NCBI GenBank assembly: GCA_019058315.1
Contig: JAHPZH010000007.1
Location: 96,001-160,000, forward strand
DNA from: Candidatus Helarchaeota archaeon
GTDB lineage: Archaea > Asgardarchaeota > Lokiarchaeia > Helarchaeales > RDOG01
DNA: 64,000 nucleotides
Direction of reading: 5' to 3'
Position numbers and translations under genes: made by a program. Positions 1-64,000 of this stretch are shown here, piece after piece. The notes under the pieces are model-generated. The model did no database searches. It was not told the origin of the DNA and saw only the letters and a list, made by a program, of their open reading frames with translations. Each line of letters begins with the position of its first letter. Positions within the stretch are counted from its first letter, which is position 1.

Positions 1-22
1 CATGTAAAATTTCCAGTTGCAG

Positions 23-66
23 CAACTTTTTTACAAAAAAATAAAGATTAAATACTAACTAATAAA
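23..66 (+). repeat. Imperfect direct repeat, copy 1 (copy 2 at 1704-1750)
   Basis: caac-T6-acaaaaaaataaagattaaata matches caac-T9-acaaaaaataaagacctaaata. Confidence 0.6.
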
Positions 67-79
67 ATTGGGTTTAATT

Positions 80-1687
80 ATGAATAGTAATCAATCTAAA
101 GGAACTATATATTTTGGTGGTTCAATTATCACCATGAATGATAACCATCCTTTTGTAGAGGCCATTGGTATTGAGGGAGAGAAAATTGTTAGCATTGGTA
201 AACTCGAAGAAGTTAAAAATAAAATGGATCAAAATTGTAATTTAATAGATTTAAAAGGAAATACGCTTCTTCCAGGATTTTTTGATTGTCATATTCATCC
301 AATACCTTATCTTTTAACCTTTATTTATCTTGATCTTAGAAATGTTAATAGTTTTAAAGAACTCCAGAATCTCTTAAAAGAAACAGCTAAAGGAAAAAAG
401 AAAAATGAATTTATCTTTGGAATGAATTTAGGAGAAGAAAAATTCGAAAATCCAGTTCTACCAACGCGTTGGGATTTGGATGAGGTCTGTCCTGAAAATC
501 CTGTTTTTCTTATTAAAAATGATGGTCATTCAGGGGTTGTTAATAGTAAAGCATTAGAGTTGGCTCGAATAAATCGTAATACAATTCCTCCTGAGGATGG
601 TGAAATACTGAAAGACGAAAACGGTGAACCTACAGGTATTTTAAAAGAAAGAATGCTTAATTCTTTAATGAGATATGTTCCACTTCCAGAAAGAAAAGTA
701 GTTTTGGATGCCGCTTCAAAAGTTTTTAATATATTAGCAGAAAATGGAATAACATCTATTCATGGAATTTTTGAATTAGATAATGGACCAGGAAATCTTG
801 GTAGTTTTGCTGTTCCAATTCTTAAAAGTATCACTGATAGAATTCATCAAAATTTATATAGTATATTTTTTACGACAAATCCAAAAAAATTAAATCGTAT
901 AAAGAAACCTCCCTTGGATGATAATAAAATAGACGGCAAATTTAAAGTTGGTGGAATAAAAGAATGGTTTGATGGCTCTTATGATTCATTAACAGCTTAC
1001 ATGCACGAGCCTTATACAGACTATCCTAAAAAAAATGGTTTTTGTGTAATTGATGAAGATATTTTATATGACCGAATGGTAAAAGCGCATAATCTAGGCT
1101 TCCAAATTGCAATACATGCTATAGGTGATAAGGCAAATAGGATTGTTGTTGATCTTTATAAAAAGTTATTAACTGAATTTCCAAGAAAAGACCATCGACA
1201 TCGAATTGAACATGCTTCCATTTTGACAGATGATGTGATAAAAGATATAAAAGAATTGGGATTAATAACCTCGTGTCAACCCGGTTTTGTCAACTATGAA
1301 TGTGATTGGGTGGAAAATAGATTAGGAAAAGAAAGAATCAAATATACTTACCCCTATAAATCCTTATTAGACGCAGGAATAGTCATCGCTTCTGGTTCTG
1401 ATGCCCCTGTTGACTATCCTAATGTGATTTTAGGACTTTATGCGTATGTAACTCGAAGTGGTTTTATTCCAGAACAATGCATATCAATCGAGGAAGCACT
1501 TAAGACATATACTATAAATGCTGCTTACGCTTCTTTTGAAGAAGATATAAAAGGAAGTATAGAAGAAGGAAAACTTGCTGATCTAGTGATTTTAAATAGG
1601 AATCCACTTAAAGTTTCCAAAGATAAAATAAAAGAAATCCGAGTAATTGAAACAATAATTAGAGGAAAAACTGTTTATAAAAAATAA
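80..1687 (+). CDS. Amidohydrolase 3 (YtcJ-like metal-dependent hydrolase)
   Basis: PGFFDCHIH, HAIGDKA, RIEHA, GSDAP and GSIEEGKLADLVIL motifs; ATG at 80 preferred over TTG at 68. Confidence 0.9.
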   Translation: MNSNQSKGTIYFGGSIITMNDNHPFVEAIGIEGEKIVSIGKLEEVKNKMDQNCNLIDLKGNTLLPGFFDCHIHPIPYLLTFIYLDLRNVNSFKELQNLLKETAKGKKKNEFIFGMNLGEEKFENPVLPTRWDLDEVCPENPVFLIKNDGHSGVVNSKALELARINRNTIPPEDGEILKDENGEPTGILKERMLNSLMRYVPLPERKVVLDAASKVFNILAENGITSIHGIFELDNGPGNLGSFAVPILKSITDRIHQNLYSIFFTTNPKKLNRIKKPPLDDNKIDGKFKVGGIKEWFDGSYDSLTAYMHEPYTDYPKKNGFCVIDEDILYDRMVKAHNLGFQIAIHAIGDKANRIVVDLYKKLLTEFPRKDHRHRIEHASILTDDVIKDIKELGLITSCQPGFVNYECDWVENRLGKERIKYTYPYKSLLDAGIVIASGSDAPVDYPNVILGLYAYVTRSGFIPEQCISIEEALKTYTINAAYASFEEDIKGSIEEGKLADLVILNRNPLKVSKDKIKEIRVIETIIRGKTVYKK

Positions 1688-1703
1688 TGTTTTAATATTA
1701 CAT

Positions 1704-1750
1704 CAACTTTTTTTTTACAAAAAATAAAGACCTAAATAATCAAATATAAA
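1704..1750 (+). repeat. Imperfect direct repeat, copy 2 (T-tract plus promoter-like segment)
   Basis: Matches 23-66; lies between the amidohydrolase stop and the PRTase start. Confidence 0.6.
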
Positions 1751-1768
1751 GTTACATTACTAATTTTC

Positions 1769-2290
1769 ATGTCAGAACTGTTTTTTAATATTCAAAAATA
1801 TAAAAAGATAGGGGACTTTGAACTCTCTTCTGGTAAAAAAACAAAAATATATTGGGATTTTCGACCTTTATTAGTCAATTATAAAGAACTTAATCTCTTA
1901 ATGGAACTTTATTTTGAAAATCTTTGGAATAAAATAGATTCGAACGAAAAAGGTCTAAATCTTATCGGTTTAGAATTTTGGGGGGCTGTTTTAGTTCCAA
2001 TGTTAAATTTTCTTTCGCCAAATCAAAAAATAAATTATAATCCTCTAATTTTAAGGAAAAAAAAGGATTATGGAATAAAAGAAAGATTATTGGGAAAAAT
2101 AAATCCAAATTTTAGGACTGTTTTATTGGATGATATTGTCTTTACTGGAAATACACTAATTAGTGCAATTAAATATCTAGAAAAAAGCAATATCAAAGTA
2201 GACAAGATTCTAGTCTTGATAAACAATTCAAAATTCAAAGAAATAAACTCGACCCCATTAGATTCAGTCTTTAAAATACCACGAATTTAA
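1769..2290 (+). CDS. pyrE: Orotate phosphoribosyltransferase-like type I PRTase
   Basis: FELSSGKKTKIYWDFR, RKKKDYG and PRPP loop VLLDDIVFTGNT. Confidence 0.75.
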   Translation: MSELFFNIQKYKKIGDFELSSGKKTKIYWDFRPLLVNYKELNLLMELYFENLWNKIDSNEKGLNLIGLEFWGAVLVPMLNFLSPNQKINYNPLILRKKKDYGIKERLLGKINPNFRTVLLDDIVFTGNTLISAIKYLEKSNIKVDKILVLINNSKFKEINSTPLDSVFKIPRI

Positions 2291-2317
2291 TTGTTATTAT
2301 CAGTTTTCATTCCAAAT

Positions 2318-2638
2318 TTATTCTGTAGGTAAATTTGCATCTTTCCACTCTTGCCAACCACCTTTATATCGTAATATATTAGTAAATCCTAAGTTTGATA
2401 TCGTTTCTGCAGCAATACCACTTGCAGGACAATTTAGATCCTTAGAATAAGTGATTATTAAATCATCTTTATCAGCCATTGAGTCAATTCTGTTTTCAAT
2501 TTGTGAGATTAGAAGGTGTCTTGCAGCTTTGATATGCTCTTTATTATAATCTGGAGTATCTCTGACATCTAATAATAAAAATTTCTGCTTTTTTTTAATA
2601 ATTTCCAATAATTCTTGTTTATCAATAATCCTAACCAT
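2318..2638 (-). CDS. Rhodanese-like domain protein
   Basis: LLDVRDTPDYNKEHIKAA and YKGGWQEWK motifs; start at MVRII preferred. Confidence 0.85.
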   Translation of the reverse strand: MVRIIDKQELLEIIKKKQKFLLLDVRDTPDYNKEHIKAARHLLISQIENRIDSMADKDDLIITYSKDLNCPASGIAAETISNLGFTNILRYKGGWQEWKDANLPTE

Positions 2639-3132
2639 ATTTTCAAATCCAAGTAACTTTGAATTTTTATCTATTTTCTTAAATATCAATTAAAACTAAA
2701 AAAAATCGATTCCAAGCTGGATTTAGATTAATTGATAACTATTTAGAATAACCATTATCTAGTTACAAAAATTTAATTATAAAAAATTTATTTAAATCAA
2801 TTATATCAAAATAGATCATAAACCAAACCCTAATGCTTCTATGCCATCTACCTAAGAAGCGTATGTGATTGCTTTTTTAATTATATAACCATTTTCATTA
2901 GTATTGATTATTTGACTGGTCATATTTTTAATTATTCTCTTAATTCTTCTTCCTAAGTAAAGTTCATAGTGTTCGATTGATTAGCCATCCAGATGTCTCT
3001 CCAAATTTTGCATTTTAAAATCTAAACTTCAATAACCCCTAATTTTTTGGATCTTTATAAGTAAAACTCAATTTACTTTATAATTTAAAATAAGTGGTGA
3101 ATTCTACATTAAAAAAATAAAAGGTAAGAAAA

Positions 3133-3849
3133 ATGTTTACATCTACCCCTAATTATACTTCTATATTTTATATTATAGCAATAATTTGGTTTATATTAGT
3201 TGTAATTTTGATCAATTTAATTATTAAAAATAAATTAACCTATGTCGATGAATTTAGACAGAAGTTCGTTTCAGGAATTTTCTTTTTAATAATAACTCTG
3301 ACTATTATGTTAATTGCTCAAATTGCTCTTCAAATACCACAAGAAATCATGAGTATATTAATTGGGTCTATTATTTTTACGCTTATTGGGTTCGAAACAT
3401 TAACACTTATTGGAATATCCCAATTAATTGATTATATTTCCTCGATAATTGATTTTGAAATAAAAAATAAAAAAAGGAATGCTATTTTAAGTTCTATTCT
3501 CATAACCATAATTCTTACTATTATATATGCAATAAATAATTTACATAATGTTGCTCAGATAAATTATGTATTTGTAGTTCCAATAGGGATTTTCTGTTTC
3601 TATTTTGCTACTATATATACTTTTTTATTACATCAAGAGATGAAAAAAATCAATCTAAATATTCTCCTATATATAGCACTGGTTTTTTTAACTATTACTA
3701 CAGTTTCAACTTCCATACCATTTGTAAATTTCATATCTGACCCTTTTTTTTATGTTATTGTTTTCTTTTGCTTTATTGGATTTGACATAATTTTAATTAT
3801 TGGATATTTAGATTTTAAAAACAAAATAAATAAGGGATTAGCAAAATAA
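3133..3849 (+). CDS. Integral membrane protein, about 7 TM helices, unknown function
   Basis: Seven hydrophobic stretches, no soluble domain. Confidence 0.7.
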   Translation: MFTSTPNYTSIFYIIAIIWFILVVILINLIIKNKLTYVDEFRQKFVSGIFFLIITLTIMLIAQIALQIPQEIMSILIGSIIFTLIGFETLTLIGISQLIDYISSIIDFEIKNKKRNAILSSILITIILTIIYAINNLHNVAQINYVFVVPIGIFCFYFATIYTFLLHQEMKKINLNILLYIALVFLTITTVSTSIPFVNFISDPFFYVIVFFCFIGFDIILIIGYLDFKNKINKGLAK

Positions 3850-4034
3850 GTAATGATTTAATAAAAGCGTTTAAACTATTACTTGATAATATTTTTTCTA
3901 GAAGTGGAGAAATACTTGGTGAAAATATTATCATAAAGTTAATCAAATAAAATAATTTTGTATATTTTTTATTAGTTACTTTAAACTATCTTTTATTCCT
4001 TCTGAAATGTAGAAAATCAAATCAGTGATTAGGT

Positions 4035-5123
4035 TTGAGTATTTTGGCAGAATATCGTGAAGCATTAATAAGAATTGCCAAAAAAATATCTAAATCCAGT
4101 ATGAGCATTCCAATGGATGCAAATGGAGAGCCAACAAATACATATATTGAGTATTTAAGTTTATTATTTGATCCAAACGATGCAAAAATTGTTCAAGAAC
4201 TCGAAGTTTTTCCTAAAAACATGTCTTTAACTAAATTATCAAAACATCTGGGAAAAGATAAGCAAGAGTTAATGGACTTATTAGATCCACTAAGTAAAAA
4301 AGGTGTGGTTTTTAAAATGGGAAAAACTTATGCTATTCCTGTTCCATTAGAAATTTTTGATATGCCATTCATGATAAAAGAAGTTTATGGAGGTAAAAAT
4401 GCTAAAAAATTGGCTGAATTAAGTAGAAAATTCTTTGAGGAGGAAGGATATTATAAAATTTGGGAAACTACAGAAGATGGAATTCCTAGAACTAGAATTT
4501 TAACTGTTAGTGAAAAAATTGTACCTGGCCATGAAATAATACCTCTTGATGAAGTTTATACTATTATTGAACAAAATACAAGTTTTGCCTTAGTACCTTG
4601 TCCCTGCCGAAATCGTTTCGAAATTGAAGGAAATAGAAAATGTAAGAATAAATACCCAATTCATAATTGTATATTACTTGGGGCTTTTGCAGAAAAAGTT
4701 ATCAGCATGGGTGATCCTGTAGCAAGGAGAGCCAGTAAAGTCGAAGTTACACGGTTAACGCAAGATACTGCTAAACGTGGATTAATACATACCACAGATA
4801 ATTTTATTCGTAGTAATATTCTCTGTTCTTGTTGCGAATGTTGTTGTGTAATGCTGGCAGGTCTAACGCGACCTGGGTTGGATAATCCTAGAGCAATTGC
4901 AAAAGCAAATTATATAGCACGCGTAGATAAAAGAGCATGCACAGCTTGTGAATTGTGTTTAACTAGATGTAAATTTAATGCAATTTCAATTGAAAAAACT
5001 TCAATTATCGACGAAAATAAATGTTTGGGTTGCGGGTTATGTGCTGTAACTTGTCCAAATAATGCGATTAAAATGCATAGATTAGAGAGAGAAAAAATGC
5101 CTGAAGAACAAATTTACCTTTAA
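4035..5123 (+). CDS. 4Fe-4S dicluster protein with N-terminal wHTH-like region and Cys-rich middle domain
   Basis: CPCR, CSCCECCC, CTACELCLTRC and CLGCGLCAVTCP motifs. Confidence 0.85.
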   Translation: MSILAEYREALIRIAKKISKSSMSIPMDANGEPTNTYIEYLSLLFDPNDAKIVQELEVFPKNMSLTKLSKHLGKDKQELMDLLDPLSKKGVVFKMGKTYAIPVPLEIFDMPFMIKEVYGGKNAKKLAELSRKFFEEEGYYKIWETTEDGIPRTRILTVSEKIVPGHEIIPLDEVYTIIEQNTSFALVPCPCRNRFEIEGNRKCKNKYPIHNCILLGAFAEKVISMGDPVARRASKVEVTRLTQDTAKRGLIHTTDNFIRSNILCSCCECCCVMLAGLTRPGLDNPRAIAKANYIARVDKRACTACELCLTRCKFNAISIEKTSIIDENKCLGCGLCAVTCPNNAIKMHRLEREKMPEEQIYL

Positions 5124-5135
5124 ATTTAGATATCT

Positions 5136-5342
5136 TTATAATGCCGTTGCAAAATACATCAAGAAGAAGTGAATACTAAAACCAAATAATAATGAAATGA
5201 TCGGTACTGCAATAAACGCTCTTTTTCTAGAATATCTTGCTCCAGCAGAAACATGAACCATAAACCATATGAGGTAAGTAACTCCAATTACTAGAAAAAC
5301 AATGGCAAGTATAAGTATAATTACTAGAACCCATTCATACAT
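5136..5342 (-). CDS. Small 2-TM membrane protein
   Basis: 68 aa, two hydrophobic helices, ATG with GTGAT upstream. Confidence 0.6.
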   Translation of the reverse strand: MYEWVLVIILILAIVFLVIGVTYLIWFMVHVSAGARYSRKRAFIAVPIISLLFGFSIHFFLMYFATAL

Positions 5343-5717
5343 CGATAAATCACGAATTTATTACTTTTAAAAATATATTTCCAAAAGAAAATTAATAAGA
5401 TTTTGGTGCTTTTTATTTAATAGTATTTTGCATACCAGATAAGTTCTCATTTGAGGTTAGGATTCTTTAATCAAAATGATTGCATTTAATGCTTATTTTT
5501 TCTAATCTTGAAATGTCTTATGATAATATTAAGTAAAAAATCATTAATAATTATCCAAAATATTCCAATATGGTTTTAATCTTAATTAAATCATTCTTAT
5601 CCTATTAAATAATACTAAATTATATTTAAAAATGTTCAATATTTGTTGTTCTTATTTTTTTTTTAAAAAGAGTTATATTTATTTAAAATCAAATTTTTAA
5701 AAGAATTTAAATTTTGG

Positions 5718-7397
5718 ATGTCTAGAATGGACGAAGAAAAAACTACAAATATCGAATCTATGAAAAAATTTTCAAAGGAAGAAAGAAAAAAGATTAGAGA
5801 AAAACGCAGAGCGGAACAAGGTGCTCCGACAAAGATGAATAGATATTTATATTTCGTACTTTTCTTTGCATCAATCGTTAATTTTTTTGATAACTGGTGC
5901 ACTCTTGCCATTACTATTGCAATGGGGAATTTTTCAGGAGCAATAGATATATTAGGAATATTATTAAAAGAAGATCTTTTCTCCTACTTCGGCATCACTG
6001 GATCACCAATTACAATGGGGATTATTCTCTCAATTGCGGGTACTGGAGTAGTTGCTGCTGTTTCCTTTAGGTATTTGGGTGATAAATATGGGAGACGACC
6101 CTTGGTTCTCTGGACTTCTGTGTTTTTTATATTATTTTCAATTTTGACTGGGCTTTCACCACCAAGTTCTCAAGGGTTAATTATGTTCCTTATTTTTAGG
6201 ATAGCATCCAATTATTTTCTCTCTGCGGACATTGTCATAGTTATTATGGCAGAAGAAGCCCCAGATAGCATCCGGGGGCGTTTGATTGGGACAGTGCTTG
6301 CTTTAGGAACGATGGGAGGATCTGTTTGTGGAATAATTCAATCAATGAGCATTCATATTGATCTCGGAGGAGTTATATTAAAAACGTGGCAAAGCATGTT
6401 TTTCCTAACCATTATAGGATATATATTTGTGATTCCTCTGTATTTCTTTTTAAAGGAGACTAATAGATTCAAATCCATGAAAAAATATGAAGATTGGAGG
6501 AAAAAAAAGGGATTAAAGCCAAAAATTGGTTGGTTAGCCCCACTAAAAAGGCAATACATACGCGGGATGGTCGCAGGTTGTGTTATTGGGTTCTTAGGAA
6601 ATTTAATTTATTTTGCTCAAATAACTTTTTTCGCTTTATTTTACAATAAGGAATTGGGAATGTCGCCAGAAATGGTTGGATTAGCGTCGCTGCCATCAAC
6701 ACTTGGAGCGGCATTGGGATATTTTCTAGGAGGTCCTATCGTTGATCGATGGGGACGTATACCAACTATTCATCGTTTCGGTACAATTGCTATGGTTTCT
6801 ACCTTCTTTTTCACAGTTCCAGCGATATTCGTCATTCCTGGGTTGTCGAACCCATTGGCCATTTTATTCATATTAATTGGTGCAGTTGCTGGTATTTTTT
6901 GCTTGACCATAACAGTCACTGCTGGAGCAGTAGTTGGAATGGAGTTATTTCCCACTCACATTAGAAGTACTGCTGCAGGTTGGGTGGGGGCTATTTCTAG
7001 AGGAGCAGTAATTGTAGCTCCTTTATTAACGATGTGGGGAGCCGAAAAAATTGGCGGTTTAGGATTATCGTACATGTTCATGTTCTTTTTAACAGCGTAC
7101 ACTTCAATTAGCATCATGTTTTCGGTATATTTATTAATTCCGGAAAGTAAAGGTCGTCAGCTTGAAGAAATTGTTGCTACTGAGATTTATACCAAAATGA
7201 AGAGAAGTAAGGATTATAATAAACCATATATCTTCTATACCTTGGGATTTGTGACATTAACCGCATGTTCTATAATATTTGGACTGACAACTGGTGCACC
7301 AATTTTAAATGTAATAATCATGGTTGGAATTTTTGCTACATTATCTGGCAGTTGTTTCCTAATAGTTGTAAAAGCAAGAAGTATGATTACTGAATGA
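5718..7397 (+). CDS. MFS transporter
   Basis: GDKYGRRP and VDRWGR motif A; EEAPDSIRG, ELFPTHIRSTA, PESKGRQLEEI. Confidence 0.9.
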   Translation: MSRMDEEKTTNIESMKKFSKEERKKIREKRRAEQGAPTKMNRYLYFVLFFASIVNFFDNWCTLAITIAMGNFSGAIDILGILLKEDLFSYFGITGSPITMGIILSIAGTGVVAAVSFRYLGDKYGRRPLVLWTSVFFILFSILTGLSPPSSQGLIMFLIFRIASNYFLSADIVIVIMAEEAPDSIRGRLIGTVLALGTMGGSVCGIIQSMSIHIDLGGVILKTWQSMFFLTIIGYIFVIPLYFFLKETNRFKSMKKYEDWRKKKGLKPKIGWLAPLKRQYIRGMVAGCVIGFLGNLIYFAQITFFALFYNKELGMSPEMVGLASLPSTLGAALGYFLGGPIVDRWGRIPTIHRFGTIAMVSTFFFTVPAIFVIPGLSNPLAILFILIGAVAGIFCLTITVTAGAVVGMELFPTHIRSTAAGWVGAISRGAVIVAPLLTMWGAEKIGGLGLSYMFMFFLTAYTSISIMFSVYLLIPESKGRQLEEIVATEIYTKMKRSKDYNKPYIFYTLGFVTLTACSIIFGLTTGAPILNVIIMVGIFATLSGSCFLIVVKARSMITE

Positions 7398-7733
7398 TTA
7401 TAAAAAAATTTTAGATTATCTAGTAAAATTGAAAAAAAATAAATTGCTTAGAAATTTTATTAGACTCGAGAAATACATTAATTAAACCATTATAAAAATA
7501 AAAAACATACAATTCTTAATTTCCATTGCTTAAATAATTAATAATAATCTTAAAATTTCAAATCTTTATTTTAAACTTGTACATTTTAAATTATTCAAAT
7601 AATTTTAATATTAGCAATTATTAACAATATTGCGAAACCAGTGCTACCCATAAAGGAACAATTTTACGATTCCTATTTAAGTTCCAATAAGGGTGCCAAA
7701 GGATGCCGCTCAACTGAAATAAGATGTGATCTT

Positions 7734-8597
7734 TTGCATTTTCTCAATAAAATAATTAAAGGACAAATAGATGATACGGTGCATAGGAGATTTATAAAAT
7801 TCTCGAAGGGTTTGTTTATGAATGGAGGCCCTGTTTTATTAGCAAAAAAAGCTAAAAATAATGTACTATCTCTTAATGCTAGTTTTGATTACGAGGATTT
7901 AATTGGGGAATTTACAACGAACCATTTACCTGATGGTAATTATAAATTAACTGGTCTAATTTATACTCAACCAAGGGTTCCATTAACTGAATGTGAAACT
8001 TTGGCAAATTCAATAGGCTTAAATAGCAACTGGGAGCAGGGAAAACGTGATTTGAGAAAACTTTACCTATTAAATATAAATGAAGATAAAAAAAATTCGG
8101 AAATTAAAGAAATATATTCTAAATTAAATGAGATCTGCACATTATTATTGAATATTACTCCAAAATCGGGTAAGGTATGGAAACTCACTACTAAAGATAA
8201 AATTCCAAGCCTTAAAAAACTACAAGACACTCCTATGCCCAATTGTAAACCAGATAAAGCAGAAAAATGTAATTATCTTAAATTTTGTGAAAAAAATGGC
8301 ATTTGTGTTAACAGTAGAATTGGTTTTGTTAAAGTAAAAACTGATAAGCTTGATGAAAAAAGTATCAAGGATTTCATCGATTTATTTACGCCCGATTTCA
8401 ATGGGAAAGTTCCAACTGATTTTACTGAATTAGTTCTAGCAAATCAATATATGATTGAAGATTTTGAAGATCCACCCAATAAAGATAAATTAAAACCTAA
8501 AGAATTACGTGAAAAAATTATTAAAAAGGGATTTATTAATCGAATTCTTCTGATAGATAAAAAAGAGATAGTAAATAAAGTCGAATTTAAGGTCTAA
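7734..8597 (+). CDS. Conserved hypothetical archaeal protein
   Basis: Long open frame; N-terminus (M)HFLNKII..DDTVHRRFIKFSKG resembles an uncharacterised archaeal family; TTG at 7734 behind GATGTGAT preferred over GTG at 7641. Confidence 0.6.
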   Translation: MHFLNKIIKGQIDDTVHRRFIKFSKGLFMNGGPVLLAKKAKNNVLSLNASFDYEDLIGEFTTNHLPDGNYKLTGLIYTQPRVPLTECETLANSIGLNSNWEQGKRDLRKLYLLNINEDKKNSEIKEIYSKLNEICTLLLNITPKSGKVWKLTTKDKIPSLKKLQDTPMPNCKPDKAEKCNYLKFCEKNGICVNSRIGFVKVKTDKLDEKSIKDFIDLFTPDFNGKVPTDFTELVLANQYMIEDFEDPPNKDKLKPKELREKIIKKGFINRILLIDKKEIVNKVEFKV

Positions 8598-8629
8598 CGG
8601 TTAAGTTTTTTTTAGAATCTTTATTTTTT

Positions 8630-9928
8630 TTAACCCTCAATCCCTGGTAATGTTTCTTTTATTCTCATAAAAAGTGGGAGCGAAATAATGAAGAATATAG
8701 GCGCAAAAGCAAATATTACGGGCAAACCAAAGACAGTTGCAACTATTCCACCTATTAACGAGCCTATGACTTGAGAAAGAGTATTAGTTATATTTAATAT
8801 TCCTAAAAATTTCCCTCTTTTTTCTTCTGGTAATAAATCTTGATTCCAAGCATTAAGAGGCGTAAGAACTCCAAGTAATACTGTTAAAATTAATGAAAAG
8901 GCAAAAACATATAAAATAAGAATTGGTTCGGTAGTAGATAAAAAAGGAACGATAAAGAATCCAAGGCTAGATATCATTATTACTGGAGTTATGAATTTCT
9001 TACGGCCATATTTATCAGCATATTTTCCTAATAAATACATCATTATGAAAGTGAATGGAGCGGCTACTCCAAGTATAATAACCATTGTAATTGTAGAAAA
9101 CCCCAGATCAAAAATGTATATGAATAAAAATGGCAGAATGATATAGACGCCTGAATTAAAAACTGTAAAGGCTAAAACAAATTTATAAAATTCGCGATTC
9201 TTTTTAAACTCTTCAATATTAAATATTTCTTTAAATTCTTGAAAAAATGGTTTCTTCGGTGGTAATTCTGAAACTGGTTTTTCTTTAATGAATAAGAAAC
9301 CTATAAAAGAAGCTATAAAAAATACTATTCCTCCTATTGAAAGTATGAAAATATATCCTTCTCTAGTTATAATAGTTCTTGGCCACCTAAAAATATCTGG
9401 AATCCCAAAAATTGCATTAAGTATCAAAGTAGATGCGACTCCAACAACTAAACCGATATTTCCAAGTATATTAACGATTCCGTTTGCTCTACCACGATAT
9501 TCAATATCCATTAAATCTGGGATAAGAGCTCTTTGTGCAACATAATATGAGTTAGATGCAATTCCGATAGCAATAACATCAATTATCACTGCCGTTATGT
9601 AATTTTGCGAAAATGGATATATAATCATTGAAATCCCCGCTAATAAACCACCGAATAATAGAAATGGTCTTCTTCTTCCATACTTCGATCGCGAGTTATC
9701 ACTTAATATCCCTAAAAATAGATGAGATAAAAGACCTGCAAGGGCAGAAAAAGTCACCATGATTGAAATAAATATGTATTGTAAGTTGAGAACATAGTCC
9801 AAGAAAGTATTAAATATTTGTGCTTCGAGATAACCAAAAATTTGAGCTGCCGCATATAAAATTCCAATTATCATAATTTGAGAGATAAGGAAACGGCTTA
9901 ATTTTTTTTCTCCATCTTTTAATTCCAT
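8630..9928 (-). CDS. MFS transporter (GPH/sugar-like)
   Basis: LSDNSRSKYGRRRPF and ADKYGRKK, 12 TM; ATG at 9928 lies just after the nreA stop. Confidence 0.9.
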   Translation of the reverse strand: MELKDGEKKLSRFLISQIMIIGILYAAAQIFGYLEAQIFNTFLDYVLNLQYIFISIMVTFSALAGLLSHLFLGILSDNSRSKYGRRRPFLLFGGLLAGISMIIYPFSQNYITAVIIDVIAIGIASNSYYVAQRALIPDLMDIEYRGRANGIVNILGNIGLVVGVASTLILNAIFGIPDIFRWPRTIITREGYIFILSIGGIVFFIASFIGFLFIKEKPVSELPPKKPFFQEFKEIFNIEEFKKNREFYKFVLAFTVFNSGVYIILPFLFIYIFDLGFSTITMVIILGVAAPFTFIMMYLLGKYADKYGRKKFITPVIMISSLGFFIVPFLSTTEPILILYVFAFSLILTVLLGVLTPLNAWNQDLLPEEKRGKFLGILNITNTLSQVIGSLIGGIVATVFGLPVIFAFAPIFFIISLPLFMRIKETLPGIEG

Positions 9929-9929
9929 T

Positions 9930-11204
9930 CTAATAAACCTTCTTCCTTTGAACATAATCAAAAAGAGTTTTTTGGTATTTGACTTGTTCGATTATTTTGC
10001 TATTGTTAATCCAATGTTTTAATGAAACTTGAAAAGCTTTACCTATTTCTTTTAAAGCTGAATTTACATCACTAAAGACTTTAGGTTGGTTTTTAAAAGC
10101 TTTCCTTACAGTTTCTCGAATAACCCAGACTCCTAATGGAACTATATAACCAGAAGATACTTCTCGAAATACGATACACGTTGCTTGTCTTCTAATTTTA
10201 TTTAAAAATTCTGCGACTCCTAATCTTGCAGCATAGTATGCACCTGTAACATTCGAGGCATAGTTCTTTCGACCTTGATAGAATTCATAATCATCCATTA
10301 TCACTGGTGAGCTGCTTGGATTAAAAGAAGATTTGGGATTCCAAGTTTCTAACATCTCAAATGACCATTCTTTAGGTATAAGGAGGATTTGAAAATGATT
10401 ATCAAAATGTCTTCCTGTGAAAAGAAAATATTGAGAAATTTGGGGATAATCTTTGATCTTGTCAATTACTCGCTTCGAAATTGTATCATCTGTGGCAGTT
10501 ATAGCCCATCTTGTAGGAACTAATTTTCTATTATCCTTTATTCCAAGTAGACCTGCTGATAAGATACGCATAACTTGGGTTACTGTTAAATTGTGGTCAT
10601 AAAGATAATTTACTGCATTAACTGCTTTAAAATCTGTATCTGATACTGCTTTATCAACGGGACGGTCAATTACTGGATTTTCAGCAACTCGAATTTTTTT
10701 TAATGTACCTGAAGGACCAATAGGGGGTGAATGTGAATCATACATCATTCTAAATGATGGTTCTTTTTCTAATTGAACTTCTGTGTCAACTTTTTTTGAA
10801 GATTGAATTATTTCTTGAGAAATATCAAGCAATTTACTGTCTGTGATTTTATTTACATTCATACGGAAAGAAGTTCTTAATAATGAGGTTCTAAATTTTA
10901 CTAGATCTTCAATTCTTTGATCAATCCACCCTAGTTCTGGTTCATCTAAAATTTTTATTGAATCTGTTTCAATAGTCATAGGATTTATCATAGGTCCAAT
11001 CAAGACATTTGGATATGACTGTCGACCAACAAAGAATGAGGGTGGACTAGCTCCTTCAAAATCCTTCTTTATTGAAATTCGTTTTAAGGGAATTATGGCT
11101 TGCTGCTTTAGAATTATTGGACATTGTGTTTTACCACATAACATTCTGGAGCCTTTACATCTTGCACAAAGTCCCGCCTTAGATGCATCTGGTGGACGAA
11201 CCAT
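9930..11204 (-). CDS. nreA: Nre family DNA repair protein with C-terminal PIP box
   Basis: N-terminal CARCKG..LCG..CP zinc finger, KLVPTRWAITATDD, GAYYAARL, PLGVWVIRE; C-terminal QKTLFDY PCNA-interacting motif. Confidence 0.9.
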   Translation of the reverse strand: MVRPPDASKAGLCARCKGSRMLCGKTQCPIILKQQAIIPLKRISIKKDFEGASPPSFFVGRQSYPNVLIGPMINPMTIETDSIKILDEPELGWIDQRIEDLVKFRTSLLRTSFRMNVNKITDSKLLDISQEIIQSSKKVDTEVQLEKEPSFRMMYDSHSPPIGPSGTLKKIRVAENPVIDRPVDKAVSDTDFKAVNAVNYLYDHNLTVTQVMRILSAGLLGIKDNRKLVPTRWAITATDDTISKRVIDKIKDYPQISQYFLFTGRHFDNHFQILLIPKEWSFEMLETWNPKSSFNPSSSPVIMDDYEFYQGRKNYASNVTGAYYAARLGVAEFLNKIRRQATCIVFREVSSGYIVPLGVWVIRETVRKAFKNQPKVFSDVNSALKEIGKAFQVSLKHWINNSKIIEQVKYQKTLFDYVQRKKVY

Positions 11205-11423
11205 TGTGTAAATCTCATTTTTTGTAAATTAATCTTCAAATTTATTAATTAAAAATGAATTTTAAATATATATTATATAATACTCCATTAGATAATTAAG
11301 ATTTAAATATTTTTTTTTGTCAAGTCTCCAATTCTTCATAGTTTTCACAAACATCTTTCTAATTCTCTATTAATTTGCATTAATTTTCTATATTTTTATT
11401 TTATTTTGGTACTGATCATAATG

Positions 11424-11476
11424 TTTATATAGTGTGTATTACACAGTACGTACTAGATAGTGTGTCATACACACTA
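11424..11476 (+). promoter_or_regulatory. TATA box followed by two palindromic operator sites (probable PadR autoregulation)
   Basis: TTTATATA at 11424-11431; TAGTGTGT-att-ACACAGTA at 11430-11448; perfect TAGTGTGT-cat-ACACACTA at 11458-11476. Confidence 0.75.
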
Positions 11477-11491
11477 AAATAAAAATGCATT

Positions 11492-11860
11492 GTGAGTGAA
11501 ATGTCGAAGAAAAAAGAATCAATTGAAGATATAATAGACAATTGGAAGAAACAACTTAGGAAAGGTAGCCTAGAATTAGCAATTTTATCTCATATAAAAA
11601 AGGAAGCTGGAGAAGCTTATGGATATATTCTTATTAAAAATTTTAAAGAAGCTGGTATTGAAACTGATGGAAGCACTATTTACCCATTATTGAGGAGACT
11701 TACAAATAAAGGATTAATACAGACAGTTGAAAAATCTAAGGAACAAAAAAAGCATTTTAAAATAACAAATGTAGGAATACAAGTTCTCGATGAATTATTA
11801 GAAGAATGGAAGACCTATTATGCAAAAATTAATCATTTTATAAAAAATGGAGGATTATAA
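11492..11860 (+). CDS. PadR family transcriptional regulator
   Basis: QLRKGSLELAIL, AYGY and GSTIYPLLRRL motifs. Confidence 0.92.
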   Translation: MSEMSKKKESIEDIIDNWKKQLRKGSLELAILSHIKKEAGEAYGYILIKNFKEAGIETDGSTIYPLLRRLTNKGLIQTVEKSKEQKKHFKITNVGIQVLDELLEEWKTYYAKINHFIKNGGL

Positions 11861-12508
11861 ATGAAGAAACAAAGTGAAAAAATTCTAAATGATTATTTAA
11901 AACAGGTAAGAGATTCATTGGAATATATGCCTAAACCTGAAGTGGAAGATAGAATAAACACAATCAGAGCTCATATTTTAGACGCTATTGAAGATCAAAA
12001 AGGAGAACTGCCAGAAGAAGAAATTATTGGAAAAGCAATAAAGGAACTTGGCATTAAAATTAAACCAAAGCGTAGAGTAAAAGACGTAATAGGCGACTTA
12101 GTAGGATGTGGAATTTTTGGACTTATCCTATTATTCTTAGATTGGATATATTTTTATCCAACTTTTAAATACAATGTCTCAATTCCATATTTTATAATTA
12201 TATTTCCTGTTGCCTGCGCATTAGCTATTTGGGACTTTTTTGTTAAACCAAGACTAACCGATCCTCGATACAACCTAATATTTGCTTGGAGCTTTTTTCC
12301 AATATTAATAATTGAAATGATATACCTTGAGTTACCAGACCCTATTCCCTTGGTTGCCCCATTGGTTTATGGAATTTTATTGACAATTATGACTATATTA
12401 TCGCTAGTAATACCAGAGGAAATTATTGAAAAACAATGCCCTAAGTGTGGTGAAACCTTACCTAAAAAAGCAAGATTTTGTCTAATTTGTGGTGAAGAAC
12501 AAGAATAA
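11861..12508 (+). CDS. HAAS/DUF1700-like N-domain + 4 TM + C-terminal zinc ribbon
   Basis: YLKQVRDSL..IRAHILDAIE..ELG; four TM segments; CPKCG..ARFCLICG; starts directly after the PadR stop. Confidence 0.75.
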   Translation: MKKQSEKILNDYLKQVRDSLEYMPKPEVEDRINTIRAHILDAIEDQKGELPEEEIIGKAIKELGIKIKPKRRVKDVIGDLVGCGIFGLILLFLDWIYFYPTFKYNVSIPYFIIIFPVACALAIWDFFVKPRLTDPRYNLIFAWSFFPILIIEMIYLELPDPIPLVAPLVYGILLTIMTILSLVIPEEIIEKQCPKCGETLPKKARFCLICGEEQE

Positions 12509-12721
12509 TAATTAATAAATACACATTTTCTTTTTTTTTATGAAAATTTTTTAAGAATGAATTATAAAAATAATAGTAAATTTCCATTGGAAAAAACAAA
12601 TTATTAAGAGTTTATTCTTATATTTTTCGTAAGATTTTTAAGGGAGGAACTCTTTCTAACTTTTAAATCTTTCGATAAAGATTTAAGTAAAGTTTATTCT
12701 GTTTTTTGAGGTGTTTCTAAA

Positions 12722-13687
12722 ATTTCACACGAAAATAACTCCTTCTTAGAGAAAACAGACGATTTCAACTTAAATGACGATGAAAGTTCAATTTGTCCGG
12801 AATGTGGGAGTGTAGAAATTACTAATGATGTAACTCGTGGAGAACTTATTTGCAGAAATTGTGGAATGGTCATAAGTGAAAAGCTTATTGATCAAGGTCC
12901 TGAATGGAGAGCTTTTAACTTAGAGGAAAGGGATAAGAGAAGCCGTGTTGGATCCCCTTCAACTTATACTTTACATGATAAAGGTCTATCTACTATGATA
13001 GATTGGCATGATAAAGACTCTTTTGGAAAAAAATTAACTCCTAAAAGGCGAGCACAAATCTATAGATTGAGAAAATGGCAAATACGAACAAGAGTTCACA
13101 GTTCTATTGATAGAAATTTGGCAATAGCTATGAGTGAATTGGATAGACTCAGTAGTCAATTGGGGATACCACGTGGTGTGAAGGAAAGCTCTGCTGTAAT
13201 TTACAGGAGGGCTATTGAGAAAAAACTCATAAGAGGTAGATCTATTGAAGCTATGGTGGGTGCCTCAATTTATGCTGCCTGTCGTATGAGAAAAATTCCA
13301 CGAACTTTAGACGAAATTGGTCGACACTCAAGGGTCAATAAGAAGGAATTGGGTAGATGTTATCGATTAATTTTAAGAGAACTAGATGTTCAAATTCCTA
13401 TCGCCAGTCCAATTGATTTTATTCCCCGTTTTGGCGCAGAATTAGCCCTTTCTGGACGAACTCAACGAAGAGCTGCCGAAATAGTAAACCAAGCACGAAA
13501 AACTGGTTTAACTGCAGGAAAAGATCCTACAGGTTTAGCTGCAGCTTCGATTTATATTTCTGCTATACTAGAGGGTGAACGAAGAACTCAACGAGAAATT
13601 GCAGAAATTGTTCACGTTACGGAAGTTACAGTTAGAAATAGGTATAAGGAATTAGTAAGAGAGCTTAAACTTAGAGTTGATGTGTAG
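12722..13687 (+). CDS. tfb: Transcription initiation factor IIB (TFB); inferred ATT start
   Basis: In-frame zinc ribbon [15 protein letters not shown] upstream of the track's Met, B-reader GPEWRAF, two cyclin repeats; SD GAGGTG at 12708-12713. Confidence 0.93.
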
Positions 13688-13719
13688 GATTAGCCTATAC
13701 TCTTTTTTATTTTCTTATT

Positions 13720-14019
13720 TTATTGAACAACAATATTTTCTTCAGCAAAACCTTCTTTTTCTAGAACATCTTTGACTATTTGTCGATGATCACCTTGTAA
13801 CACTATATATCCATTTTTATATGATCCCCCAGCAGCACAACGACTTTTTAGTCTCACGACTAAATCCTTTAAACGGTTCTGTTCAATCCCCTCAACTATA
13901 GTTACAAGTTTACCATATTTACGCTTTTCAACTTTTATCTTAATTTCTTTTTCTTCTTTGGCTATTTCTCCACACATGCACAAATCTTTAGGTAACGAAC
14001 ATTTTGGACATATTTCTAT
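13720..14019 (-). CDS. sui1: Translation initiation factor aIF1/SUI1; inferred ATA start
   Basis: EICPKCSLPKDLCMCGEIAKE, KYGKLVTIVEG, LKSRCAAGG, LQGDHR. Confidence 0.92.
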   Translation of the reverse strand: MEICPKCSLPKDLCMCGEIAKEEKEIKIKVEKRKYGKLVTIVEGIEQNRLKDLVVRLKSRCAAGGSYKNGYIVLQGDHRQIVKDVLEKEGFAEENIVVQ

Positions 14020-14291
14020 ATCTTTTCTCTCCTGGGTCGCTTTTGAAAAAACATCTTTTTGTAATTATAATAATTCTATGTTTATTTGTTCCTTATATTT
14101 TTTATTGTACTTATTGAACTCAAATTATATAATATTTGCTTGAATTTTTAACAAATATTTGATAATTCAAGTCAATAAATATTTGTATTTGAGCAAAATA
14201 AAGTAAATGGCGCCGAATTTGAAATAAATGTATTGAAATTTGATGTGTTTAAAGTACCATTTTCAAAAAAACAAAAATTGGTGAACTAAAA

Positions 14292-15878
14292 ATAGTTAAA
14301 ACATTAATTATAGATGCATTAAGGTCTGAAAAGGGAGTAAAACGTTTCACAAGGGATTTTATCGGAGCAGGACCTCGAACCATTGCGGGAATTCTTGAAG
14401 GTTATGAAATAAACTCACAAATAGTTCACCCTGAAAATTTGAAAAAGAATGAGCTTACAGACAGTGATTTCTTATTTATAAGCGCAATGACTTTAGACTT
14501 GATAGCTGTAAGTAAAATCATTAGAAAATGGAAGAAATACAATAATAAGCCAATCCTAATAGGAGGTCCGATTACATCCAATCCATTTGATTTAAAACCA
14601 CTTGAATTCGATTTAGCTTTTATGGGTGAAAGTGAAGATACACTTGAAAAAATAATCCAGATCGGATTAAAAGATGGAAATCTGCCTTCTTATTCTAAAT
14701 TAAAAGAAATTAATGGAATATTCTACCGGAAAGATAATGATTTAATGATAAATGATACCAAATCTTATATTTCAAAGGAAACTTTAAATAACTTTCAGCC
14801 TTCGGTAGAGAGAATTACAGATTATCCTTATTATTTTATAGCAAGAGTTTATGTTGAGTGTATCCGTGGCTGTTCAAATTTTTTACGTCCAACTATTAAA
14901 CTAAACGAAAATATCGAATGTAATAATTGCGGAAATTGTAATGATAGTCTTGATAAAAGATTAAATTGTCCCCAAAACATTCCACCTGGATGTGGTTTTT
15001 GTTCAGTTCCAGCAGTATATGGGCCTCCGAGGAGTCGATATGTTTCTAATATTGTAAATGAAATTAAGGGATTAATTGGTAAAAAAGTTCGAAGATTTGT
15101 TCTTGGGGGTTCTGATTTTTTGGATTATGAAAGAGATGATCTAGTAAAACCGATGCCCTTGACTGATCCTTACCAGCCCCCTCCCAATAGTGAAAAAATT
15201 GAGGAATTATTATCCGAAATTTCTTTAATTCCTGAGATTAAGAATAAGAAAGCCTATATTTTTATTGAAAATATAAAGGCTTGTTTATTCTCTAAAGAAA
15301 TTGCGAAAATTATTTCAAAATATATTCCAAATACCTCAGTTTCAATAGGATGCGAATCAGGGTCAAATGATTATCTAAAATCGATAGGAAAACCTTCAGC
15401 AGTTGAAGATATGATCCAAACAGTCCGAATTTGTAAAGAATTTGGTATAAGAACACATTGTTATTTTATTCACGGATTGCCTAACCAAAATAGTTCTGTA
15501 TTAAAAGAAACCAAGCAGCTAATGGAAAAATTAGAAAAAATTGGAACTGATAAGATTACAATTTATAAATTTAAACCGCTTCCAAAGAGTTCGTTTGAGA
15601 AATTTGATTATAAAAGTTATAAATTATCAGAACAAATAAAAAAGTTAGCAATTAAAATTAATTATAATAGGAAATTAGCTTTAATTGGTAAAAATTTTAA
15701 AGTTATCATCGCAGAACGTCATAAAAGAAATAAAAATGATGGAATTGGATATATTCTAGAGGGCGGTCCGACAGTTTTAATCAAAAATGGAGGAAAATTA
15801 ATCGGAAAAGAAGTTAATGCGAGAATCATTCGAGTACTTTCTGATAAATTTGTAGAAGGAGAAATTAATAATCAATAA
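14292..15878 (+). CDS. Archaeal B12-binding-like/radical SAM/TRAM protein; inferred ATA start
   Basis: In-frame N-terminal IIDAL..RDFIGAGPRTIAGILE upstream of the track start; IGGP, ECIRGCSNF..PGCGFC, GCESGS; C-terminal TRAM-like region. Confidence 0.8.
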   Translation: MVKTLIIDALRSEKGVKRFTRDFIGAGPRTIAGILEGYEINSQIVHPENLKKNELTDSDFLFISAMTLDLIAVSKIIRKWKKYNNKPILIGGPITSNPFDLKPLEFDLAFMGESEDTLEKIIQIGLKDGNLPSYSKLKEINGIFYRKDNDLMINDTKSYISKETLNNFQPSVERITDYPYYFIARVYVECIRGCSNFLRPTIKLNENIECNNCGNCNDSLDKRLNCPQNIPPGCGFCSVPAVYGPPRSRYVSNIVNEIKGLIGKKVRRFVLGGSDFLDYERDDLVKPMPLTDPYQPPPNSEKIEELLSEISLIPEIKNKKAYIFIENIKACLFSKEIAKIISKYIPNTSVSIGCESGSNDYLKSIGKPSAVEDMIQTVRICKEFGIRTHCYFIHGLPNQNSSVLKETKQLMEKLEKIGTDKITIYKFKPLPKSSFEKFDYKSYKLSEQIKKLAIKINYNRKLALIGKNFKVIIAERHKRNKNDGIGYILEGGPTVLIKNGGKLIGKEVNARIIRVLSDKFVEGEINNQ

Positions 15879-15939
15879 CTTTAAGAATAACAATTTTATT
15901 AATTAAATCATCTCATTATAATGAAGAAACAAATAGAGT

Positions 15940-16092
15940 GTGACAACTATCCCATATATTTGTGGTAAATGTGGTCGCGAGATCACTTCAAAAGGAATGG
16001 ACTCTTTGCCTGGTGTTAAGTGTCCACATTGCGGATACCGAATTTTATATAAAATTCGACCACCAGTTGTAAAAAAAATACAAGCTCGATAA
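15940..16092 (+). CDS. rpoP: RNA polymerase subunit P (Rpo12); not in the ORF track
   Basis: GTG start, MTTIPYICGKCGRE..VKCPHCGYRILYKIRPPVVKKIQAR, 50 aa. Confidence 0.93.
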   Translation: MTTIPYICGKCGREITSKGMDSLPGVKCPHCGYRILYKIRPPVVKKIQAR

Positions 16093-16107
16093 ATTTTTCT
16101 AATTTTT

Positions 16108-16302
16108 TTAATATTTATCTAACTTTAGGGTAATTGCTTTCGCTGGACATTTTTCAATGCATTCAAGGCATTTTCCACATTTATTAGGGCTCACTACTAT
16201 TGGCTGATCATCAAGCCATTCTAGAACCCCATACCTACAGGTTTTATAACATTCCCCACAGCCTTGGCATTTATCATAATCAATTTTAACTTCAACAATC
16301 AA
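16108..16302 (-). CDS. 2x[4Fe-4S] ferredoxin
   Basis: CQGCGECYKTC and CGKCLECIEKCP. Confidence 0.9.
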   Translation of the reverse strand: MIVEVKIDYDKCQGCGECYKTCRYGVLEWLDDQPIVVSPNKCGKCLECIEKCPAKAITLKLDKY

Positions 16303-16433
16303 TATGTGAAACCTACAAATTATAGTTCAATACTGTATAATATGCTACCAAGACAAAGTAATATTTATTTAAATAAAACTTCTAAATGCAAGTTTTTTTA
16401 ATTAATTTTAGAAAAAAGAGGATGTTTGACTAA

Positions 16434-17318
16434 ATGAAAAGAATTATCATTGTTGGAGATGAAAGAGCAGAAGGAAATCAATGGCGTGAGGTGTTTCGAA
16501 ATCGTGATGAAAAATATCAAGTTTTTTTTGTTGAAGTCAGTAAGCTTTGTGACGTTGGGGTGAGAAGAAGAAAAAAAGAAGAGGATAATTTATATATAAC
16601 AACAAAAACAGAAGGCTTTTGGGCTCCAGATGGTTTAATTTGGCGTTGGGGTGCAGTTAAACCAAATTGGATTCATGAACCTTTCCTTGAACTACTAAAA
16701 TCATTCCCCAAATTTCCTATGGTATCTAGACCAGAAGCACATTTAATTTGTGCAAATAGATTAAGAATGCTCTCTGCATTAAGTTCAGATCCTGAAATCC
16801 CGATTGTTCCACATGTGGCATTTGTAACTAGCAGATTTCTAATAGAAAGTCGATATAAGCCAGAATATCCATGTGTTGTTAAGATTGGCTCGTTTCATCA
16901 AGGATTGATGAAAGCAAAGGTAGATAGTGATGATCAATGGCATGATTTGTTATCATTTATTTTTCCTCTAGAAATGCCCGTAGTTATTGAAGACTTTATC
17001 AAATTTAAAAGAGATTTACGCTTGATTTTTATAGGAGACGAAGTTTGGTCTTTGGTACGTGAATTTGAAGGTTGGAAAGCAAATAGATTGAAGAGACTTT
17101 ATGTTGAGAAGCCTACAGAAAAAATGTTGGATCTAACTAAAAGAGCTAGAGAAGCTATTGGAAATCCAGAATATGGAGCACTAGATCTAGTCGAAAAGGA
17201 TGATGGAAGTTTCTGCGTTTTCGAAATTAATGACACTCCAGATTTAGACCCAGATACGATTCAAGTTGAAGATTCCTATCGAAAAGTGGCAGATATGTTG
17301 ATAAAAAAAATAGGTTGA
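16434..17318 (+). CDS. ATP-grasp protein, synapsin/RimK-like
   Basis: YPCVVKIGSFHQGLMKAKVD, EDFI..RDLR..IG, WKAN, FEIN. Confidence 0.8.
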   Translation: MKRIIIVGDERAEGNQWREVFRNRDEKYQVFFVEVSKLCDVGVRRRKKEEDNLYITTKTEGFWAPDGLIWRWGAVKPNWIHEPFLELLKSFPKFPMVSRPEAHLICANRLRMLSALSSDPEIPIVPHVAFVTSRFLIESRYKPEYPCVVKIGSFHQGLMKAKVDSDDQWHDLLSFIFPLEMPVVIEDFIKFKRDLRLIFIGDEVWSLVREFEGWKANRLKRLYVEKPTEKMLDLTKRAREAIGNPEYGALDLVEKDDGSFCVFEINDTPDLDPDTIQVEDSYRKVADMLIKKIG

Positions 17319-17360
17319 TTTGGTTTTTAGATGTCTAAACGACCTTAAAGAGGAAATTTT

Positions 17361-17918
17361 ATGAATTTTGATCAAAAAGAAAAGAAAAATCTAATTGATT
17401 TTGTAAAATTAATTGGAAAATTGAAGAAATTAAAAAGAAAAGGATGGATTCAAAGAAATATTCAGGATGAAATTGAATCTGTTGCAGATCACAGCTTTCA
17501 ATTAAGTATATTATCAATGATAATAGCTGATAAAGTTGGTTTGAATAAAGACAAGTTGATAAAAATGAGTTTAATTCATGATTTTCCTGAAACTATTGTT
17601 GGAGATATTACTCCTTATGAAAAATCTGCTGAAAAAAAGCATGAGGCTGAATTTGAAGCAATGAAAAAAATCTGTTTATTGATAGATTCAGATGAATATT
17701 TGGATTTATGGCTAGAATTTGAAGAAGGAAAATCAGAAGAAGCAAAATTTTTAAAACAATTAGATAAAATTGAAATGATTTTTCAAGCATTGGAATACGA
17801 ACTATCAGGAACCGAACCAAAAAAATTAAATGAATTTTGGGATTATACTGAAAAACAATTAAATAATTCTATTTTAATCAATTTATTTGAAACTTTAAAA
17901 AAATTAAGGACTTCTTGA
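17361..17918 (+). CDS. HD-domain 5'-deoxynucleotidase (HDDC2/YfbR-like)
   Basis: LKRKGW, ESVADHSF, HDFPETIVGDITP, KQLDKIEM. Confidence 0.9.
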   Translation: MNFDQKEKKNLIDFVKLIGKLKKLKRKGWIQRNIQDEIESVADHSFQLSILSMIIADKVGLNKDKLIKMSLIHDFPETIVGDITPYEKSAEKKHEAEFEAMKKICLLIDSDEYLDLWLEFEEGKSEEAKFLKQLDKIEMIFQALEYELSGTEPKKLNEFWDYTEKQLNNSILINLFETLKKLRTS

Positions 17919-18028
17919 TCTAAATTGCGAAATCCTCTTTATTTATTGTTCATAATTTAAGTTTAAAGAGATTTTTAAACAACACTTCAGAAAAAATAAA
18001 TAGAAACTTAGAATATTGTGAAATAAAA

Positions 18029-18817
18029 ATGGTTAAAATTGGCGTATTACAGCTTCAAGTTAGGAAAGATAAAGAAAATTTTGAAAAAATCGAAGAATTA
18101 ATTAATGAAGCTAAAAATAAAAATATCGATATTGTCTGTCTTCCAGAAAAATGGAATGCAAAATCTCCTCTGGAACCAATTGAGAATGAGAATGGAAGCG
18201 TATTTAAATTTTTAAGTAAGATGGCTAAAAATTATAAATTATACGTAATTGGTGGTGCAATCGTAGTTAATTTAGATGAAAAAAAATATGTAATTTCTTA
18301 TATATTTGATAAAAACGGAAAATGTATTGGGGCTCAAAGAAAAATTCATTTATACTCTTATGAGAATCAATATATTACAAGTGGCTCTGAGTTAGAATTA
18401 ATTAATACTGATTTTGGACTTATAGGTGTGGCAATTTGTTTTGATCTAAATGCTTTCCCAGAGGTAGGAAGAGCTTATGCTTTAAATGGAGCAAGTATAG
18501 TATTTAATCCTTCAATGATTCCTGTAAATGGTATTGAAAATTGGCATATTTATTTAAAAGCTAGGGTATTAGAAAATAGAATGCCAGTGGTTGGGATAAA
18601 TTCAGTAGGAGGTTCTCCAGCTGGAAATGTTTTAACTGGTGAAAGCATAATTATTGGCTTTCACAAAGGTCATGAAACACCTGCAAAATTAAAGATAATT
18701 AAAGGTGAAAAAAATAAAGAACAGCTAATATTTGCTGATTTAGATTTACAATATCCTCAAAAATTAAGAGAAAAACGATTTTCCAATATTAAATCTTTCA
18801 AAATTAAAAAGTGTTAA
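18029..18817 (+). CDS. Carbon-nitrogen hydrolase (nitrilase family)
   Basis: E-K-C triad: LPEK, RKIHL, ICFD. Confidence 0.9.
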   Translation: MVKIGVLQLQVRKDKENFEKIEELINEAKNKNIDIVCLPEKWNAKSPLEPIENENGSVFKFLSKMAKNYKLYVIGGAIVVNLDEKKYVISYIFDKNGKCIGAQRKIHLYSYENQYITSGSELELINTDFGLIGVAICFDLNAFPEVGRAYALNGASIVFNPSMIPVNGIENWHIYLKARVLENRMPVVGINSVGGSPAGNVLTGESIIIGFHKGHETPAKLKIIKGEKNKEQLIFADLDLQYPQKLREKRFSNIKSFKIKKC

Positions 18818-18832
18818 AAGGACATTAAAATC

Positions 18833-19795
18833 GTGGAGAAAATACCATTAAATATTGTTGATTTATTAAAAAAACAAAAATATCATTTGGTTGGTCATCA
18901 TTCTGCAGTTAAAAAATGTAGATGGACACATAATAGCTTAGTACATAATCGTGTATGTTACAAGGAGAAATTTTATGGGGTAAAATCTCATCGTTGTTTA
19001 CAAATTACTCCATCTATTATCTGGTGCTCCCACACTTGCAATTTTTGTTGGCGAATTCAACCAAAGGATATTAATATTAGTTGGAATCAAACCAAAATCT
19101 CTGTTCCCTTGGATTCCCCCAAAGAAATATTAGATGGCTGTATAAGAGAATGGCGCAGAATATTAAGTGGCTATAAACCAACTTCGCATGAAAAAGTCGA
19201 TTGGAAAAAGTGGGAAGAAGCAAATCAGCCATTTAGTGTTGCTATTAGTTTATCTGGAGAACCTACATTATATCCTTATCTAGGTGATTTAATCTCTGAA
19301 TGTAGAAAAAGAAATTTAATTTCTTTTTTAGTCTCAAATGGGACGTTTCCAGAAGTTTTAAAAGATATTGAGGAACCAAATCAATTATATATTTCCGTGA
19401 TTGGTTCAAATGAAAAATTATATAAACAAATTTGCCGTCCTCTAATTCCAAATAGCTGGGAACGTTTAAATAAAACTTTCGATTTAATCCCTAGTTTTAA
19501 TTGCCCAACAGTATTTCGCTTAACTTTAATGCATGATATGAATCTAAAAAATCCAGAAGAATTTGCTAAAATAATAAATAAAGCCTCACCGACTTATGTT
19601 GAATGTAAAGGATATATGTATCTAGGGTTCTCTCGTAAACGAGGATTAATACTAGATCACATGCCACGACATGAAGAAATAAAAAAATTTTCAGAAAAAA
19701 TTTCTGAACTAACTGGATATAAAATATTAGATGAATCTTTAAAGTCTCGAGTTGTTTTATTATCTCGATTAGACAAACCAAAAAGGTTTTCTTAA
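18833..19795 (+). CDS. taw1: 4-demethylwyosine synthase Taw1/TYW1
   Basis: HSAVKKCRW, CYKEKFYGVKSHRC, CSHTCNFCWR, SLSGEPTLYP. Confidence 0.95.
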   Translation: MEKIPLNIVDLLKKQKYHLVGHHSAVKKCRWTHNSLVHNRVCYKEKFYGVKSHRCLQITPSIIWCSHTCNFCWRIQPKDINISWNQTKISVPLDSPKEILDGCIREWRRILSGYKPTSHEKVDWKKWEEANQPFSVAISLSGEPTLYPYLGDLISECRKRNLISFLVSNGTFPEVLKDIEEPNQLYISVIGSNEKLYKQICRPLIPNSWERLNKTFDLIPSFNCPTVFRLTLMHDMNLKNPEEFAKIINKASPTYVECKGYMYLGFSRKRGLILDHMPRHEEIKKFSEKISELTGYKILDESLKSRVVLLSRLDKPKRFS

Positions 19796-19827
19796 TTTAA
19801 ATTATAATTTAAAATGATGGGTTAATT

Positions 19828-20427
19828 ATGTTTGACACAATAATGGATAAAATTCGAGAAGAATTAGACAAAGAAGATACCATTAGAGAAAAAACATTAC
19901 AAGATGTTAGGAAAATAATTAGGAATTCTGGATCCGCTATAAGGGCAATACATAAAGGAAATTTTGAAAACGCTAAAAAATTAATTGATGAAGCTTCAGA
20001 TTTAATAAAAAAATTAGATGATTTAAAAAATACCTTCCCTAAAATTTATTATAAGAATTATGTAACTGACGCTCAGCAAGAATTTTGTGAAGCTCGTCTT
20101 TTTTTTGCTCTATTAACCAATGAAGATATTGAAAAACTTTATCCAGAAAATCTAGTGATTTCTGATATAGCATTTTTATTAGGCACTGCGGATTTAATTG
20201 GGGAGCTTCGTAGATATACTTTAGACTCTATAAGACGTGATGAAATTGACAAAGCAGAGATGATGTTAGAATATATGAGCGATATTTATGAAAATTTGAC
20301 ATCTTTAGATTATCCTTCTGGAATTACACCAGGATTGCGACGAAAATGTGATGTAGCTCGTGGGTTAATTGAAAAAACTCGTAGTGAACTAACTATTTCT
20401 CTACAGTTTCATAAATACGCAAAATAA
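19828..20427 (+). CDS. Translin/Trax family (C3PO) RNase
   Basis: QQEFCEA, LGTADLIGELRRY and LRRKCD motifs. Confidence 0.9.
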   Translation: MFDTIMDKIREELDKEDTIREKTLQDVRKIIRNSGSAIRAIHKGNFENAKKLIDEASDLIKKLDDLKNTFPKIYYKNYVTDAQQEFCEARLFFALLTNEDIEKLYPENLVISDIAFLLGTADLIGELRRYTLDSIRRDEIDKAEMMLEYMSDIYENLTSLDYPSGITPGLRRKCDVARGLIEKTRSELTISLQFHKYAK

Positions 20428-20490
20428 TATAAAAGAATTTTATATTTTAATTTCAGAATTTAATTTGTTATTAAGAAAGGTGAAGAATTT

Positions 20491-21147
20491 ATGGAAATTT
20501 GGGATCAAAGTATTGCTGTTGAAGAAGATTTAATAAAAGCTAACGAAGAGTTGGCAAATAAAAATAAGGAATTCTTTGAAAAAAATAATATAACAACATT
20601 TGAAATATTAGGAAACATAGGTTCAGGAAAAACTTCTCTAATAGAAGCTTTAGTTTCAGAACTTAAGGATAAATATAAAATATTGGTAATTAATGGGGAT
20701 TTGGCAACATCTATAGACGCTGATCGTATTAAAAAATATGGAGTGGAAGCAATTCAGATCAATACTGGCAAGGAATGTCACTTGGACGCTCTAACAATTA
20801 AGCCAGCTTTAGAAAAAATTAAAGAAAAAATAGATATTTGCCTTATCGAACAAGTAGGGAATATGATCTGTCCAGCTGATTTTCCTCTGGGCGCAAAAAA
20901 GAGAATTGTGGTATTTGAAGTTACAAATGGTCCCTATATTGTTCAAAAGCATCCTGTGATTTTCGCTACGACTGAAATCGTTTTAATTAATAAAATAGAT
21001 ATTGCAGAATATGTAGGCATGGATCAAAAAGCCTTAAATAAATTGGAAGCAGATGCAAAGAAAATTAACTCAAGACTTCAAGTAATTTTTACCAGCGCAA
21101 AAACAAAACAAGGGATTCCAGAACTAATTAAAGCTCTAGAGCTTTAG
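20491..21147 (+). CDS. hypB: Hydrogenase nickel incorporation GTPase
   Basis: GNIGSGKT, DADRI, TGKECHLDA, GNMICPADF, NKID. Confidence 0.92.
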   Translation: MEIWDQSIAVEEDLIKANEELANKNKEFFEKNNITTFEILGNIGSGKTSLIEALVSELKDKYKILVINGDLATSIDADRIKKYGVEAIQINTGKECHLDALTIKPALEKIKEKIDICLIEQVGNMICPADFPLGAKKRIVVFEVTNGPYIVQKHPVIFATTEIVLINKIDIAEYVGMDQKALNKLEADAKKINSRLQVIFTSAKTKQGIPELIKALEL

Positions 21148-21184
21148 ATACTTTATTTTTATTATTAAATATAGATTTAAGACA

Positions 21185-22480
21185 TTGAATAAAATATCAA
21201 TACTTACCTATGGTTGTAGTTATAATCAAGCTAGTTCAGAAATTATTAAGGGATTATTGCTAAAAAATAATTTTCAAGAATCAAAATTAGACGAATCTGA
21301 TGTTATTATTATTCTATCTTGTGTTGTAAAATCACCAACAGAAAATAAGATTATTGCTAAAATTAAAACTCTTTTTGCAGAATATCCAAAAAAGAAAATT
21401 ATTGTTGGTGGATGTCTTCCTGAAGTTATTCCAGAAAGAATAAAAGAAATTTCAAAGGATATTAATTTTTTTGGACCCCATTTCGCAACAGAAATCGTAG
21501 ATATTGTTAATAAAACAATCCAAGGAGAAAATGTGGAATTAATTGGAAAACGATATGAATGTAGATTAGGTATAACCAGGAAAAAAATAAATCCAATTAT
21601 AGGAATTATTCAAATTTCACAAGGCTGTCTATCTAATTGTGCATATTGTTGCGTAAAGATAGCTATGGGTGACTTTTTTGCTTATCCAGTTTCATTGATA
21701 ATAGAAGAAATTAAAGAAATGATAAAAAGTGGTTGCAAAGAAATCTGGATAACCGCTCAAGACACTGCTGCGTATAGATATGAAAATCTTGATCTAGCAG
21801 ATTTAATAAGCGAAATAACAAAAATCGAATCAAAATTTAATATACGGATAGGAATGATGAATCCAAAGAGTGTACTTCCAATATTAAAAAAATTAATTGA
21901 GACATATTCACATCCAAATTTATACAAGTTTTTACACTTACCTCTTCAATCTGGTGACAATGAAATTTTAGCAGCGATGAATAGAAATTACACTATTGAA
22001 GATGTCCTTAAAATAATTGAAGAATTTAGAAATAAATTCCCTCTACTAACCCTTTCAACAGATTTAATTATTGGTTTTCCAGGAGAAACCGAAGAACAAT
22101 TTCAAAATTCCCTTAAAATATTAGAAAAAATTAATCCTGATATTGTAAATATTTCACGTTTTGGTCAAAGACCAAAAACTAAGGCAAAAAAAATGAATAA
22201 CCAAATCCCCCCTGATATTATTAAAAAAAGAAGTAAAACAGCAACAGAACTGGTAAATCAATTAACACTTGAACGAAATAAAAAATGGATTAATTGGGAA
22301 GGAGAAGTGTTAGTATCAGAAAAAAGTAAATACGGGGATTGGATGGGTAGGAATTTTGCTTATAAGCCTATAGTTATTAAATCTTCTGATAATTTATTTG
22401 GGAAATTTGTAATAGTAAATATTGATAAAGTAAATCCTTTTGTACTTTTTGGGAAAATGGGTAAAATTGAAAAAAAATAA
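21185..22480 (+). CDS. mtaB: tRNA t6A37 methylthiotransferase (archaeal MtaB/CDKAL1 type)
   Basis: TYGCSYNQ, SCVVK, GGCLP, GCLSNCAYC, RIGMMNP, C-terminal TRAM. Confidence 0.88.
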   Translation: MNKISILTYGCSYNQASSEIIKGLLLKNNFQESKLDESDVIIILSCVVKSPTENKIIAKIKTLFAEYPKKKIIVGGCLPEVIPERIKEISKDINFFGPHFATEIVDIVNKTIQGENVELIGKRYECRLGITRKKINPIIGIIQISQGCLSNCAYCCVKIAMGDFFAYPVSLIIEEIKEMIKSGCKEIWITAQDTAAYRYENLDLADLISEITKIESKFNIRIGMMNPKSVLPILKKLIETYSHPNLYKFLHLPLQSGDNEILAAMNRNYTIEDVLKIIEEFRNKFPLLTLSTDLIIGFPGETEEQFQNSLKILEKINPDIVNISRFGQRPKTKAKKMNNQIPPDIIKKRSKTATELVNQLTLERNKKWINWEGEVLVSEKSKYGDWMGRNFAYKPIVIKSSDNLFGKFVIVNIDKVNPFVLFGKMGKIEKK

Positions 22481-22529
22481 TGTATATTAATAAAGTAAGA
22501 CAAAGATAGTTTTCTAAATACTCTAAGTA

Positions 22530-23576
22530 TTAGTTGGTTTCTCTATATATACTCTCTTTTACTTTTTCTTTAGTTTCTTCTATTTTACTTTCTCCCTTTT
22601 CTTTTAATTCTTCTTCTACTCGAGTTTTTATTTCCTCATCCAGATTCTCTTCTCGTAAATATATAAAGTCACCTATTTTTTCGATTTCTCCATTTTTAAT
22701 CATATCCTTAAAATTTTCCTTGTAATCACTCTTGTCTTTTGACCAACTTTCTAAGAATTCCTCTTTTATCTTAGAATCAAGAATTTTTTTTGGCAAAGGA
22801 CACTCCCTTAAAGCTTTCGCAATCTCCACCTTAAACTGAGCCTTTATTTTATCCCCATATTTAAAGAGGCATTCTGCCCCTTTCTTATAATCACCTAAAG
22901 TCATGTATTGCATACATAAAATTCCCCAAACATGAACCTCCTTAGGGTCCATTTCAATGATTTTATTAAAGCATTCATGCATCTTTTTTCTATTATTTAG
23001 TTTTCTATAAACCAATGCAATATTTAGCCATGCATTAGCAAACTCAGGTGAGATTTCGATTGCTTTCTTATAACAATAAATAGCATCATTGTATTCACCT
23101 AATTCCCGATATGTATGTCCCATGTAAAACCAAGCACTTAAAAAATCTGGTTTTGCTTCGACAGCTCTTTGATATGCAATTATTGCTTCCACGTGGTTTC
23201 TTAAACCTAAATAGTTATTGGCAATATGAAAATTAAGCCATGACATCTCCGAATCGAGTCTAATTGCCTCATTTAGACATTCATTAGATTTCTTATATTT
23301 TTTTAAGTTCTGATACGCAATTCCCATTAAAAACATAACATTAGCATTGTTAGGTTCAATTTTTAATACATTCTCCCAACTTTTTATGGCATTTTTATTA
23401 TTTTTCATAATAATATTGGTCAGACCCATTAAAGTCCAAGCTTTAAGGTGTTGAGAGTCCAGCTTCACTGCTTTATTTAAGAATTTCAAACCATCTTTGA
23501 ATTTTTTTTCATGAATTAAATCTCGACCAATTTTAAAAAAATCTTGGGCTGTTTGTCCTTCAAAATTTTTTGACAT
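22530..23576 (-). CDS. TPR repeat protein
   Basis: About six 34-aa repeats with AW..G / A..Y..A..P pattern; acidic C-terminal tail. Confidence 0.9.
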   Translation of the reverse strand: MSKNFEGQTAQDFFKIGRDLIHEKKFKDGLKFLNKAVKLDSQHLKAWTLMGLTNIIMKNNKNAIKSWENVLKIEPNNANVMFLMGIAYQNLKKYKKSNECLNEAIRLDSEMSWLNFHIANNYLGLRNHVEAIIAYQRAVEAKPDFLSAWFYMGHTYRELGEYNDAIYCYKKAIEISPEFANAWLNIALVYRKLNNRKKMHECFNKIIEMDPKEVHVWGILCMQYMTLGDYKKGAECLFKYGDKIKAQFKVEIAKALRECPLPKKILDSKIKEEFLESWSKDKSDYKENFKDMIKNGEIEKIGDFIYLREENLDEEIKTRVEEELKEKGESKIEETKEKVKESIYRETN

Positions 23577-23673
23577 TTTTGACCCCCTTTATTTTATTTT
23601 TATATTTATTAAATATGATCTCAAGGTTATGAGTTATTAAATTTTCGAAGTGATTAAATCTAGAATATGATAA

Positions 23674-24513
23674 ATGTTCATATCCAATGTGAGAAAGATG
23701 CGGGTAACATGTAAAGTTTTTTATTTAGGCGATAATTATCGAGGTTTTCAATTCCAACCAGATGTCGATACAGTAGAAGGAAGAATCAAGGAAGCTTTAA
23801 AAGAAACTAAATTAATTGAAGATGATTCAACTTCAAAATTCCAAGGTGCATCTCGAACTGATGCCTTAGTGCATGCACTTGGTAATGTAATTGCCTTCAA
23901 TACTAATGAACGTGTAATTATTCCAATGATTAATCAACATTTACCAAAAGATATAATAATCTGGGCAAAAAAAGAGGTAGAAGATGATTTTTTACCACGA
24001 TTTGCAGCTATTAAACGCCATTATAAGTATATTACGAGATATAATGATGAAAATTTCAAAAAAATGGAAAATGTAGGCGAAAAAATTATAGGATATCATG
24101 ATTTTAAGAATTTTTCAAAAAAATATGAAAATAAAAATACTTTTAGAGAAATTTATGAGCTTAATATATCTCATAAAGATCAATTCTTAATATTTGACGT
24201 AATAGGCACCGCGTTTCTTTATCAAATGGTTAGAAGAATTGTAAATTTATTATTGAATATTGGCAAGGGTAATTTTAAAGAGGAGATTGTTAATGATTAT
24301 TTTGATAAAGAAATGGATTCATCTGAAAGAATTGGACCCGCTCCCTTGGAAAATGAGGGCTCTTTAATATTATGGGAGGTGGTTTATCCATTTATATTTG
24401 AGATCGATTCTTATTCTTATGAAAAAATGCAGAGATATATTAATCATTTTTGGAAACTGCATTCATTAAGATTAGAGACTATGAAAACTTTCCAAAATTT
24501 TTTTAACAAATAG
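23674..24513 (+). CDS. truA: tRNA pseudouridine 38-40 synthase
   Basis: GFQFQP, SRTDALVHA, GYHDFKNF, FLYQMVRRIV. Confidence 0.93.
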   Translation: MFISNVRKMRVTCKVFYLGDNYRGFQFQPDVDTVEGRIKEALKETKLIEDDSTSKFQGASRTDALVHALGNVIAFNTNERVIIPMINQHLPKDIIIWAKKEVEDDFLPRFAAIKRHYKYITRYNDENFKKMENVGEKIIGYHDFKNFSKKYENKNTFREIYELNISHKDQFLIFDVIGTAFLYQMVRRIVNLLLNIGKGNFKEEIVNDYFDKEMDSSERIGPAPLENEGSLILWEVVYPFIFEIDSYSYEKMQRYINHFWKLHSLRLETMKTFQNFFNK

Positions 24514-24546
24514 AATTCTACTAATTATATAATTAACTGATAATAT

Positions 24547-25254
24547 GTGGTGTTTAAAATTAAAGGAATTATGAAAAAGGGTACTAGACCAGAGCCAAAC
24601 TGGAAAAAAATTAAATTTAACGAGCCTTATAAGAAAGCAACTGATAAATTTAAAAGGATGGTCTTAAATCATCCCGATTTTGACCCAACAAGTTTTTTCC
24701 AATTCAGCATTTTTATGGCAAAATCACTCCTTCAAATGCTAGAAGATGTAGAAGAGAATTTTGGACCCGAGGGGCAAAAAGTTTGTAATAATGCATTAGT
24801 AAAAGTAGGATATGATATGGGTAAGCAACTGTTTGAGGGCATAGAAATTCCTCCAGAGATGCCCACATTAGAATTAATGAGCTTCGTTGCAACATGGGTT
24901 AATACAGTAGCTTGGACCTCAATTGAGGATCCAAGAATTATAGATGATAATAAATGTGAGTTTGATATTATTTGGTGCCCATTACAAGATGTATATAAAG
25001 CATTTGATTGTAGAATTCAACGATATCTAGTCCAAGGCATTATGGATTATGTGAGAGAATTAAGGTCTAGCTTCGATCCAGAAGCTGATTACGATATAAA
25101 ATTTTTAACTACAATACCTGCAGGATCAAAAACCTGTAAATTTCAAATCGTAAAAAAGAAAAAAGGAACCCCAGATAAATGGGAAAATTATTCTAAAGTA
25201 CTTGAGAATAGGGCATTAAAACGTTGGAAAGCTAAACTTAGAAAAAAGGAATAA
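24547..25254 (+). CDS. ATC-hydrolase/V4R-like domain protein
   Basis: WCPL..DC..TIPAGSKTCKF Cys pattern. Confidence 0.6.
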   Translation: MVFKIKGIMKKGTRPEPNWKKIKFNEPYKKATDKFKRMVLNHPDFDPTSFFQFSIFMAKSLLQMLEDVEENFGPEGQKVCNNALVKVGYDMGKQLFEGIEIPPEMPTLELMSFVATWVNTVAWTSIEDPRIIDDNKCEFDIIWCPLQDVYKAFDCRIQRYLVQGIMDYVRELRSSFDPEADYDIKFLTTIPAGSKTCKFQIVKKKKGTPDKWENYSKVLENRALKRWKAKLRKKE

Positions 25255-25269
25255 AAAACATCTTATTAA

Positions 25270-26511
25270 TCAAGAAAATAAATTTACCTCTATTTTTTCT
25301 CCCTCTTCGATTAATTGCACTTGTTCAGGAATGTCAATATACCCATCAGTTAAAGCCAAGGTAGAAATTGCCTCAGATCCTGTATGAATTGGCTCTGCAA
25401 ATATTTTATCATCTTCTTCAGTTATTTTAACTGGTCTTAATTCTCGTCGTCCTAATTCGGAATAAATTCTTTTTTTTGCTATTGCATTTATTATCTTTTC
25501 TTTTGGTCGGGGTAAATGAGCCCACTTTCTTATCAATGGAGCAATAAAATGATAAAAAATTGTTAAAGCACTAGTAGGATAACCTGGTAATACAATTATG
25601 GGTTTAATATATGTTTTATCTTCAACTGCTGAAAGTAAGGTCGGTTTACCGGGCTTAATTCTAATTCCATGTATGTATAAATTTAGATTTTTTAAATTCT
25701 TAATGACTTCAGGTAAATAATCCCCAGTTCCTTTGGAAGTTCCTCCTGATATAATTAAAAAATCGATTTTAGATATTTCTTCAGAAATTATCCTTTTTAA
25801 AGTTTCATAATCATCTTTAATTATCCCTTTAATAAGTGGAATTCCTCCAGATTCTTTAACAGCATTGTATATTGTTGTAGAATTGATATCATATATTTTT
25901 CCAGATGTTAATTGGACTCCTGGGGGAACTAATTCATCACCAGTGCTAAAAATTGTGACTTTTGGCTTTGAATAGACAGTTATTTTAGTAATCCCTAATG
26001 CTGAGAGTAAGCCCAAATCTCGAGTATTCAATTGCTTCTCTTTTTTTAGTGCAATTTCTCCTTTTTTTATATCTGCTCCAATTTGTATAATATATTGTTG
26101 AGGAGCAACTGATTTAAAGATTTTAACAATTTCATTTTCTTCTTCTGTATATTCAACCATCACAACAGCATCCGCTCCATTTGGAATGGGAGCACCTGTT
26201 GCAATTTGAATGCACTCTTTTTCATTTAGTACTAAATTAGAATTTATACCTGCACGAATCTCTCCCATTTTCTTTAAATTTATTGGTTTATCTTCCTCTG
26301 CACCAAATGTATCTTTTGCCTTAACTGCATAACCATCCATTCTTGATTTTGAAAATCCCGGTACATTAATAGGTGAAATAATATCTTTTGCTAAAACCCT
26401 CTCTAGTGCATTCTCTATCTTAATCTCTTCGATTTGATCATGAGAAATCAATTTATAATTTAAAATATTCTTAACTTCATCTGCAGAAAGAGTCTGATAG
26501 AATTTTGTCAT
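25270..26511 (-). CDS. moeA: Molybdopterin molybdotransferase
   Basis: SRMDGYAV, IATGAPIP, STGDEL, GGTSKG, KPGKPT. Confidence 0.95.
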   Translation of the reverse strand: MTKFYQTLSADEVKNILNYKLISHDQIEEIKIENALERVLAKDIISPINVPGFSKSRMDGYAVKAKDTFGAEEDKPINLKKMGEIRAGINSNLVLNEKECIQIATGAPIPNGADAVVMVEYTEEENEIVKIFKSVAPQQYIIQIGADIKKGEIALKKEKQLNTRDLGLLSALGITKITVYSKPKVTIFSTGDELVPPGVQLTSGKIYDINSTTIYNAVKESGGIPLIKGIIKDDYETLKRIISEEISKIDFLIISGGTSKGTGDYLPEVIKNLKNLNLYIHGIRIKPGKPTLLSAVEDKTYIKPIIVLPGYPTSALTIFYHFIAPLIRKWAHLPRPKEKIINAIAKKRIYSELGRRELRPVKITEEDDKIFAEPIHTGSEAISTLALTDGYIDIPEQVQLIEEGEKIEVNLFS

Positions 26512-26538
26512 CTTATTGCACTTTTTTATACATTTATA

Positions 26539-27789
26539 CTAAATAGAAATCGGTAAATACAAATAAACGTTCACTACTGAATTTTTTTCATAACCTTCAA
26601 TATTCTCAGGGATTTTTACAACGCCATCGGCTTTTACAAGAGAAGAAATTATACCAGATCCTGATATACGGATGGGAGTTGCAAAATAGTCACCATTAAT
26701 CCTCTCGATTTTCACACGAGCGGAATCTCTTCTACCTAATTTAGATGGAATTCCTCTGGTTAAAGTAGCTTTAATAATGGGCCTTGGATCTAAAATACTT
26801 GCTCCTTGCATTTTTCTTATAGTAGGTCCTACAAAATCTTCAAATCCAATGATAGTAGCAACTGGGAATCCCGGTAAGCAAAAAACTGGTTTATTTTTAA
26901 CTATAGCAATTGCCGTTGGGCTCCCTGGACGCATAGCAATACCATGAACTAATAATTTACCTTCTTGTTCCATAATTGGAGGAAGTAAGTCTTTTTCCCC
27001 TACGGAAGTCCCACCAGAAAAAACGATAATATCATATTCTAAAGCTTTTTTAAGAACTTCACGGATTTTATTAGGATCATCTTCCACAATACCCAATCTA
27101 ATAGGATTTCCTCCATATAGTTCAGTATATAATGATATTGAATGAGTATTAGTTTCGATTATTTCTCCAATTTTCAGCGAAGAACCTACTTCTAATAATT
27201 CAGAACCAGTTGAAATTATAGCAACAGTTGGTTGTTTAATAACTTTTATCGTATTAATATTGCAAGCAATTAAGAGTGTGATATCTTGAGGTCTAAGTTG
27301 ATGATATTTTTTAATTATAACATTGTTTTTCTTTACATCTTCTCCCTTTTTAGAAACATTTTTTTCAGGAGTTAAGGGTGTATAAACTTCAATTTTGTCA
27401 TCAATTAATTTGGTATCTTCTATCTTAACAACTGCATTAGCCCCAATGGGAACGGGTGAACCTGTTGCAACTTTAATAGCTTCTCCTTGGTTTAATTTTT
27501 TAGAAGAAATTTGATTAATTTCAATTTGATCAATTATTTTTAGTATTTTTGGTTTATGAGGACTAGCTCCAAATGTATCCTCTGCCTGAACGGCATATCC
27601 ATCCATAGCTGAGCGATCAAAATGAGGAACATCAATATTTGAAACAATATCGGTAGCTAAAAATCGCCTTAATCCATCAATTGATTTAATCTCTTCTTCA
27701 GGTAAGATTTTAATATAGGGTGAGAGATTCTTCCAGGCATTTTCGATTAGAGTCAATTTTTTAAAACCATGTTTATGAATTTCGGTCAT
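26539..27789 (-). CDS. moeA: Molybdopterin molybdotransferase (second paralogue)
   Basis: FDRSAMDGYAV, STGSEL, GGTSVGEKD, LPGFP. Confidence 0.95.
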   Translation of the reverse strand: MTEIHKHGFKKLTLIENAWKNLSPYIKILPEEEIKSIDGLRRFLATDIVSNIDVPHFDRSAMDGYAVQAEDTFGASPHKPKILKIIDQIEINQISSKKLNQGEAIKVATGSPVPIGANAVVKIEDTKLIDDKIEVYTPLTPEKNVSKKGEDVKKNNVIIKKYHQLRPQDITLLIACNINTIKVIKQPTVAIISTGSELLEVGSSLKIGEIIETNTHSISLYTELYGGNPIRLGIVEDDPNKIREVLKKALEYDIIVFSGGTSVGEKDLLPPIMEQEGKLLVHGIAMRPGSPTAIAIVKNKPVFCLPGFPVATIIGFEDFVGPTIRKMQGASILDPRPIIKATLTRGIPSKLGRRDSARVKIERINGDYFATPIRISGSGIISSLVKADGVVKIPENIEGYEKNSVVNVYLYLPISI

Positions 27790-27847
27790 AATTATTCACA
27801 TTTGGGTATGATAAACTTAAAAATATCTCAAAATCTCTATTGTTACT

Positions 27848-28375
27848 TTATTCTTTCATCATTTTTTTAATATGACCTGCCTCGGGAATTATTAAATGCT
27901 CCAAAGCAAGTTTAACTGCGTTTGGTGATCCAGGGAGGCAAAAAATAATCCTGTTATTTATAATACCTGCTGAAGCTCGTGAAAGCATCGCAGAGGAACC
28001 AATTTCTTTAAAACTTAAGTAACGAAATAACTCTCCAAAACCTTCTAAAGTCTTTTCAAAGAGTGGTTTAATGGTTTCAATAGTTATATCTCTCTTACTA
28101 ATACCCGTTCCTCCACTTGTAATTATGATATCGGTTTTATCTTTAATTAATTGTAGTAAAACTTCTTTAATTTTCAAATTCTCATCCGGGACTATTTGAA
28201 ATGAAATAAAATTTTGCTTATTTTTTTCTAAAATTTCTTTTATTACAGGGATTGTCATATCAGTTGATTTTTTTCCCTCCTCTATTTCTAAATATCTTGT
28301 GTCACTTACTATTAAAACTGAGTAATTCAGTATTTTTGGAGCACCGTGTTTATGTTTTAAATGTGTTTTTTCCAA
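27848..28375 (-). CDS. moaB: Molybdopterin adenylyltransferase MoaB/MogA
   Basis: GGTGISKRDITIE, GFGELFR, LSRA, LPGSP. Confidence 0.93.
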   Translation of the reverse strand: MEKTHLKHKHGAPKILNYSVLIVSDTRYLEIEEGKKSTDMTIPVIKEILEKNKQNFISFQIVPDENLKIKEVLLQLIKDKTDIIITSGGTGISKRDITIETIKPLFEKTLEGFGELFRYLSFKEIGSSAMLSRASAGIINNRIIFCLPGSPNAVKLALEHLIIPEAGHIKKMMKE

Positions 28376-28390
28376 GTTAATACACTCTAT

Positions 28391-28858
28391 TTATAGATTC
28401 TCTTTAATTTTCTTTAAAACAACTATATCCGAAATTCTTGTTGACGGATATTGACCCATTTCATCTTTTTCTAAATATTTTGTCATATCCCAAATAGTTA
28501 AAAGTGCAATTTGCACTCCTAAAATCGCCTCTAACTCAACTCCCGTTTTTGCTATGGATTTTACTGAAACTGTTGTTTTTATAAATGGTTTGTCTCTATC
28601 AATATCAAATTCTACATTCACATTAGAAATTGGTATGGGATGTGCTAAAAAAATTAATTCTGGAGTTTTTTTAATCGCATTTATCGCTGATAATTGTGCA
28701 TTAATTAATGCATCTCCTTTTTTAATGGTCTTATTTTTAATCTGTTCTATTGTACTCTTCTTCAAAAAGATACGACCTTCAGCTATTGCTGTTCTTTGTA
28801 TCTCTTTTTTTTCAGAAATGTCAACCATTGATATTTTTGAATTTTCCATTAATTTCAA
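28391..28858 (-). CDS. moaC: Cyclic pyranopterin monophosphate synthase
   Basis: MVDISEK, KTPELIFLAHP, KTGVELEA, IWDMTK. Confidence 0.93.
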   Translation of the reverse strand: MKLMENSKISMVDISEKKEIQRTAIAEGRIFLKKSTIEQIKNKTIKKGDALINAQLSAINAIKKTPELIFLAHPIPISNVNVEFDIDRDKPFIKTTVSVKSIAKTGVELEAILGVQIALLTIWDMTKYLEKDEMGQYPSTRISDIVVLKKIKENL

Positions 28859-28952
28859 CTTCCAACATTAAAAATTTAATAAGTAAAAAATCCCGAACTA
28901 TTTAAAGAATTAATTAATATTTATCAATAATAACCTTATTGAGGAAGTTACA

Positions 28953-30746
28953 ATGGCACAAGAAGAACCTAAAGAAGAAGAAGGAATAAAAGAAGAAAAA
29001 GTAACAGTAAAGGGGAAAGTTTTGATAAAAGCCAAAGCATATAAAGACATTGTACTACACGCTTCTAGGTTTTGTAATTCTAAAATTCCACGAAATAAGT
29101 GGAAAGAAGTGTATGGATTCTTAGTAGGCACACTACAAGATGAAAACGTAGTAGTTAACGAAGCTGTTCCTATGACCCATGGGGGGACCACAGAAGTTCA
29201 ATTTGAAGAGAGACATTATATTGAAGCTGCCGAATTGGATGGAAAACTTGCTGAAACAAGTCAAGATTTTATAATCGGTTGGTATCATAGTCATCCTGGT
29301 CTTGATTTATTTCTTTCATCGGTAGATGTTCAAAATCATATGGGCTTTCAAGGTCCAAATCCTAAATCAATCGCTTTAGTGTTTGATCCAACTAAACTTT
29401 TTGAAGGTCATCCAGGATTTGAAATTTTTAGAATTAATAAAATTGACTTAACGTCAGGATTTCATAAAGTTCCATGGACAATTTTGGATTTAGATGAAGA
29501 GTTTTTTGCTCGTTCTCTTTTCGAATTAAGTGAAAAAAGTGCCGCAAGAAGACCAGTAATTGAAGAGTATGGAGAACAAGTTACAGAAATTGAACCAATA
29601 AGTTCCACTGAAACTCTCACACCTTCTCAAATTATAAGTATTGAGTCCCAAACTCCTTTAGAAACCCCTAAACCAACCCCCTCTGATAGACCTTCATATG
29701 CACAACAAAAGCTAGAAAAAGCTTTTTCGGAGGCTGATAAAGGGCATTATAAAGAAGCTATAGATTTAGCAATAAGTTCAGGAGAGGAATATGAAAAGAA
29801 TAATCAAGTTGGTATGGCTACAGATGCATTTCAACAGATTGCTGGATTCCTCTACGAATTTTGGGAGAAAATTAATAAAGTTAGAAAAAATCTATTTACT
29901 CGCCAAAAAGTCCCGGAAGAAAAAGATGCCAAATTAATGATAGATTTTGCTAAATTACTTCATTCTACAAGTAAAAAAATAGAATTTGATAGGATTGGAT
30001 TAGAAACTGAAATCAAAGATTTAGATGGGAATATGATAAAAGTCTTAGATGAAAAAATTCAAATCGCTAATATTCTTTATGAATCATCAAATATTTACTC
30101 CATGTTAATTCAAGAGATTTCCTCAAAAAAGGATATTAAAAAACAAATTGACTTTTTAAAGAAGGCTACTTCTTGCTTAAGCACAGCCATTATTTTTGCA
30201 AGAGCTGTCGAAATTCAATCAGATTTAGCTCAAAGAATTTTTAATTTTAATAAAATTATGTACCAAATCCATCAAAATCAAGGAGAAATTCAAGAAATGT
30301 ATGGGGAAGAACAATTATTAAAAATTAATCATTTAGAAGCTGCAAAAATATTTATTGGAGGAGCAAAAGAATTAGAAGATAGTGCAAATTCTATATTAGA
30401 TCCTTCATTACAAGAGAGTTTAAAGGCTTATTCAGAAAAATTAGTAGGGAGATCTTTTTTTAGCTTGGCTGATCATCAAAATTATAACCAAAAGAAATAT
30501 TGTGCCGCTAATCCCTATTATATAAAAGCTAAAGAATATTTCAGTAAAGCTGCTAAAACATTTGCTTTAAAAAAATCCCAAGAGTTAGCAAATATAGAAG
30601 TTTATTTAAGGTTAGCAACTCAAAGGGAAGAAAAAACACGAGAAAAATGCATACAAAGTAAAGGAAAGTTAATAGACGTATTAAAAATAAAACCAACAGA
30701 ACCTAAAATCAAAGTTTCGAAGCCTGAACCTTTATTTTTTCCTTAA
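28953..30746 (+). CDS. MPN+/JAMM metalloprotease fused to a long alpha-helical C-terminal region
   Basis: EVYGFLVG and IIGWYHSHPGLDLFLSSVD (Rpn11/Csn5-like); Pro/Ser/Thr linker; about 350 aa helical region. Confidence 0.85.
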   Translation: MAQEEPKEEEGIKEEKVTVKGKVLIKAKAYKDIVLHASRFCNSKIPRNKWKEVYGFLVGTLQDENVVVNEAVPMTHGGTTEVQFEERHYIEAAELDGKLAETSQDFIIGWYHSHPGLDLFLSSVDVQNHMGFQGPNPKSIALVFDPTKLFEGHPGFEIFRINKIDLTSGFHKVPWTILDLDEEFFARSLFELSEKSAARRPVIEEYGEQVTEIEPISSTETLTPSQIISIESQTPLETPKPTPSDRPSYAQQKLEKAFSEADKGHYKEAIDLAISSGEEYEKNNQVGMATDAFQQIAGFLYEFWEKINKVRKNLFTRQKVPEEKDAKLMIDFAKLLHSTSKKIEFDRIGLETEIKDLDGNMIKVLDEKIQIANILYESSNIYSMLIQEISSKKDIKKQIDFLKKATSCLSTAIIFARAVEIQSDLAQRIFNFNKIMYQIHQNQGEIQEMYGEEQLLKINHLEAAKIFIGGAKELEDSANSILDPSLQESLKAYSEKLVGRSFFSLADHQNYNQKKYCAANPYYIKAKEYFSKAAKTFALKKSQELANIEVYLRLATQREEKTREKCIQSKGKLIDVLKIKPTEPKIKVSKPEPLFFP

Positions 30747-30761
30747 AAAAGTAAAAAGAAA

Positions 30762-31205
30762 TTAAGTTTCAGTTTTTTTACTAGAAGGAGTAAGTTCCCA
30801 TATTGGATTGTCACCTAGAAACCATACAAAAATCCACTGTAAAAACATTAACACATTGGTCCAAATACCAACCGCAGCACACATACCAGTAGCAATTATA
30901 ACCATGATATCTACAGGCCATATATTTAAATTATCATTTTTAATTGGATCGAAACATATCAGATAATATAGAAGGACTCCTGCAAGAACAACACAAAGTT
31001 CAATAATATCTCGTAATCTAATTGGGTTCCCCATAAATTCTCCTATTAAATCAGGATAACTTCCTAGAACATTTAGCGGTTCGTATATACGTGGTCCAAT
31101 AAAAAAAATATATAGATATGCAAGACCTAATGAAGTTGTCGGTGCAAACCAGTTGAATGCTTTTCTCAAACTATTAGCTGGTTCCCAAACAGCCATATTA
31201 TTCAC
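30762..31205 (-). CDS. Small membrane protein, unknown function
   Basis: Three to four hydrophobic segments; GGTGA SD. Confidence 0.65.
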   Translation of the reverse strand: MNNMAVWEPANSLRKAFNWFAPTTSLGLAYLYIFFIGPRIYEPLNVLGSYPDLIGEFMGNPIRLRDIIELCVVLAGVLLYYLICFDPIKNDNLNIWPVDIMVIIATGMCAAVGIWTNVLMFLQWIFVWFLGDNPIWELTPSSKKTET

Positions 31206-31283
31206 CTTTTTTAAGTTTATATAAAAAAAATATGGTTATAAAACCTTTAATATTATTATAAAGGAAATTTCTTTTTATTATAT

Positions 31284-31835
31284 TCACAAAAAAGTCTCTT
31301 TGATTATAGTATAAATAGGACCTTTTCTCGTCAGAACGCTTTTTTTTAACTGAAAAGATTTAATATCCATAGTTCCAAATTTAAAATCCTTAGATTCTGT
31401 TATTTTTTTTATTAACTGTTCTTTATTTTTTCCACTTCGAACTCGTCCTATTGTTGCATGCGGAGAATAATGACGCTCTTTTTTAAATCCTAATTTAACG
31501 AAATTTGGATTTAATTGATTGTATAATTGAATCATTTTATCAGCACCTTCACCAGCACCCACCCAAATTACTCTAGGAAATGAAAGCTTTGGAAAAACTC
31601 CAACTTTTTCTAAAGCTACTTTAAATGATTCTCCTTCCACTTTTTCCATAATATCAATAATTTTATCTATTATTGGCTTAGTAATATCTCCAAAAAATTT
31701 GAATGTAAAATGAATATTTTCCCTCTCTACAAATTTTATATTTGCAAATTTTAAATCATTTTGGAAATTGATTATTTTATCTAAAATAGCTTGATCTTTA
31801 ATTTCAATACACATAAAAGCTCTAATTTTTTCCAT
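31284..31835 (-). CDS. thpR: RNA 2',3'-cyclic phosphodiesterase (2H family)
   Basis: HFTFKF and PHAT 2H motifs, PRVIWVG. Confidence 0.92.
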   Translation of the reverse strand: MEKIRAFMCIEIKDQAILDKIINFQNDLKFANIKFVERENIHFTFKFFGDITKPIIDKIIDIMEKVEGESFKVALEKVGVFPKLSFPRVIWVGAGEGADKMIQLYNQLNPNFVKLGFKKERHYSPHATIGRVRSGKNKEQLIKKITESKDFKFGTMDIKSFQLKKSVLTRKGPIYTIIKETFL

Positions 31836-31892
31836 TTTAACTCAATAATATACTCAAAATTTTGGATTTTTTTATTAGCTATAAAAAATTAG

Positions 31893-32318
31893 TTAGTGAT
31901 GATGGTCATGATGTCCACAACTTCCTCCACAAGATGCTGTGCTCATTTCTGAAAGCATGCCACAAAGAAAATCTCTCAACGCTTCTCTTACCGTTCCCAA
32001 AGCTCCTGTATATAACTTTATTCCTTTATATTGAAATCTTGCAAATGGAGTTGGACCTATATTTGAAGTTATAAGATAGTCAACTTTTTGATCCAATATC
32101 AAATTAATAGGAGTATCACAAAGATGACCTTCAATTTCATCATTTTTAACAACGTTGATTTCACATTCTTCATCTTCGAAAAGATTTTTCTTTATTGTTC
32201 CAGATGGAGGCAATTTTTTATCAATTTCTATTATTGTATAATATTCAGAATGTCCAAAGTGTTCACAAACTTCTGAATCGAGCCCTTTTTTATCCATTGA
32301 TGGAATTGCAACTTTCAT
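31893..32318 (-). CDS. NifB/NifX-family metal-cluster binding protein
   Basis: MKVAIP, EHFGHS, IGP; C-terminal CGGSCGHHDHHH. Confidence 0.88.
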   Translation of the reverse strand: MKVAIPSMDKKGLDSEVCEHFGHSEYYTIIEIDKKLPPSGTIKKNLFEDEECEINVVKNDEIEGHLCDTPINLILDQKVDYLITSNIGPTPFARFQYKGIKLYTGALGTVREALRDFLCGMLSEMSTASCGGSCGHHDHHH

Positions 32319-32454
32319 TAAATTTACACCTTTAATGTGTAAAAATAAACTTAAAATAAAAATTCTTTTTTCTTCCTTTAGAAAAAAAAATATATAAATT
32401 ATTGTTTATTCACTTTAAAGAATTTAAAAATACAACTGAACTGGTATGTAAATT

Positions 32455-33594
32455 TTGACCGGAAAAAAAAGAAAACTTAGACATTTGTCAATAAAACCAG
32501 AGGATTCAAAATCGTTAGATATTGAAGTTGAAGAGTCTGAATCCATTCCAAATTTAAAGAAAGTTGTATTAAAACCCATTGGTTATCCTCTAACTACCGT
32601 TGGGGAATCAGATTCACCTATTTTAAAAACCAATCACCATGAATTATTTCAAGCTTATGCATTGGAAATGTGGCTAGGGCAAATAGCTACGGTAGGTACG
32701 TATTTGTTCGATCAATATCTTTTCCCTGACTTTGCGTTCCAAGTAGTCAAAACTCAGCCTAAAATATCAGGAAAAATATCTTTATCAACGAAAATTAAAC
32801 TTCTAGAATCAATTCCACCAATAAAAAAAATTGAAGAAAAAATTAGTTTTGATGATATTATTGGCAACGAAGAAGCTAAAAGGAAATGTAAGGTCATTAT
32901 GAAATATTTGGATGATCCTGATTTATTCTTAGATTGGATTCCAAGAAATATTCTGTTTTATGGACCACCAGGAACAGGTAAAACAATGACTGCAAAGGCT
33001 TTAGCTACAACATGTAAAATACCCATATTTTTAACTAAAGCTACTGAGTTAGTGGGTATTCATGTCGGAGATGGGGCAAGAAGAGTACATAAGTTGTATT
33101 CAGATGCATCTAAAGGTGGTATTATTTTTATAGATGAATTAGATGCGATAGGATTAGATAGACGATATCAGGCTATTAGAGGAGATGTAACTGAAGTAGT
33201 AAATGCATTATTATCTGAGATGGATGGGTTAGATCCAAATTCAGGCATTGTTACTATTGGTGCAACTAATTCTTTATTTTTGTTAGATCCCTCCTTGGTA
33301 AATAGATTTGAATCTCAAATTAAATTTAACATATTTAATGATGAGGAACGCCTTCAATTTTTTGAAAAATATATTAAAAAATTACCTCTTCCGTTAGAAT
33401 ATGACTTAAAAAAATTATCAGATAAAACCAAGGGGATGACAGGCCGGGAATTGAAAGAAAAGGTTTTAAAAAATGCTTTACATCTAGCCATTCTTGATAA
33501 TTCTAAAATTATTCATTCTCATTTTGTAGATAAAGTTCTAAATGACTTTCAAAATGATAAAGATCCTGAAAAAATTAAAAAAATTTATTTGTAA
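32455..33594 (+). CDS. Archaeal AAA+ ATPase (COG1223-like)
   Basis: YLFDQYLFPDFAF N-domain, GPPGTGKT, FIDELDAIGLDRRYQ, GATN. Confidence 0.88.
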   Translation: MTGKKRKLRHLSIKPEDSKSLDIEVEESESIPNLKKVVLKPIGYPLTTVGESDSPILKTNHHELFQAYALEMWLGQIATVGTYLFDQYLFPDFAFQVVKTQPKISGKISLSTKIKLLESIPPIKKIEEKISFDDIIGNEEAKRKCKVIMKYLDDPDLFLDWIPRNILFYGPPGTGKTMTAKALATTCKIPIFLTKATELVGIHVGDGARRVHKLYSDASKGGIIFIDELDAIGLDRRYQAIRGDVTEVVNALLSEMDGLDPNSGIVTIGATNSLFLLDPSLVNRFESQIKFNIFNDEERLQFFEKYIKKLPLPLEYDLKKLSDKTKGMTGRELKEKVLKNALHLAILDNSKIIHSHFVDKVLNDFQNDKDPEKIKKIYL

Positions 33595-33621
33595 TTTTAT
33601 TTTTAATGAACGGGGATTGTC

Positions 33622-34167
33622 TTGATAACAAAAGCCTACGGTATTGTAGGGATGCCTGGATCAGGAAAATCTGAAATTGTTAAAGTTGGTAAAGAAATGA
33701 ATATCCCTATAGTGGTAATGGGAGACGCTATTAGAGATGATTTAACTGAAAAAGGAATAGAAATAACTCCAGAAAATATGGGTAAATATGCCCTTAAGAT
33801 CCGGAAAGAAAACGGAATGGATGTTGTAGCTAAAAAGACTTTTAAAAAGATTTCAAATAAATCCATTAACAAATTAATAATCGAAGGTTTGAGAAATTAC
33901 GAGGAAGTAGAATATTTCAAATCTCATATTGAAAATTTTTTTATTATAGCAGTCCATGCATCTCCTAAAACACGATTTGTTCGTTTACAGAAACGAAAAC
34001 GTGAAGATGATTCTATAAAATGGGAAGTTTTTCTTGATCGAGACAAAAGGGAGATTAATTTTGGTATTTCTAAGCTCATCGCTCTTGCAGATTTTATGAT
34101 AATAAATGAGGGAGAATTAAATCTAGCTCAAGAAAAATTTAAAGAAATCTTACAAGGTCAAGATTAA
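33622..34167 (+). CDS. UPF0200 dephospho-CoA kinase-like P-loop protein
   Basis: VGMPGSGKS, MGDAIR, GLR..EV, RDKREINFG. Confidence 0.85.
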   Translation: MITKAYGIVGMPGSGKSEIVKVGKEMNIPIVVMGDAIRDDLTEKGIEITPENMGKYALKIRKENGMDVVAKKTFKKISNKSINKLIIEGLRNYEEVEYFKSHIENFFIIAVHASPKTRFVRLQKRKREDDSIKWEVFLDRDKREINFGISKLIALADFMIINEGELNLAQEKFKEILQGQD

Positions 34168-34198
34168 AGTAAATATACCAAAATGAAAAAAATTTTAT

Positions 34199-35272
34199 TT
34201 ATTCTGACATTGGATAAGAACCAAAGATTCTAATCATATTAGTATATTTTTTTAATTCTTCTAAAGCTTCATTGCAAATTTTATTGTCTCTATGCCCCTC
34301 AAAATCTGTGAAAAAGAAGTATTCCCATGGAGTTGTTTTAGAAGGTCTGCTTTCTAATTTAGTAAGATTTATATTCCTTTCAGCAAAGACTTTAAGAGCT
34401 TTAACTAATGCTCCAGGAACGTGTTTTACCGAAAATGCTATAGACGTCTTATCTTTTCCAGTTTCTGGTACTTGAGACTTTCCAATAACAAAGAAACGAG
34501 TATAATTGTTTGGTGCGTCTTCTATTCCTTTGCGCATAATTTTCAAATCATAAATCTTTCCTGCTAATTCAGAACCGATAGCAGCAGCATTTTTTAGTTT
34601 ACTTACTGTTTCAGCTGCATTTGCAGTACTTTTAGTTGTAATCAGTTCTGCGTGTGATAAATTCTCCTCTAAATAGTTTCTACACTGCGAAAATGGCTGT
34701 GGATGGCTATATAATTGGTGAATATCTTTGAATTCGATTGTTTCAGGAGCTATCAAACAAAGAGAAATTCTTTCTATTATTTCACCGCAAACTATAATAT
34801 CTGACTCTAAAATTAAGTCTAAAGTCAATCCAATTGAACCTGTGGTTGAGTTTTCAATAGGAACTACACCATAATCAGATTCTCCAACTCTAACAGATCT
34901 AAAAATGTCAGAAATACTTTTTAACGGAACAAAATTACAGCTAGGTGAAAAATACCTTTGGGCTGCTTGTTCAGAAAAAGTCCCTCTAGGACCTAAGAAA
35001 GCTATTTTATAAGAACAATCTTGAATAATACGGCTAACTGATAAAATTTTTTCAAAAATTTTCCTAATTTCTTGAAATTGGGCACTTTTAAATTTTAATT
35101 TAGATAATTTTTCAAAGATTTTATTTTCTCTCTCTTTATCTATTATTGGGATTTGATTTTTCTTCTTAATGTTACCAATTTCTTTTACTAAAGCTACCCT
35201 TTCATCTAATAAATGAGCAATTTCTTCATTTATTTCATCAATTTTTTTCCTAGCTTTATTTAATTCTTCCAT
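34199..35272 (-). CDS. pheA: Chorismate mutase/prephenate dehydratase
   Basis: CM domain, FLGPRGTFSE, VPIENST, NYTRF, ACT domain ESRP. Confidence 0.95.
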   Translation of the reverse strand: MEELNKARKKIDEINEEIAHLLDERVALVKEIGNIKKKNQIPIIDKERENKIFEKLSKLKFKSAQFQEIRKIFEKILSVSRIIQDCSYKIAFLGPRGTFSEQAAQRYFSPSCNFVPLKSISDIFRSVRVGESDYGVVPIENSTTGSIGLTLDLILESDIIVCGEIIERISLCLIAPETIEFKDIHQLYSHPQPFSQCRNYLEENLSHAELITTKSTANAAETVSKLKNAAAIGSELAGKIYDLKIMRKGIEDAPNNYTRFFVIGKSQVPETGKDKTSIAFSVKHVPGALVKALKVFAERNINLTKLESRPSKTTPWEYFFFTDFEGHRDNKICNEALEELKKYTNMIRIFGSYPMSE

Positions 35273-35347
35273 TTAATTCCCTAATTAAAAATAATTAAAA
35301 ACTATATCCTTTTTGGAAGTGATTATTTAAAAATTTTTATTAAGAAA

Positions 35348-36064
35348 TTATATACCTTCTTGTAATTCTAATTTTGACATGCATCGAGGACATTTTTCAC
35401 CTGCAGCTTTTACCCACTCCATTATATGAGATCTATGGGCTGCTGATTTACAGTATTTACAACGAACTAATTCAGGGTCGTCGAACATCACCATTTGATG
35501 ACAAATAACACATTTTAATTGTCTTTTTTCTTGTTCAAAAGGTAAGCAGACTAATTCTTTCTTTAATTCATCATATTCACCGATAAGATCTCCATCAAAC
35601 ACGGCATTTTCAAGGATCTTTTCAACTGTTGAATTATCAATACCCAATTCCTTTGCGATCTTTTCTACAGAAACTCTATCAAACTCGCCAGTATTAGTTA
35701 CGCACCAATGTAAAACTCTATCTCTACTATTCATTAGAGCGGTGATAGGAATTTTTGTTGAATAACTTTCCATGGCTTGAAGTGCTCTACTAACATGCAT
35801 ATCAATAAAAGGATCCTCAAATAAATGACCATTAATTAGAAGAGCTACTGCATTAATTACATCATTTCCATTTGATTTTTCAATAACTTCAGTTAGAAAT
35901 TCATACATATCTCTAATAATTTCAGTATCGATGCCATCCATTTCTAAAATATAATATAATTCATTGATAGCTCCCTCATAATCAGAAATAGATACCATAT
36001 CTTTAGCTTTTTTTATTATTGCCTTTGCTTTCTTGTTCATTGATATAATGTCTAATTTAATCAC
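35348..36064 (-). CDS. Helical + PCI-like winged helix + RING-variant finger protein
   Basis: VSVEKIAKELGI..VEKILENAVFDGDLIGEYD; CVIC..CKYC..HRSH..W..CPRC; start may be ATG 36040. Confidence 0.75.
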   Translation of the reverse strand: MIKLDIISMNKKAKAIIKKAKDMVSISDYEGAINELYYILEMDGIDTEIIRDMYEFLTEVIEKSNGNDVINAVALLINGHLFEDPFIDMHVSRALQAMESYSTKIPITALMNSRDRVLHWCVTNTGEFDRVSVEKIAKELGIDNSTVEKILENAVFDGDLIGEYDELKKELVCLPFEQEKRQLKCVICHQMVMFDDPELVRCKYCKSAAHRSHIMEWVKAAGEKCPRCMSKLELQEGI

Positions 36065-36215
36065 CCGTTTGAAAAAAAAACCAATTTTTTAAAAATAAAT
36101 ATTTCCTTTTTTCTTTTCATTCAAATGAGTTAATTTAAAGTTAAAACTAGGTTAAATATAACTCAATAATTTTTGGTTTATTCATTACAGAAAAACAAAA
36201 TGAGGAGTAATTATT

Positions 36216-36965
36216 TTGATTCAAATAATAGGAATAAAAGGGATTCCGATTATAAAACCCGGAGATAAAATAGCTGAAATTATATTTAATTCTATACAGA
36301 ATCAATCGCCTCTTGAAAATAAGGATATAATTGTTATTGCACAATCAATTATTTCTCGTGCTGAAGGAAGGGTTGTTAATTGGACAGAAATTGATCCAAC
36401 TCCTGAAGCAATTAAGCTAGGTAAAGAATTAGATAAAGATCCTAGAATAGTATCTCTTATTTTAAATGAATCAGTTTCAATATCTAGAAAAGGCCAAGGA
36501 AAGTTAATTGTTGAATTAAAATCTGGAATAATCTGTGCTAATGCTGGGATAGATCGTTCAAACTCCGGGGGAAATGATTTAGTTACTCTATTACCAGAGG
36601 ATCCTGATAAAAGTGCCCAACAAATTAGAGAAAAGATTAAAGAATTCTCCGGTTTAGATATTGGTGTAATTATTTCTGATACTCATGGGCGACCGTTTAG
36701 GAATGGAGCAATAAATATTGCGCTTGGAATCTCTGGATTTGAAAATGGATTATTGAGTTATGCGGGAAAAAAAGATTTATTTAATTATGAATTAGAATCA
36801 TCAATAGTTAATGTTGTTGATGAATTAGCAAGTGCTGCAGAATTAGTTATGGGAGAATCCGATGAAGCTATTCCTGTAGTGCTAATTCGAGGTTATAAAT
36901 TCAATATTGGTAATGATCGTTCTAAATCATTGATTAGAGAAAAAGAATCCGATTTATTTAGGTAA
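36216..36965 (+). CDS. cofE: Coenzyme F420-0:L-glutamate ligase
   Basis: IISRAEG, ANAGIDRSN, LLPEDPD, SDTHGRPFR, DELASAA. Confidence 0.93.
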   Translation: MIQIIGIKGIPIIKPGDKIAEIIFNSIQNQSPLENKDIIVIAQSIISRAEGRVVNWTEIDPTPEAIKLGKELDKDPRIVSLILNESVSISRKGQGKLIVELKSGIICANAGIDRSNSGGNDLVTLLPEDPDKSAQQIREKIKEFSGLDIGVIISDTHGRPFRNGAINIALGISGFENGLLSYAGKKDLFNYELESSIVNVVDELASAAELVMGESDEAIPVVLIRGYKFNIGNDRSKSLIREKESDLFR

Positions 36966-36990
36966 TTAATCATTTAATAAAATTTACAAG

Positions 36991-37431
36991 ATGATTATCA
37001 TGGAAAAAGCAAAAAAATTAAAAAAATATCCTAAAATTACAGTAGACGCGATAATTATGGTTGATAAAGAGTCAATTGTTTTAATAAAAAGAAAAAATCA
37101 ACCCTATAAAGACTGCTGGGCAATCCCAGGTGGCTTTGTGGAATTAGGAGAAACTCTTGAGAATGCGGTTATGCGAGAGGCTAAAGAGGAAACTGGTTTG
37201 GATATTAAACCTATAAAAATTTTGAATATTTATTCAGATCCTAACCGAGATCCAAGAGGTCATACCATAACTGCCGCTTTTATTTGTGAAAAAATTGGGG
37301 GCACTTTAAAAGCAAATTCAGATGCAAAAGACATAAGAATTATCAAGATTAATTCAATAGAAACAATTAAACTAGCTTTTGATCATGATAAAATTCTAGT
37401 TGATTTTAATGAATTTTTAAAGGAGGAATAA
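36991..37431 (+). CDS. Nudix hydrolase (ADP-ribose pyrophosphatase-like)
   Basis: GGFVELGETLENAVMREAKEETG, RDPRGH, LAFDH. Confidence 0.92.
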   Translation: MIIMEKAKKLKKYPKITVDAIIMVDKESIVLIKRKNQPYKDCWAIPGGFVELGETLENAVMREAKEETGLDIKPIKILNIYSDPNRDPRGHTITAAFICEKIGGTLKANSDAKDIRIIKINSIETIKLAFDHDKILVDFNEFLKEE

Positions 37432-37433
37432 TT

Positions 37434-38150
37434 TTGGAAGAAGATTTTGATATAAGAGGTCATATTGAACCAATAGAAGAAAGAATTATTAAAAAATTTT
37501 ATATATGTAAAGTAACTTGTGATAAATATGCTGCTAAAACAAAAATGGAGGAAAAAAGACTTAAAAGCATCAAAACTATGCCGAGTGGGGAAAAATCTAC
37601 AAAGGGAATAGAATTTAACACAAAATATATTCCATATTTCTATCTTGAGGGGAATTACACTATAGATTACTTAAGACGTAATAAATACACGCTAAAAATT
37701 GATCCTGAAGTCAAGGCAATCAAAATTGAAGATAGTGAAAGTATTGTTAATTTAGAAAAAATGGTTAGAGTCAAATCTAATGAACTGGAACTGAATATAA
37801 TTGAGAAATTAAAATTCGAGAATAATGGCGAAATAACGTTAGATAAAGATATGAATTCAATCCAGAAAAAAACTATCCCTTATTATAATGAAATTGATGA
37901 AAATACATATAATGAATACGAATCAAATAAAGAAATTGAAGAATCAAAATATCCACATAATTATTTTATAGAAAAATTAAAAGAACTAATTATTAAACGT
38001 CCAAACGATACTGTTAGAACATTAAAAGAAATTTTTGAAGCAAATTTGAACATTATATTAAGACCAAATTATGAAGGAATATTTGAGTACAAAGGTAAAA
38101 TTGTTAAAATGATCGTAGATGGTGTTACAGGTAAAACTAAAATGGAATAG
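37434..38150 (+). CDS. Hypothetical protein
   Basis: Long ORF, GGAGG SD, C-terminal VDGVTGK. Confidence 0.65.
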   Translation: MEEDFDIRGHIEPIEERIIKKFYICKVTCDKYAAKTKMEEKRLKSIKTMPSGEKSTKGIEFNTKYIPYFYLEGNYTIDYLRRNKYTLKIDPEVKAIKIEDSESIVNLEKMVRVKSNELELNIIEKLKFENNGEITLDKDMNSIQKKTIPYYNEIDENTYNEYESNKEIEESKYPHNYFIEKLKELIIKRPNDTVRTLKEIFEANLNIILRPNYEGIFEYKGKIVKMIVDGVTGKTKME

Positions 38151-38262
38151 TTATACTATAATTAAAATTTATTTTCATTCCTAAAAAACAAAATTAAAAT
38201 AGGTTTAAGAAATATCATAAAAGTATCATTAATCAATTGAATTATTCTAAATGGTGTTTTAG

Positions 38263-38874
38263 ATGAAAATTAGAATTTTTTTGAAATCATTTAAATTAGC
38301 ATGGCGAACTGGGAAACGTTTTGTAATATTCGTCGCAGTTTATATGTTCTTAATAATTTTTACTTCATATATGCTTATACAACTATGGGGACCATCAATA
38401 CAGGCAATAGAGAATCCGTTTGAGCGATTGGGTAACCAAATTGTATTTGATATGGAATTTTTTACCCCAAAAGGTCCACTTATCATAGGTTTTACTTTAA
38501 TAGTTGTTGGAACAATTATAGTAGCTACTTTTTACGGTTTTATTGTGTCCGGTTACAGGAAAAGAGAAGTTGCAACATTAAGGACTATTGGTTGGGATGC
38601 GGGTTCTATTCGAACATTATTTTTAGGAGAATTACTTCTAGTTTACCTTGTAGCTTTTTTAATGGTTATTGAAATAGTTTTTCATATACTAGGTGTTAGT
38701 CACTATTTTCTAAAAACCACGGATGTTCCAGGTTTACGAGGAATTATAATTCCCGGTGAAGTATTAGCCACAACCTTTTTAATGATCTTGGGTTGTCAAG
38801 TTTTTGGGACATTTGTTGGATATCGTCGTATGCTTAGGGTAAGCCCAATGGATGCGATGCGTAAAGCAGTATAA
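38263..38874 (+). CDS. FtsX/MacB-like ABC permease (short)
   Basis: RKREVATLRTIGW..LFLGE and SPMDAMR. Confidence 0.85.
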   Translation: MKIRIFLKSFKLAWRTGKRFVIFVAVYMFLIIFTSYMLIQLWGPSIQAIENPFERLGNQIVFDMEFFTPKGPLIIGFTLIVVGTIIVATFYGFIVSGYRKREVATLRTIGWDAGSIRTLFLGELLLVYLVAFLMVIEIVFHILGVSHYFLKTTDVPGLRGIIIPGEVLATTFLMILGCQVFGTFVGYRRMLRVSPMDAMRKAV

Positions 38875-38886
38875 GGAGATGGATGA

Positions 38887-39573
38887 ATGAGTGAAGAAGA
38901 AGTCATAATCGCAGAAAATGTTTCTCATGAATACCGTAGAGGTAAAGATATAACTGTTGCAATTAAAAATATCAATTTGAAAATAAAGAAAGGTGAATTC
39001 TTAGTAATAGTAGGACCTTCGGGAAGTGGAAAATCCACTTTATTAAATATTCTTAGTGGAATGGATAAACCTACAGCTGGAAGAGTGATTCTAGATGGAT
39101 TAGACACTGGAATGATTGAAGAAGATCTTTTTCCAAAAATAAGAAGAGAAAGAGTCGGGTTTGTATTTCAAAATTGGAATTTAATTGATGGTCTCACAGC
39201 AATTGAAAATGTTGAAGCACCTCTTTGGCCCTCAGATTTAAATGGTAAAATTATCGAGGAGCGAGCGTTAACTTTGCTACGTTTGATTAACCTTATAGAA
39301 AGAAAAGATCATCATCCAAAAGAATTAAGTGGCGGGGAGCAACAACGGGTTGCAATAGCAAGGGCTTTAATTAATCAACCAAAAGTCGTTTTTGCTGATG
39401 AACCAACAGGAAACTTAGATAGCAAAACCGGTGAAGAAATAGTTTCATTATTAAAACGTTTAAACGAAGAAGAAAACGTAACTGTTATAGTAGTCACACA
39501 CGATGATAGTCTAATAAAATTCGCTGATAGAGTAATATATCTTAAAGATGGACAAATCAAAGAAACTAGATAA
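38887..39573 (+). CDS. ABC ATP-binding protein (LolD/MacB-like)
   Basis: GPSGSGKS, LSGGEQQRVAIARAL, ADEPTGNLD. Confidence 0.95.
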   Translation: MSEEEVIIAENVSHEYRRGKDITVAIKNINLKIKKGEFLVIVGPSGSGKSTLLNILSGMDKPTAGRVILDGLDTGMIEEDLFPKIRRERVGFVFQNWNLIDGLTAIENVEAPLWPSDLNGKIIEERALTLLRLINLIERKDHHPKELSGGEQQRVAIARALINQPKVVFADEPTGNLDSKTGEEIVSLLKRLNEEENVTVIVVTHDDSLIKFADRVIYLKDGQIKETR

Positions 39574-39616
39574 TCTTTTATTTTTTTATAATTTGCCTAA
39601 AAATAAGAATTGAAAA

Positions 39617-42600
39617 TTAAGTTCGATCCTTTAATTTCAATTTTGGCATTATATTTAAACTCATTAATTCTTGTAATAATAATTTAAATGCATATGATAC
39701 TGTAACTCTTGAAATTTTTACTTTATCTCCACAGATTGGGCAATAATATTTATCTTTATTACGATCATAGACCCCTATCATTCCACATTCATCACAAATT
39801 AAAACTGTGGTTTTATCTGATTCATCCAGTAATCTCTCTTTTAATAATAAAGCCGCACCATGTCCAATTAAACAATCTCGTTCCATTTCACCAAAGCGTA
39901 ACCCTCCTTCTCGTGCTCTTCCTTCTGTAGGTTGTCTAGTAAGAATTTGTACAGGTCCTCTTGCGCGAGCATGAATTTTATCAGCCACCATATGATGGAG
40001 TTTTTGGTAATAAACTATCCCTATGAAAATATCTGCATCATATTTCTCTCCAGTCGTCCCATTATACATTGGTTCACGACCATTATGATGAAATCCAAGT
40101 CTATTCAATTCTTCATGAAGAGTGCCTGTAGGAACCCCTGAAAATGCAGTACTATCTATTCTTTTTCCAGTTAAAGATCCAATTTTACCAGCAATAGCTT
40201 CAAAAATTTGCCCCAATGTCATACGTGAGGGGATAGCATGTGGATTAATGATTAAATCAGGAACAATACCGTCAGCTGTAAAGGGCATATCCTCCTGAGG
40301 AACAATTAGTCCTAATACTCCTTTTTGACCATGGCGAGATGCAAATTTATCTCCTAGTTCTGGAACTCTTTGATCTCTAACTTTTATTTTAACCAATCTA
40401 TTACCATCAATAGTTTCAGTTAAAATAACGGAGTCAACTACACCATTTTCACCATGACGTAAATTTACAGAAGTTTCTCTTCTTATTGGAGCTGGCAATT
40501 CAAATTCTCTATATTCTTCTAAGAATCGTGGTGGACTTGTTCTGCCTATTAAAACTTCACCACCTTTTATTTGAACTTCTGGCTCAATTATTCCATCTGC
40601 TCCAAGATGACGATATGCTTCGGCGACTCTATATCCCCGGACACTCCTATCTGGAACTTCGAACTTATCTTCTTGACCACCTGGATATTTCTGTTCTTCT
40701 GCTTCATAACAACGGAAAAATGAAGAGCAGCCTAAACCACGTTCTTTTGATGCTTTATTAATAATTAAAGCATCTTCTATGTTATATCCTTGAAATGAAA
40801 TGATTGCTATTATAAAATTTTGACCAGCTGGTCTTTTATCAAAGCCTATGGCTCCCATAGCTTTAGTTTTTACAAGTGGTAGCTGAGGATAATGTAGTAA
40901 ATGACCTCGTGTATCTACCCGTAAATTAAAATTAGCGCTATATAAGCCAAGAGCTTGTTTTGCCATTCCGGCTTCATAAGTGTTACGTGGAGATTGATTA
41001 TGTTCGGGATACGGAATTACTGCAGCCGTTATTCCAAGGATTGTAGAAGGTGCTATCTCTAAATGAGTGTGTGTTTCATTAATTTCAGATTCATCTAGAG
41101 CAATATAACAATTTTCTTCTTCTTCAGCATCAAGATATTCGACTATTCCATTAATAATTAAATCAGTCCATTGCCATTCCTTATTTTTTATTTTCTCAAG
41201 TATATCAACCGTTAGTTTAGATTTAGCATTTTCGACAATAATAACTGGCCTTCTAGCACGTCCCGCATCACAATTAATCTGAATTTCATTTGTATCCTCA
41301 TAAAGTGCTATATTCACTTCATGATCTATTTCATTCCTTCTCCTTTTGACTCGAATTTGATTTATTAATTCACCAGGATTAGAATGGAGTCCTACTAATC
41401 TTCCATTTAAGAAAACTTTCGCTCCACTCATGAGTTTCTTTTTTCTTATTTCTTCAATTAATTCAAGTCCTAGATCCAAAAGCAAACTTTCAATCTTTGC
41501 TTCATCAGATCCTACTGAAATATAAGCCATGAGGGTAAGATTCTTAACCAAGCCACAATTCGGTCCTTCTGGGGTTTCATTGGGGCATATCTTACCCCAA
41601 TGTGTTGGATGGAGGTCTCGCGCCTCAAAATGTGGCTGACTTCTGCTTAATGGGGATACAACCCGTCTTAAATGACTCAAAGACGAAATATAATTAGTGC
41701 GATCTAATAATTGTGAAACACCCGCCTTTCCTCCAACCCAATTTCCAGTTGCTAAAGCATGACGGAGTCGTTCAGTTACAACATCAGCACGAACAGCGGT
41801 TCTTATATTTGGACGTTTTCCCCTAACTGTTGTCCTTTCAAGTTGGTATTTAATATCACGACATAAATTTAAAAAGGCTACTCGAAAAAGACTTGTAAGC
41901 AAATCTCCTGCAAGTTTTAATCTTTTATTTGCATAATGATCTTTATCATCTGGGTCTCTTTTTGCTACAGATAATTCTAGTAAGCGTTGTGCCATTTGAC
42001 CCAAATAAAAAGCTTTTTTAATGCGATCTTTACTTTCTCTTCCAATATGTGGTAATAAATATCTATCCAAAATTTGGCCAGCTCGCCTAAGACGATATTC
42101 TCTAGTCTGTCCTACTGCTACTCGTTTTCCTATATAATCAAGTGCATTTTTTAACGTATTTTCTGGGTCTTTAGGTATATTTATTGGTGAAGCAGCCTCC
42201 AAAGTTGGTATTAATTTTCTATGAATCTGGGGATCAGCAGTAATTGCTTCTGTAATTTCCCTATCGCTAACTAGGCCTAATGCCCGCATCATAATAGCTA
42301 AAGGAACTTTTCCTGGAACTGAAGGAAATGTAACTCGTAATGATCCATCTCTTTTACTTTCAAGCGTAACTGGTGCTCTAAAGCCATGAGATGTTGAAAA
42401 TACTTTTGCTACATGTGTTGCAGATACACTCTGACTTGCTTCCTCAATAAGAATCCTATTTGGTGCTAAATCCTCTCGTGTTACTAATACCCTTTCAGAA
42501 CCGTTAATTATAAAATAGCCACCTGGGTCCATGAAGTCCTCATTGAATTTGGGAAGATCTTCATCTTTGATGTTTTTCAATAAACAGACGTTTGAACGTA

Positions 42601-42976
42601 ACATTATGGGTAATCGACCAATGTAAACATTTTCTGTTTCACCCTCTACTTCAAGTCCAGTACGTTCATCCTTAAAAACAGGGGTCATTTCTAGTTTTAA
42701 AGAAGCGGAATATGTCAAATTTCGTATTCTAGCTTCCATTGGGAAAATGGGTTTCATTGAACCATCTGCTTCTTTAATCGATGGTTCACTGACCGAAATT
42801 TTTCCTAATTTCACATAAAATTGAGAAATATCAAATTCAATTTTACCTACTTCATCAACTATTTGTTGTAAGGTATTTTCAATAAAATAATTATAAGAAT
42901 CTAAATGTTGGCGCACAAGCCCTTTCTCTACAAAGAAAGCGACCATAACTGGCCAGTTTTTATTTTCACTAACCAT
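39617..42976 (-). CDS. rpoB: DNA-directed RNA polymerase subunit B (unsplit Rpo2)
   Basis: GGYFIINGSE, CPNETPEG, GDKFASRHGQKG, GGLRFGEMERD, C-terminal zinc finger. Confidence 0.98.
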   Translation of the reverse strand: MVSENKNWPVMVAFFVEKGLVRQHLDSYNYFIENTLQQIVDEVGKIEFDISQFYVKLGKISVSEPSIKEADGSMKPIFPMEARIRNLTYSASLKLEMTPVFKDERTGLEVEGETENVYIGRLPIMLRSNVCLLKNIKDEDLPKFNEDFMDPGGYFIINGSERVLVTREDLAPNRILIEEASQSVSATHVAKVFSTSHGFRAPVTLESKRDGSLRVTFPSVPGKVPLAIMMRALGLVSDREITEAITADPQIHRKLIPTLEAASPINIPKDPENTLKNALDYIGKRVAVGQTREYRLRRAGQILDRYLLPHIGRESKDRIKKAFYLGQMAQRLLELSVAKRDPDDKDHYANKRLKLAGDLLTSLFRVAFLNLCRDIKYQLERTTVRGKRPNIRTAVRADVVTERLRHALATGNWVGGKAGVSQLLDRTNYISSLSHLRRVVSPLSRSQPHFEARDLHPTHWGKICPNETPEGPNCGLVKNLTLMAYISVGSDEAKIESLLLDLGLELIEEIRKKKLMSGAKVFLNGRLVGLHSNPGELINQIRVKRRRNEIDHEVNIALYEDTNEIQINCDAGRARRPVIIVENAKSKLTVDILEKIKNKEWQWTDLIINGIVEYLDAEEEENCYIALDESEINETHTHLEIAPSTILGITAAVIPYPEHNQSPRNTYEAGMAKQALGLYSANFNLRVDTRGHLLHYPQLPLVKTKAMGAIGFDKRPAGQNFIIAIISFQGYNIEDALIINKASKERGLGCSSFFRCYEAEEQKYPGGQEDKFEVPDRSVRGYRVAEAYRHLGADGIIEPEVQIKGGEVLIGRTSPPRFLEEYREFELPAPIRRETSVNLRHGENGVVDSVILTETIDGNRLVKIKVRDQRVPELGDKFASRHGQKGVLGLIVPQEDMPFTADGIVPDLIINPHAIPSRMTLGQIFEAIAGKIGSLTGKRIDSTAFSGVPTGTLHEELNRLGFHHNGREPMYNGTTGEKYDADIFIGIVYYQKLHHMVADKIHARARGPVQILTRQPTEGRAREGGLRFGEMERDCLIGHGAALLLKERLLDESDKTTVLICDECGMIGVYDRNKDKYYCPICGDKVKISRVTVSYAFKLLLQELMSLNIMPKLKLKDRT

Positions 42977-43289
42977 CAAAATTTTTCCCTACCATTAAAT
43001 GGAATTGTTTTATATGTTTTAATATTGTATTGCTAATCTTATTTAACATTCTCACTTTCTTAAATTGTTAATTTGCAATAAAGCATGGAATTATATAAAT
43101 TTCATGATAAGATTCTAAAAACCACAACTTGCAAAAAGACTAAATTAAAATGAAAAACAAAAGATTTTAAGTTTTTCGTTTTTATCATTTTAAATCTTAA
43201 ACTCTATCATATATTCACTTTTTAAAAAATATACGTTAATTATTGAAAATTCACGGATTAAGGACACTACTAAATCAATCATTATGTCC

Positions 43290-44090
43290 TCAATTTATTT
43301 GAGGTGCTTTCATAAACTCTGATCTTTCAAAACTTGTAGCAACTAGAATTAATGGAAAGAAAAATACAATTCCATAAAAAATTATTTGCCCAAAATCACT
43401 TTCTTCTCCAACAGGAAGTGGATCTCCAGTTACTAATAACCATGCACCAAGCCAAACCAAATAGAAAATAGCATATAATATGTTTAATTTAACTGCGTTG
43501 ATGAATTTTTCTTTCTGACTCCAATTTTTCATAGCAAAAATCCATAACATTAAATATCCAAAAGAAAGCATTATGATCCCAGTAAATAACATACTCCAAT
43601 GTATTGGGGGTGCAGTCCAAGGTTGAAAAGGCTGCTCAAAATTACCCGTCGACATTATTGCGGTGTATTCCGGAGTATTAGGATGAAATAACCAATCTAA
43701 ATGGAAATGAAATAACCCTCCTGCGAGCGTAAGTTTATAACAATCAAGATAACTCATGGCTGGTTCTTTTAATCTTATGAGTGTGGGTATGAATTTCTCA
43801 GTTTTTTCAATCGTATAATGTGAGAAATAATAATAAATCAAAGCTACTACTAATGAAAAAAGCGGCCAACCATAAGCACTATGGACTAAAACAATTGATA
43901 ACCAATTAGCGTTATCTTCTGGAAATCCGAAAAGTAAGAATAGTCCTAATATTAAAACTCTAAGATCCGGACCTATGTAATTATTGGTTCCAAATATTAA
44001 TACTCTTCTCAAATCAAACCTATTATTCGTTAAATATAAAATAATTAAGCCGAATCCAAATCCAAATACTAAATGAGTGACACCAGACAA
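43290..44090 (-). CDS. Membrane-bound metal-dependent hydrolase (YdjM-like)
   Basis: THL, GPD, HS and HFHLD motifs in a multi-TM protein. Confidence 0.65.
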   Translation of the reverse strand: MSGVTHLVFGFGFGLIILYLTNNRFDLRRVLIFGTNNYIGPDLRVLILGLFLLFGFPEDNANWLSIVLVHSAYGWPLFSLVVALIYYYFSHYTIEKTEKFIPTLIRLKEPAMSYLDCYKLTLAGGLFHFHLDWLFHPNTPEYTAIMSTGNFEQPFQPWTAPPIHWSMLFTGIIMLSFGYLMLWIFAMKNWSQKEKFINAVKLNILYAIFYLVWLGAWLLVTGDPLPVGEESDFGQIIFYGIVFFFPLILVATSFERSEFMKAPQIN

Positions 44091-44256
44091 AAATTAACAC
44101 CTATTCCTTTGATTTATTTAACTTACTAATCTTCAACGCAAAATTAACTATTTATTAATTATCTTAAATTTAAAATGTCAAAAAAATTTACTTTGGAAAA
44201 ATAATTTAATTTCTTTATTTAAAACTGAATTAAAGAACTTTAAGAAGGATTATTCT

Positions 44257-44709
44257 ATGCCCGATAAGGATTTAAAAAAACTTCCAAGAAATTCAACAGA
44301 AGCTCAAGGCTTATTAATTAAAGCTTTTTACAAAAAATATGGTGATGAAATATTACCAATTGTTGATGATATATTAAGTCTTCAAGGTCGTGCTCTTGGA
44401 TTAAAAGTAAAGGAAAAAGTCCAAGATACTAAATTATCAACAATCGCGAAATTTTTTTCAAAAAACTGGGATCCAAAACTCGTGAAAGTAATTTCAATCT
44501 CAGACGAAAAATTCCATATACAAGGAACAAAATGTCCATTTGGATTAGAAAATACTTCTAGGAAACTATGTGAAGCCGTAATGGCTATTGATCGTGAATA
44601 TTTTTTTACCGCAACTGATGGGAAGACAAAATTGGAGATTCTAAAAACAGTTGCGGCGGGGGATCCCATATGCGATACTGTCTATAAGGTTTCAGAAAAA
44701 AAAGAATAA
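44257..44709 (+). CDS. L-2-amino-thiazoline-4-carboxylic acid hydrolase-like (V4R fold) protein
   Basis: KCPFG..LCE..ID..TVAAGDPIC. Confidence 0.75.
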   Translation: MPDKDLKKLPRNSTEAQGLLIKAFYKKYGDEILPIVDDILSLQGRALGLKVKEKVQDTKLSTIAKFFSKNWDPKLVKVISISDEKFHIQGTKCPFGLENTSRKLCEAVMAIDREYFFTATDGKTKLEILKTVAAGDPICDTVYKVSEKKE

Positions 44710-44815
44710 GATTTATTCCTTTCTTTCAATATGAAAATTTTAATATGATTTTTTATTATATTAATAAACAAAAAATCTAAAGGTATAGTATAATTTCAAC
44801 GAAATAGAAAAATAA

Positions 44816-44892
44816 GCGTTCGTAGTATAGCCTGGCTAGTACTTCAGCCTGCCACGTTGATGGCCCGGGTTCAAATCCCGGCGAACGCACCA
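44816..44892 (+). tRNA. tRNA-Gly(GCC), CCA encoded
   Basis: Acceptor GCGTTCG/CGAACGC, anticodon arm tcagc-ctGCCac-gttga, T-arm ccggg-ttcaaat-cccgg, ACCA. Confidence 0.96.
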
Positions 44893-44907
44893 ATTATCTA
44901 ATTTTAT

Positions 44908-44984
44908 GCGTATGTGGTATAGCTTGGTTAGAACAAGGGGCTTCCAACCCCTTAACCCGGGTCCGAATCCCGGCATACGCACCA
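44908..44984 (+). tRNA. tRNA-Gly(TCC), CCA encoded, atypical C55
   Basis: Acceptor GCGTATG/CATACGC, agggg-ctTCCaa-cccct, T-loop tccgaat, ACCA followed by a T-tract. Confidence 0.93.
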
Positions 44985-45037
44985 TTTTTTATAGAATGTT
45001 CGTGTTTTTATGTAAAAAAAAAATTTTTATGGGTTTT

Positions 45038-45427
45038 TTAGATATAATCACATGTTTTTAATAAAATAAGCGTTAAAAGCGATGAAACTATATCATAAAT
45101 TGACCCTGGGATTAAGAAAGTTGCTAATTGTGGTGACAATATTATATTTATAATTTCAAATCCCGCCATAATGAACCGAAAAATTACAGAAGTAATTGGT
45201 ATAATTAAATATGTTTCAATATCTTTTGTACAATATACAAGTAAAAATCCAAGTATTAATAATTCTACTCCTGCCATTTGAGAAAAAAGTGGTACACTAG
45301 ATAATCCTATTCCTCTTACAATAGAATCCATGAAGAAAATAAACAAAATTGCAAGAAAAATTTCAAGAATTCCACTAAAAATTAAAAATCCTTTTAAAAA
45401 TCCTTTTTTATCCATTATTTTCATCAT
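45038..45427 (-). CDS. 4-TM membrane protein
   Basis: Four hydrophobic helices. Confidence 0.7.
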   Translation of the reverse strand: MMKIMDKKGFLKGFLIFSGILEIFLAILFIFFMDSIVRGIGLSSVPLFSQMAGVELLILGFLLVYCTKDIETYLIIPITSVIFRFIMAGFEIINIILSPQLATFLIPGSIYDIVSSLLTLILLKTCDYI

Positions 45428-45446
45428 CCATAATAATTCTAAAAGT

Positions 45447-45824
45447 CTAAAAAGGAGCTAAATAAAAATCGTTTCCAATTTGTTTACCCTTAACTAGTTC
45501 ACAATGTCTTAAGACAGCAATTTGATTTTCTAATTCTTTAAGAGTAATATTGAACCTATTAGTTACATCTTTAGGTAAAGCTTGACCTTTTGTTTTAATA
45601 TATTCGTAGATTTCCCGCTGCAATTTCGTTAATCCTTCTGCACCTTCTTGTCCTAAAGTCTTACGAACATTTTTAACTAATTGTACAGCCATAGGGTCAC
45701 AGACCTTTGATGGTTGGCTGGCATCTATTTGGGCATCCATATAACAATCTTCACATAATTTTTTTCCATCAAATTCAAAACTTTCGTCTGTTGAGATTTC
45801 ACAACCACAACTCTCACATTTCAT
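45447..45824 (-). CDS. Zinc-finger + winged-helix protein
   Basis: MKCESCG..LCEDCY..CDP; C-terminal HTH with VLRHCELVKG. Confidence 0.75.
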   Translation of the reverse strand: MKCESCGCEISTDESFEFDGKKLCEDCYMDAQIDASQPSKVCDPMAVQLVKNVRKTLGQEGAEGLTKLQREIYEYIKTKGQALPKDVTNRFNITLKELENQIAVLRHCELVKGKQIGNDFYLAPF

Positions 45825-46081
45825 TCTTTCAAACAGCTCCAATAAAAATTAAGTTTATTCAATTGTAAATATAAAAAATAATTCAAAAATGTAACTTCTA
45901 ATTATCAAATAATATTATTCTTTAATTCTCAATATTCTACATGAAATTTAACTAATATCGCTATTACACTTTCAAATTAACACTAAAAGTAGTAAAAATT
46001 AAATAATTGAATTAATATAGACAATTCAAATAATATATTAGAAGTAATTGAAAGAGTGGACTATTAAGGGGATTTTATCCC

Positions 46082-48556
46082 ATGAATACTAAAAAGGAAA
46101 AGGAGGATCAACAACAAGAAAAATTTATTGATAAGAAAGCAATCCTAAGTATAATTCCAAAGGATGGAATTCCAATCAGACTGCTTTTAAAAGAACTAGG
46201 AATTTCAATTAGACATGATAAAGATATTGCTAAAAAATTATTGAGATTACTAAAAAAATTAGAAAAACAGAAGAAGTTAATAAAATTTAACAAGACATAT
46301 TATCCATATAACGAGAATTTAGCCTATAAATTGAAAGATATTAAATTTGATGATCAGTCAAAAAAATTTGAAGAAGTAAAATTTAAGGAAGAAATAAGTG
46401 AGGAAACGATACTAAGCTTGATTCCAATAGAAGGAATTTCAACCGGATCAATTTTAGAAATTTTAGGACTATTTGCTAAAGGAAATATGTCTAGCGCCAA
46501 GAAAGTATATGAAATTTTAAGAATCCTGAAGAATAAAAAAGTTATACTAGAGCACAACAATAATTATTATCCTTATAATGAGAAATTGGTTTTTATAATT
46601 CAAGACCAAAAATTTGATAAATTTCTAGAAAGGTTAGAAGAAGTTAAAATAGAAGAAGGTACAATTACTAATGATAACTATGAAGAAATAATAGCTGATT
46701 TTTTCGAAAACAAAGTATGGACATTTGAAAAACAAATTAATGATTATCAATTTAGAGAAAATTTATCTAAACTCGGTGAATTTGAATATTATGATGAAGA
46801 ATTAGATAAACCAATTATTTTCAAATATTGGACTGATACAAGATGGAAAATAGTTGAAATAGAAGGTAAAAAATATATCTTATCTCCAGCATTTTGGGAT
46901 GATGAAGAAATTCAAGTAAGATTTGCATTAATTTGTAATCCTAAATTCAATCTCAATGTTTATCTAAAGAGGGATAATAAGGAAAAAATAATCGGAAGAA
47001 TTGGATGTTTCAAAGTTATAATTGATTATTCTACCGACTTAGAGCCCACAAGCACTAAACATATAAAATTAACTATAAAAGACGAATTATTAGCTACAAT
47101 ACAAAATTTAGATCATTTTTTCACAGAACAAAAACCTTATTTCATGAGTTTTGACTATGATATCGTTCATCAAGCTTTAGAATTAATAGTAGATAAGGGA
47201 TTTGGTTCGAAGGAAATACTTAATCTCCGTTGTGATGAAATAAAGGAGATTATTTTACAGCTCATTAAAACAAATAAAGATGAGTCTAAAATAAATCCTC
47301 AAATATATATTCAACTTAAAGCTTTGCTTGACTTTAATCCAGAAAAATGGATTCATATTCTAAAGGATAAATTAGATATATGGAAATATTTTGAAAGAAT
47401 GGCTGAAATAGAAGAAGAAGATACTCTATATAAACTGTCCCCAATCATTTTGAACAATTTAAAAACGCTGAAGATTAAAAATAGAAAAGAAATCGATCCA
47501 AAGATTTATAATCAAATAAAAACCTTGCTGGGTTTTGATGAAAATGAATGGGTAGTTGATCTCAAAGACAATTTAGACATTTGGAAATATTTAGAAAAAA
47601 TATGTGTTAATGAGAAATCTGAGAGTGAAATATTTAGCGCATTATATGCAATTTCAAAATTATCTGATGAGAGAGCATTAAATTTATTATTAAAACTTTT
47701 GGATATGTCTTATAAAAGTAAGCAGAAATATCAATGGGATATTCAAAGTAGTATTATTCGAATATTAGGAGATATGGGCTTTAAGAAAGCAATTCCACCC
47801 CTTTTTGAGTTATGGAAAAAAGAGCGTCCTAGAGACCGTTTTTGGGGATTAAAGGTAGTAGCTCTTGGAAAATTAGGAGATGAGAGAGTTTTAAAATTCT
47901 TACTTCATATGTTAGGGTATTTTTATATTGGTTTATTAATAAGATTAGCGATCCCTCCAAAATCCCTAAAAATTTATCTGAAATATTTAGATCATTTGTC
48001 AAGTTCTGCAGCAGAAACCCTGGGAATGATAGGTTATGAAAAAGCTGTAGACCCACTCATCCAAGCTTTAAAAAAAGGAACTAAAGGTCTAAGAAGAACA
48101 GCAGCTATGGCCATTGGAAAAATTGGTGCAATCAAAGCTATAGATCCACTCATTAAAGCTTTAAATAATGAGGAAGACGAGATTCTTGATTCTATAATTT
48201 GGGCTCTTAGCGATATAGCGAGGGCTCATGAAGATGTAATTGATAAGATACGCACTATGGGATTAGAAAAACTTATAAAATACCTAAAAAGTAAACGTGA
48301 ACGGGTTCGACACCAGACAGCAGAGGCTCTTGGAGTTATCGGTGATGAAAGAGCAATAGATCCACTAATTCAAGCTTTGACTAATAATGATGATGATCCA
48401 TTTTTTAGGCATAATTTATTTTTTGCACTCACTGAAATTGGCGATCCAAGAGTAATAGAACCCTTAAAAAAAGCTATAGAAAAAGAGCTAGATACAGAGA
48501 CAAAGGAAAATATGGAATATTATTTGGAAGAATTTCTAAATGGTGAATTAGAATAA
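46082..48556 (+). CDS. Large HEAT (PBS lyase) repeat protein with duplicated N-terminal domains
   Basis: AAETLG..AVDPLIQAL-type repeats in the C-terminal third; two internal tandem duplications. Confidence 0.8.
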   Translation: MNTKKEKEDQQQEKFIDKKAILSIIPKDGIPIRLLLKELGISIRHDKDIAKKLLRLLKKLEKQKKLIKFNKTYYPYNENLAYKLKDIKFDDQSKKFEEVKFKEEISEETILSLIPIEGISTGSILEILGLFAKGNMSSAKKVYEILRILKNKKVILEHNNNYYPYNEKLVFIIQDQKFDKFLERLEEVKIEEGTITNDNYEEIIADFFENKVWTFEKQINDYQFRENLSKLGEFEYYDEELDKPIIFKYWTDTRWKIVEIEGKKYILSPAFWDDEEIQVRFALICNPKFNLNVYLKRDNKEKIIGRIGCFKVIIDYSTDLEPTSTKHIKLTIKDELLATIQNLDHFFTEQKPYFMSFDYDIVHQALELIVDKGFGSKEILNLRCDEIKEIILQLIKTNKDESKINPQIYIQLKALLDFNPEKWIHILKDKLDIWKYFERMAEIEEEDTLYKLSPIILNNLKTLKIKNRKEIDPKIYNQIKTLLGFDENEWVVDLKDNLDIWKYLEKICVNEKSESEIFSALYAISKLSDERALNLLLKLLDMSYKSKQKYQWDIQSSIIRILGDMGFKKAIPPLFELWKKERPRDRFWGLKVVALGKLGDERVLKFLLHMLGYFYIGLLIRLAIPPKSLKIYLKYLDHLSSSAAETLGMIGYEKAVDPLIQALKKGTKGLRRTAAMAIGKIGAIKAIDPLIKALNNEEDEILDSIIWALSDIARAHEDVIDKIRTMGLEKLIKYLKSKRERVRHQTAEALGVIGDERAIDPLIQALTNNDDDPFFRHNLFFALTEIGDPRVIEPLKKAIEKELDTETKENMEYYLEEFLNGELE

Positions 48557-48786
48557 TAAAATTTGAGACTGAAGAAAAAGCAATCAAAGAGCTCAAAAAA
48601 AGAACTTATAAATCAATTAAAGGCAAAGGGAAAATTAGAACCTTCTTTAAAGAGTAAAATTAATACTTTAATACATAAAATCAATTTTATTGAGAAGAAT
48701 TCAGATCTTGAAGAACAAAAAAAGATTTCGGATTATTTAAATCAAAAAAAGAAATAGGGTCTTTCTTTTTAAATTACTTAATATAA

Positions 48787-50085
48787 TCAATATTTACCAT
48801 AAAATTTAACTGTTCGTGCAATAGAGCGCACATTTAAAATGTTCACACCCCAGTGCAAACCGTTGTCACAAGCGGCTATGTAATTCCCTCCAGATTTCAA
48901 TGCTTTAAAGGTCTCTGCGACTGCTTGGTACACTTCTTGTGGTGATTTCGCATATTGCGCCACTTCTACACAAGATATTCCTCCAATCAAGCATAACTTA
49001 TCCCCATACCTCTCTTTAAGCTCGTATAAATTATTTACTGTTGCTTCGCAACCATGGAAACCATCTATTTGGGATTCAACTATTGCATCCATAAAATCCC
49101 AAGGTTTTTCTTTGCGGGGGATTTTCATTCGACCATCTGTATGGAACAATACCCGTATATCGAGTTTGTGAGCTTTATCTACGAATTTCCTTATCCTTGT
49201 TGTATAGATTTTTCGGTACATTTCAGGTGGAATCATAGGACCATGCGACGTAGCACAATCTTCTAATAGGATAACTGCTTTGATCCCCGCATCTGCATAA
49301 ATTTTCAATAATTCTAAATAAAATTTCAAAACTTCATCTAAAAGATTAAGATATGGTCCAGAACCCTTTTTATATTCTTTATACAATCCTGAAAAGAATT
49401 TATTCATATTACTTAATCCATAAATTTGATGCCATGTTTCAAAGAAACCCAGAATTCCAGGAATTAGAAGTTTATCTTCACCAAATTTTTTCTCAACTTT
49501 TTTATGAAACCCTAATTTTCCTTCAAGGTCATTAGTTTTTATATTTTCTATATATTTTTCCATTTGTATTTCAGGATCACTAAATAGAGCATCAACAGCT
49601 CTTATATTACCCCATTCATCAATATCGTGTAAGACGTAACTTTCATTTACCAAAAATTTTTGAATTTTATTATTCACCTTTTTTTTTGTAAAACCCCTCA
49701 TTAACCCAGGAAAGCCAAAAATAATAGTACCATCTACTCCAAGACGAAGTATTTGGGGGAGTAAACTTGCTGTTGCAAAATATATAAAATCATATGTTGT
49801 AGGTTGTTGAAGTAAACTACCAGTTAACGCATCAATAGGCAAGATTTTTCTAATCAAACTTTTATTTCTACTTTTAGGAATAAATCCATATAGTTCCCTT
49901 GTAGCCTTTATAAGTTCTTCATAAATATGAAGTTTGTCAAGCCATTTTTTCAATTTTCGAGGCCAATAATCTTGAAATAGGGCAATTTGTGCTAAAACAT
50001 AAGGATCCATTCCAAGTTCCATATAAGGAACTTGATCAGGTTCCTCTTTATTCAGGGCTGTTAACATTCTTTCTTTTGAGTTCAA
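48787..50085 (-). CDS. Uroporphyrinogen decarboxylase/MtaA-like family protein
   Basis: MNSKERMLTALNKEEPDQVP, ED..GPMIPP, FHTDG, LKERYGDKLCLIGG. Confidence 0.85.
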   Translation of the reverse strand: MNSKERMLTALNKEEPDQVPYMELGMDPYVLAQIALFQDYWPRKLKKWLDKLHIYEELIKATRELYGFIPKSRNKSLIRKILPIDALTGSLLQQPTTYDFIYFATASLLPQILRLGVDGTIIFGFPGLMRGFTKKKVNNKIQKFLVNESYVLHDIDEWGNIRAVDALFSDPEIQMEKYIENIKTNDLEGKLGFHKKVEKKFGEDKLLIPGILGFFETWHQIYGLSNMNKFFSGLYKEYKKGSGPYLNLLDEVLKFYLELLKIYADAGIKAVILLEDCATSHGPMIPPEMYRKIYTTRIRKFVDKAHKLDIRVLFHTDGRMKIPRKEKPWDFMDAIVESQIDGFHGCEATVNNLYELKERYGDKLCLIGGISCVEVAQYAKSPQEVYQAVAETFKALKSGGNYIAACDNGLHWGVNILNVRSIARTVKFYGKY

Positions 50086-50100
50086 GATTATCCGCTAGAA

Positions 50101-50877
50101 TTAATATTTTTTTATTATTTCTAATAAATCATCATGAATTTTTGTTCCATTAGTTGCTAATAGATTTTTTGAATCAAAAGTAAAAGAATTCCCGTTAAAA
50201 TCTGTGGTTTTTCCTCCAGCTTCTTTGACCATTATCCATCCTGCTGCAACATCCCAAGATCTTACTCCAATCATAAAAAATGTTTCCACTCTTCCCGAGG
50301 CAACCATACACAATTCAAGTGCTGCAGAACCTATTTGACGAACGTAATTATTTGTCAATTTTAACTCACCATAGATTTTTCCTACTTTTTTTCTTGCTTC
50401 TTCGTCACGTGAATTACAAAAAGTGAAAATTGCTGCCTTCATCGAATTTTTAGAAGAGACTTTAATAGGTTTATTGTTTAGATATGCTCCCTTCCCTAAT
50501 TCAGAGTGAAATAATTCATCTTGAGGAGGATAGTAAACCACCCCTAAAATTGGTTCTTTATTTTTAAGGAGTGCAATTGAAACATTAAAAAAGGGATTTT
50601 TCATAGAGAAGTTGGTTGTACCATCAAGAGGGTCGACGCACCAAAGAAAATCTGAATCCGAATCCTGAAGTCCTGCTTCTTCACTTAAAATTGCATGATT
50701 AGGAAAACTTTTTTTAATTATATCTAAAATTACTTTTTCAGCTTCAAGATCTGCTTCCGTTACGATACTCCGGTCTTTTTTATAACTTTTTTTTATTACT
50801 TTACCGTAAAATTTCATAATTGTTTTACCAGCTTTTTTTGCAGCCTTTGTTGCAACAGATAAAAATTTGTTAGACAA
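50101..50877 (-). CDS. suhB: Inositol monophosphatase/FBPase
   Basis: VTEAD, SEE, DPLDGTTNF, WDVAAG. Confidence 0.92.
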   Translation of the reverse strand: MSNKFLSVATKAAKKAGKTIMKFYGKVIKKSYKKDRSIVTEADLEAEKVILDIIKKSFPNHAILSEEAGLQDSDSDFLWCVDPLDGTTNFSMKNPFFNVSIALLKNKEPILGVVYYPPQDELFHSELGKGAYLNNKPIKVSSKNSMKAAIFTFCNSRDEEARKKVGKIYGELKLTNNYVRQIGSAALELCMVASGRVETFFMIGVRSWDVAAGWIMVKEAGGKTTDFNGNSFTFDSKNLLATNGTKIHDDLLEIIKKY

Positions 50878-50943
50878 TACATATTACCTTCTGATAGTTC
50901 AATAATTTAGTAGAGTTTGAAAGAATATTAATTTAATTATCAT

Positions 50944-51414
50944 TTATTTTTTAATATTTTTAGGGGTAATTGGAGCATTTTCAGATATTGTGTCAAAAAC
51001 AATCATGGTTTCTGTTCTTTCAACACCTTCCCAAGATCTTACACCCGTTCCTTTTTCGAAAATTAAATTCCCAAGTTCTTCTGTTGAACTTAATCTGACT
51101 TTTGCTATTATATCAAATTGACCAGCAGTTGCATGAACCTCTTCAACTCCTTCAAGATTTGCCAATTTTTTCGCAATTTCCTTAACACTTTTTTCTGAAC
51201 CAATAATTACATTAACAAATGCTGTGACAGGTCTTCCTATTTTTTTATGGTCAATCAAAGCTCTATATCCCTTAATAATTCCAAGATCTTCAAGTTTTTT
51301 AATCCTTAAATGCGTAGTCGATATAGGAAGTTCTGTATCTTTTGCAATGGATGTTACTTTTCTCTTTGAATCTCTTTGTAATTCCATTAGAACTTTAGAA
51401 TCTTTTTTGTCCAT
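50944..51414 (-). CDS. Lrp/AsnC family regulator
   Basis: N-terminal HTH, RIKKLEDLGIIKGY, RAM domain AGQFD. Confidence 0.93.
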   Translation of the reverse strand: MDKKDSKVLMELQRDSKRKVTSIAKDTELPISTTHLRIKKLEDLGIIKGYRALIDHKKIGRPVTAFVNVIIGSEKSVKEIAKKLANLEGVEEVHATAGQFDIIAKVRLSSTEELGNLIFEKGTGVRSWEGVERTETMIVFDTISENAPITPKNIKK

Positions 51415-51569
51415 ACAATCACATTTTTTCCAAAATTTTTAATGATTTCATGTACTCTATACAACTATTTTATATAAACCTACATATCTTCCAGAAATAT
51501 TTTAAAAATCTGTATTTTTTACAATTTTTTTAGAAATAAGTATAAATCAGATTAATTATTTGTCTACTT

Positions 51570-52820
51570 ATGAAAAAAATAACAGAAATTTTAGAAATTA
51601 TTGAGGCAAACGACAATTATAGAAGAAATACTCTTAACATGATAGCATCTGAGAATATAACAAGCCCTTTGGTATCTTACTTTTATAATAATGGGTTCAA
51701 GCACAGGTATGCATGTGGTAGAATTAATGAAAGGACATTTGCTGGTTGTAGGTGGGTGGATGAATTAGAATCCATAACTGAAGAATTAGTTAAGGAATTA
51801 TTTAGGTGTAAATATGTAAATCTCTACCCAATTGCTGGAGTAGTAGCAAATTTGATATCATATATATCAATTCTTAGAAAAGGTGATAAGGTATGTGTAG
51901 TAGAACCATCATGTGGGAGTCATTACAGCCATCATAAAAGAGGTATGCTGGGTATATCAGGAATGAACCCTATTTTTCTTCCATTCGATCTAGAAGAAGT
52001 GAATATTGATTTAGATAAAACTGAAAAGATAATTAAGAAGGAAAATCCATCTATGTTGATACTGGGTGCAAGTGAAATGCTTTTCCCAGTGCCTATTGAA
52101 GAAATTCGAGAGTTTTATAATAAAATTATACTTTTTGATAGCGCACATGTTCTGGGATTGATAGCAGGGGGAAAATTTCAGAAACCTCTTGATGAAGGAG
52201 CAGATTTAATAAGTACTTCAACTCATAAAACGTTCTTTGGTCCACAAGGCGGAATGCTTCTTACTAATAGCAGTGAAATTTACGAAAAAACTTTGAATAG
52301 AACTTTTGATATTATATCTAATCATCATATTCATAGATTACCTTCACTAGCTATCGCATGTCTGGAAATGCTCGAATTTGGCAAAGATTATGCTCAGACC
52401 ATTGTTAGAAATGCTAAAGCCCTCGGGAATTATCTATTTCAAAATGGAATGGATATATTAGGGCATAATAAAGGTTTTACAGAAAGCCATCAGATTATAA
52501 TGGATGTATCTAAACTTGGAAATAATATTGAAACATTAAAAAAACTAGAATCTGCTAATATAATTACTAGTCCTTGTCCAATTCCTGGAAATTTTAAAGA
52601 AGATACTGGGATTCGATTTGGGGTTCAGGAACTGACAAGAATGGGAATGAACGTAAATGAGATGAAATTTATAAGTGAATTGATTTCAAAACTTCTTAAC
52701 GGTGAAAAATCTGAGGGTCAAATAAGAAATGAAGTTATGTCTTTTGTACATGATTTTGAAAAAATTCACTATACCTTTGAAAACCCTGCTTTTATGTTAA
52801 ATACAGAGTTAATTTCATAG
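51570..52820 (+). CDS. glyA: Serine hydroxymethyltransferase-family PLP enzyme (divergent)
   Basis: MIASEN, DSAHVLGLIAGG, STHKTFFGPQGG, GIRFGVQELTR. Confidence 0.8.
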   Translation: MKKITEILEIIEANDNYRRNTLNMIASENITSPLVSYFYNNGFKHRYACGRINERTFAGCRWVDELESITEELVKELFRCKYVNLYPIAGVVANLISYISILRKGDKVCVVEPSCGSHYSHHKRGMLGISGMNPIFLPFDLEEVNIDLDKTEKIIKKENPSMLILGASEMLFPVPIEEIREFYNKIILFDSAHVLGLIAGGKFQKPLDEGADLISTSTHKTFFGPQGGMLLTNSSEIYEKTLNRTFDIISNHHIHRLPSLAIACLEMLEFGKDYAQTIVRNAKALGNYLFQNGMDILGHNKGFTESHQIIMDVSKLGNNIETLKKLESANIITSPCPIPGNFKEDTGIRFGVQELTRMGMNVNEMKFISELISKLLNGEKSEGQIRNEVMSFVHDFEKIHYTFENPAFMLNTELIS

Positions 52821-52922
52821 GTTAAATCAAAAAATCCCCATTTTTTATAAGTCTGACCTTATCTTTATCTTTCAAAAAGATAAAAATTCTTTTAAGAATC
52901 GTTTGATAATTCCAAATATTAA

Positions 52923-54182
52923 GTGACTTTGAAAATGGGTTCAAATAAAACTAAAGGAAAAAAGCAAATAACCTATGTTCCTGCAACAGAACTGAAAAGA
53001 ACTCAAGTTCAAATGAGACGATGGAGTTCTGGACATAGAACAATATTCTTTTTAATTTCTACAGTGCATGATATTGCAATCGGCATCTATACTTTCTTAT
53101 TTAACCATATTATTGATAAATTTCCATTCCCATTAAGAAAATTATTGTATAGGTTTTTATATAGGGTAAAAATCGGTAAGGGAACCTATATTGATAATGG
53201 TCTTTACAGTTGTTGGGATATAAGTCATATTTCGATTGGTAAGAACACATACATTGATAGAGATGTAACTCTATGGACTCCGATTCATGAAATAAAAATT
53301 GGTAATAATGTTAAAATTGGTCGCGAGGCTCAAGTTTACACAGTTCAACATAATCTTGATGATCCCGAATTCGATTATATCGGAAATTCTGTAATAATTC
53401 GCGACAATGCTGTTATTGGAGCTTATTCAATTATTTTTGCTGGAACGATAATAAAAGAGGGTCAAAAAATACCACCTAATACAATTGTTTTTTCAAGAAA
53501 TCCTAAATATACTATAGCTATGATGCAAAAAGGGTTGGAGAAGCAAGTAAAGGATGAGGATATTGATACCAGAACATATTTATGGAAAACAATGCAGGAA
53601 GAATTTGTAAAAAAGGAATCTCAGAAATATATTAATACAATGCTTTCTCGGATAATGGAATTCGGTAAATATAGTAAAAATGAAGTAAAACGACTAAAGA
53701 AAAAAATGAGAGGCTTCTTTTGGGGCAAAATTCCTTCGTTTACTGTTAGAATGTTCATATATAGACATATTTACAAGATGAAAATTGGCAAACTTACACA
53801 TATTCACGAGAATTTCTTCTGTATTAATCCCTCTAATATAAAGATTGATAAAACCACAATTATAGGAAATAATGTCTTCATGGATGGGAGACAAAAAATC
53901 GAAATTGGCACAAATTGTCAAGTAAATGGTGAAGTGATTCTCTTGACTGAAACAAAAGATAGAAAAGGTCCAATTAAAATTGAAGATTATGCTTGGGTAG
54001 CAGCTCGTTCTACCATTTTACCTGGAGTTACTATAGGAAAAGGTGCAGTAGTTTCTGGCGGCTCATTAGTTACTGAAGATGTGCCTCCATATAACATCGT
54101 GGGAGGATGTCCTGCTAAATCTATGAAAATAAGAAATAAAGATTTGCGATATACTTTATCTTTTAGAAGACTTTTAGCCTAA
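52923..54182 (+). CDS. Tandem hexapeptide-repeat (LbH) O-acyltransferase
   Basis: Two WcaF/maltose acetyltransferase-like halves; ILPGVTIGKGAVV..VGGCPAK. Confidence 0.82.
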   Translation: MTLKMGSNKTKGKKQITYVPATELKRTQVQMRRWSSGHRTIFFLISTVHDIAIGIYTFLFNHIIDKFPFPLRKLLYRFLYRVKIGKGTYIDNGLYSCWDISHISIGKNTYIDRDVTLWTPIHEIKIGNNVKIGREAQVYTVQHNLDDPEFDYIGNSVIIRDNAVIGAYSIIFAGTIIKEGQKIPPNTIVFSRNPKYTIAMMQKGLEKQVKDEDIDTRTYLWKTMQEEFVKKESQKYINTMLSRIMEFGKYSKNEVKRLKKKMRGFFWGKIPSFTVRMFIYRHIYKMKIGKLTHIHENFFCINPSNIKIDKTTIIGNNVFMDGRQKIEIGTNCQVNGEVILLTETKDRKGPIKIEDYAWVAARSTILPGVTIGKGAVVSGGSLVTEDVPPYNIVGGCPAKSMKIRNKDLRYTLSFRRLLA

Positions 54183-54971
54183 TTTAAAAATAGGTGGCAT
54201 TTTTCTTTTATGTTCTGTTCTTTTAACTATATTTATAATTCTTTGAACCTCATCTAAAGACAATTTTAATTCGTTCGTAATTTCTTTTTCACTCATTTTC
54301 AACTCTAAATATCCATACAAGATCAGATCTAATACTCTATATTGAATGCCCAATTCTCCTTCGTCTGTTTGTCCTATCCATAAACCAGCTGATGGAGGTT
54401 TCTCTATAATCGCCTTAGGAATTTCAAGATATCTTGCTAATTCCCAGACCTGAGTCTTATATAAATCCCCAATTGGTTCAAAATCAACCCCTCCGTCTCC
54501 ATATTTCGTAAAATAACCGACATATAATTCTGCTTTATTACCTGTTCCGATTACTAATCTGTTTAAAAGATTTGCATGATAATATAGAATCTGCATGCGA
54601 ATTCTAGGTCTGAGGTTTCCTGCCACAAGTTTATTTTCAGGGTCAAAATGGCTACACATATTATTGAAGCTATTTATCATGGGTGTAATATTTATGGTTT
54701 CATAGTTAATTTCCAAGGATTTTGCTAGATTTTCTGCATCTTCCATATCTTTCGGATCTGATTTATTTTCTGGTAATAATAAACCTAAAACTGAGTCTGC
54801 TCCTAATGCTTCAACGCTTAATTTCGTTGTTAATGCAGAATCAATCCCTCCACTTATCCCTAAAACAACTCCATTACTTCTTGCGCCATTAACATAATTC
54901 TTAATAAATTCTATTATCTTTTTGGATGTAATTTCAAAATCAATCTTTAATCTTTCTCTAGTAAGATTCAT
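54174..54971 (-). CDS. nadE: NH3-dependent NAD+ synthetase
   Basis: GISGGIDS, GNLRPRIR, GYFTKYGDGG, PPSAGLW..QTDE. Confidence 0.96.
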   Translation of the reverse strand: MNLTRERLKIDFEITSKKIIEFIKNYVNGARSNGVVLGISGGIDSALTTKLSVEALGADSVLGLLLPENKSDPKDMEDAENLAKSLEINYETINITPMINSFNNMCSHFDPENKLVAGNLRPRIRMQILYYHANLLNRLVIGTGNKAELYVGYFTKYGDGGVDFEPIGDLYKTQVWELARYLEIPKAIIEKPPSAGLWIGQTDEGELGIQYRVLDLILYGYLELKMSEKEITNELKLSLDEVQRIINIVKRTEHKRKMPPIFKLG

Positions 54972-54993
54972 AATCTACCCTACCAACAATCTA

Positions 54994-55704
54994 TTATAGG
55001 TCTATACTGAATTTCCTAAATCTATCTTGTTTTAAATTTATTGCATGTTCATATGAATAAATTATCTCCCCAAGCACTGTAACTGTTTCAAGAGATTCTG
55101 GATCGATCGATATCTGTATGTCAGCGGATTCTTCGGTCTCTTTAGTAAAAGAACCGTGAGGGAATCCACCAATTAGAGATATTATATGAAATGGTTTAGG
55201 TTTTTCTTCAAAAAAATTATTTAAATCGACAGGTTTTCCTTTTTCATAAAAAAGTATTACTTCATTAGGATTTAATTCACTGATTAAATCTTTCAATGTC
55301 AGATTTTCTAGAATCATTAATGGTTCTTTATCTGGGGGGACTTTATGTGTTTCAAAAAGTTGTTCTATAAGTCCCACAAATCTATTATAATTCTTTGGAA
55401 TTCTAATTGAGGGATTCAACTTAATGACTTTGTTTTGTCTTGTATGAACAAATATATTCAATAAACCTGATTTAAAAAGAGGGCTATTTATTGCCAATAA
55501 TAAAGAAACGTGCACAATGTCAGGCCGTCCCCTTTTTTCTCTTTCTGAGAGTTCTTTCATTATATTATGATGAAGCGAAGTATCTAGTAGTAAATTTTTT
55601 GGTTTTTTATTTCTTTTCTTGGCTAATTTTTTTACTGAAGAATATTTTGTTAACTCTAATGGAAGGGGTTCAAGTGCTGATTCGACTAAAATTATGGTTA
55701 GCAT
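54994..55704 (-). CDS. nep1: 16S rRNA pseudouridine-N1-methyltransferase Nep1/Emg1
   Basis: ESALE, RGRPDIVH, RIPKNYNRF, IGGFPHG. Confidence 0.94.
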   Translation of the reverse strand: MLTIILVESALEPLPLELTKYSSVKKLAKKRNKKPKNLLLDTSLHHNIMKELSEREKRGRPDIVHVSLLLAINSPLFKSGLLNIFVHTRQNKVIKLNPSIRIPKNYNRFVGLIEQLFETHKVPPDKEPLMILENLTLKDLISELNPNEVILFYEKGKPVDLNNFFEEKPKPFHIISLIGGFPHGSFTKETEESADIQISIDPESLETVTVLGEIIYSYEHAINLKQDRFRKFSIDL

Positions 55705-55727
55705 TTCAAGTCTTTAATGTCCAATAA

Positions 55728-57446
55728 TTAAAAATCTAATGGATCAATATCTAAGCCGGGAAAATTAATCCAATTAGTTAGATTTTTCCTTTGATAAATA
55801 AATAACATATCATTTACTTGACCAAATCCTGGATATATAGCAATCAAGTTATATTCTGAATTAAGAACTTCAGTAATATTTTTACCAAAGAAAATTTCAA
55901 GATCAAATTTCTCGGTAAGGAACGTAAAGAAAGCCTGACCAAGAGTAAATAAAGCCATAGTAGTATAGTTTGACTTTAATTGATGGTATAGAATTTCTCC
56001 GTTTAATACATGATAATACAAACAGACACATGAAAATAATCCGAAGGGTTCATACCAATGGTGGTAAGAAAAATAAGACATTTCATTTCCTGGCATGAGA
56101 TTTCTATCAGATTGTGTTGTTAAAGCACATTCATAAGTTGCAATATAGCCCCAAGGCGGCGAAGCAATTCCAATGAAATCGGAAACTTCCTGATACTGTT
56201 TTATATCATTAATTAAAATTCGTTCAGAAAAGGGACGACCTGCACGAGGAATAACAAATTGATTAATTTGGGGAAGTGTTGTTAACGGTATTACACAAAT
56301 TAATCCTATAAAAATAAATTTCTGATAATTCTTTTGAAATAATTTAAAATTTGTAAAACGAAATCTGCCATATCTAAAAAATTTAATAAGACCTATAAAA
56401 ACTACTAGAATGGTTATAGGCAAGATCGAAGTAATATATTCAGCAAATAATGTAGCTAACATCATGTAAACACCTATCACTACTAACTGAGTGAGAAATA
56501 TGAGAAAAATTACTTCATAATTTCTAAAGATCGTTTTAATATCATTTTTTATTACTAAGGCAAAAAAGAGAAAAATTGGCAAGAATATTATAAAAATTGA
56601 GATTACTAAATATTGTAATAATGCATCAAAAATAAGAACTATTCTTCCAAAAATCCCTAAACCAATATTTAGAGTCAAATTTCTATTAGAATGAACTCCA
56701 ATTAGATTATAAAGGGATCTATTTAATGAACCACTTTCGAGAAAGTCAATTAAAAAGATTGGACCATAAATAATTATTAGTGTTATAGCCGAAATCATTA
56801 AATATTTTATTAAATTCTTTAATAGGTCCATTTTTGATGTTTTATTCCATTCCTTAATGGCTATCCAACAAGAGAGAAATATTGGGAGAGCTGCAATATT
56901 CAAACGTACTCCACCCGCTAACCCCATGAAAACAATTGAAATAGTATATTTCCAACTTTCTTTCATATCAGTTGAATATATATAAAGGCCTAGAACAATA
57001 AAAAAAAGCGTTAAAGTGTACGTTTTGGTAATTATTAAATTATATAAAATCCACCAAGCTATAGACATAGCTAAAACAGTATAAATGCCAGCCATTTCAA
57101 ATTCTACATTTTTTCCTATTTTAATTATGAGAAACGCTGTTATAAATAAAAATACAAATGTAATTATTCTACTATTTAGTAAATTATTGCCAAATATTAG
57201 TAAAGGTAGTCCATATACATATAATAAAACTGGGGACTGAGTAAAGAAAAAATCAACATAAGGAATAAATCCCTCCCAGACTAATTTCGCACAATATGTG
57301 TAAAAATTTTCATCTACGTTTACATGACTTGTAAAAAGGAGAAATAAGCTATTAAAAGCAAAAAAAATAAGAACATAAATAGAATATTGATTGGATTTTA
57401 TCTTTATACTTTCCTTAAAATCTGAAATTATATTTTTAATACTCAT
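55728..57446 (-). CDS. GT-C fold membrane glycosyltransferase (ArnT/PMT-like)
   Basis: DENFY..G.IPYVDFFFTQSP loop after TM1, about 12 TM, C-terminal soluble domain. Confidence 0.75.
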   Translation of the reverse strand: MSIKNIISDFKESIKIKSNQYSIYVLIFFAFNSLFLLFTSHVNVDENFYTYCAKLVWEGFIPYVDFFFTQSPVLLYVYGLPLLIFGNNLLNSRIITFVFLFITAFLIIKIGKNVEFEMAGIYTVLAMSIAWWILYNLIITKTYTLTLFFIVLGLYIYSTDMKESWKYTISIVFMGLAGGVRLNIAALPIFLSCWIAIKEWNKTSKMDLLKNLIKYLMISAITLIIIYGPIFLIDFLESGSLNRSLYNLIGVHSNRNLTLNIGLGIFGRIVLIFDALLQYLVISIFIIFLPIFLFFALVIKNDIKTIFRNYEVIFLIFLTQLVVIGVYMMLATLFAEYITSILPITILVVFIGLIKFFRYGRFRFTNFKLFQKNYQKFIFIGLICVIPLTTLPQINQFVIPRAGRPFSERILINDIKQYQEVSDFIGIASPPWGYIATYECALTTQSDRNLMPGNEMSYFSYHHWYEPFGLFSCVCLYYHVLNGEILYHQLKSNYTTMALFTLGQAFFTFLTEKFDLEIFFGKNITEVLNSEYNLIAIYPGFGQVNDMLFIYQRKNLTNWINFPGLDIDPLDF

Positions 57447-57590
57447 ATTGAGTTATTCCATAAATCAAAGAGATAATTATTAAATTTTTTGACAAATAAT
57501 GTAATAAAATTACTTAAACCTATAAATTTTATTAATTATTCCAAATGTTTCTAAATATTAACAATATAATTATAGGACGCCGAAATAATT

Positions 57591-57935
57591 TTGAAAAGAA
57601 AAGGAACTATAAAGGAAATTAGCAAAAGAATCGCTAAAAATCGTATTTATATTCTGTTAAGGAATGCTGAAAGGGTATTTTTAAAAAATAGAAACTTAGC
57701 TCAAAGATATATAGATTTGGTCCGAAAATTAAGCAGAAAATACCGTGTAAAGATTCCATATGAATACAAAATGCGTATTTGTCGTCATTGCAAATCCTAT
57801 TTATGGCCTGGAGTTAATTGTAGAGTCCGGTTAAGAAAAGATAACAATCTTAAAATAACTGTTACATGTTTTGAATGTAATAAGCAAATGAGATTAATTT
57901 ATCCTAGAAGAATTATGAAGGGTTCTCATGACTAA
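57591..57935 (+). CDS. rnp4: RNase P protein component 4 (Rpp21)
   Basis: IAKNRI..L, AQRYI, ICRHC..PG..RVR..TCFEC. Confidence 0.93.
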   Translation: MKRKGTIKEISKRIAKNRIYILLRNAERVFLKNRNLAQRYIDLVRKLSRKYRVKIPYEYKMRICRHCKSYLWPGVNCRVRLRKDNNLKITVTCFECNKQMRLIYPRRIMKGSHD

Positions 57936-58194
57936 ATCTGAAAAAATGAAAAAAATAATCATTAAGCTTTGGCAAGAACCTCCCATTTTAAATGTGGGCA
58001 AAAAAGGAGTAAATCAAAGCTTTATAGATGAATTTAAAAAACAAATTAAAATAAAGAAAGTCATTAAAGTAAAAATTTTAAAAAGTGCCTTGGATAATGA
58101 AAAAAAAGAAAAAATCATTTCTGATATTTCCAGCCAGGGAAATGCTAAATGTTTAGAAGTCCGAGGAAATCAGGCAATTTTTTCAAAAAAATAA
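57928..58194 (+). CDS. yhbY: YhbY/CRM RNA-binding protein
   Basis: PILNVGKKG..IKVKILKS..VRG; lies downstream of rnp4. Confidence 0.85.
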   Translation: MTKSEKMKKIIIKLWQEPPILNVGKKGVNQSFIDEFKKQIKIKKVIKVKILKSALDNEKKEKIISDISSQGNAKCLEVRGNQAIFSKK

Positions 58195-58214
58195 AAAGTT
58201 TTATGTGATTTAAT

Positions 58215-58871
58215 ATGAAAATTCTAAAACAAATTGGGTTTATTATAATTGCAATTGGACTTATTCTTGGTTTATATCAAGCTTATTTGTTAATTCTTAA
58301 TTATTTATACGACATTTTTGGAATTATTGAGCTAATTGGAACTATTCGTTTAGTTATACTTTTCGCAATGTTAATTGGATTCTTCATAATAATAATGGGT
58401 GGAGTAGTTGAAAATTATTTTACCAAAAAAAATGGTTTAGAATCTGTTGAAAATCCTACATCTGGCTCGACTAGGAAACGAATTTATATAATCGCTGCTA
58501 TAATCGGAGGTTTAATCATATTAGCTCTAACATTTTTAATTATATCATATTCAGGCTTTTATGTTCCACGAGAAATTAGATTATGGATCGATTTATTATC
58601 AATATTTGCAATTATTTGGTTTGCTACTTCACTACCATTATATGTGGATAAAATAAATAAAGACACATTAGAAATCCAACTATTTGGGCTTCATATACAT
58701 GAAACATTTCTGGGAATTATATTAATGGTAACAGGTTTCTTTTTTATTTTTCATCATATAATTGCATTCGATTTTGTTTTCGGAGCTTATTATTTGATTA
58801 TAGGTGCATTTTTAATGGGACGAGACATAGAAGATCTAAGACAATTTAAAATTATTGAACGTATTAAATAA
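58215..58871 (+). CDS. Multi-pass membrane protein
   Basis: Six TM segments; GLHIHETFLG and GRD. Confidence 0.65.
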   Translation: MKILKQIGFIIIAIGLILGLYQAYLLILNYLYDIFGIIELIGTIRLVILFAMLIGFFIIIMGGVVENYFTKKNGLESVENPTSGSTRKRIYIIAAIIGGLIILALTFLIISYSGFYVPREIRLWIDLLSIFAIIWFATSLPLYVDKINKDTLEIQLFGLHIHETFLGIILMVTGFFFIFHHIIAFDFVFGAYYLIIGAFLMGRDIEDLRQFKIIERIK

Positions 58872-58887
58872 CAAAATTATTAATTTT

Positions 58888-59988
58888 TTAATTTTCAGAT
58901 CTATTTGAAAAATTTTTAGTAGAAATTCCCCTAGTTTCTAGCCAATTTTTTGTAGTTCCACTAATAATCAAGTTTGAATTCTTTAGATCGTTTAAATTCT
59001 TCGATTTAGTTAAAAACATGGCAATTTTAAGCTCTTTAATGAATTTTTCCATTAATTCTTTTAATTTATTATAATCATCTTCATATGCGGGTTTTAAGAA
59101 AGGAAGCGAAATTCCAACCAAATCTGCACCAATAGCAATAGCTTTTGCAATATCCAATCCATTTCGAACACCACCAGAAGAAATCAAATTAATACCAATT
59201 GTAGATGCCTCAATAGTGGCAACAGCAGTCGGAATTCCCCAATCCCAAAATGTTTTTGTAATTTCTGGTAAAGTTTTTACTTTATCTTTTGATCTATAAT
59301 ATTCCACAGCTGCCCAACTAGTTCCACCAACTCCACTGATATCAACTGCATCTATTTCAAGGTTTTTTAGTAACATTATTTCTTCTTTTGCTATCCCTGC
59401 TCCAGTTTCTTTAACTATTAATGGAATTTTTATATCTTTTTTGATTTTTTGGAGTCCATTTATAACTCCTTTATAAAATGGGTCTCCCTCACTCTGTAAA
59501 CATTCCTGTAATGCGTTCAAATGAATGGTAAATGCATTAGCTTGGATCATTTTAATTGCACGATTGATTTCAAACATACCATACTCATCTGAAATTTGAG
59601 GAGCACCAAGATTACCTATAATAAAAGCATCGGGAGCTGTCTCTCGTGCAATATTATAAGTATATTCCAAACTAGGATCTTTAATTGCGGCTCTTTGGCT
59701 TCCTAGAGCAAGACTAATGTTGAATTCTTTTGCAAGTTTGGCCAAATTTTTATTTATTTTTTTGCTAACTTCATGTCCTCCAGTCATTGCATTAATTAGA
59801 ATGGGACTATTAAATTGATGATTGAAAATATTTATTGAAGTATCAATTTCATTAAAATCAATTTCTGGAAGAGCTCGATGGATAAATTCAATATCTTGAA
59901 ACCCAGTTTTTTTATAATTTGCTTCTATATTCTCTTCTATACAAATTATGATATGTTCGAATTTACGATTTTCTATTTCTTCAGCCAT
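58888..59988 (-). CDS. fni: Type 2 isopentenyl-diphosphate isomerase
   Basis: RKFEH, NAMTGG, GSQR, HLNALQE, KETG, GGTSW. Confidence 0.96.
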   Translation of the reverse strand: MAEEIENRKFEHIIICIEENIEANYKKTGFQDIEFIHRALPEIDFNEIDTSINIFNHQFNSPILINAMTGGHEVSKKINKNLAKLAKEFNISLALGSQRAAIKDPSLEYTYNIARETAPDAFIIGNLGAPQISDEYGMFEINRAIKMIQANAFTIHLNALQECLQSEGDPFYKGVINGLQKIKKDIKIPLIVKETGAGIAKEEIMLLKNLEIDAVDISGVGGTSWAAVEYYRSKDKVKTLPEITKTFWDWGIPTAVATIEASTIGINLISSGGVRNGLDIAKAIAIGADLVGISLPFLKPAYEDDYNKLKELMEKFIKELKIAMFLTKSKNLNDLKNSNLIISGTTKNWLETRGISTKNFSNRSEN

Positions 59989-60000
59989 TTTTCATCTGTC

Positions 60001-61281
60001 CTAACTCTTTTTACCTCTTCCTAAACGTTCATGAGAAATTGATAAATGACCAGCAGATAATGCTGCACAAAGACTTATTTCACCGGCTAATGCGGTCGAT
60101 GTAATAATTTCTGCAAATTTTACTGCCATAGTACCAGGGGGTTTATCCTTATAAAAACCTGCACACCCTAAAATAGATAAACCTTCTTTTTGGGTGGGTA
60201 GATGAGTTCCTCCACCAGTAGTACCAATTTCTAATGATGGTAAAAGAAGGGACATATATAAATCATTATTTTCTAAAATTTCTGCAGTTAATATTCCCAT
60301 TGAGCTCTCTACTACTTGTGCTGGATCTTGTCCAGTAGCTAAAAAAATTGCTGCTATAATATTTGCTACATGAGCGTTAAGTCCATAGGCAGCCGCTTGT
60401 CCTGATCCGATATATATTTTTCGGAATACAACTTCAGCAATAGCTTCAGGTGTGGTCTTTAATGTCTCTTTAATATAAGATTTTGGTAAAACAACCTCAG
60501 CCTGTACTGTTTTACCCCTTCCTAAAATATAATTAAGTGCACTAGGTTTCTTATCAACACACATATTTCCTGAAGTTGCGATTAACTCACATTTAACAGG
60601 TCCTTTTTCTATAATGAAATCAGCTGCTTTTCTTGAACCCGTTGTTATCATATTCATTCCCATTGCATCTGCGGAAAATACTAAAAACCTTATAAATAAA
60701 CTTCTTCCTACTATCCAACTCTGGATATCCTTTAATATTGCGAAAGGATCGACATTTTTAAAAATTTCAGCAATTTTTTCAAAATGATCATTAATCCATT
60801 TAACCAAGATTTGACCATTTTCCGTGAATGGTGGTTCTATTATTTTAAAAACTGGAGCCCTTGCCATCATATTTTTTAAAACTTTTACATTACATCCCCC
60901 AGCATTCGTTATGATAGAACAACCTCTGTTTACAGATGCTACTAATGCACCTTCTGTCGTACATAGTGGGACATAATAATCACCTTTCGCAACTTCCCCA
61001 TTAACTTTTATAGGTCCTGCACACCCTATTGGTATAGAAGCACATCCAATCGGATTTTCTATGTTTCTGGAGGCAGTTAAATTCATATCTATTGAATAAT
61101 TCCCAATATTTTCTAATTTAATATGTTTAAGTTTTTCCAAAGCTTTTCTACGTAATGTTGTTGCTTTTTCAATGTCACCATCTACAAATTTTTCCACTTG
61201 ATATAATTTAATTTCACCAAGGACTATTTTTTCGATTATTTCTTGTTCATTCATTGGATGCAACTCAGAACTATAGATCAT
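60001..61281 (-). CDS. hmgA: HMG-CoA reductase (NADPH, class I)
   Basis: NIENPIG, TTEGALVAS, DAMGMNM, GQDPAQ, GGGT, AGEISL. Confidence 0.96.
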   Translation of the reverse strand: MIYSSELHPMNEQEIIEKIVLGEIKLYQVEKFVDGDIEKATTLRRKALEKLKHIKLENIGNYSIDMNLTASRNIENPIGCASIPIGCAGPIKVNGEVAKGDYYVPLCTTEGALVASVNRGCSIITNAGGCNVKVLKNMMARAPVFKIIEPPFTENGQILVKWINDHFEKIAEIFKNVDPFAILKDIQSWIVGRSLFIRFLVFSADAMGMNMITTGSRKAADFIIEKGPVKCELIATSGNMCVDKKPSALNYILGRGKTVQAEVVLPKSYIKETLKTTPEAIAEVVFRKIYIGSGQAAAYGLNAHVANIIAAIFLATGQDPAQVVESSMGILTAEILENNDLYMSLLLPSLEIGTTGGGTHLPTQKEGLSILGCAGFYKDKPPGTMAVKFAEIITSTALAGEISLCAALSAGHLSISHERLGRGKKS

Positions 61282-62930
61282 TTCAGCTTTATCATATCTT
61301 TTGCGAAATATCTTTTTATTAGAGAAATATATTTTTTCCCTGTTATTTCGTCCGGATTGTGTAATCTTTGAGAAAATGGATATATATTATTTAAATATTT
61401 CTTATATAGTTCTGTTACTTCGAAAATAGCACAACCTCCTCCAGCTCCGGAACCATACCAACCTGTCAAAATCTTGTCTCCTTCCATCAATTTAATAGTT
61501 GGGTTATCTGGATTTTCAAATCCAACTTTTTTTGCGGTTTCTTTATCAATCTTAATAGCATGTTCTGGTTCATTCACTATTTCAGCTAATCCGAACATTG
61601 TAGCTGCGGAATAAGTATTGCCCAGATAAATCACTGGTTTTCCAATAACACAAGGTTTCAATCCAGCTTCAATTCTACTTTTATCATCTAATTTATATTT
61701 CTGAACTTCTTTTTTCTCAAAATTATAATTGGGTTGATGAAAAGTGGCAGCAACTATTTCTTTAAGATCAATATTCATCATTTTTAAAGTCTTATTAATG
61801 GCTGCCTCTTGATATGCAAAATATGATGGGTTTCCAGTAAATGCATGACCATGAAATGGATAATTTTGATATTTACGACGAGCAAAATCTGGATGATCCC
61901 CTACATGTGTATTCATTGTTAAGTATTCTAAAATAACATTATATTTTGAAATAACCATACACACAGCTCCAGCTCCAGTATCTAAGTCTAAAGGATCGCC
62001 AGGAGATCCTTGAGCCACATCCGCCCCAATTAATAATGCAGTATCTATTTCTCCAGTTTTAATCATTGAAATGGCTGGCTTAATCTGCATTCCAGTTGCT
62101 ATACACGCAAATTCTGCATCATAAACAATAATGTTTTCGGGTGCACCTACGTAACTCATTACATTTGTAGCCGAGGGCTTTACCGAATATGGTTTGGATT
62201 CTGAGCCTACAACAATCATACCTATTGTCTCAACAATTTCAGGAGGTAATAATGAAAGTGCATCAGCAGCAGCATCCATGGCTAAAGTACTTGTATCTTG
62301 GTCCCAATTTGGAACGGTTACTTCTTTAACTCCCAAACCTTTTAAAATATAATTAGGATCGATATTCAAGTGTTTTGCCATATTTTGAGCAGTTGTTTTA
62401 TATCTAGGAATTGAAACTCCTATAGAAGCGATTCCGGGATTTTTACATTCAATTAGTTTATCTGTGAAAGGTATCTGTTTTTTTCTATTTATTGGTTTAG
62501 GTTTAAATTTAACCCCATAATATATTGCGCCATCTGGGTTATTATCTAATATTCGCATAGTTGGTTCTACTTCTTTACCGATCCATTCTTGAACAGAAAA
62601 TATTTTATTTGCTGGAATATCAATATCTGTTAGTTCAGTAGGAATTCTTACTTCAGATCCATCAAAATCTATCTTAATAATTCCCACTGCCTTATTTTTC
62701 ACCCATTCCAAACCGATTTGAGATTCTCTAGATATACTAATAGCATCAATAACTCCATCTTGTACTAGAGATACAGTATTTATTGTTCCACCTCTTCCAC
62801 ATTCAGGACAAATTTGTTTAATTTTAGAAGAAAAAAATATTTTGCCGCATTCTGAATGTTTATAACCTATTAATCTATGTCTAATATCCCTAGTTCTAGT
62901 ATAATAAGGTAAACCATAACGACTCATCAT
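61278..62930 (-). CDS. DUF35 (zinc ribbon/OB-fold)::HMG-CoA synthase fusion
   Basis: aa 1-143 RLIGYKHSECG..CPEC..LTD..YGVKF; aa 165-550 GSESKPYSVKP, EFAC, FHQPN, GNTYS, YGSGAG. Confidence 0.9.
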   Translation of the reverse strand: MMSRYGLPYYTRTRDIRHRLIGYKHSECGKIFFSSKIKQICPECGRGGTINTVSLVQDGVIDAISISRESQIGLEWVKNKAVGIIKIDFDGSEVRIPTELTDIDIPANKIFSVQEWIGKEVEPTMRILDNNPDGAIYYGVKFKPKPINRKKQIPFTDKLIECKNPGIASIGVSIPRYKTTAQNMAKHLNIDPNYILKGLGVKEVTVPNWDQDTSTLAMDAAADALSLLPPEIVETIGMIVVGSESKPYSVKPSATNVMSYVGAPENIIVYDAEFACIATGMQIKPAISMIKTGEIDTALLIGADVAQGSPGDPLDLDTGAGAVCMVISKYNVILEYLTMNTHVGDHPDFARRKYQNYPFHGHAFTGNPSYFAYQEAAINKTLKMMNIDLKEIVAATFHQPNYNFEKKEVQKYKLDDKSRIEAGLKPCVIGKPVIYLGNTYSAATMFGLAEIVNEPEHAIKIDKETAKKVGFENPDNPTIKLMEGDKILTGWYGSGAGGGCAIFEVTELYKKYLNNIYPFSQRLHNPDEITGKKYISLIKRYFAKDMIKLK

Positions 62931-62944
62931 AATATCCCACCAAA

Positions 62945-64000
62945 TTATTTTTCCAATATATGTATCATTTGTTTTGTTCCAGAAGCAGATTGTTCATGTA
63001 ATAAAGCAATTTTTGGGTTATTTTCTACTTGGTTTCTTCCTTTACCATTTAATTGATCAACTAATTGAACCAATCTACTCAATCCAGCTACACCCGGTAC
63101 ATTTCCATAAATATAAGTGCTTCCACAAGGATTTAATATAAAAGATCCACCTGTATCATTTTCATAAATTATATGTTTATTTCCGTAATCATCAGGTAAT
63201 GCTTTTAATTTATTTGAGATTTTTGGAAGTGCTGGATATTCTAAAATTTCTAATCCTTCCAAAGCTAATGGACCAACAATAGTGACTTTTGTATCCACAC
63301 TTACTAAATCCAAATCATTTGGAGTAATTTGTGCCTTTTCATAGGCAATATTTGCTGCTCTACTTAAAGCAGGGTAATGAAAAATATTATTTTGATTCCA
63401 AAATTCTGAGGGTCCAGTAGTACTCACTGAAGCTTTAATATAGATAGGTGATTTATATTCTCGAGCCCTTTCTACAGAGGTTAATAGAATAGCAGCCGCA
63501 CCATCATTTTTAGTAGAAGCGAAGTCATAAAATGTTAAAGGATCATAATATAATCTACTATCTGCATTTTCTTTTAAGTAATTAAATTGTGATAATTTCT
63601 TTGGACCTCTTGTCGCATTATATTTATCATTAATTGCGATTGATATAAGATCTTTATGAGTAGTTTTTGTTTCATGTAAATATTTGGAAGCTAAAGTTGC
63701 ATATACATTTTGCCACTTCCAATTCCATAGCCTTAAATTGGGATCTATGCTCTTATCGGAAACATCAACTGTATATTGTTGGTCAGAGCGTTTATCGCAA
63801 CCAGCTACAATTACAAATTCACATTCATTTGATTTAATCGCACTTATAGCAGCATTTAAAGCCTCACTGCCTTTTGAAAAACCATGCATTCTTGACATTA
63901 TCCCAAAATTAGAAGCAAAAATTGACTCCCATGCCAATTGACCTTTTTTCCCAATAACTGCAGATGCAGTAGCACTTGATAAGAATATTCCATCAAAATC
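62945..64000 (-). CDS. Thiolase-like protein (archaeal acetoacetyl-CoA thiolase family), catalytic residues degenerate; 5' end outside window
   Basis: DPLT.YD..DGAAA, AA..AY..A.ITP.DLD, LNP.G, QL.G...NQV; frame open to the window edge (DFDGIFLSSATAS..). Confidence 0.85.
   Translation of the reverse strand, partial: DFDGIFLSSATASAVIGKKGQLAWESIFASNFGIMSRMHGFSKGSEALNAAISAIKSNECEFVIVAGCDKRSDQQYTVDVSDKSIDPNLRLWNWKWQNVYATLASKYLHETKTTHKDLISIAINDKYNATRGPKKLSQFNYLKENADSRLYYDPLTFYDFASTKNDGAAAILLTSVERAREYKSPIYIKASVSTTGPSEFWNQNNIFHYPALSRAANIAYEKAQITPNDLDLVSVDTKVTIVGPLALEGLEILEYPALPKISNKLKALPDDYGNKHIIYENDTGGSFILNPCGSTYIYGNVPGVAGLSRLVQLVDQLNGKGRNQVENNPKIALLHEQSASGTKQMIHILEK

Follow-up and report, generated by a model that had tools for sequence, protein, structure and literature searches.

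Negative feedback of a translation factor on its own synthesis has been described in more than one form. The bacterial gene infC, which encodes IF3, begins in Escherichia coli with an AUU codon and is subject to translational autorepression, and prfB, the gene of RF2, is autoregulated through a +1 frameshift. No aIF1 from an archaeon is known to be under such feedback. The eukaryotic factor eIF1 is encoded behind an AUG in poor Kozak context and is under negative autoregulation, according to the account of Ivanov et al. 2010 given in PMC6237735. On the archaeal side, in vitro work on S. solfataricus showed its aIF1 to discriminate against AUU (Hasenohrl et al., cited in PMC4705826 and PMC6237735) and, as described for S. 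solfataricus and P. abyssi, the factor acts in vitro on the archaeal 30S subunit against non-canonical codons, AUU among them (PMC4705826, PMC6237735). In these two articles and in a 2020 review (PMC7531240), neither a near-cognate start nor an autoregulation of the aIF1 gene is mentioned, and a search of the literature found no paper on either property of archaeal aIF1; self-limitation of a fidelity factor through the weak start of its own gene is known in bacteria (IF3) and in eukaryotes (eIF1), with no archaeal report found.

The locus considered here lies in a window, i.e., the whole 64,000-nucleotide stretch of DNA that was analysed, belonging to an archaeon of the class Lokiarchaeia (Asgard), whose assembly (G000) comprises 5.79 Mb in 12 contigs with ~30% GC, in which aIF1 is present in single copy so that no paralogue with a normal start exists. 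It resembles infC insofar as a factor that rejects non-canonical starts appears to be encoded behind a near-cognate AUN codon with a good Shine-Dalgarno (SD) sequence, and insofar as relatives have kept the weak start; on the other hand, IF3 and aIF1 are unrelated proteins. With eIF1, its homologue by virtue of the SUI1 domain, aIF1 would share a suboptimal start that is sensed by the stringency factor itself, but the start of eIF1 is a cognate AUG in a weak context reached by scanning, whereas the codon proposed here is near-cognate and positioned by an SD. The likeness to prfB would consist in a translation factor that senses how active it is on the mRNA encoding it, via a short upstream frame. 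The features on which the comparison is based are collected in the table.

Table. Features of the aIF1 locus and genes with putative near-cognate starts in the same genome (positions are those of the window)
Feature	Position	Strand	Remark
aIF1/SUI1 CDS, ATA to TAA, 99 codons + stop	13720..14019	(-)	Pfam and NCBIfam profile matches
Proposed start codon ATA (AUA)	14017..14019	(-)	sole near-cognate codon at SD spacing
Shine-Dalgarno AGGAG	14029..14033	(-)	9 nt upstream of ATA
Zinc-knuckle codons CPKC...CMC	13972..14010	(-)	5' of or across first canonical codons (TTG 13983, ATG 13977)
uORF ATG...TAG (MFFQKRPRREKI*), out of frame	14016..14054	(-)	stop overlaps ATA as ATAG; probably incidental
T6 run following uORF ATG	14046..14051	(-)	one extra T would fuse uORF ATG to aIF1
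Mini-ORF MSKMFVT*, out of frame within CDS	13988..14011	(-)	incidental
TFB gene, proposed start ATT 12722 behind GAGGTG 12708-13 (8 nt)	12722..13687	(+)	Zn ribbon upstream of first canonical codon
B12-binding/radical-SAM gene adjoining aIF1, proposed start ATA 14292 behind GGTGA 14280-84 (7-nt spacer)	14292..15878	(+)	Pfam boundary case
Amine oxidase, putative start ATT			Rossmann motif from residue 5; first canonical codon at residue 72
Radical-SAM protein, putative start ATC			Pfam boundary case
DUF2804 protein, putative start CTG			Pfam boundary case
CBM96 protein, putative start ACG			Pfam boundary case
Fe-S assembly protein			ORF without any canonical codon; Pfam boundary case
Prenyltransferase-like protein, putative start ATA			Pfam boundary case

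The SUI1 frame, on the minus strand, has its stop at TAA 13722-20; upstream it remains open as far as another TAA at 14067-65, after which it translates as LQKDVFSKATQERKDIEICPKCSLPKDLCMC... (also given as LQKDVFSKATQERKDIEICPKCSLPKDLCMCGEIAK...). An earlier note on this DNA had claimed that this closed frame offers no canonical start before the zinc knuckle, and this is borne out, the first in-frame ATG, GTG or TTG being the TTG at 13983, inside the CxxC...CxC motif. The identity of the protein is given by the matches to Pfam SUI1 (PF01253; 67.9 bits against a cut-off of 25.5) and to NCBIfam NF002096 (124.3 bits against a cut-off of 98), residues 2–98, numbered from the ATA, covering profile positions 3–101. 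The N-terminus predicted from the ATA, M-E-I-C-P-K-C..., compares well with that of the orthologues started at ATG, in which three to five residues precede the first cysteine (M-G-E-I-C, M-S-E-I-C, M-E-E-D-I-C), and the knuckle cysteines C2, C5, C12 and C14 are invariant across 20 Asgard sequences.

The claim that AGGAG 14033-29 stands 9 nt ahead of ATA 14019-17 likewise held; the 9-nt spacer (14028-20) lies within the modal spacing of the genome, in whose 3017 long ORFs the frequency of GGAG peaks at 7–10 nt before the start (53, 97, 63 and 57 cases versus ~10 elsewhere), and the 3' end of the 16S rRNA, GGAUCACCUCCU, carries the anti-SD CCUCCU. Translation from a near-cognate codon, as the same note had proposed, is supported, ATA 14019 being by far the best candidate, and aIF1 is very probably translated from AUA 14019-17 as positioned by the AGGAG. 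A reassignment of AUA to methionine was considered and rejected, ATA being among the commonest codons of the genome and aligning with the ATT and ATC isoleucine codons of relatives. The leader of aIF1 does not fold better than shuffled sequence (z = +0.54) and has no Rfam match at E <= 1.

The comparison with the nearest relative (L002), a member of the same family with 60% protein identity in aIF1, bears directly on the position of the start. Its start region reads AAGGAGAGA TAA GTT ATA GAG ATT TGC, so that SD, 9-nt spacing and ATA are all shared, and the in-frame TAA found two codons upstream of the ATA excludes a longer N-terminus in that organism. The 15 codons following the ATA (across EICPKCSLPKDLCMC) differ from those of L002 synonymously at 10 codons and non-synonymously at none, from which the knuckle is judged to be under strong purifying selection. 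This finding weighs heavily against the alternative, hardly credible in our estimation, that translation begins at TTG 13983 or at ATG 13977 to yield an aIF1 without a complete zinc knuckle. These are indeed the first canonical codons, of which a gene caller would select one, but neither has an SD, the CxxC...CxC knuckle would be split, and the 12 codons upstream are identical in protein sequence to those of L002 despite 10 synonymous differences, the TTG itself being replaced by TTA; the purely synonymous changes, together with the TTG → TTA replacement, indicate that the knuckle is translated and that the protein starts ahead of the first canonical codons. Furthermore, in the stretch AGGAGAGAnAAGnT-ATA-GA, 15 of 17 positions are identical in the two genomes, a degree of conservation exceeding that of synonymous sites, and since the DNA further upstream is unalignable, this points to selection acting on the initiation region.

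The strain variants lead to the same reading frame. Contigs from three runs and two studies were compared with the window, the strains of the other study being ~1–2% diverged. Three variants fall in the N-terminal codons, 14011 T>A (ATA → ATT), 14002 T>C (AAA → AAG) and 13996 C>T (TCG → TCA), each of them synonymous in the aIF1 frame. The same contigs are relevant for the possibility that synthesis begins at ATG 14054 and that the aIF1 frame is reached through an extra T, owing to slippage during transcription, to a –1 slip of the ribosome or to a mistake in the assembly, with MFFSKATQERKDIEIC... as the product; a single additional T would in fact fuse the two frames, and one P-site slip, UUU to UUU, could be imagined. 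The earlier note had named an extra T in the T6 run as a refuting observation, and none was found: X1, one contig from the source sample, displays zero differences, and record 4 of X2 and records 12 and 13 of X3, which cross 14016-14054, contain zero gaps, the frame thus being free of indels in the source-sample contig and in two runs of another study. The missing ATG is not an assembly error at the T6 run. As to slippage, the fusion peptide would be interrupted in L002 by an in-frame TAA, the segment VFSKATQERKD has no counterpart in any relative, and the frame relation is +1 in one large family of relatives (f4, see below) and –1 here, so that no shared frameshift exists. With neither a conserved slippery site nor a common frame relation, the locus departs in this respect from prfB, and the frameshift reading, which we regard as very improbable, is largely refuted by the comparative data. 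Initiation at the AUA under guidance of the SD is, as judged from these comparisons, the only reading with which sequence, strain variants and relatives all agree.

One strain contig (record 14 of X3) carries a 9-nt insertion, TTGTAGTTA, at 14088 in the intergenic region between aIF1 and the radical-SAM gene, which fits a non-coding nature of the DNA upstream of the uORF.

A uORF whose stop overlaps the ATA had also been claimed, and it is present in the sequence (ATG 14054-52, TAG 14018-16); what did not stand is its role as a conserved part of a device. Upstream out-of-frame ORFs with a stop overlapping the start occur at 23.7% of 637 canonical starts led by an SD, the rates being 24% for near-cognate candidates and 13% for control codons, and no counterpart of the uORF exists in L002 or in at least nine other near-cognate lineages. 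SD and near-cognate start recur among relatives; the uORF is not conserved. These data must be set against a mechanism in which AUA initiation depends on the uORF, namely on termination at TAG 14016 followed by re-initiation in an AUGA-type coupling. The ATAG overlap is real, and short uORFs ending on the near-cognate start are found also in the f4 members that have ATT (75 of 76, with a GTG uORF of five codons whose TAA overlaps the ATT) and in family f2; however, the uORF of the window has no SD of its own, the overlap falls within the base rate of 13–24%, the f4 members having ATC are, like L002 and the nine or more lineages just mentioned, devoid of a uORF, and the start of the f2 and f4 uORFs is the GTG of the SD-like motif itself. 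Coupling of this kind is therefore deemed improbable, and the uORF is probably incidental.

A comparable conclusion applies to the out-of-frame mini-ORF MSKMFVT, whose presence (ATG 14011-09, TAA 13990-88) was correctly noticed but which is a by-product of the Ile-Cys codons ATA-TGT, from which its ATG arises at a distance of 17 nt from the SD. One strain has ATT-TGT at this site (14011 T>A) and the corresponding frame of L002 reads TTG CCC TAA, i.e., it is not kept. From the comparative evidence, uORF and mini-ORF are both bystanders of the SD-led AUA.

The weak start of aIF1 extends far beyond the window. In a sample of 30 loci of the class, the related genomes being non-independent samples here as in all counts of relatives, 21 have no ATG, GTG or TTG between the upstream stop and the first cysteine. 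In five, the canonical codon is only a GTG in the SD-like motif, 8–9 nt before an ATT or ATA (in L012 and L014 the GTG is at the end of the motif rather than inside it, and in L007 an in-frame ATG occurs in addition, 18 codons upstream), while the remaining four start with TTG. A convincing ATG was found in none of the 29 class relatives, whose codons are ATA, ATT, ATC and TTG; an ordinary ATG at the homologous position of close orthologues, named by the earlier note as a refuting observation, was not found. The pattern is most uniform in f4, a family of Promethearchaeota/Promethearchaeia (Loki) MAGs sampled through 80 species representatives, where ATT (76) or ATC (3) are the only codons available for a start within the open frame, in 80 of 80 species. 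In all loci but one of this family the frame is open just 7–9 codons ahead of the cysteine, and in the alignment the ATT or ATC takes the place at which other genera have their SD-led ATT or ATA. In the other families of the phylum, of which 50 loci were sampled, ~27 begin with ATG, 13 with GTG and nine have no canonical start; these nine comprise AGGAGG + 9 nt + ATA in two families, SD + 7–10 nt + CTG in two families and one probable ATA. The feature is not obligatory, given that about half of the sampled genomes elsewhere in the phylum have ATG and a quarter GTG. As far as the genomes sampled allow one to judge, the near-cognate start of aIF1 is found throughout this class and recurs outside it, without being universal.

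Some peculiarities of the f4 leader (L130–L209, L011–L030) are worth recording. The sequence ~10–25 nt before the ATT is nearly invariant, TAAAGGTTGTGA, and contains an in-frame TTG-TGA "start-stop" in addition to the out-of-frame GTG uORF of five codons, its TAA overlapping the ATT; the GTGA is placed 9 nt from the ATT, versus the 4–6 nt usual in G000. This leader may represent a variant SD, a site of re-initiation or an element close to the promoter. Several contigs that bear a Loki-type aIF1 with 90–100% identity to f4 (L139, on DATKTW010000159.1, as well as L130, L134, L141, L144 and others) carry titles such as Nanopelagicaceae bacterium, Odin-, Thor-, Hermod- or Hodarchaeota, and are probably mis-binned or mislabelled.

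The near-cognate start is by no means confined to aIF1 in this genome. Both neighbours of the gene belong here: the convergent TFB gene has no ATG, GTG or TTG before the codons of its Zn ribbon (ICPECG...CRNCG), and in the divergent radical-SAM gene 49 conserved codons precede the first canonical codon, so that this gene probably starts at ATA 14292 rather than at TTG 14439. In TFB, an out-of-frame ATG at 12780 would join the frame given one extra A in AAA, and the radical-SAM neighbour has a TRAM-like C-terminus and scores below all NCBIfam cut-offs. In a scan of the whole genome, limited to codons with positive coding potential that precede the first canonical start by 10 codons or more, a strong and correctly spaced SD precedes 50/2478 near-cognate codons versus 122/13206 other codons (odds ratio 2.2, p=1e-5), which amounts to an SD-linked near-cognate excess of ~27. 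Without the filter for coding potential this SD-linked scan yielded no clear signal, and a scan extended to all in-frame codons was swamped by intragenic SD-like motifs. Pfam domain boundaries back at least seven near-cognate starts (see table), and when a mixture model is fitted to how far the first canonical codon lies from the upstream stop, up to 5.4% of 3020 long ORFs fall into the weak-start class (likelihood-ratio statistic 267), this figure being an upper-leaning estimate. The frequency of the codons in G000 follows the order ATT > ATA > CTG, ACG, ATC (e.g., L111, L112, L119, L122, L127, L116). From the combined sequence criteria, dozens of genes in this genome are taken to start at ATT, ATA, ATC, CTG or ACG. 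If the genome rate of such starts is ~0.5%, the adjacency of three weak-start genes is striking, whereas a rate close to the upper estimate of 5% would make it nothing unusual.

One element of the analogy with infC fails: AUU starts are near-unique exceptions in E. coli, but dozens of near-cognate genes, both aIF1 neighbours included, occur here, and the weak start is not exceptional in its genome. Since such starts are common, a weak start alone is no mark of a regulatory device. It is conceivable, then, that the AUA start is real and yet reflects relaxed start selection with no dedicated feedback, the weak codon providing a low constitutive rate or resulting from drift. The abundance of near-cognate starts in G000 speaks for this explanation, as does the fact that aIF1 starts at ATG or GTG in other Asgard families. 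A further point in its favor comes from the DUF2804 gene of one relative (L227, in G024), which reads ATA GGA AAA CAA versus the ATG GGA AAA CAA of its kin and indicates that sporadic weak starts are not confined to G000.

The control genes, on the other hand, behave differently from aIF1. TFB starts with ATG, GTG or TTG in 29 of 29 relatives, the syntenic orthologues of the radical-SAM gene have ATG in four cases out of four, at the homologous M-x-x-L-I-I-D-A-L, and DUF2804 has a canonical start in 17 of 18 relatives. For the amine oxidase, a canonical start is found in every one of the 16 relatives' homologues having the N-terminus on the contig and in the G000 paralogue L246, a comparison that is subject to a caveat of paralogy and in which L230 is cut at the contig end. 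By this comparison the weak starts other than that of aIF1 are young, and among the genes compared aIF1 alone retains a weak start class-wide, its conservation exceeding that of four controls. This contrast is the strongest computational argument for selection maintaining the weak start. Drift leaves unexplained why aIF1 alone should be non-ATG throughout the class and, in one family, in all 80 species, with the four controls mostly canonical, and why the SD-to-ATA stretch should be conserved above synonymous sites. Relaxed selection without feedback is accordingly regarded as rather unlikely, if not to be dismissed lightly. Instead, insofar as codon usage at the start can reveal it, the weakness of the aIF1 start is maintained by selection, relatives switching among AUA, AUU, AUC and UUG without ever settling on AUG.

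What the selected property might be is suggested by the function of the factor, which is encoded by a gene whose own start is the near-cognate codon it is expected to disfavor. The AGGAG located 9 nt upstream would place the initiator tRNA on AUA 14019-17, and 30S-bound aIF1 would destabilise the initiator tRNA on near-cognate codons; since aIF1 would act in this way, the factor, when abundant, would reject its own AUA, which scarcity of aIF1 would instead admit. The biochemistry of the S. solfataricus and P. abyssi factors, that is the discrimination against AUU and non-canonical codons in vitro, provides the missing step of such a loop. Furthermore, with dozens of weak-start genes in the genome, a single level of aIF1 would set their joint output, i.e., that of the whole weak-start gene set. 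The comparative pattern fits self-repression, aIF1 being the only gene compared at which a weak start has been conserved. For infC the feedback is proven, whereas for aIF1 we infer it by analogy; negative feedback may be considered the likeliest reason for the weak aIF1 start, with a confidence that stands at about even. The explanation as a whole, comprising an AUA start that is kept by selection for the purpose of negative feedback, seems to us slightly favored by the sequence evidence.

More tentatively, and with less probability on its side than the feedback as such, one may envisage that in Lokiarchaeia and in the recurrent Asgard lineages aIF1, placed behind an obligatory near-cognate start, acts as a stringency homeostat, that in genomes like this one it governs a regulon of tens to hundreds of genes starting with AUU, AUA, AUC, CUG or ACG, and that the system represents an archaeal forerunner of the eIF1/eIF5 circuit. 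If this were true, the eukaryotic stringency circuit constituted by eIF1 and eIF5 would have its forerunner in the closest relatives of eukaryotes. The class-wide near-cognate start of aIF1 would suggest either that stringency feedback predates eukaryotes or that any lineage with a fidelity factor can readily evolve it.

A practical aspect concerns annotation, in that gene callers accepting only ATG, GTG and TTG truncate aIF1, TFB and dozens more proteins, with the loss of zinc knuckles, Rossmann motifs and signal regions; an SD-guided scan for near-cognate codons can correct annotations of this type.

A special initiator tRNA was also considered as the cause of the relaxed starts and was rejected, a pattern search in an incomplete tRNA set having identified a CAU tRNA that has A1:U72 and GGG/CCC in the anticodon stem and is a normal initiator. 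The program aragorn finds just 26–40 tRNAs because many tRNAs carry introns, and with introns allowed it makes two SeC(TCA) calls. In the initiator-like and other CAU tRNAs (G000 C3:630541-630776 and C5 near 113899) the introns are located directly after the anticodon loop.

Follow-up and report, generated by a model that had tools for sequence, protein, structure and literature searches.

We found that the mevalonate operon of a Helarchaeota genome carries, directly upstream of a gene for a DUF35::HMG-CoA synthase (HMGS) fusion, a thiolase-like gene whose product, P0001, lacks the catalytic motifs of acetoacetyl-CoA thiolases (ACATs). Because the motifs are lost and yet the gene is under strong selection beside DUF35::HMGS, P0001 is most likely kept as a non-catalytic partner of HMGS. 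More specifically, we favor, with a probability of roughly 0.6, the explanation that this dead thiolase is a pseudoenzyme subunit needed for the assembly and for the shared CoA site of HMGS. The preliminary description had proposed a thiolase retained as a scaffold, CoA-binding or regulatory subunit; the loss of canonical chemistry, the retention of the gene, its co-inheritance with the fusion and its predicted docking onto DUF35 all agree with this idea, although its role may extend beyond these kinds.

The thiolase/HMGS/DUF35 complex is regarded as a conserved archaeal answer to the unfavorable thiolase step of membrane-lipid synthesis. An Asgard lineage that dropped the thiolase activity and kept the subunit would represent a natural experiment on what ACAT contributes beyond catalysis.

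Gene context and replacement of the catalytic residues

The window analyzed is a stretch of 64,000 nt (G000:C7:96001-160000) from a genome of 5.8 Mb with a GC content of ~30%, assembled in 12 contigs and 94% complete. The thiolase-like gene lies on the minus strand with its stop at 62945 and overruns the window end by 162 nt; in the whole genome, the complete gene has 405 codons (window-equivalent positions 62945-64162; L001:1501-2718) and encodes a 405-aa protein of the SCP2-type thiolase fold. The intact frame noted earlier is therefore present over 351 codons in the window and 405 in the genome, and the order described for the region downstream (a 14-nt spacer, DUF35::HMGS, HMG-CoA reductase and type-2 isopentenyl-diphosphate isomerase) was found in full (Table 1). 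The motif in the spacer is consistent with co-transcription of the thiolase-like gene and DUF35::HMGS.

Table 1. Features of the mevalonate operon within the window
Feature	Position	Strand	Evidence or remark
Thiolase-like gene, putative pseudoenzyme, 3' 351 codons	62945..64000	-	Open frame to window end; motif loss; thiolase fold
Spacer between thiolase-like gene and HMGS start codon	62931..62944	-	14 nt; GGTGGG Shine-Dalgarno-like motif
DUF35::HMG-CoA synthase fusion (P0002, 550 aa)	61278..62930	-	6esq_I and 6esq_E matches
HMG-CoA reductase	60001..61281	-	PF00368, 2.5e-116; overlaps HMGS stop by 4 nt
Type-2 isopentenyl-diphosphate isomerase (fni; FMN-dependent)	58888..59988	-	PF01070, 4.9e-22; position same in relatives

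In the whole genome, a polyprenyl synthase gene precedes the thiolase-like gene, and genes of the G1P-dehydrogenase-like, UbiA and geranylgeranyl-reductase types lie further upstream, their names being based on gene size and order in annotated relatives. The lipid operon is itself preceded, 5-8 kb past the window end, by two genes at G000:C7:165010-168224 (-), which encode a 711-aa ADP-forming acetyl-CoA synthetase-like protein and a 336-aa DRTGG/Pta-like protein; this arrangement is repeated in the relative L015.

The motifs CxS, HDxF and GHx are signatures of ACAT (PMC12960953), and each of them is absent from P0001. In place of the first, P0001 reads RMHGFSKGS (residues 91-99), in which F95 occupies the position of the nucleophile Cys85 of the Methanothermococcus thiolase (6esq_A). 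In place of the HDCF motif it reads SVDTKVT (residues 288-294), with D290 for His and K292 for Cys (D290-T-K292-V), and in place of GHPVGATG it reads GNVPGVAG (residues 353-360), with N354 for the oxyanion-hole His, H336 (G353-N354). These correspondences were obtained with phmmer against PDB 6esq_A, with MAFFT in an alignment including canonical thiolases (two of them from the same genome) and with hhalign against a canonical thiolase profile, and the three methods agreed on all residue correspondences at the three sites. The phmmer register around HDCF was taken from the match line, and it matches both the MAFFT and hhalign alignments and the numbering of H284 in PMC12960953. The altered strings quoted in the preliminary description, and the loss of catalytic residues that it had read from them, were accordingly borne out by direct observation.

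In the archaeal complex, the single substitution H284A in HDxF abolishes HMG-CoA formation (PMC12960953). Since the catalytic Cys and His are lost from P0001, no acetoacetyl-CoA should be made by the known mechanism, and the conclusion that P0001 would be unable to perform canonical thiolase chemistry is supported at the level of sequence.

We further compared the 34 aligned members of the family at these positions. D290, K292 and N354 are invariant (34/34), which argues that the substitutions arose neither by chance nor from an error in a single sequence. Position 95 is occupied by Phe in 28 members, Tyr in three, Ser in two and Ala in one, and never by Cys. K97, H93, E390, Q391, K397 and Q398 are nearly invariant, even in members with only 37% identity; of the four 15-mers with the highest conservation in the family, three are the ex-catalytic loops.

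Selection, distribution and synteny of the family

The ~35 homologues, with 37-90% identity, form a single clade on a long stem. A word-indexed search yielded 31 proteins at 51-90% identity; most of those with a named source are Helarchaeota, together with one Lokiarchaeota and one Promethearchaeota. In an exhaustive search of representatives, only five clusters matched at E <= 1e-30, and the next matches were ordinary thiolases (E 2e-25, 29% identity). The family clade received an SH-aLRT support of 100, with a stem of 1.13 substitutions per site and short internal branches. P0040, the nearest outgroup, was considered as an intermediate, with Cys replaced by Asp and both His kept; it was rejected as such, for it falls outside the family clade and sits with a DUF35 gene beside Hdr-like genes, with no mevalonate context.

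We computed dN and dS (Nei-Gojobori) for the closest pair, the own genome and L014, dS being saturated in more distant pairs. The thiolase-like gene gave dN = 0.054, dS = 0.58 and omega = 0.093, a value like those of its active neighbors in the same pair (HMGS, 0.092; HMGR, 0.074; GGPPS, 0.091). Purifying selection on an old family indicates that this is not a recent pseudogene. The recent pseudogenization that the preliminary description had raised as a counter-argument is thus not what we observed: with an omega of 0.09, a family reaching down to 37% identity, an old clade and replacement residues that do not vary, the gene has been retained.

Four of the seven species-representative genomes of the window's own order carry it; in a fifth (G251) there was no family match, and the fused HMGS gene there is cut by the contig end, so that its neighbor is out of view. 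Elsewhere in the phylum, 250 sampled genomes yielded no P0001 match at E <= 1e-40, and in a pattern scan covering the genomes of 185,579 species the matches were limited to two Helarchaeota MAGs and two contigs assigned to bacterial MAGs. Family members were seen on contigs of MAGs labeled Deferrimicrobium and Thermodesulfobacteriota (L019, 58% identity; L021, 49%), which are probably mis-binned archaeal contigs rather than carriers of bacterial genes.

Wherever flanking DNA was available, the dead thiolase gene lies directly upstream of DUF35::HMGS in a lipid/mevalonate operon. The order GGR-UbiA-EgsA-GGPPS-dead thiolase-DUF35::HMGS-HMGR-IDI2 is shared by the own genome, L003 and L015, and L014 and L016 agree with it as far as their contigs reach. 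In these four relatives, the thiolase-like gene stands between GGPPS and a 546-551-aa DUF35::HMGS; L003 and L015 have the full set of upstream lipid genes, and contig ends interrupt the upstream genes of L014 and L016. HMGR comes next wherever the contig extends that far, and IDI2 follows HMGR in L003, L014 and L015.

Remote relatives within the family, with 37-39% identity in its alignment, also adjoin DUF35-HMGS. In L004, the fused DUF35::HMGS is downstream of the thiolase-like gene. The mevalonate operon of L005 includes isopentenyl-phosphate kinase, GHMP kinase and UbiX and UbiD homologues, and its DUF35 and HMGS occupy two overlapping frames (L005:7203-8709), which represent a frameshift, an assembly error or a true split. 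In L018, from a GC-rich organism, a partial gene at the contig start bears the C-terminal signature of the family just upstream of a 539-aa fusion. Across relatives, the amino-acid identity of the thiolase-like protein tracks that of HMGS, and the homologue lists of P0001 and P0002 were drawn from largely identical contigs. An ACAT-like gene, DUF35 and HMGS are thus co-located in a mevalonate context, as expected for an archaeal HMGS/ACAT/DUF35 complex, and these observations support co-inheritance of the dead thiolase with the DUF35::HMGS fusion.

The HMGS partner, the predicted complex and related systems

Residues 163-459 of P0002 matched 6esq_I as the best PDB match (5.7e-51), the HMGS domain occupying ~163-550, and residues 16-144, a DUF35 zinc-ribbon/OB region, matched the DUF35 chain 6esq_E (1e-6). 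The catalytic tetrad E-C-H-N (E273, C276, H398 and N438) is invariant in 60 fused and unfused HMGS sequences; judged by this intact tetrad, the partner of the dead thiolase is a live enzyme. The fused HMGS differs from unfused archaeal HMGS in several respects: DFWRR has become DF[A/M]RR, HGGRFTG has become HG[Y/H]..TG, a Lys no longer follows the catalytic Cys, and a conserved, family-specific insert of ~27 aa follows residue 458 (~459-485). With its pocket-lining motifs changed and an insert gained, the module may work unlike the canonical complex.

Several minor observations concern HMGS genes and their annotation. The first zinc-ribbon ligand of P0002 reads His (HSEC...CPEC). Neither half of P0002 exceeded the Pfam threshold, and its copies are mostly named hypothetical protein in the databases because Pfam fails to recognize the HMGS; the dead thiolase is named thiolase or acetyl-CoA C-acetyltransferase. 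Given these names, metabolic reconstructions of Helarchaeota are likely to mis-assign the first two steps of the mevalonate pathway. A second HMGS of any type was not detected in the own genome. A different HMGS of 545-547 aa, which matches Pfam HMG_CoA_synt_N/C, was found at L011:625-2262 (-) and L012:1522-3165 (+), in a sister family of the same order (G240) and in another family of the same class (G040). It bears a C-terminal extension of ~130 aa with a Cys-rich, zinc-ribbon-like motif. Its neighbors are uppS and a gene that probably encodes a GHMP kinase; a thiolase gene is not among them. The occurrence of this type beside the fused type indicates two unlike HMGS systems in one order.

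To examine the fold of P0001, an AlphaFold2 model was built from a 102-row alignment. The model shows the five-layer alpha-beta-alpha-beta-alpha thiolase fold (pLDDT 92.5, pTM 0.93), and Pfam Thiolase_C_1 matches the sequence at 2.4e-10. The closest solved chains (Foldseek, E 2e-29 to 9e-28, TM 0.81-0.85) were 6et9_C and 6esq_A, the ACAT of the Methanothermococcus thiolase/HMGS/DUF35 mevalonate complex, which outranked SCP2 thiolases, BbsB, PhlC, Ltp2 and Sal.

A 1:1 model of P0002 with P0001 had an ipSAE of 0.77, compared with 0.00 for the best of three controls. Of the solved complexes, 58 of 80 attained this mark, as did two of 110 mismatched pairs; these counts are only rough because our own alignments were used. 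At least 93% of the contacts were shared between runs, with partner pLDDT of at least 85. DUF35 residues 13-141 were predicted to contact thiolase residues 141-163, 201-210 and 251-260. Among all 15-mers of the family, conservation peaks in the contacted stretch 140-154, and it is higher at interface residues than elsewhere (0.79 versus 0.69, Mann-Whitney P = 0.007). P0001 is thus predicted to dock onto the DUF35 domain of P0002. The complex prediction suggested in the preliminary description upheld its idea in part: DUF35-thiolase docking was recovered, whereas the confident contacts ran through DUF35 only, with none between the HMGS and thiolase bodies, and because a like complex has already been solved, the score may reflect likeness rather than binding.

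These results suggest the following model. P0001 would derive from the archaeal mevalonate-pathway ACAT and would have dropped its chemistry while keeping the thiolase fold and the DUF35 docking surface. The passages of PMC12960953 that cite Vogeli 2018 state that archaeal HMGS has no activity on its own, that ACAT by itself is insoluble, and that the interface of HMGS and ACAT holds a fused CoA site. The dead thiolase may be retained because archaeal-type HMGS works only within the HMGS/ACAT/DUF35 assembly, in which the ACAT subunit would supply architecture and half of the shared CoA-binding chamber. In the Helarchaeota lineage, DUF35 would have become covalently fused to HMGS, the fusion gripping the dead thiolase, and acetoacetyl-CoA would be drawn from a free pool.

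The module resembles the Methanothermococcus complex in its three parts, gene adjacency and mevalonate-operon context, and also in structure, with HMGS matching 6esq_I, DUF35 matching 6esq_E, the thiolase model matching 6et9_C/6esq_A and the predicted DUF35-thiolase docking matching as well. However, the Helarchaeota ACAT subunit lacks CxS, HDxF and GHx, and the HMGS carries DUF35 as an N-terminal fusion and has altered pocket motifs and the ~27-aa insert. The sequence predicts that channeling of thiolase-made acetoacetyl-CoA could not operate as described for the solved complex, its first step being expected to fail.

The bacterial PhlABC and MucABC complexes and the ACAT/HMGS-DUF35 complex of P. 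fluorescens (PMC12960953) are likewise tripartite, with one thiolase-fold subunit silenced yet retained, and one of them also has an HMGS-DUF35 fusion. In PhlABC/MucABC, however, it is the HMGS-like subunit that is dead, having lost E-C-H-N, and the Cys of ACAT is kept; in other words, they are the mirror image of the Helarchaeota module, in which the ACAT appears dead and the HMGS live, and which, unlike them, stays in primary lipid metabolism. This mirror relationship suggests that the architecture is kept whichever subunit stays active. Full-text searches, whose coverage was incomplete, found the mirror case and no published description of a dead ACAT with a live HMGS or of the P0001 family.

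Another comparison concerns the aldolases Ltp2-ChsH2(DUF35) and Sal-Shy(DUF35) and the T. brucei SCP2-thiolase-like protein, which share with P0001 the SCP2-type fold, the lack of the nucleophile Cys and a DUF35 partner, and which were among its structural matches (6ok1, 9myr and 5ab6). These proteins carry YDHF, YDCY or YDCF, whereas P0001 reads DTKV, and Ltp2/Sal act in steroid side-chain degradation, whereas the context of P0001 is mevalonate and lipid synthesis. An Ltp2/Sal-type retro-aldolase was rejected, the catalytic Tyr of Y-D-[HC]-[FY] (PMC12329534) being absent.

Alternative explanations and the supply of acetoacetyl-CoA

A possible alternative, although one we hold considerably less probable than a non-catalytic partner, is that the former thiolase pocket was refitted with a conserved charged and polar set (H93, K97, D123, K124, D290, K292, N354, E390, Q391, K397 and Q398) and now binds a ligand or catalyzes a different step, for example by sensing acyl-CoA allosterically, gating the pantetheine arm or feeding HMGS through a reaction that needs no Cys. 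The replacement residues are (near-)invariant in the 34 members, as catalytic residues usually are, and their invariance down to 37% identity hints that the site has been rebuilt to serve its own function. In a merely passive plug, drift might be expected, as at position 95, whereas D290, K292 and N354 do not vary. The concentration of the most conserved 15-mers in the ex-catalytic loops, the long stem followed by slow evolution and the change of the HMGS pocket motifs in step point in the same direction, and there is precedent in the Ltp2 and Sal aldolases, in which the thiolase fold is put to use with a different set of residues (PMC12329534). However, the ex-catalytic loops are also the structural core of thiolases, so their conservation may be structural, and no known catalytic constellation matches that of P0001, including that of the aldolases. 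A decarboxylative route from malonyl-CoA was dropped as unlikely, because a carboxyltransferase (PF01039) was sought in the 94%-complete genome and none was found. It is conceivable, at similarly low odds, that a site composed of D290, K292, K97, N354, E390-Q391 and K397-Q398 binds or acts on a CoA thioester and controls the entry of catabolic acetoacetyl-CoA into lipid synthesis. If true, such a site would give Helarchaeota a direct link between hydrocarbon/beta-oxidation metabolism and the synthesis of isoprenoid membranes.

In the KS-CLF (KS-alpha/KS-beta) pairs of type II polyketide synthases, a Cys-less subunit of the thiolase superfamily is the obligate partner of an active condensing enzyme. 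By analogy, the dead subunit could anchor DUF35::HMGS and pair with a catalytic paralogue encoded elsewhere, so that acetoacetyl-CoA would still be channeled. We consider such a heterodimer improbable. Thiolases are dimers, and a Cys-less paralogue directly adjoins a Cys-bearing one at G000:C11:453955-456331, which suggests heteromeric pairing of active and inactive thiolases; several other Cys-less paralogues exist in the genome. However, none of the examined loci has an active thiolase gene linked to the operon, and identity to the nearest paralogues does not exceed 27%, which makes a conserved dimer interface doubtful. The likeness to KS-CLF is one of analogy only: CLF is a close KS paralogue that heterodimerizes and shapes chain length, whereas the partner of P0001 is HMGS, bridged by DUF35.

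It is still less probable that P0001 remains a thiolase by means of relocated catalytic residues such as C122 or C346. C122 (of GCD) lies beside D123, the counterpart in the alignment of the general-base Glu/Asp of PhlC/MucB, and is Cys in 29 of the 34 members, but it is Val, Thr or Phe in the other five; C346 (of NPCG) is Cys in 17 of the 34 and otherwise Ser, Asn or Thr. These are the Cys of AGCD and NPCG that the preliminary description had singled out as potential substitutes, and neither is conserved; indeed, the 34-member alignment contains no invariant Cys column. Both oxyanion-hole His are also lost, and the H284A result in the canonical complex argues against such a rescue.

Finally, decay of the gene or an assembly artefact has practically no chance of being correct: it is favored by the loss of motifs and nothing else, and it was refuted by the conservation of homologues with the frame intact in all of them and dS saturated at 37% identity, by an omega equal to that of active neighbors, by the tree and by the confident AlphaFold2 model.

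If P0001 is a non-catalytic partner of HMGS, acetoacetyl-CoA would have to come from elsewhere, as the preliminary description had supposed, and the genome offers candidate sources. It contains 19 thiolase-superfamily genes, namely P0001 and 18 others, together with a 3-hydroxyacyl-CoA dehydrogenase, which makes these enzymes plausible sources. Two of the thiolases are canonical ACATs with Cys, HDCF and GHP intact (C1:374236-375396 and C5:149595-150740). Candidate sources of the pool are, we infer, the other thiolases, among them those of the two ACAT/DUF35 clusters, and the beta-oxidation of acyl-CoA derived from hydrocarbons. Three MCR-alpha (alkyl-CoM reductase-like) homologues of 602-612 aa (G000:C5:377506, C3:198869 and C11:316902) would fit a hydrocarbon-oxidizing Helarchaeota lifestyle.

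Two further features of this inventory were observed. Six other SCP2-type paralogues lack the nucleophile Cys but have HDxF and/or GH; one of the six is the Cys-less member of the adjacent pair on C11. The clusters at G000:C1:374236-376861 (+) and G000:C5:149595-152204 (-) each consist of a canonical ACAT, an HMGS-like protein and a separate DUF35; the HMGS-like proteins lack the catalytic Cys and Glu, and the clusters thus share the polarity (silent HMGS) of PhlABC, MucABC and the P. fluorescens complex (PMC12960953), opposite to that of the P0001/P0002 module.
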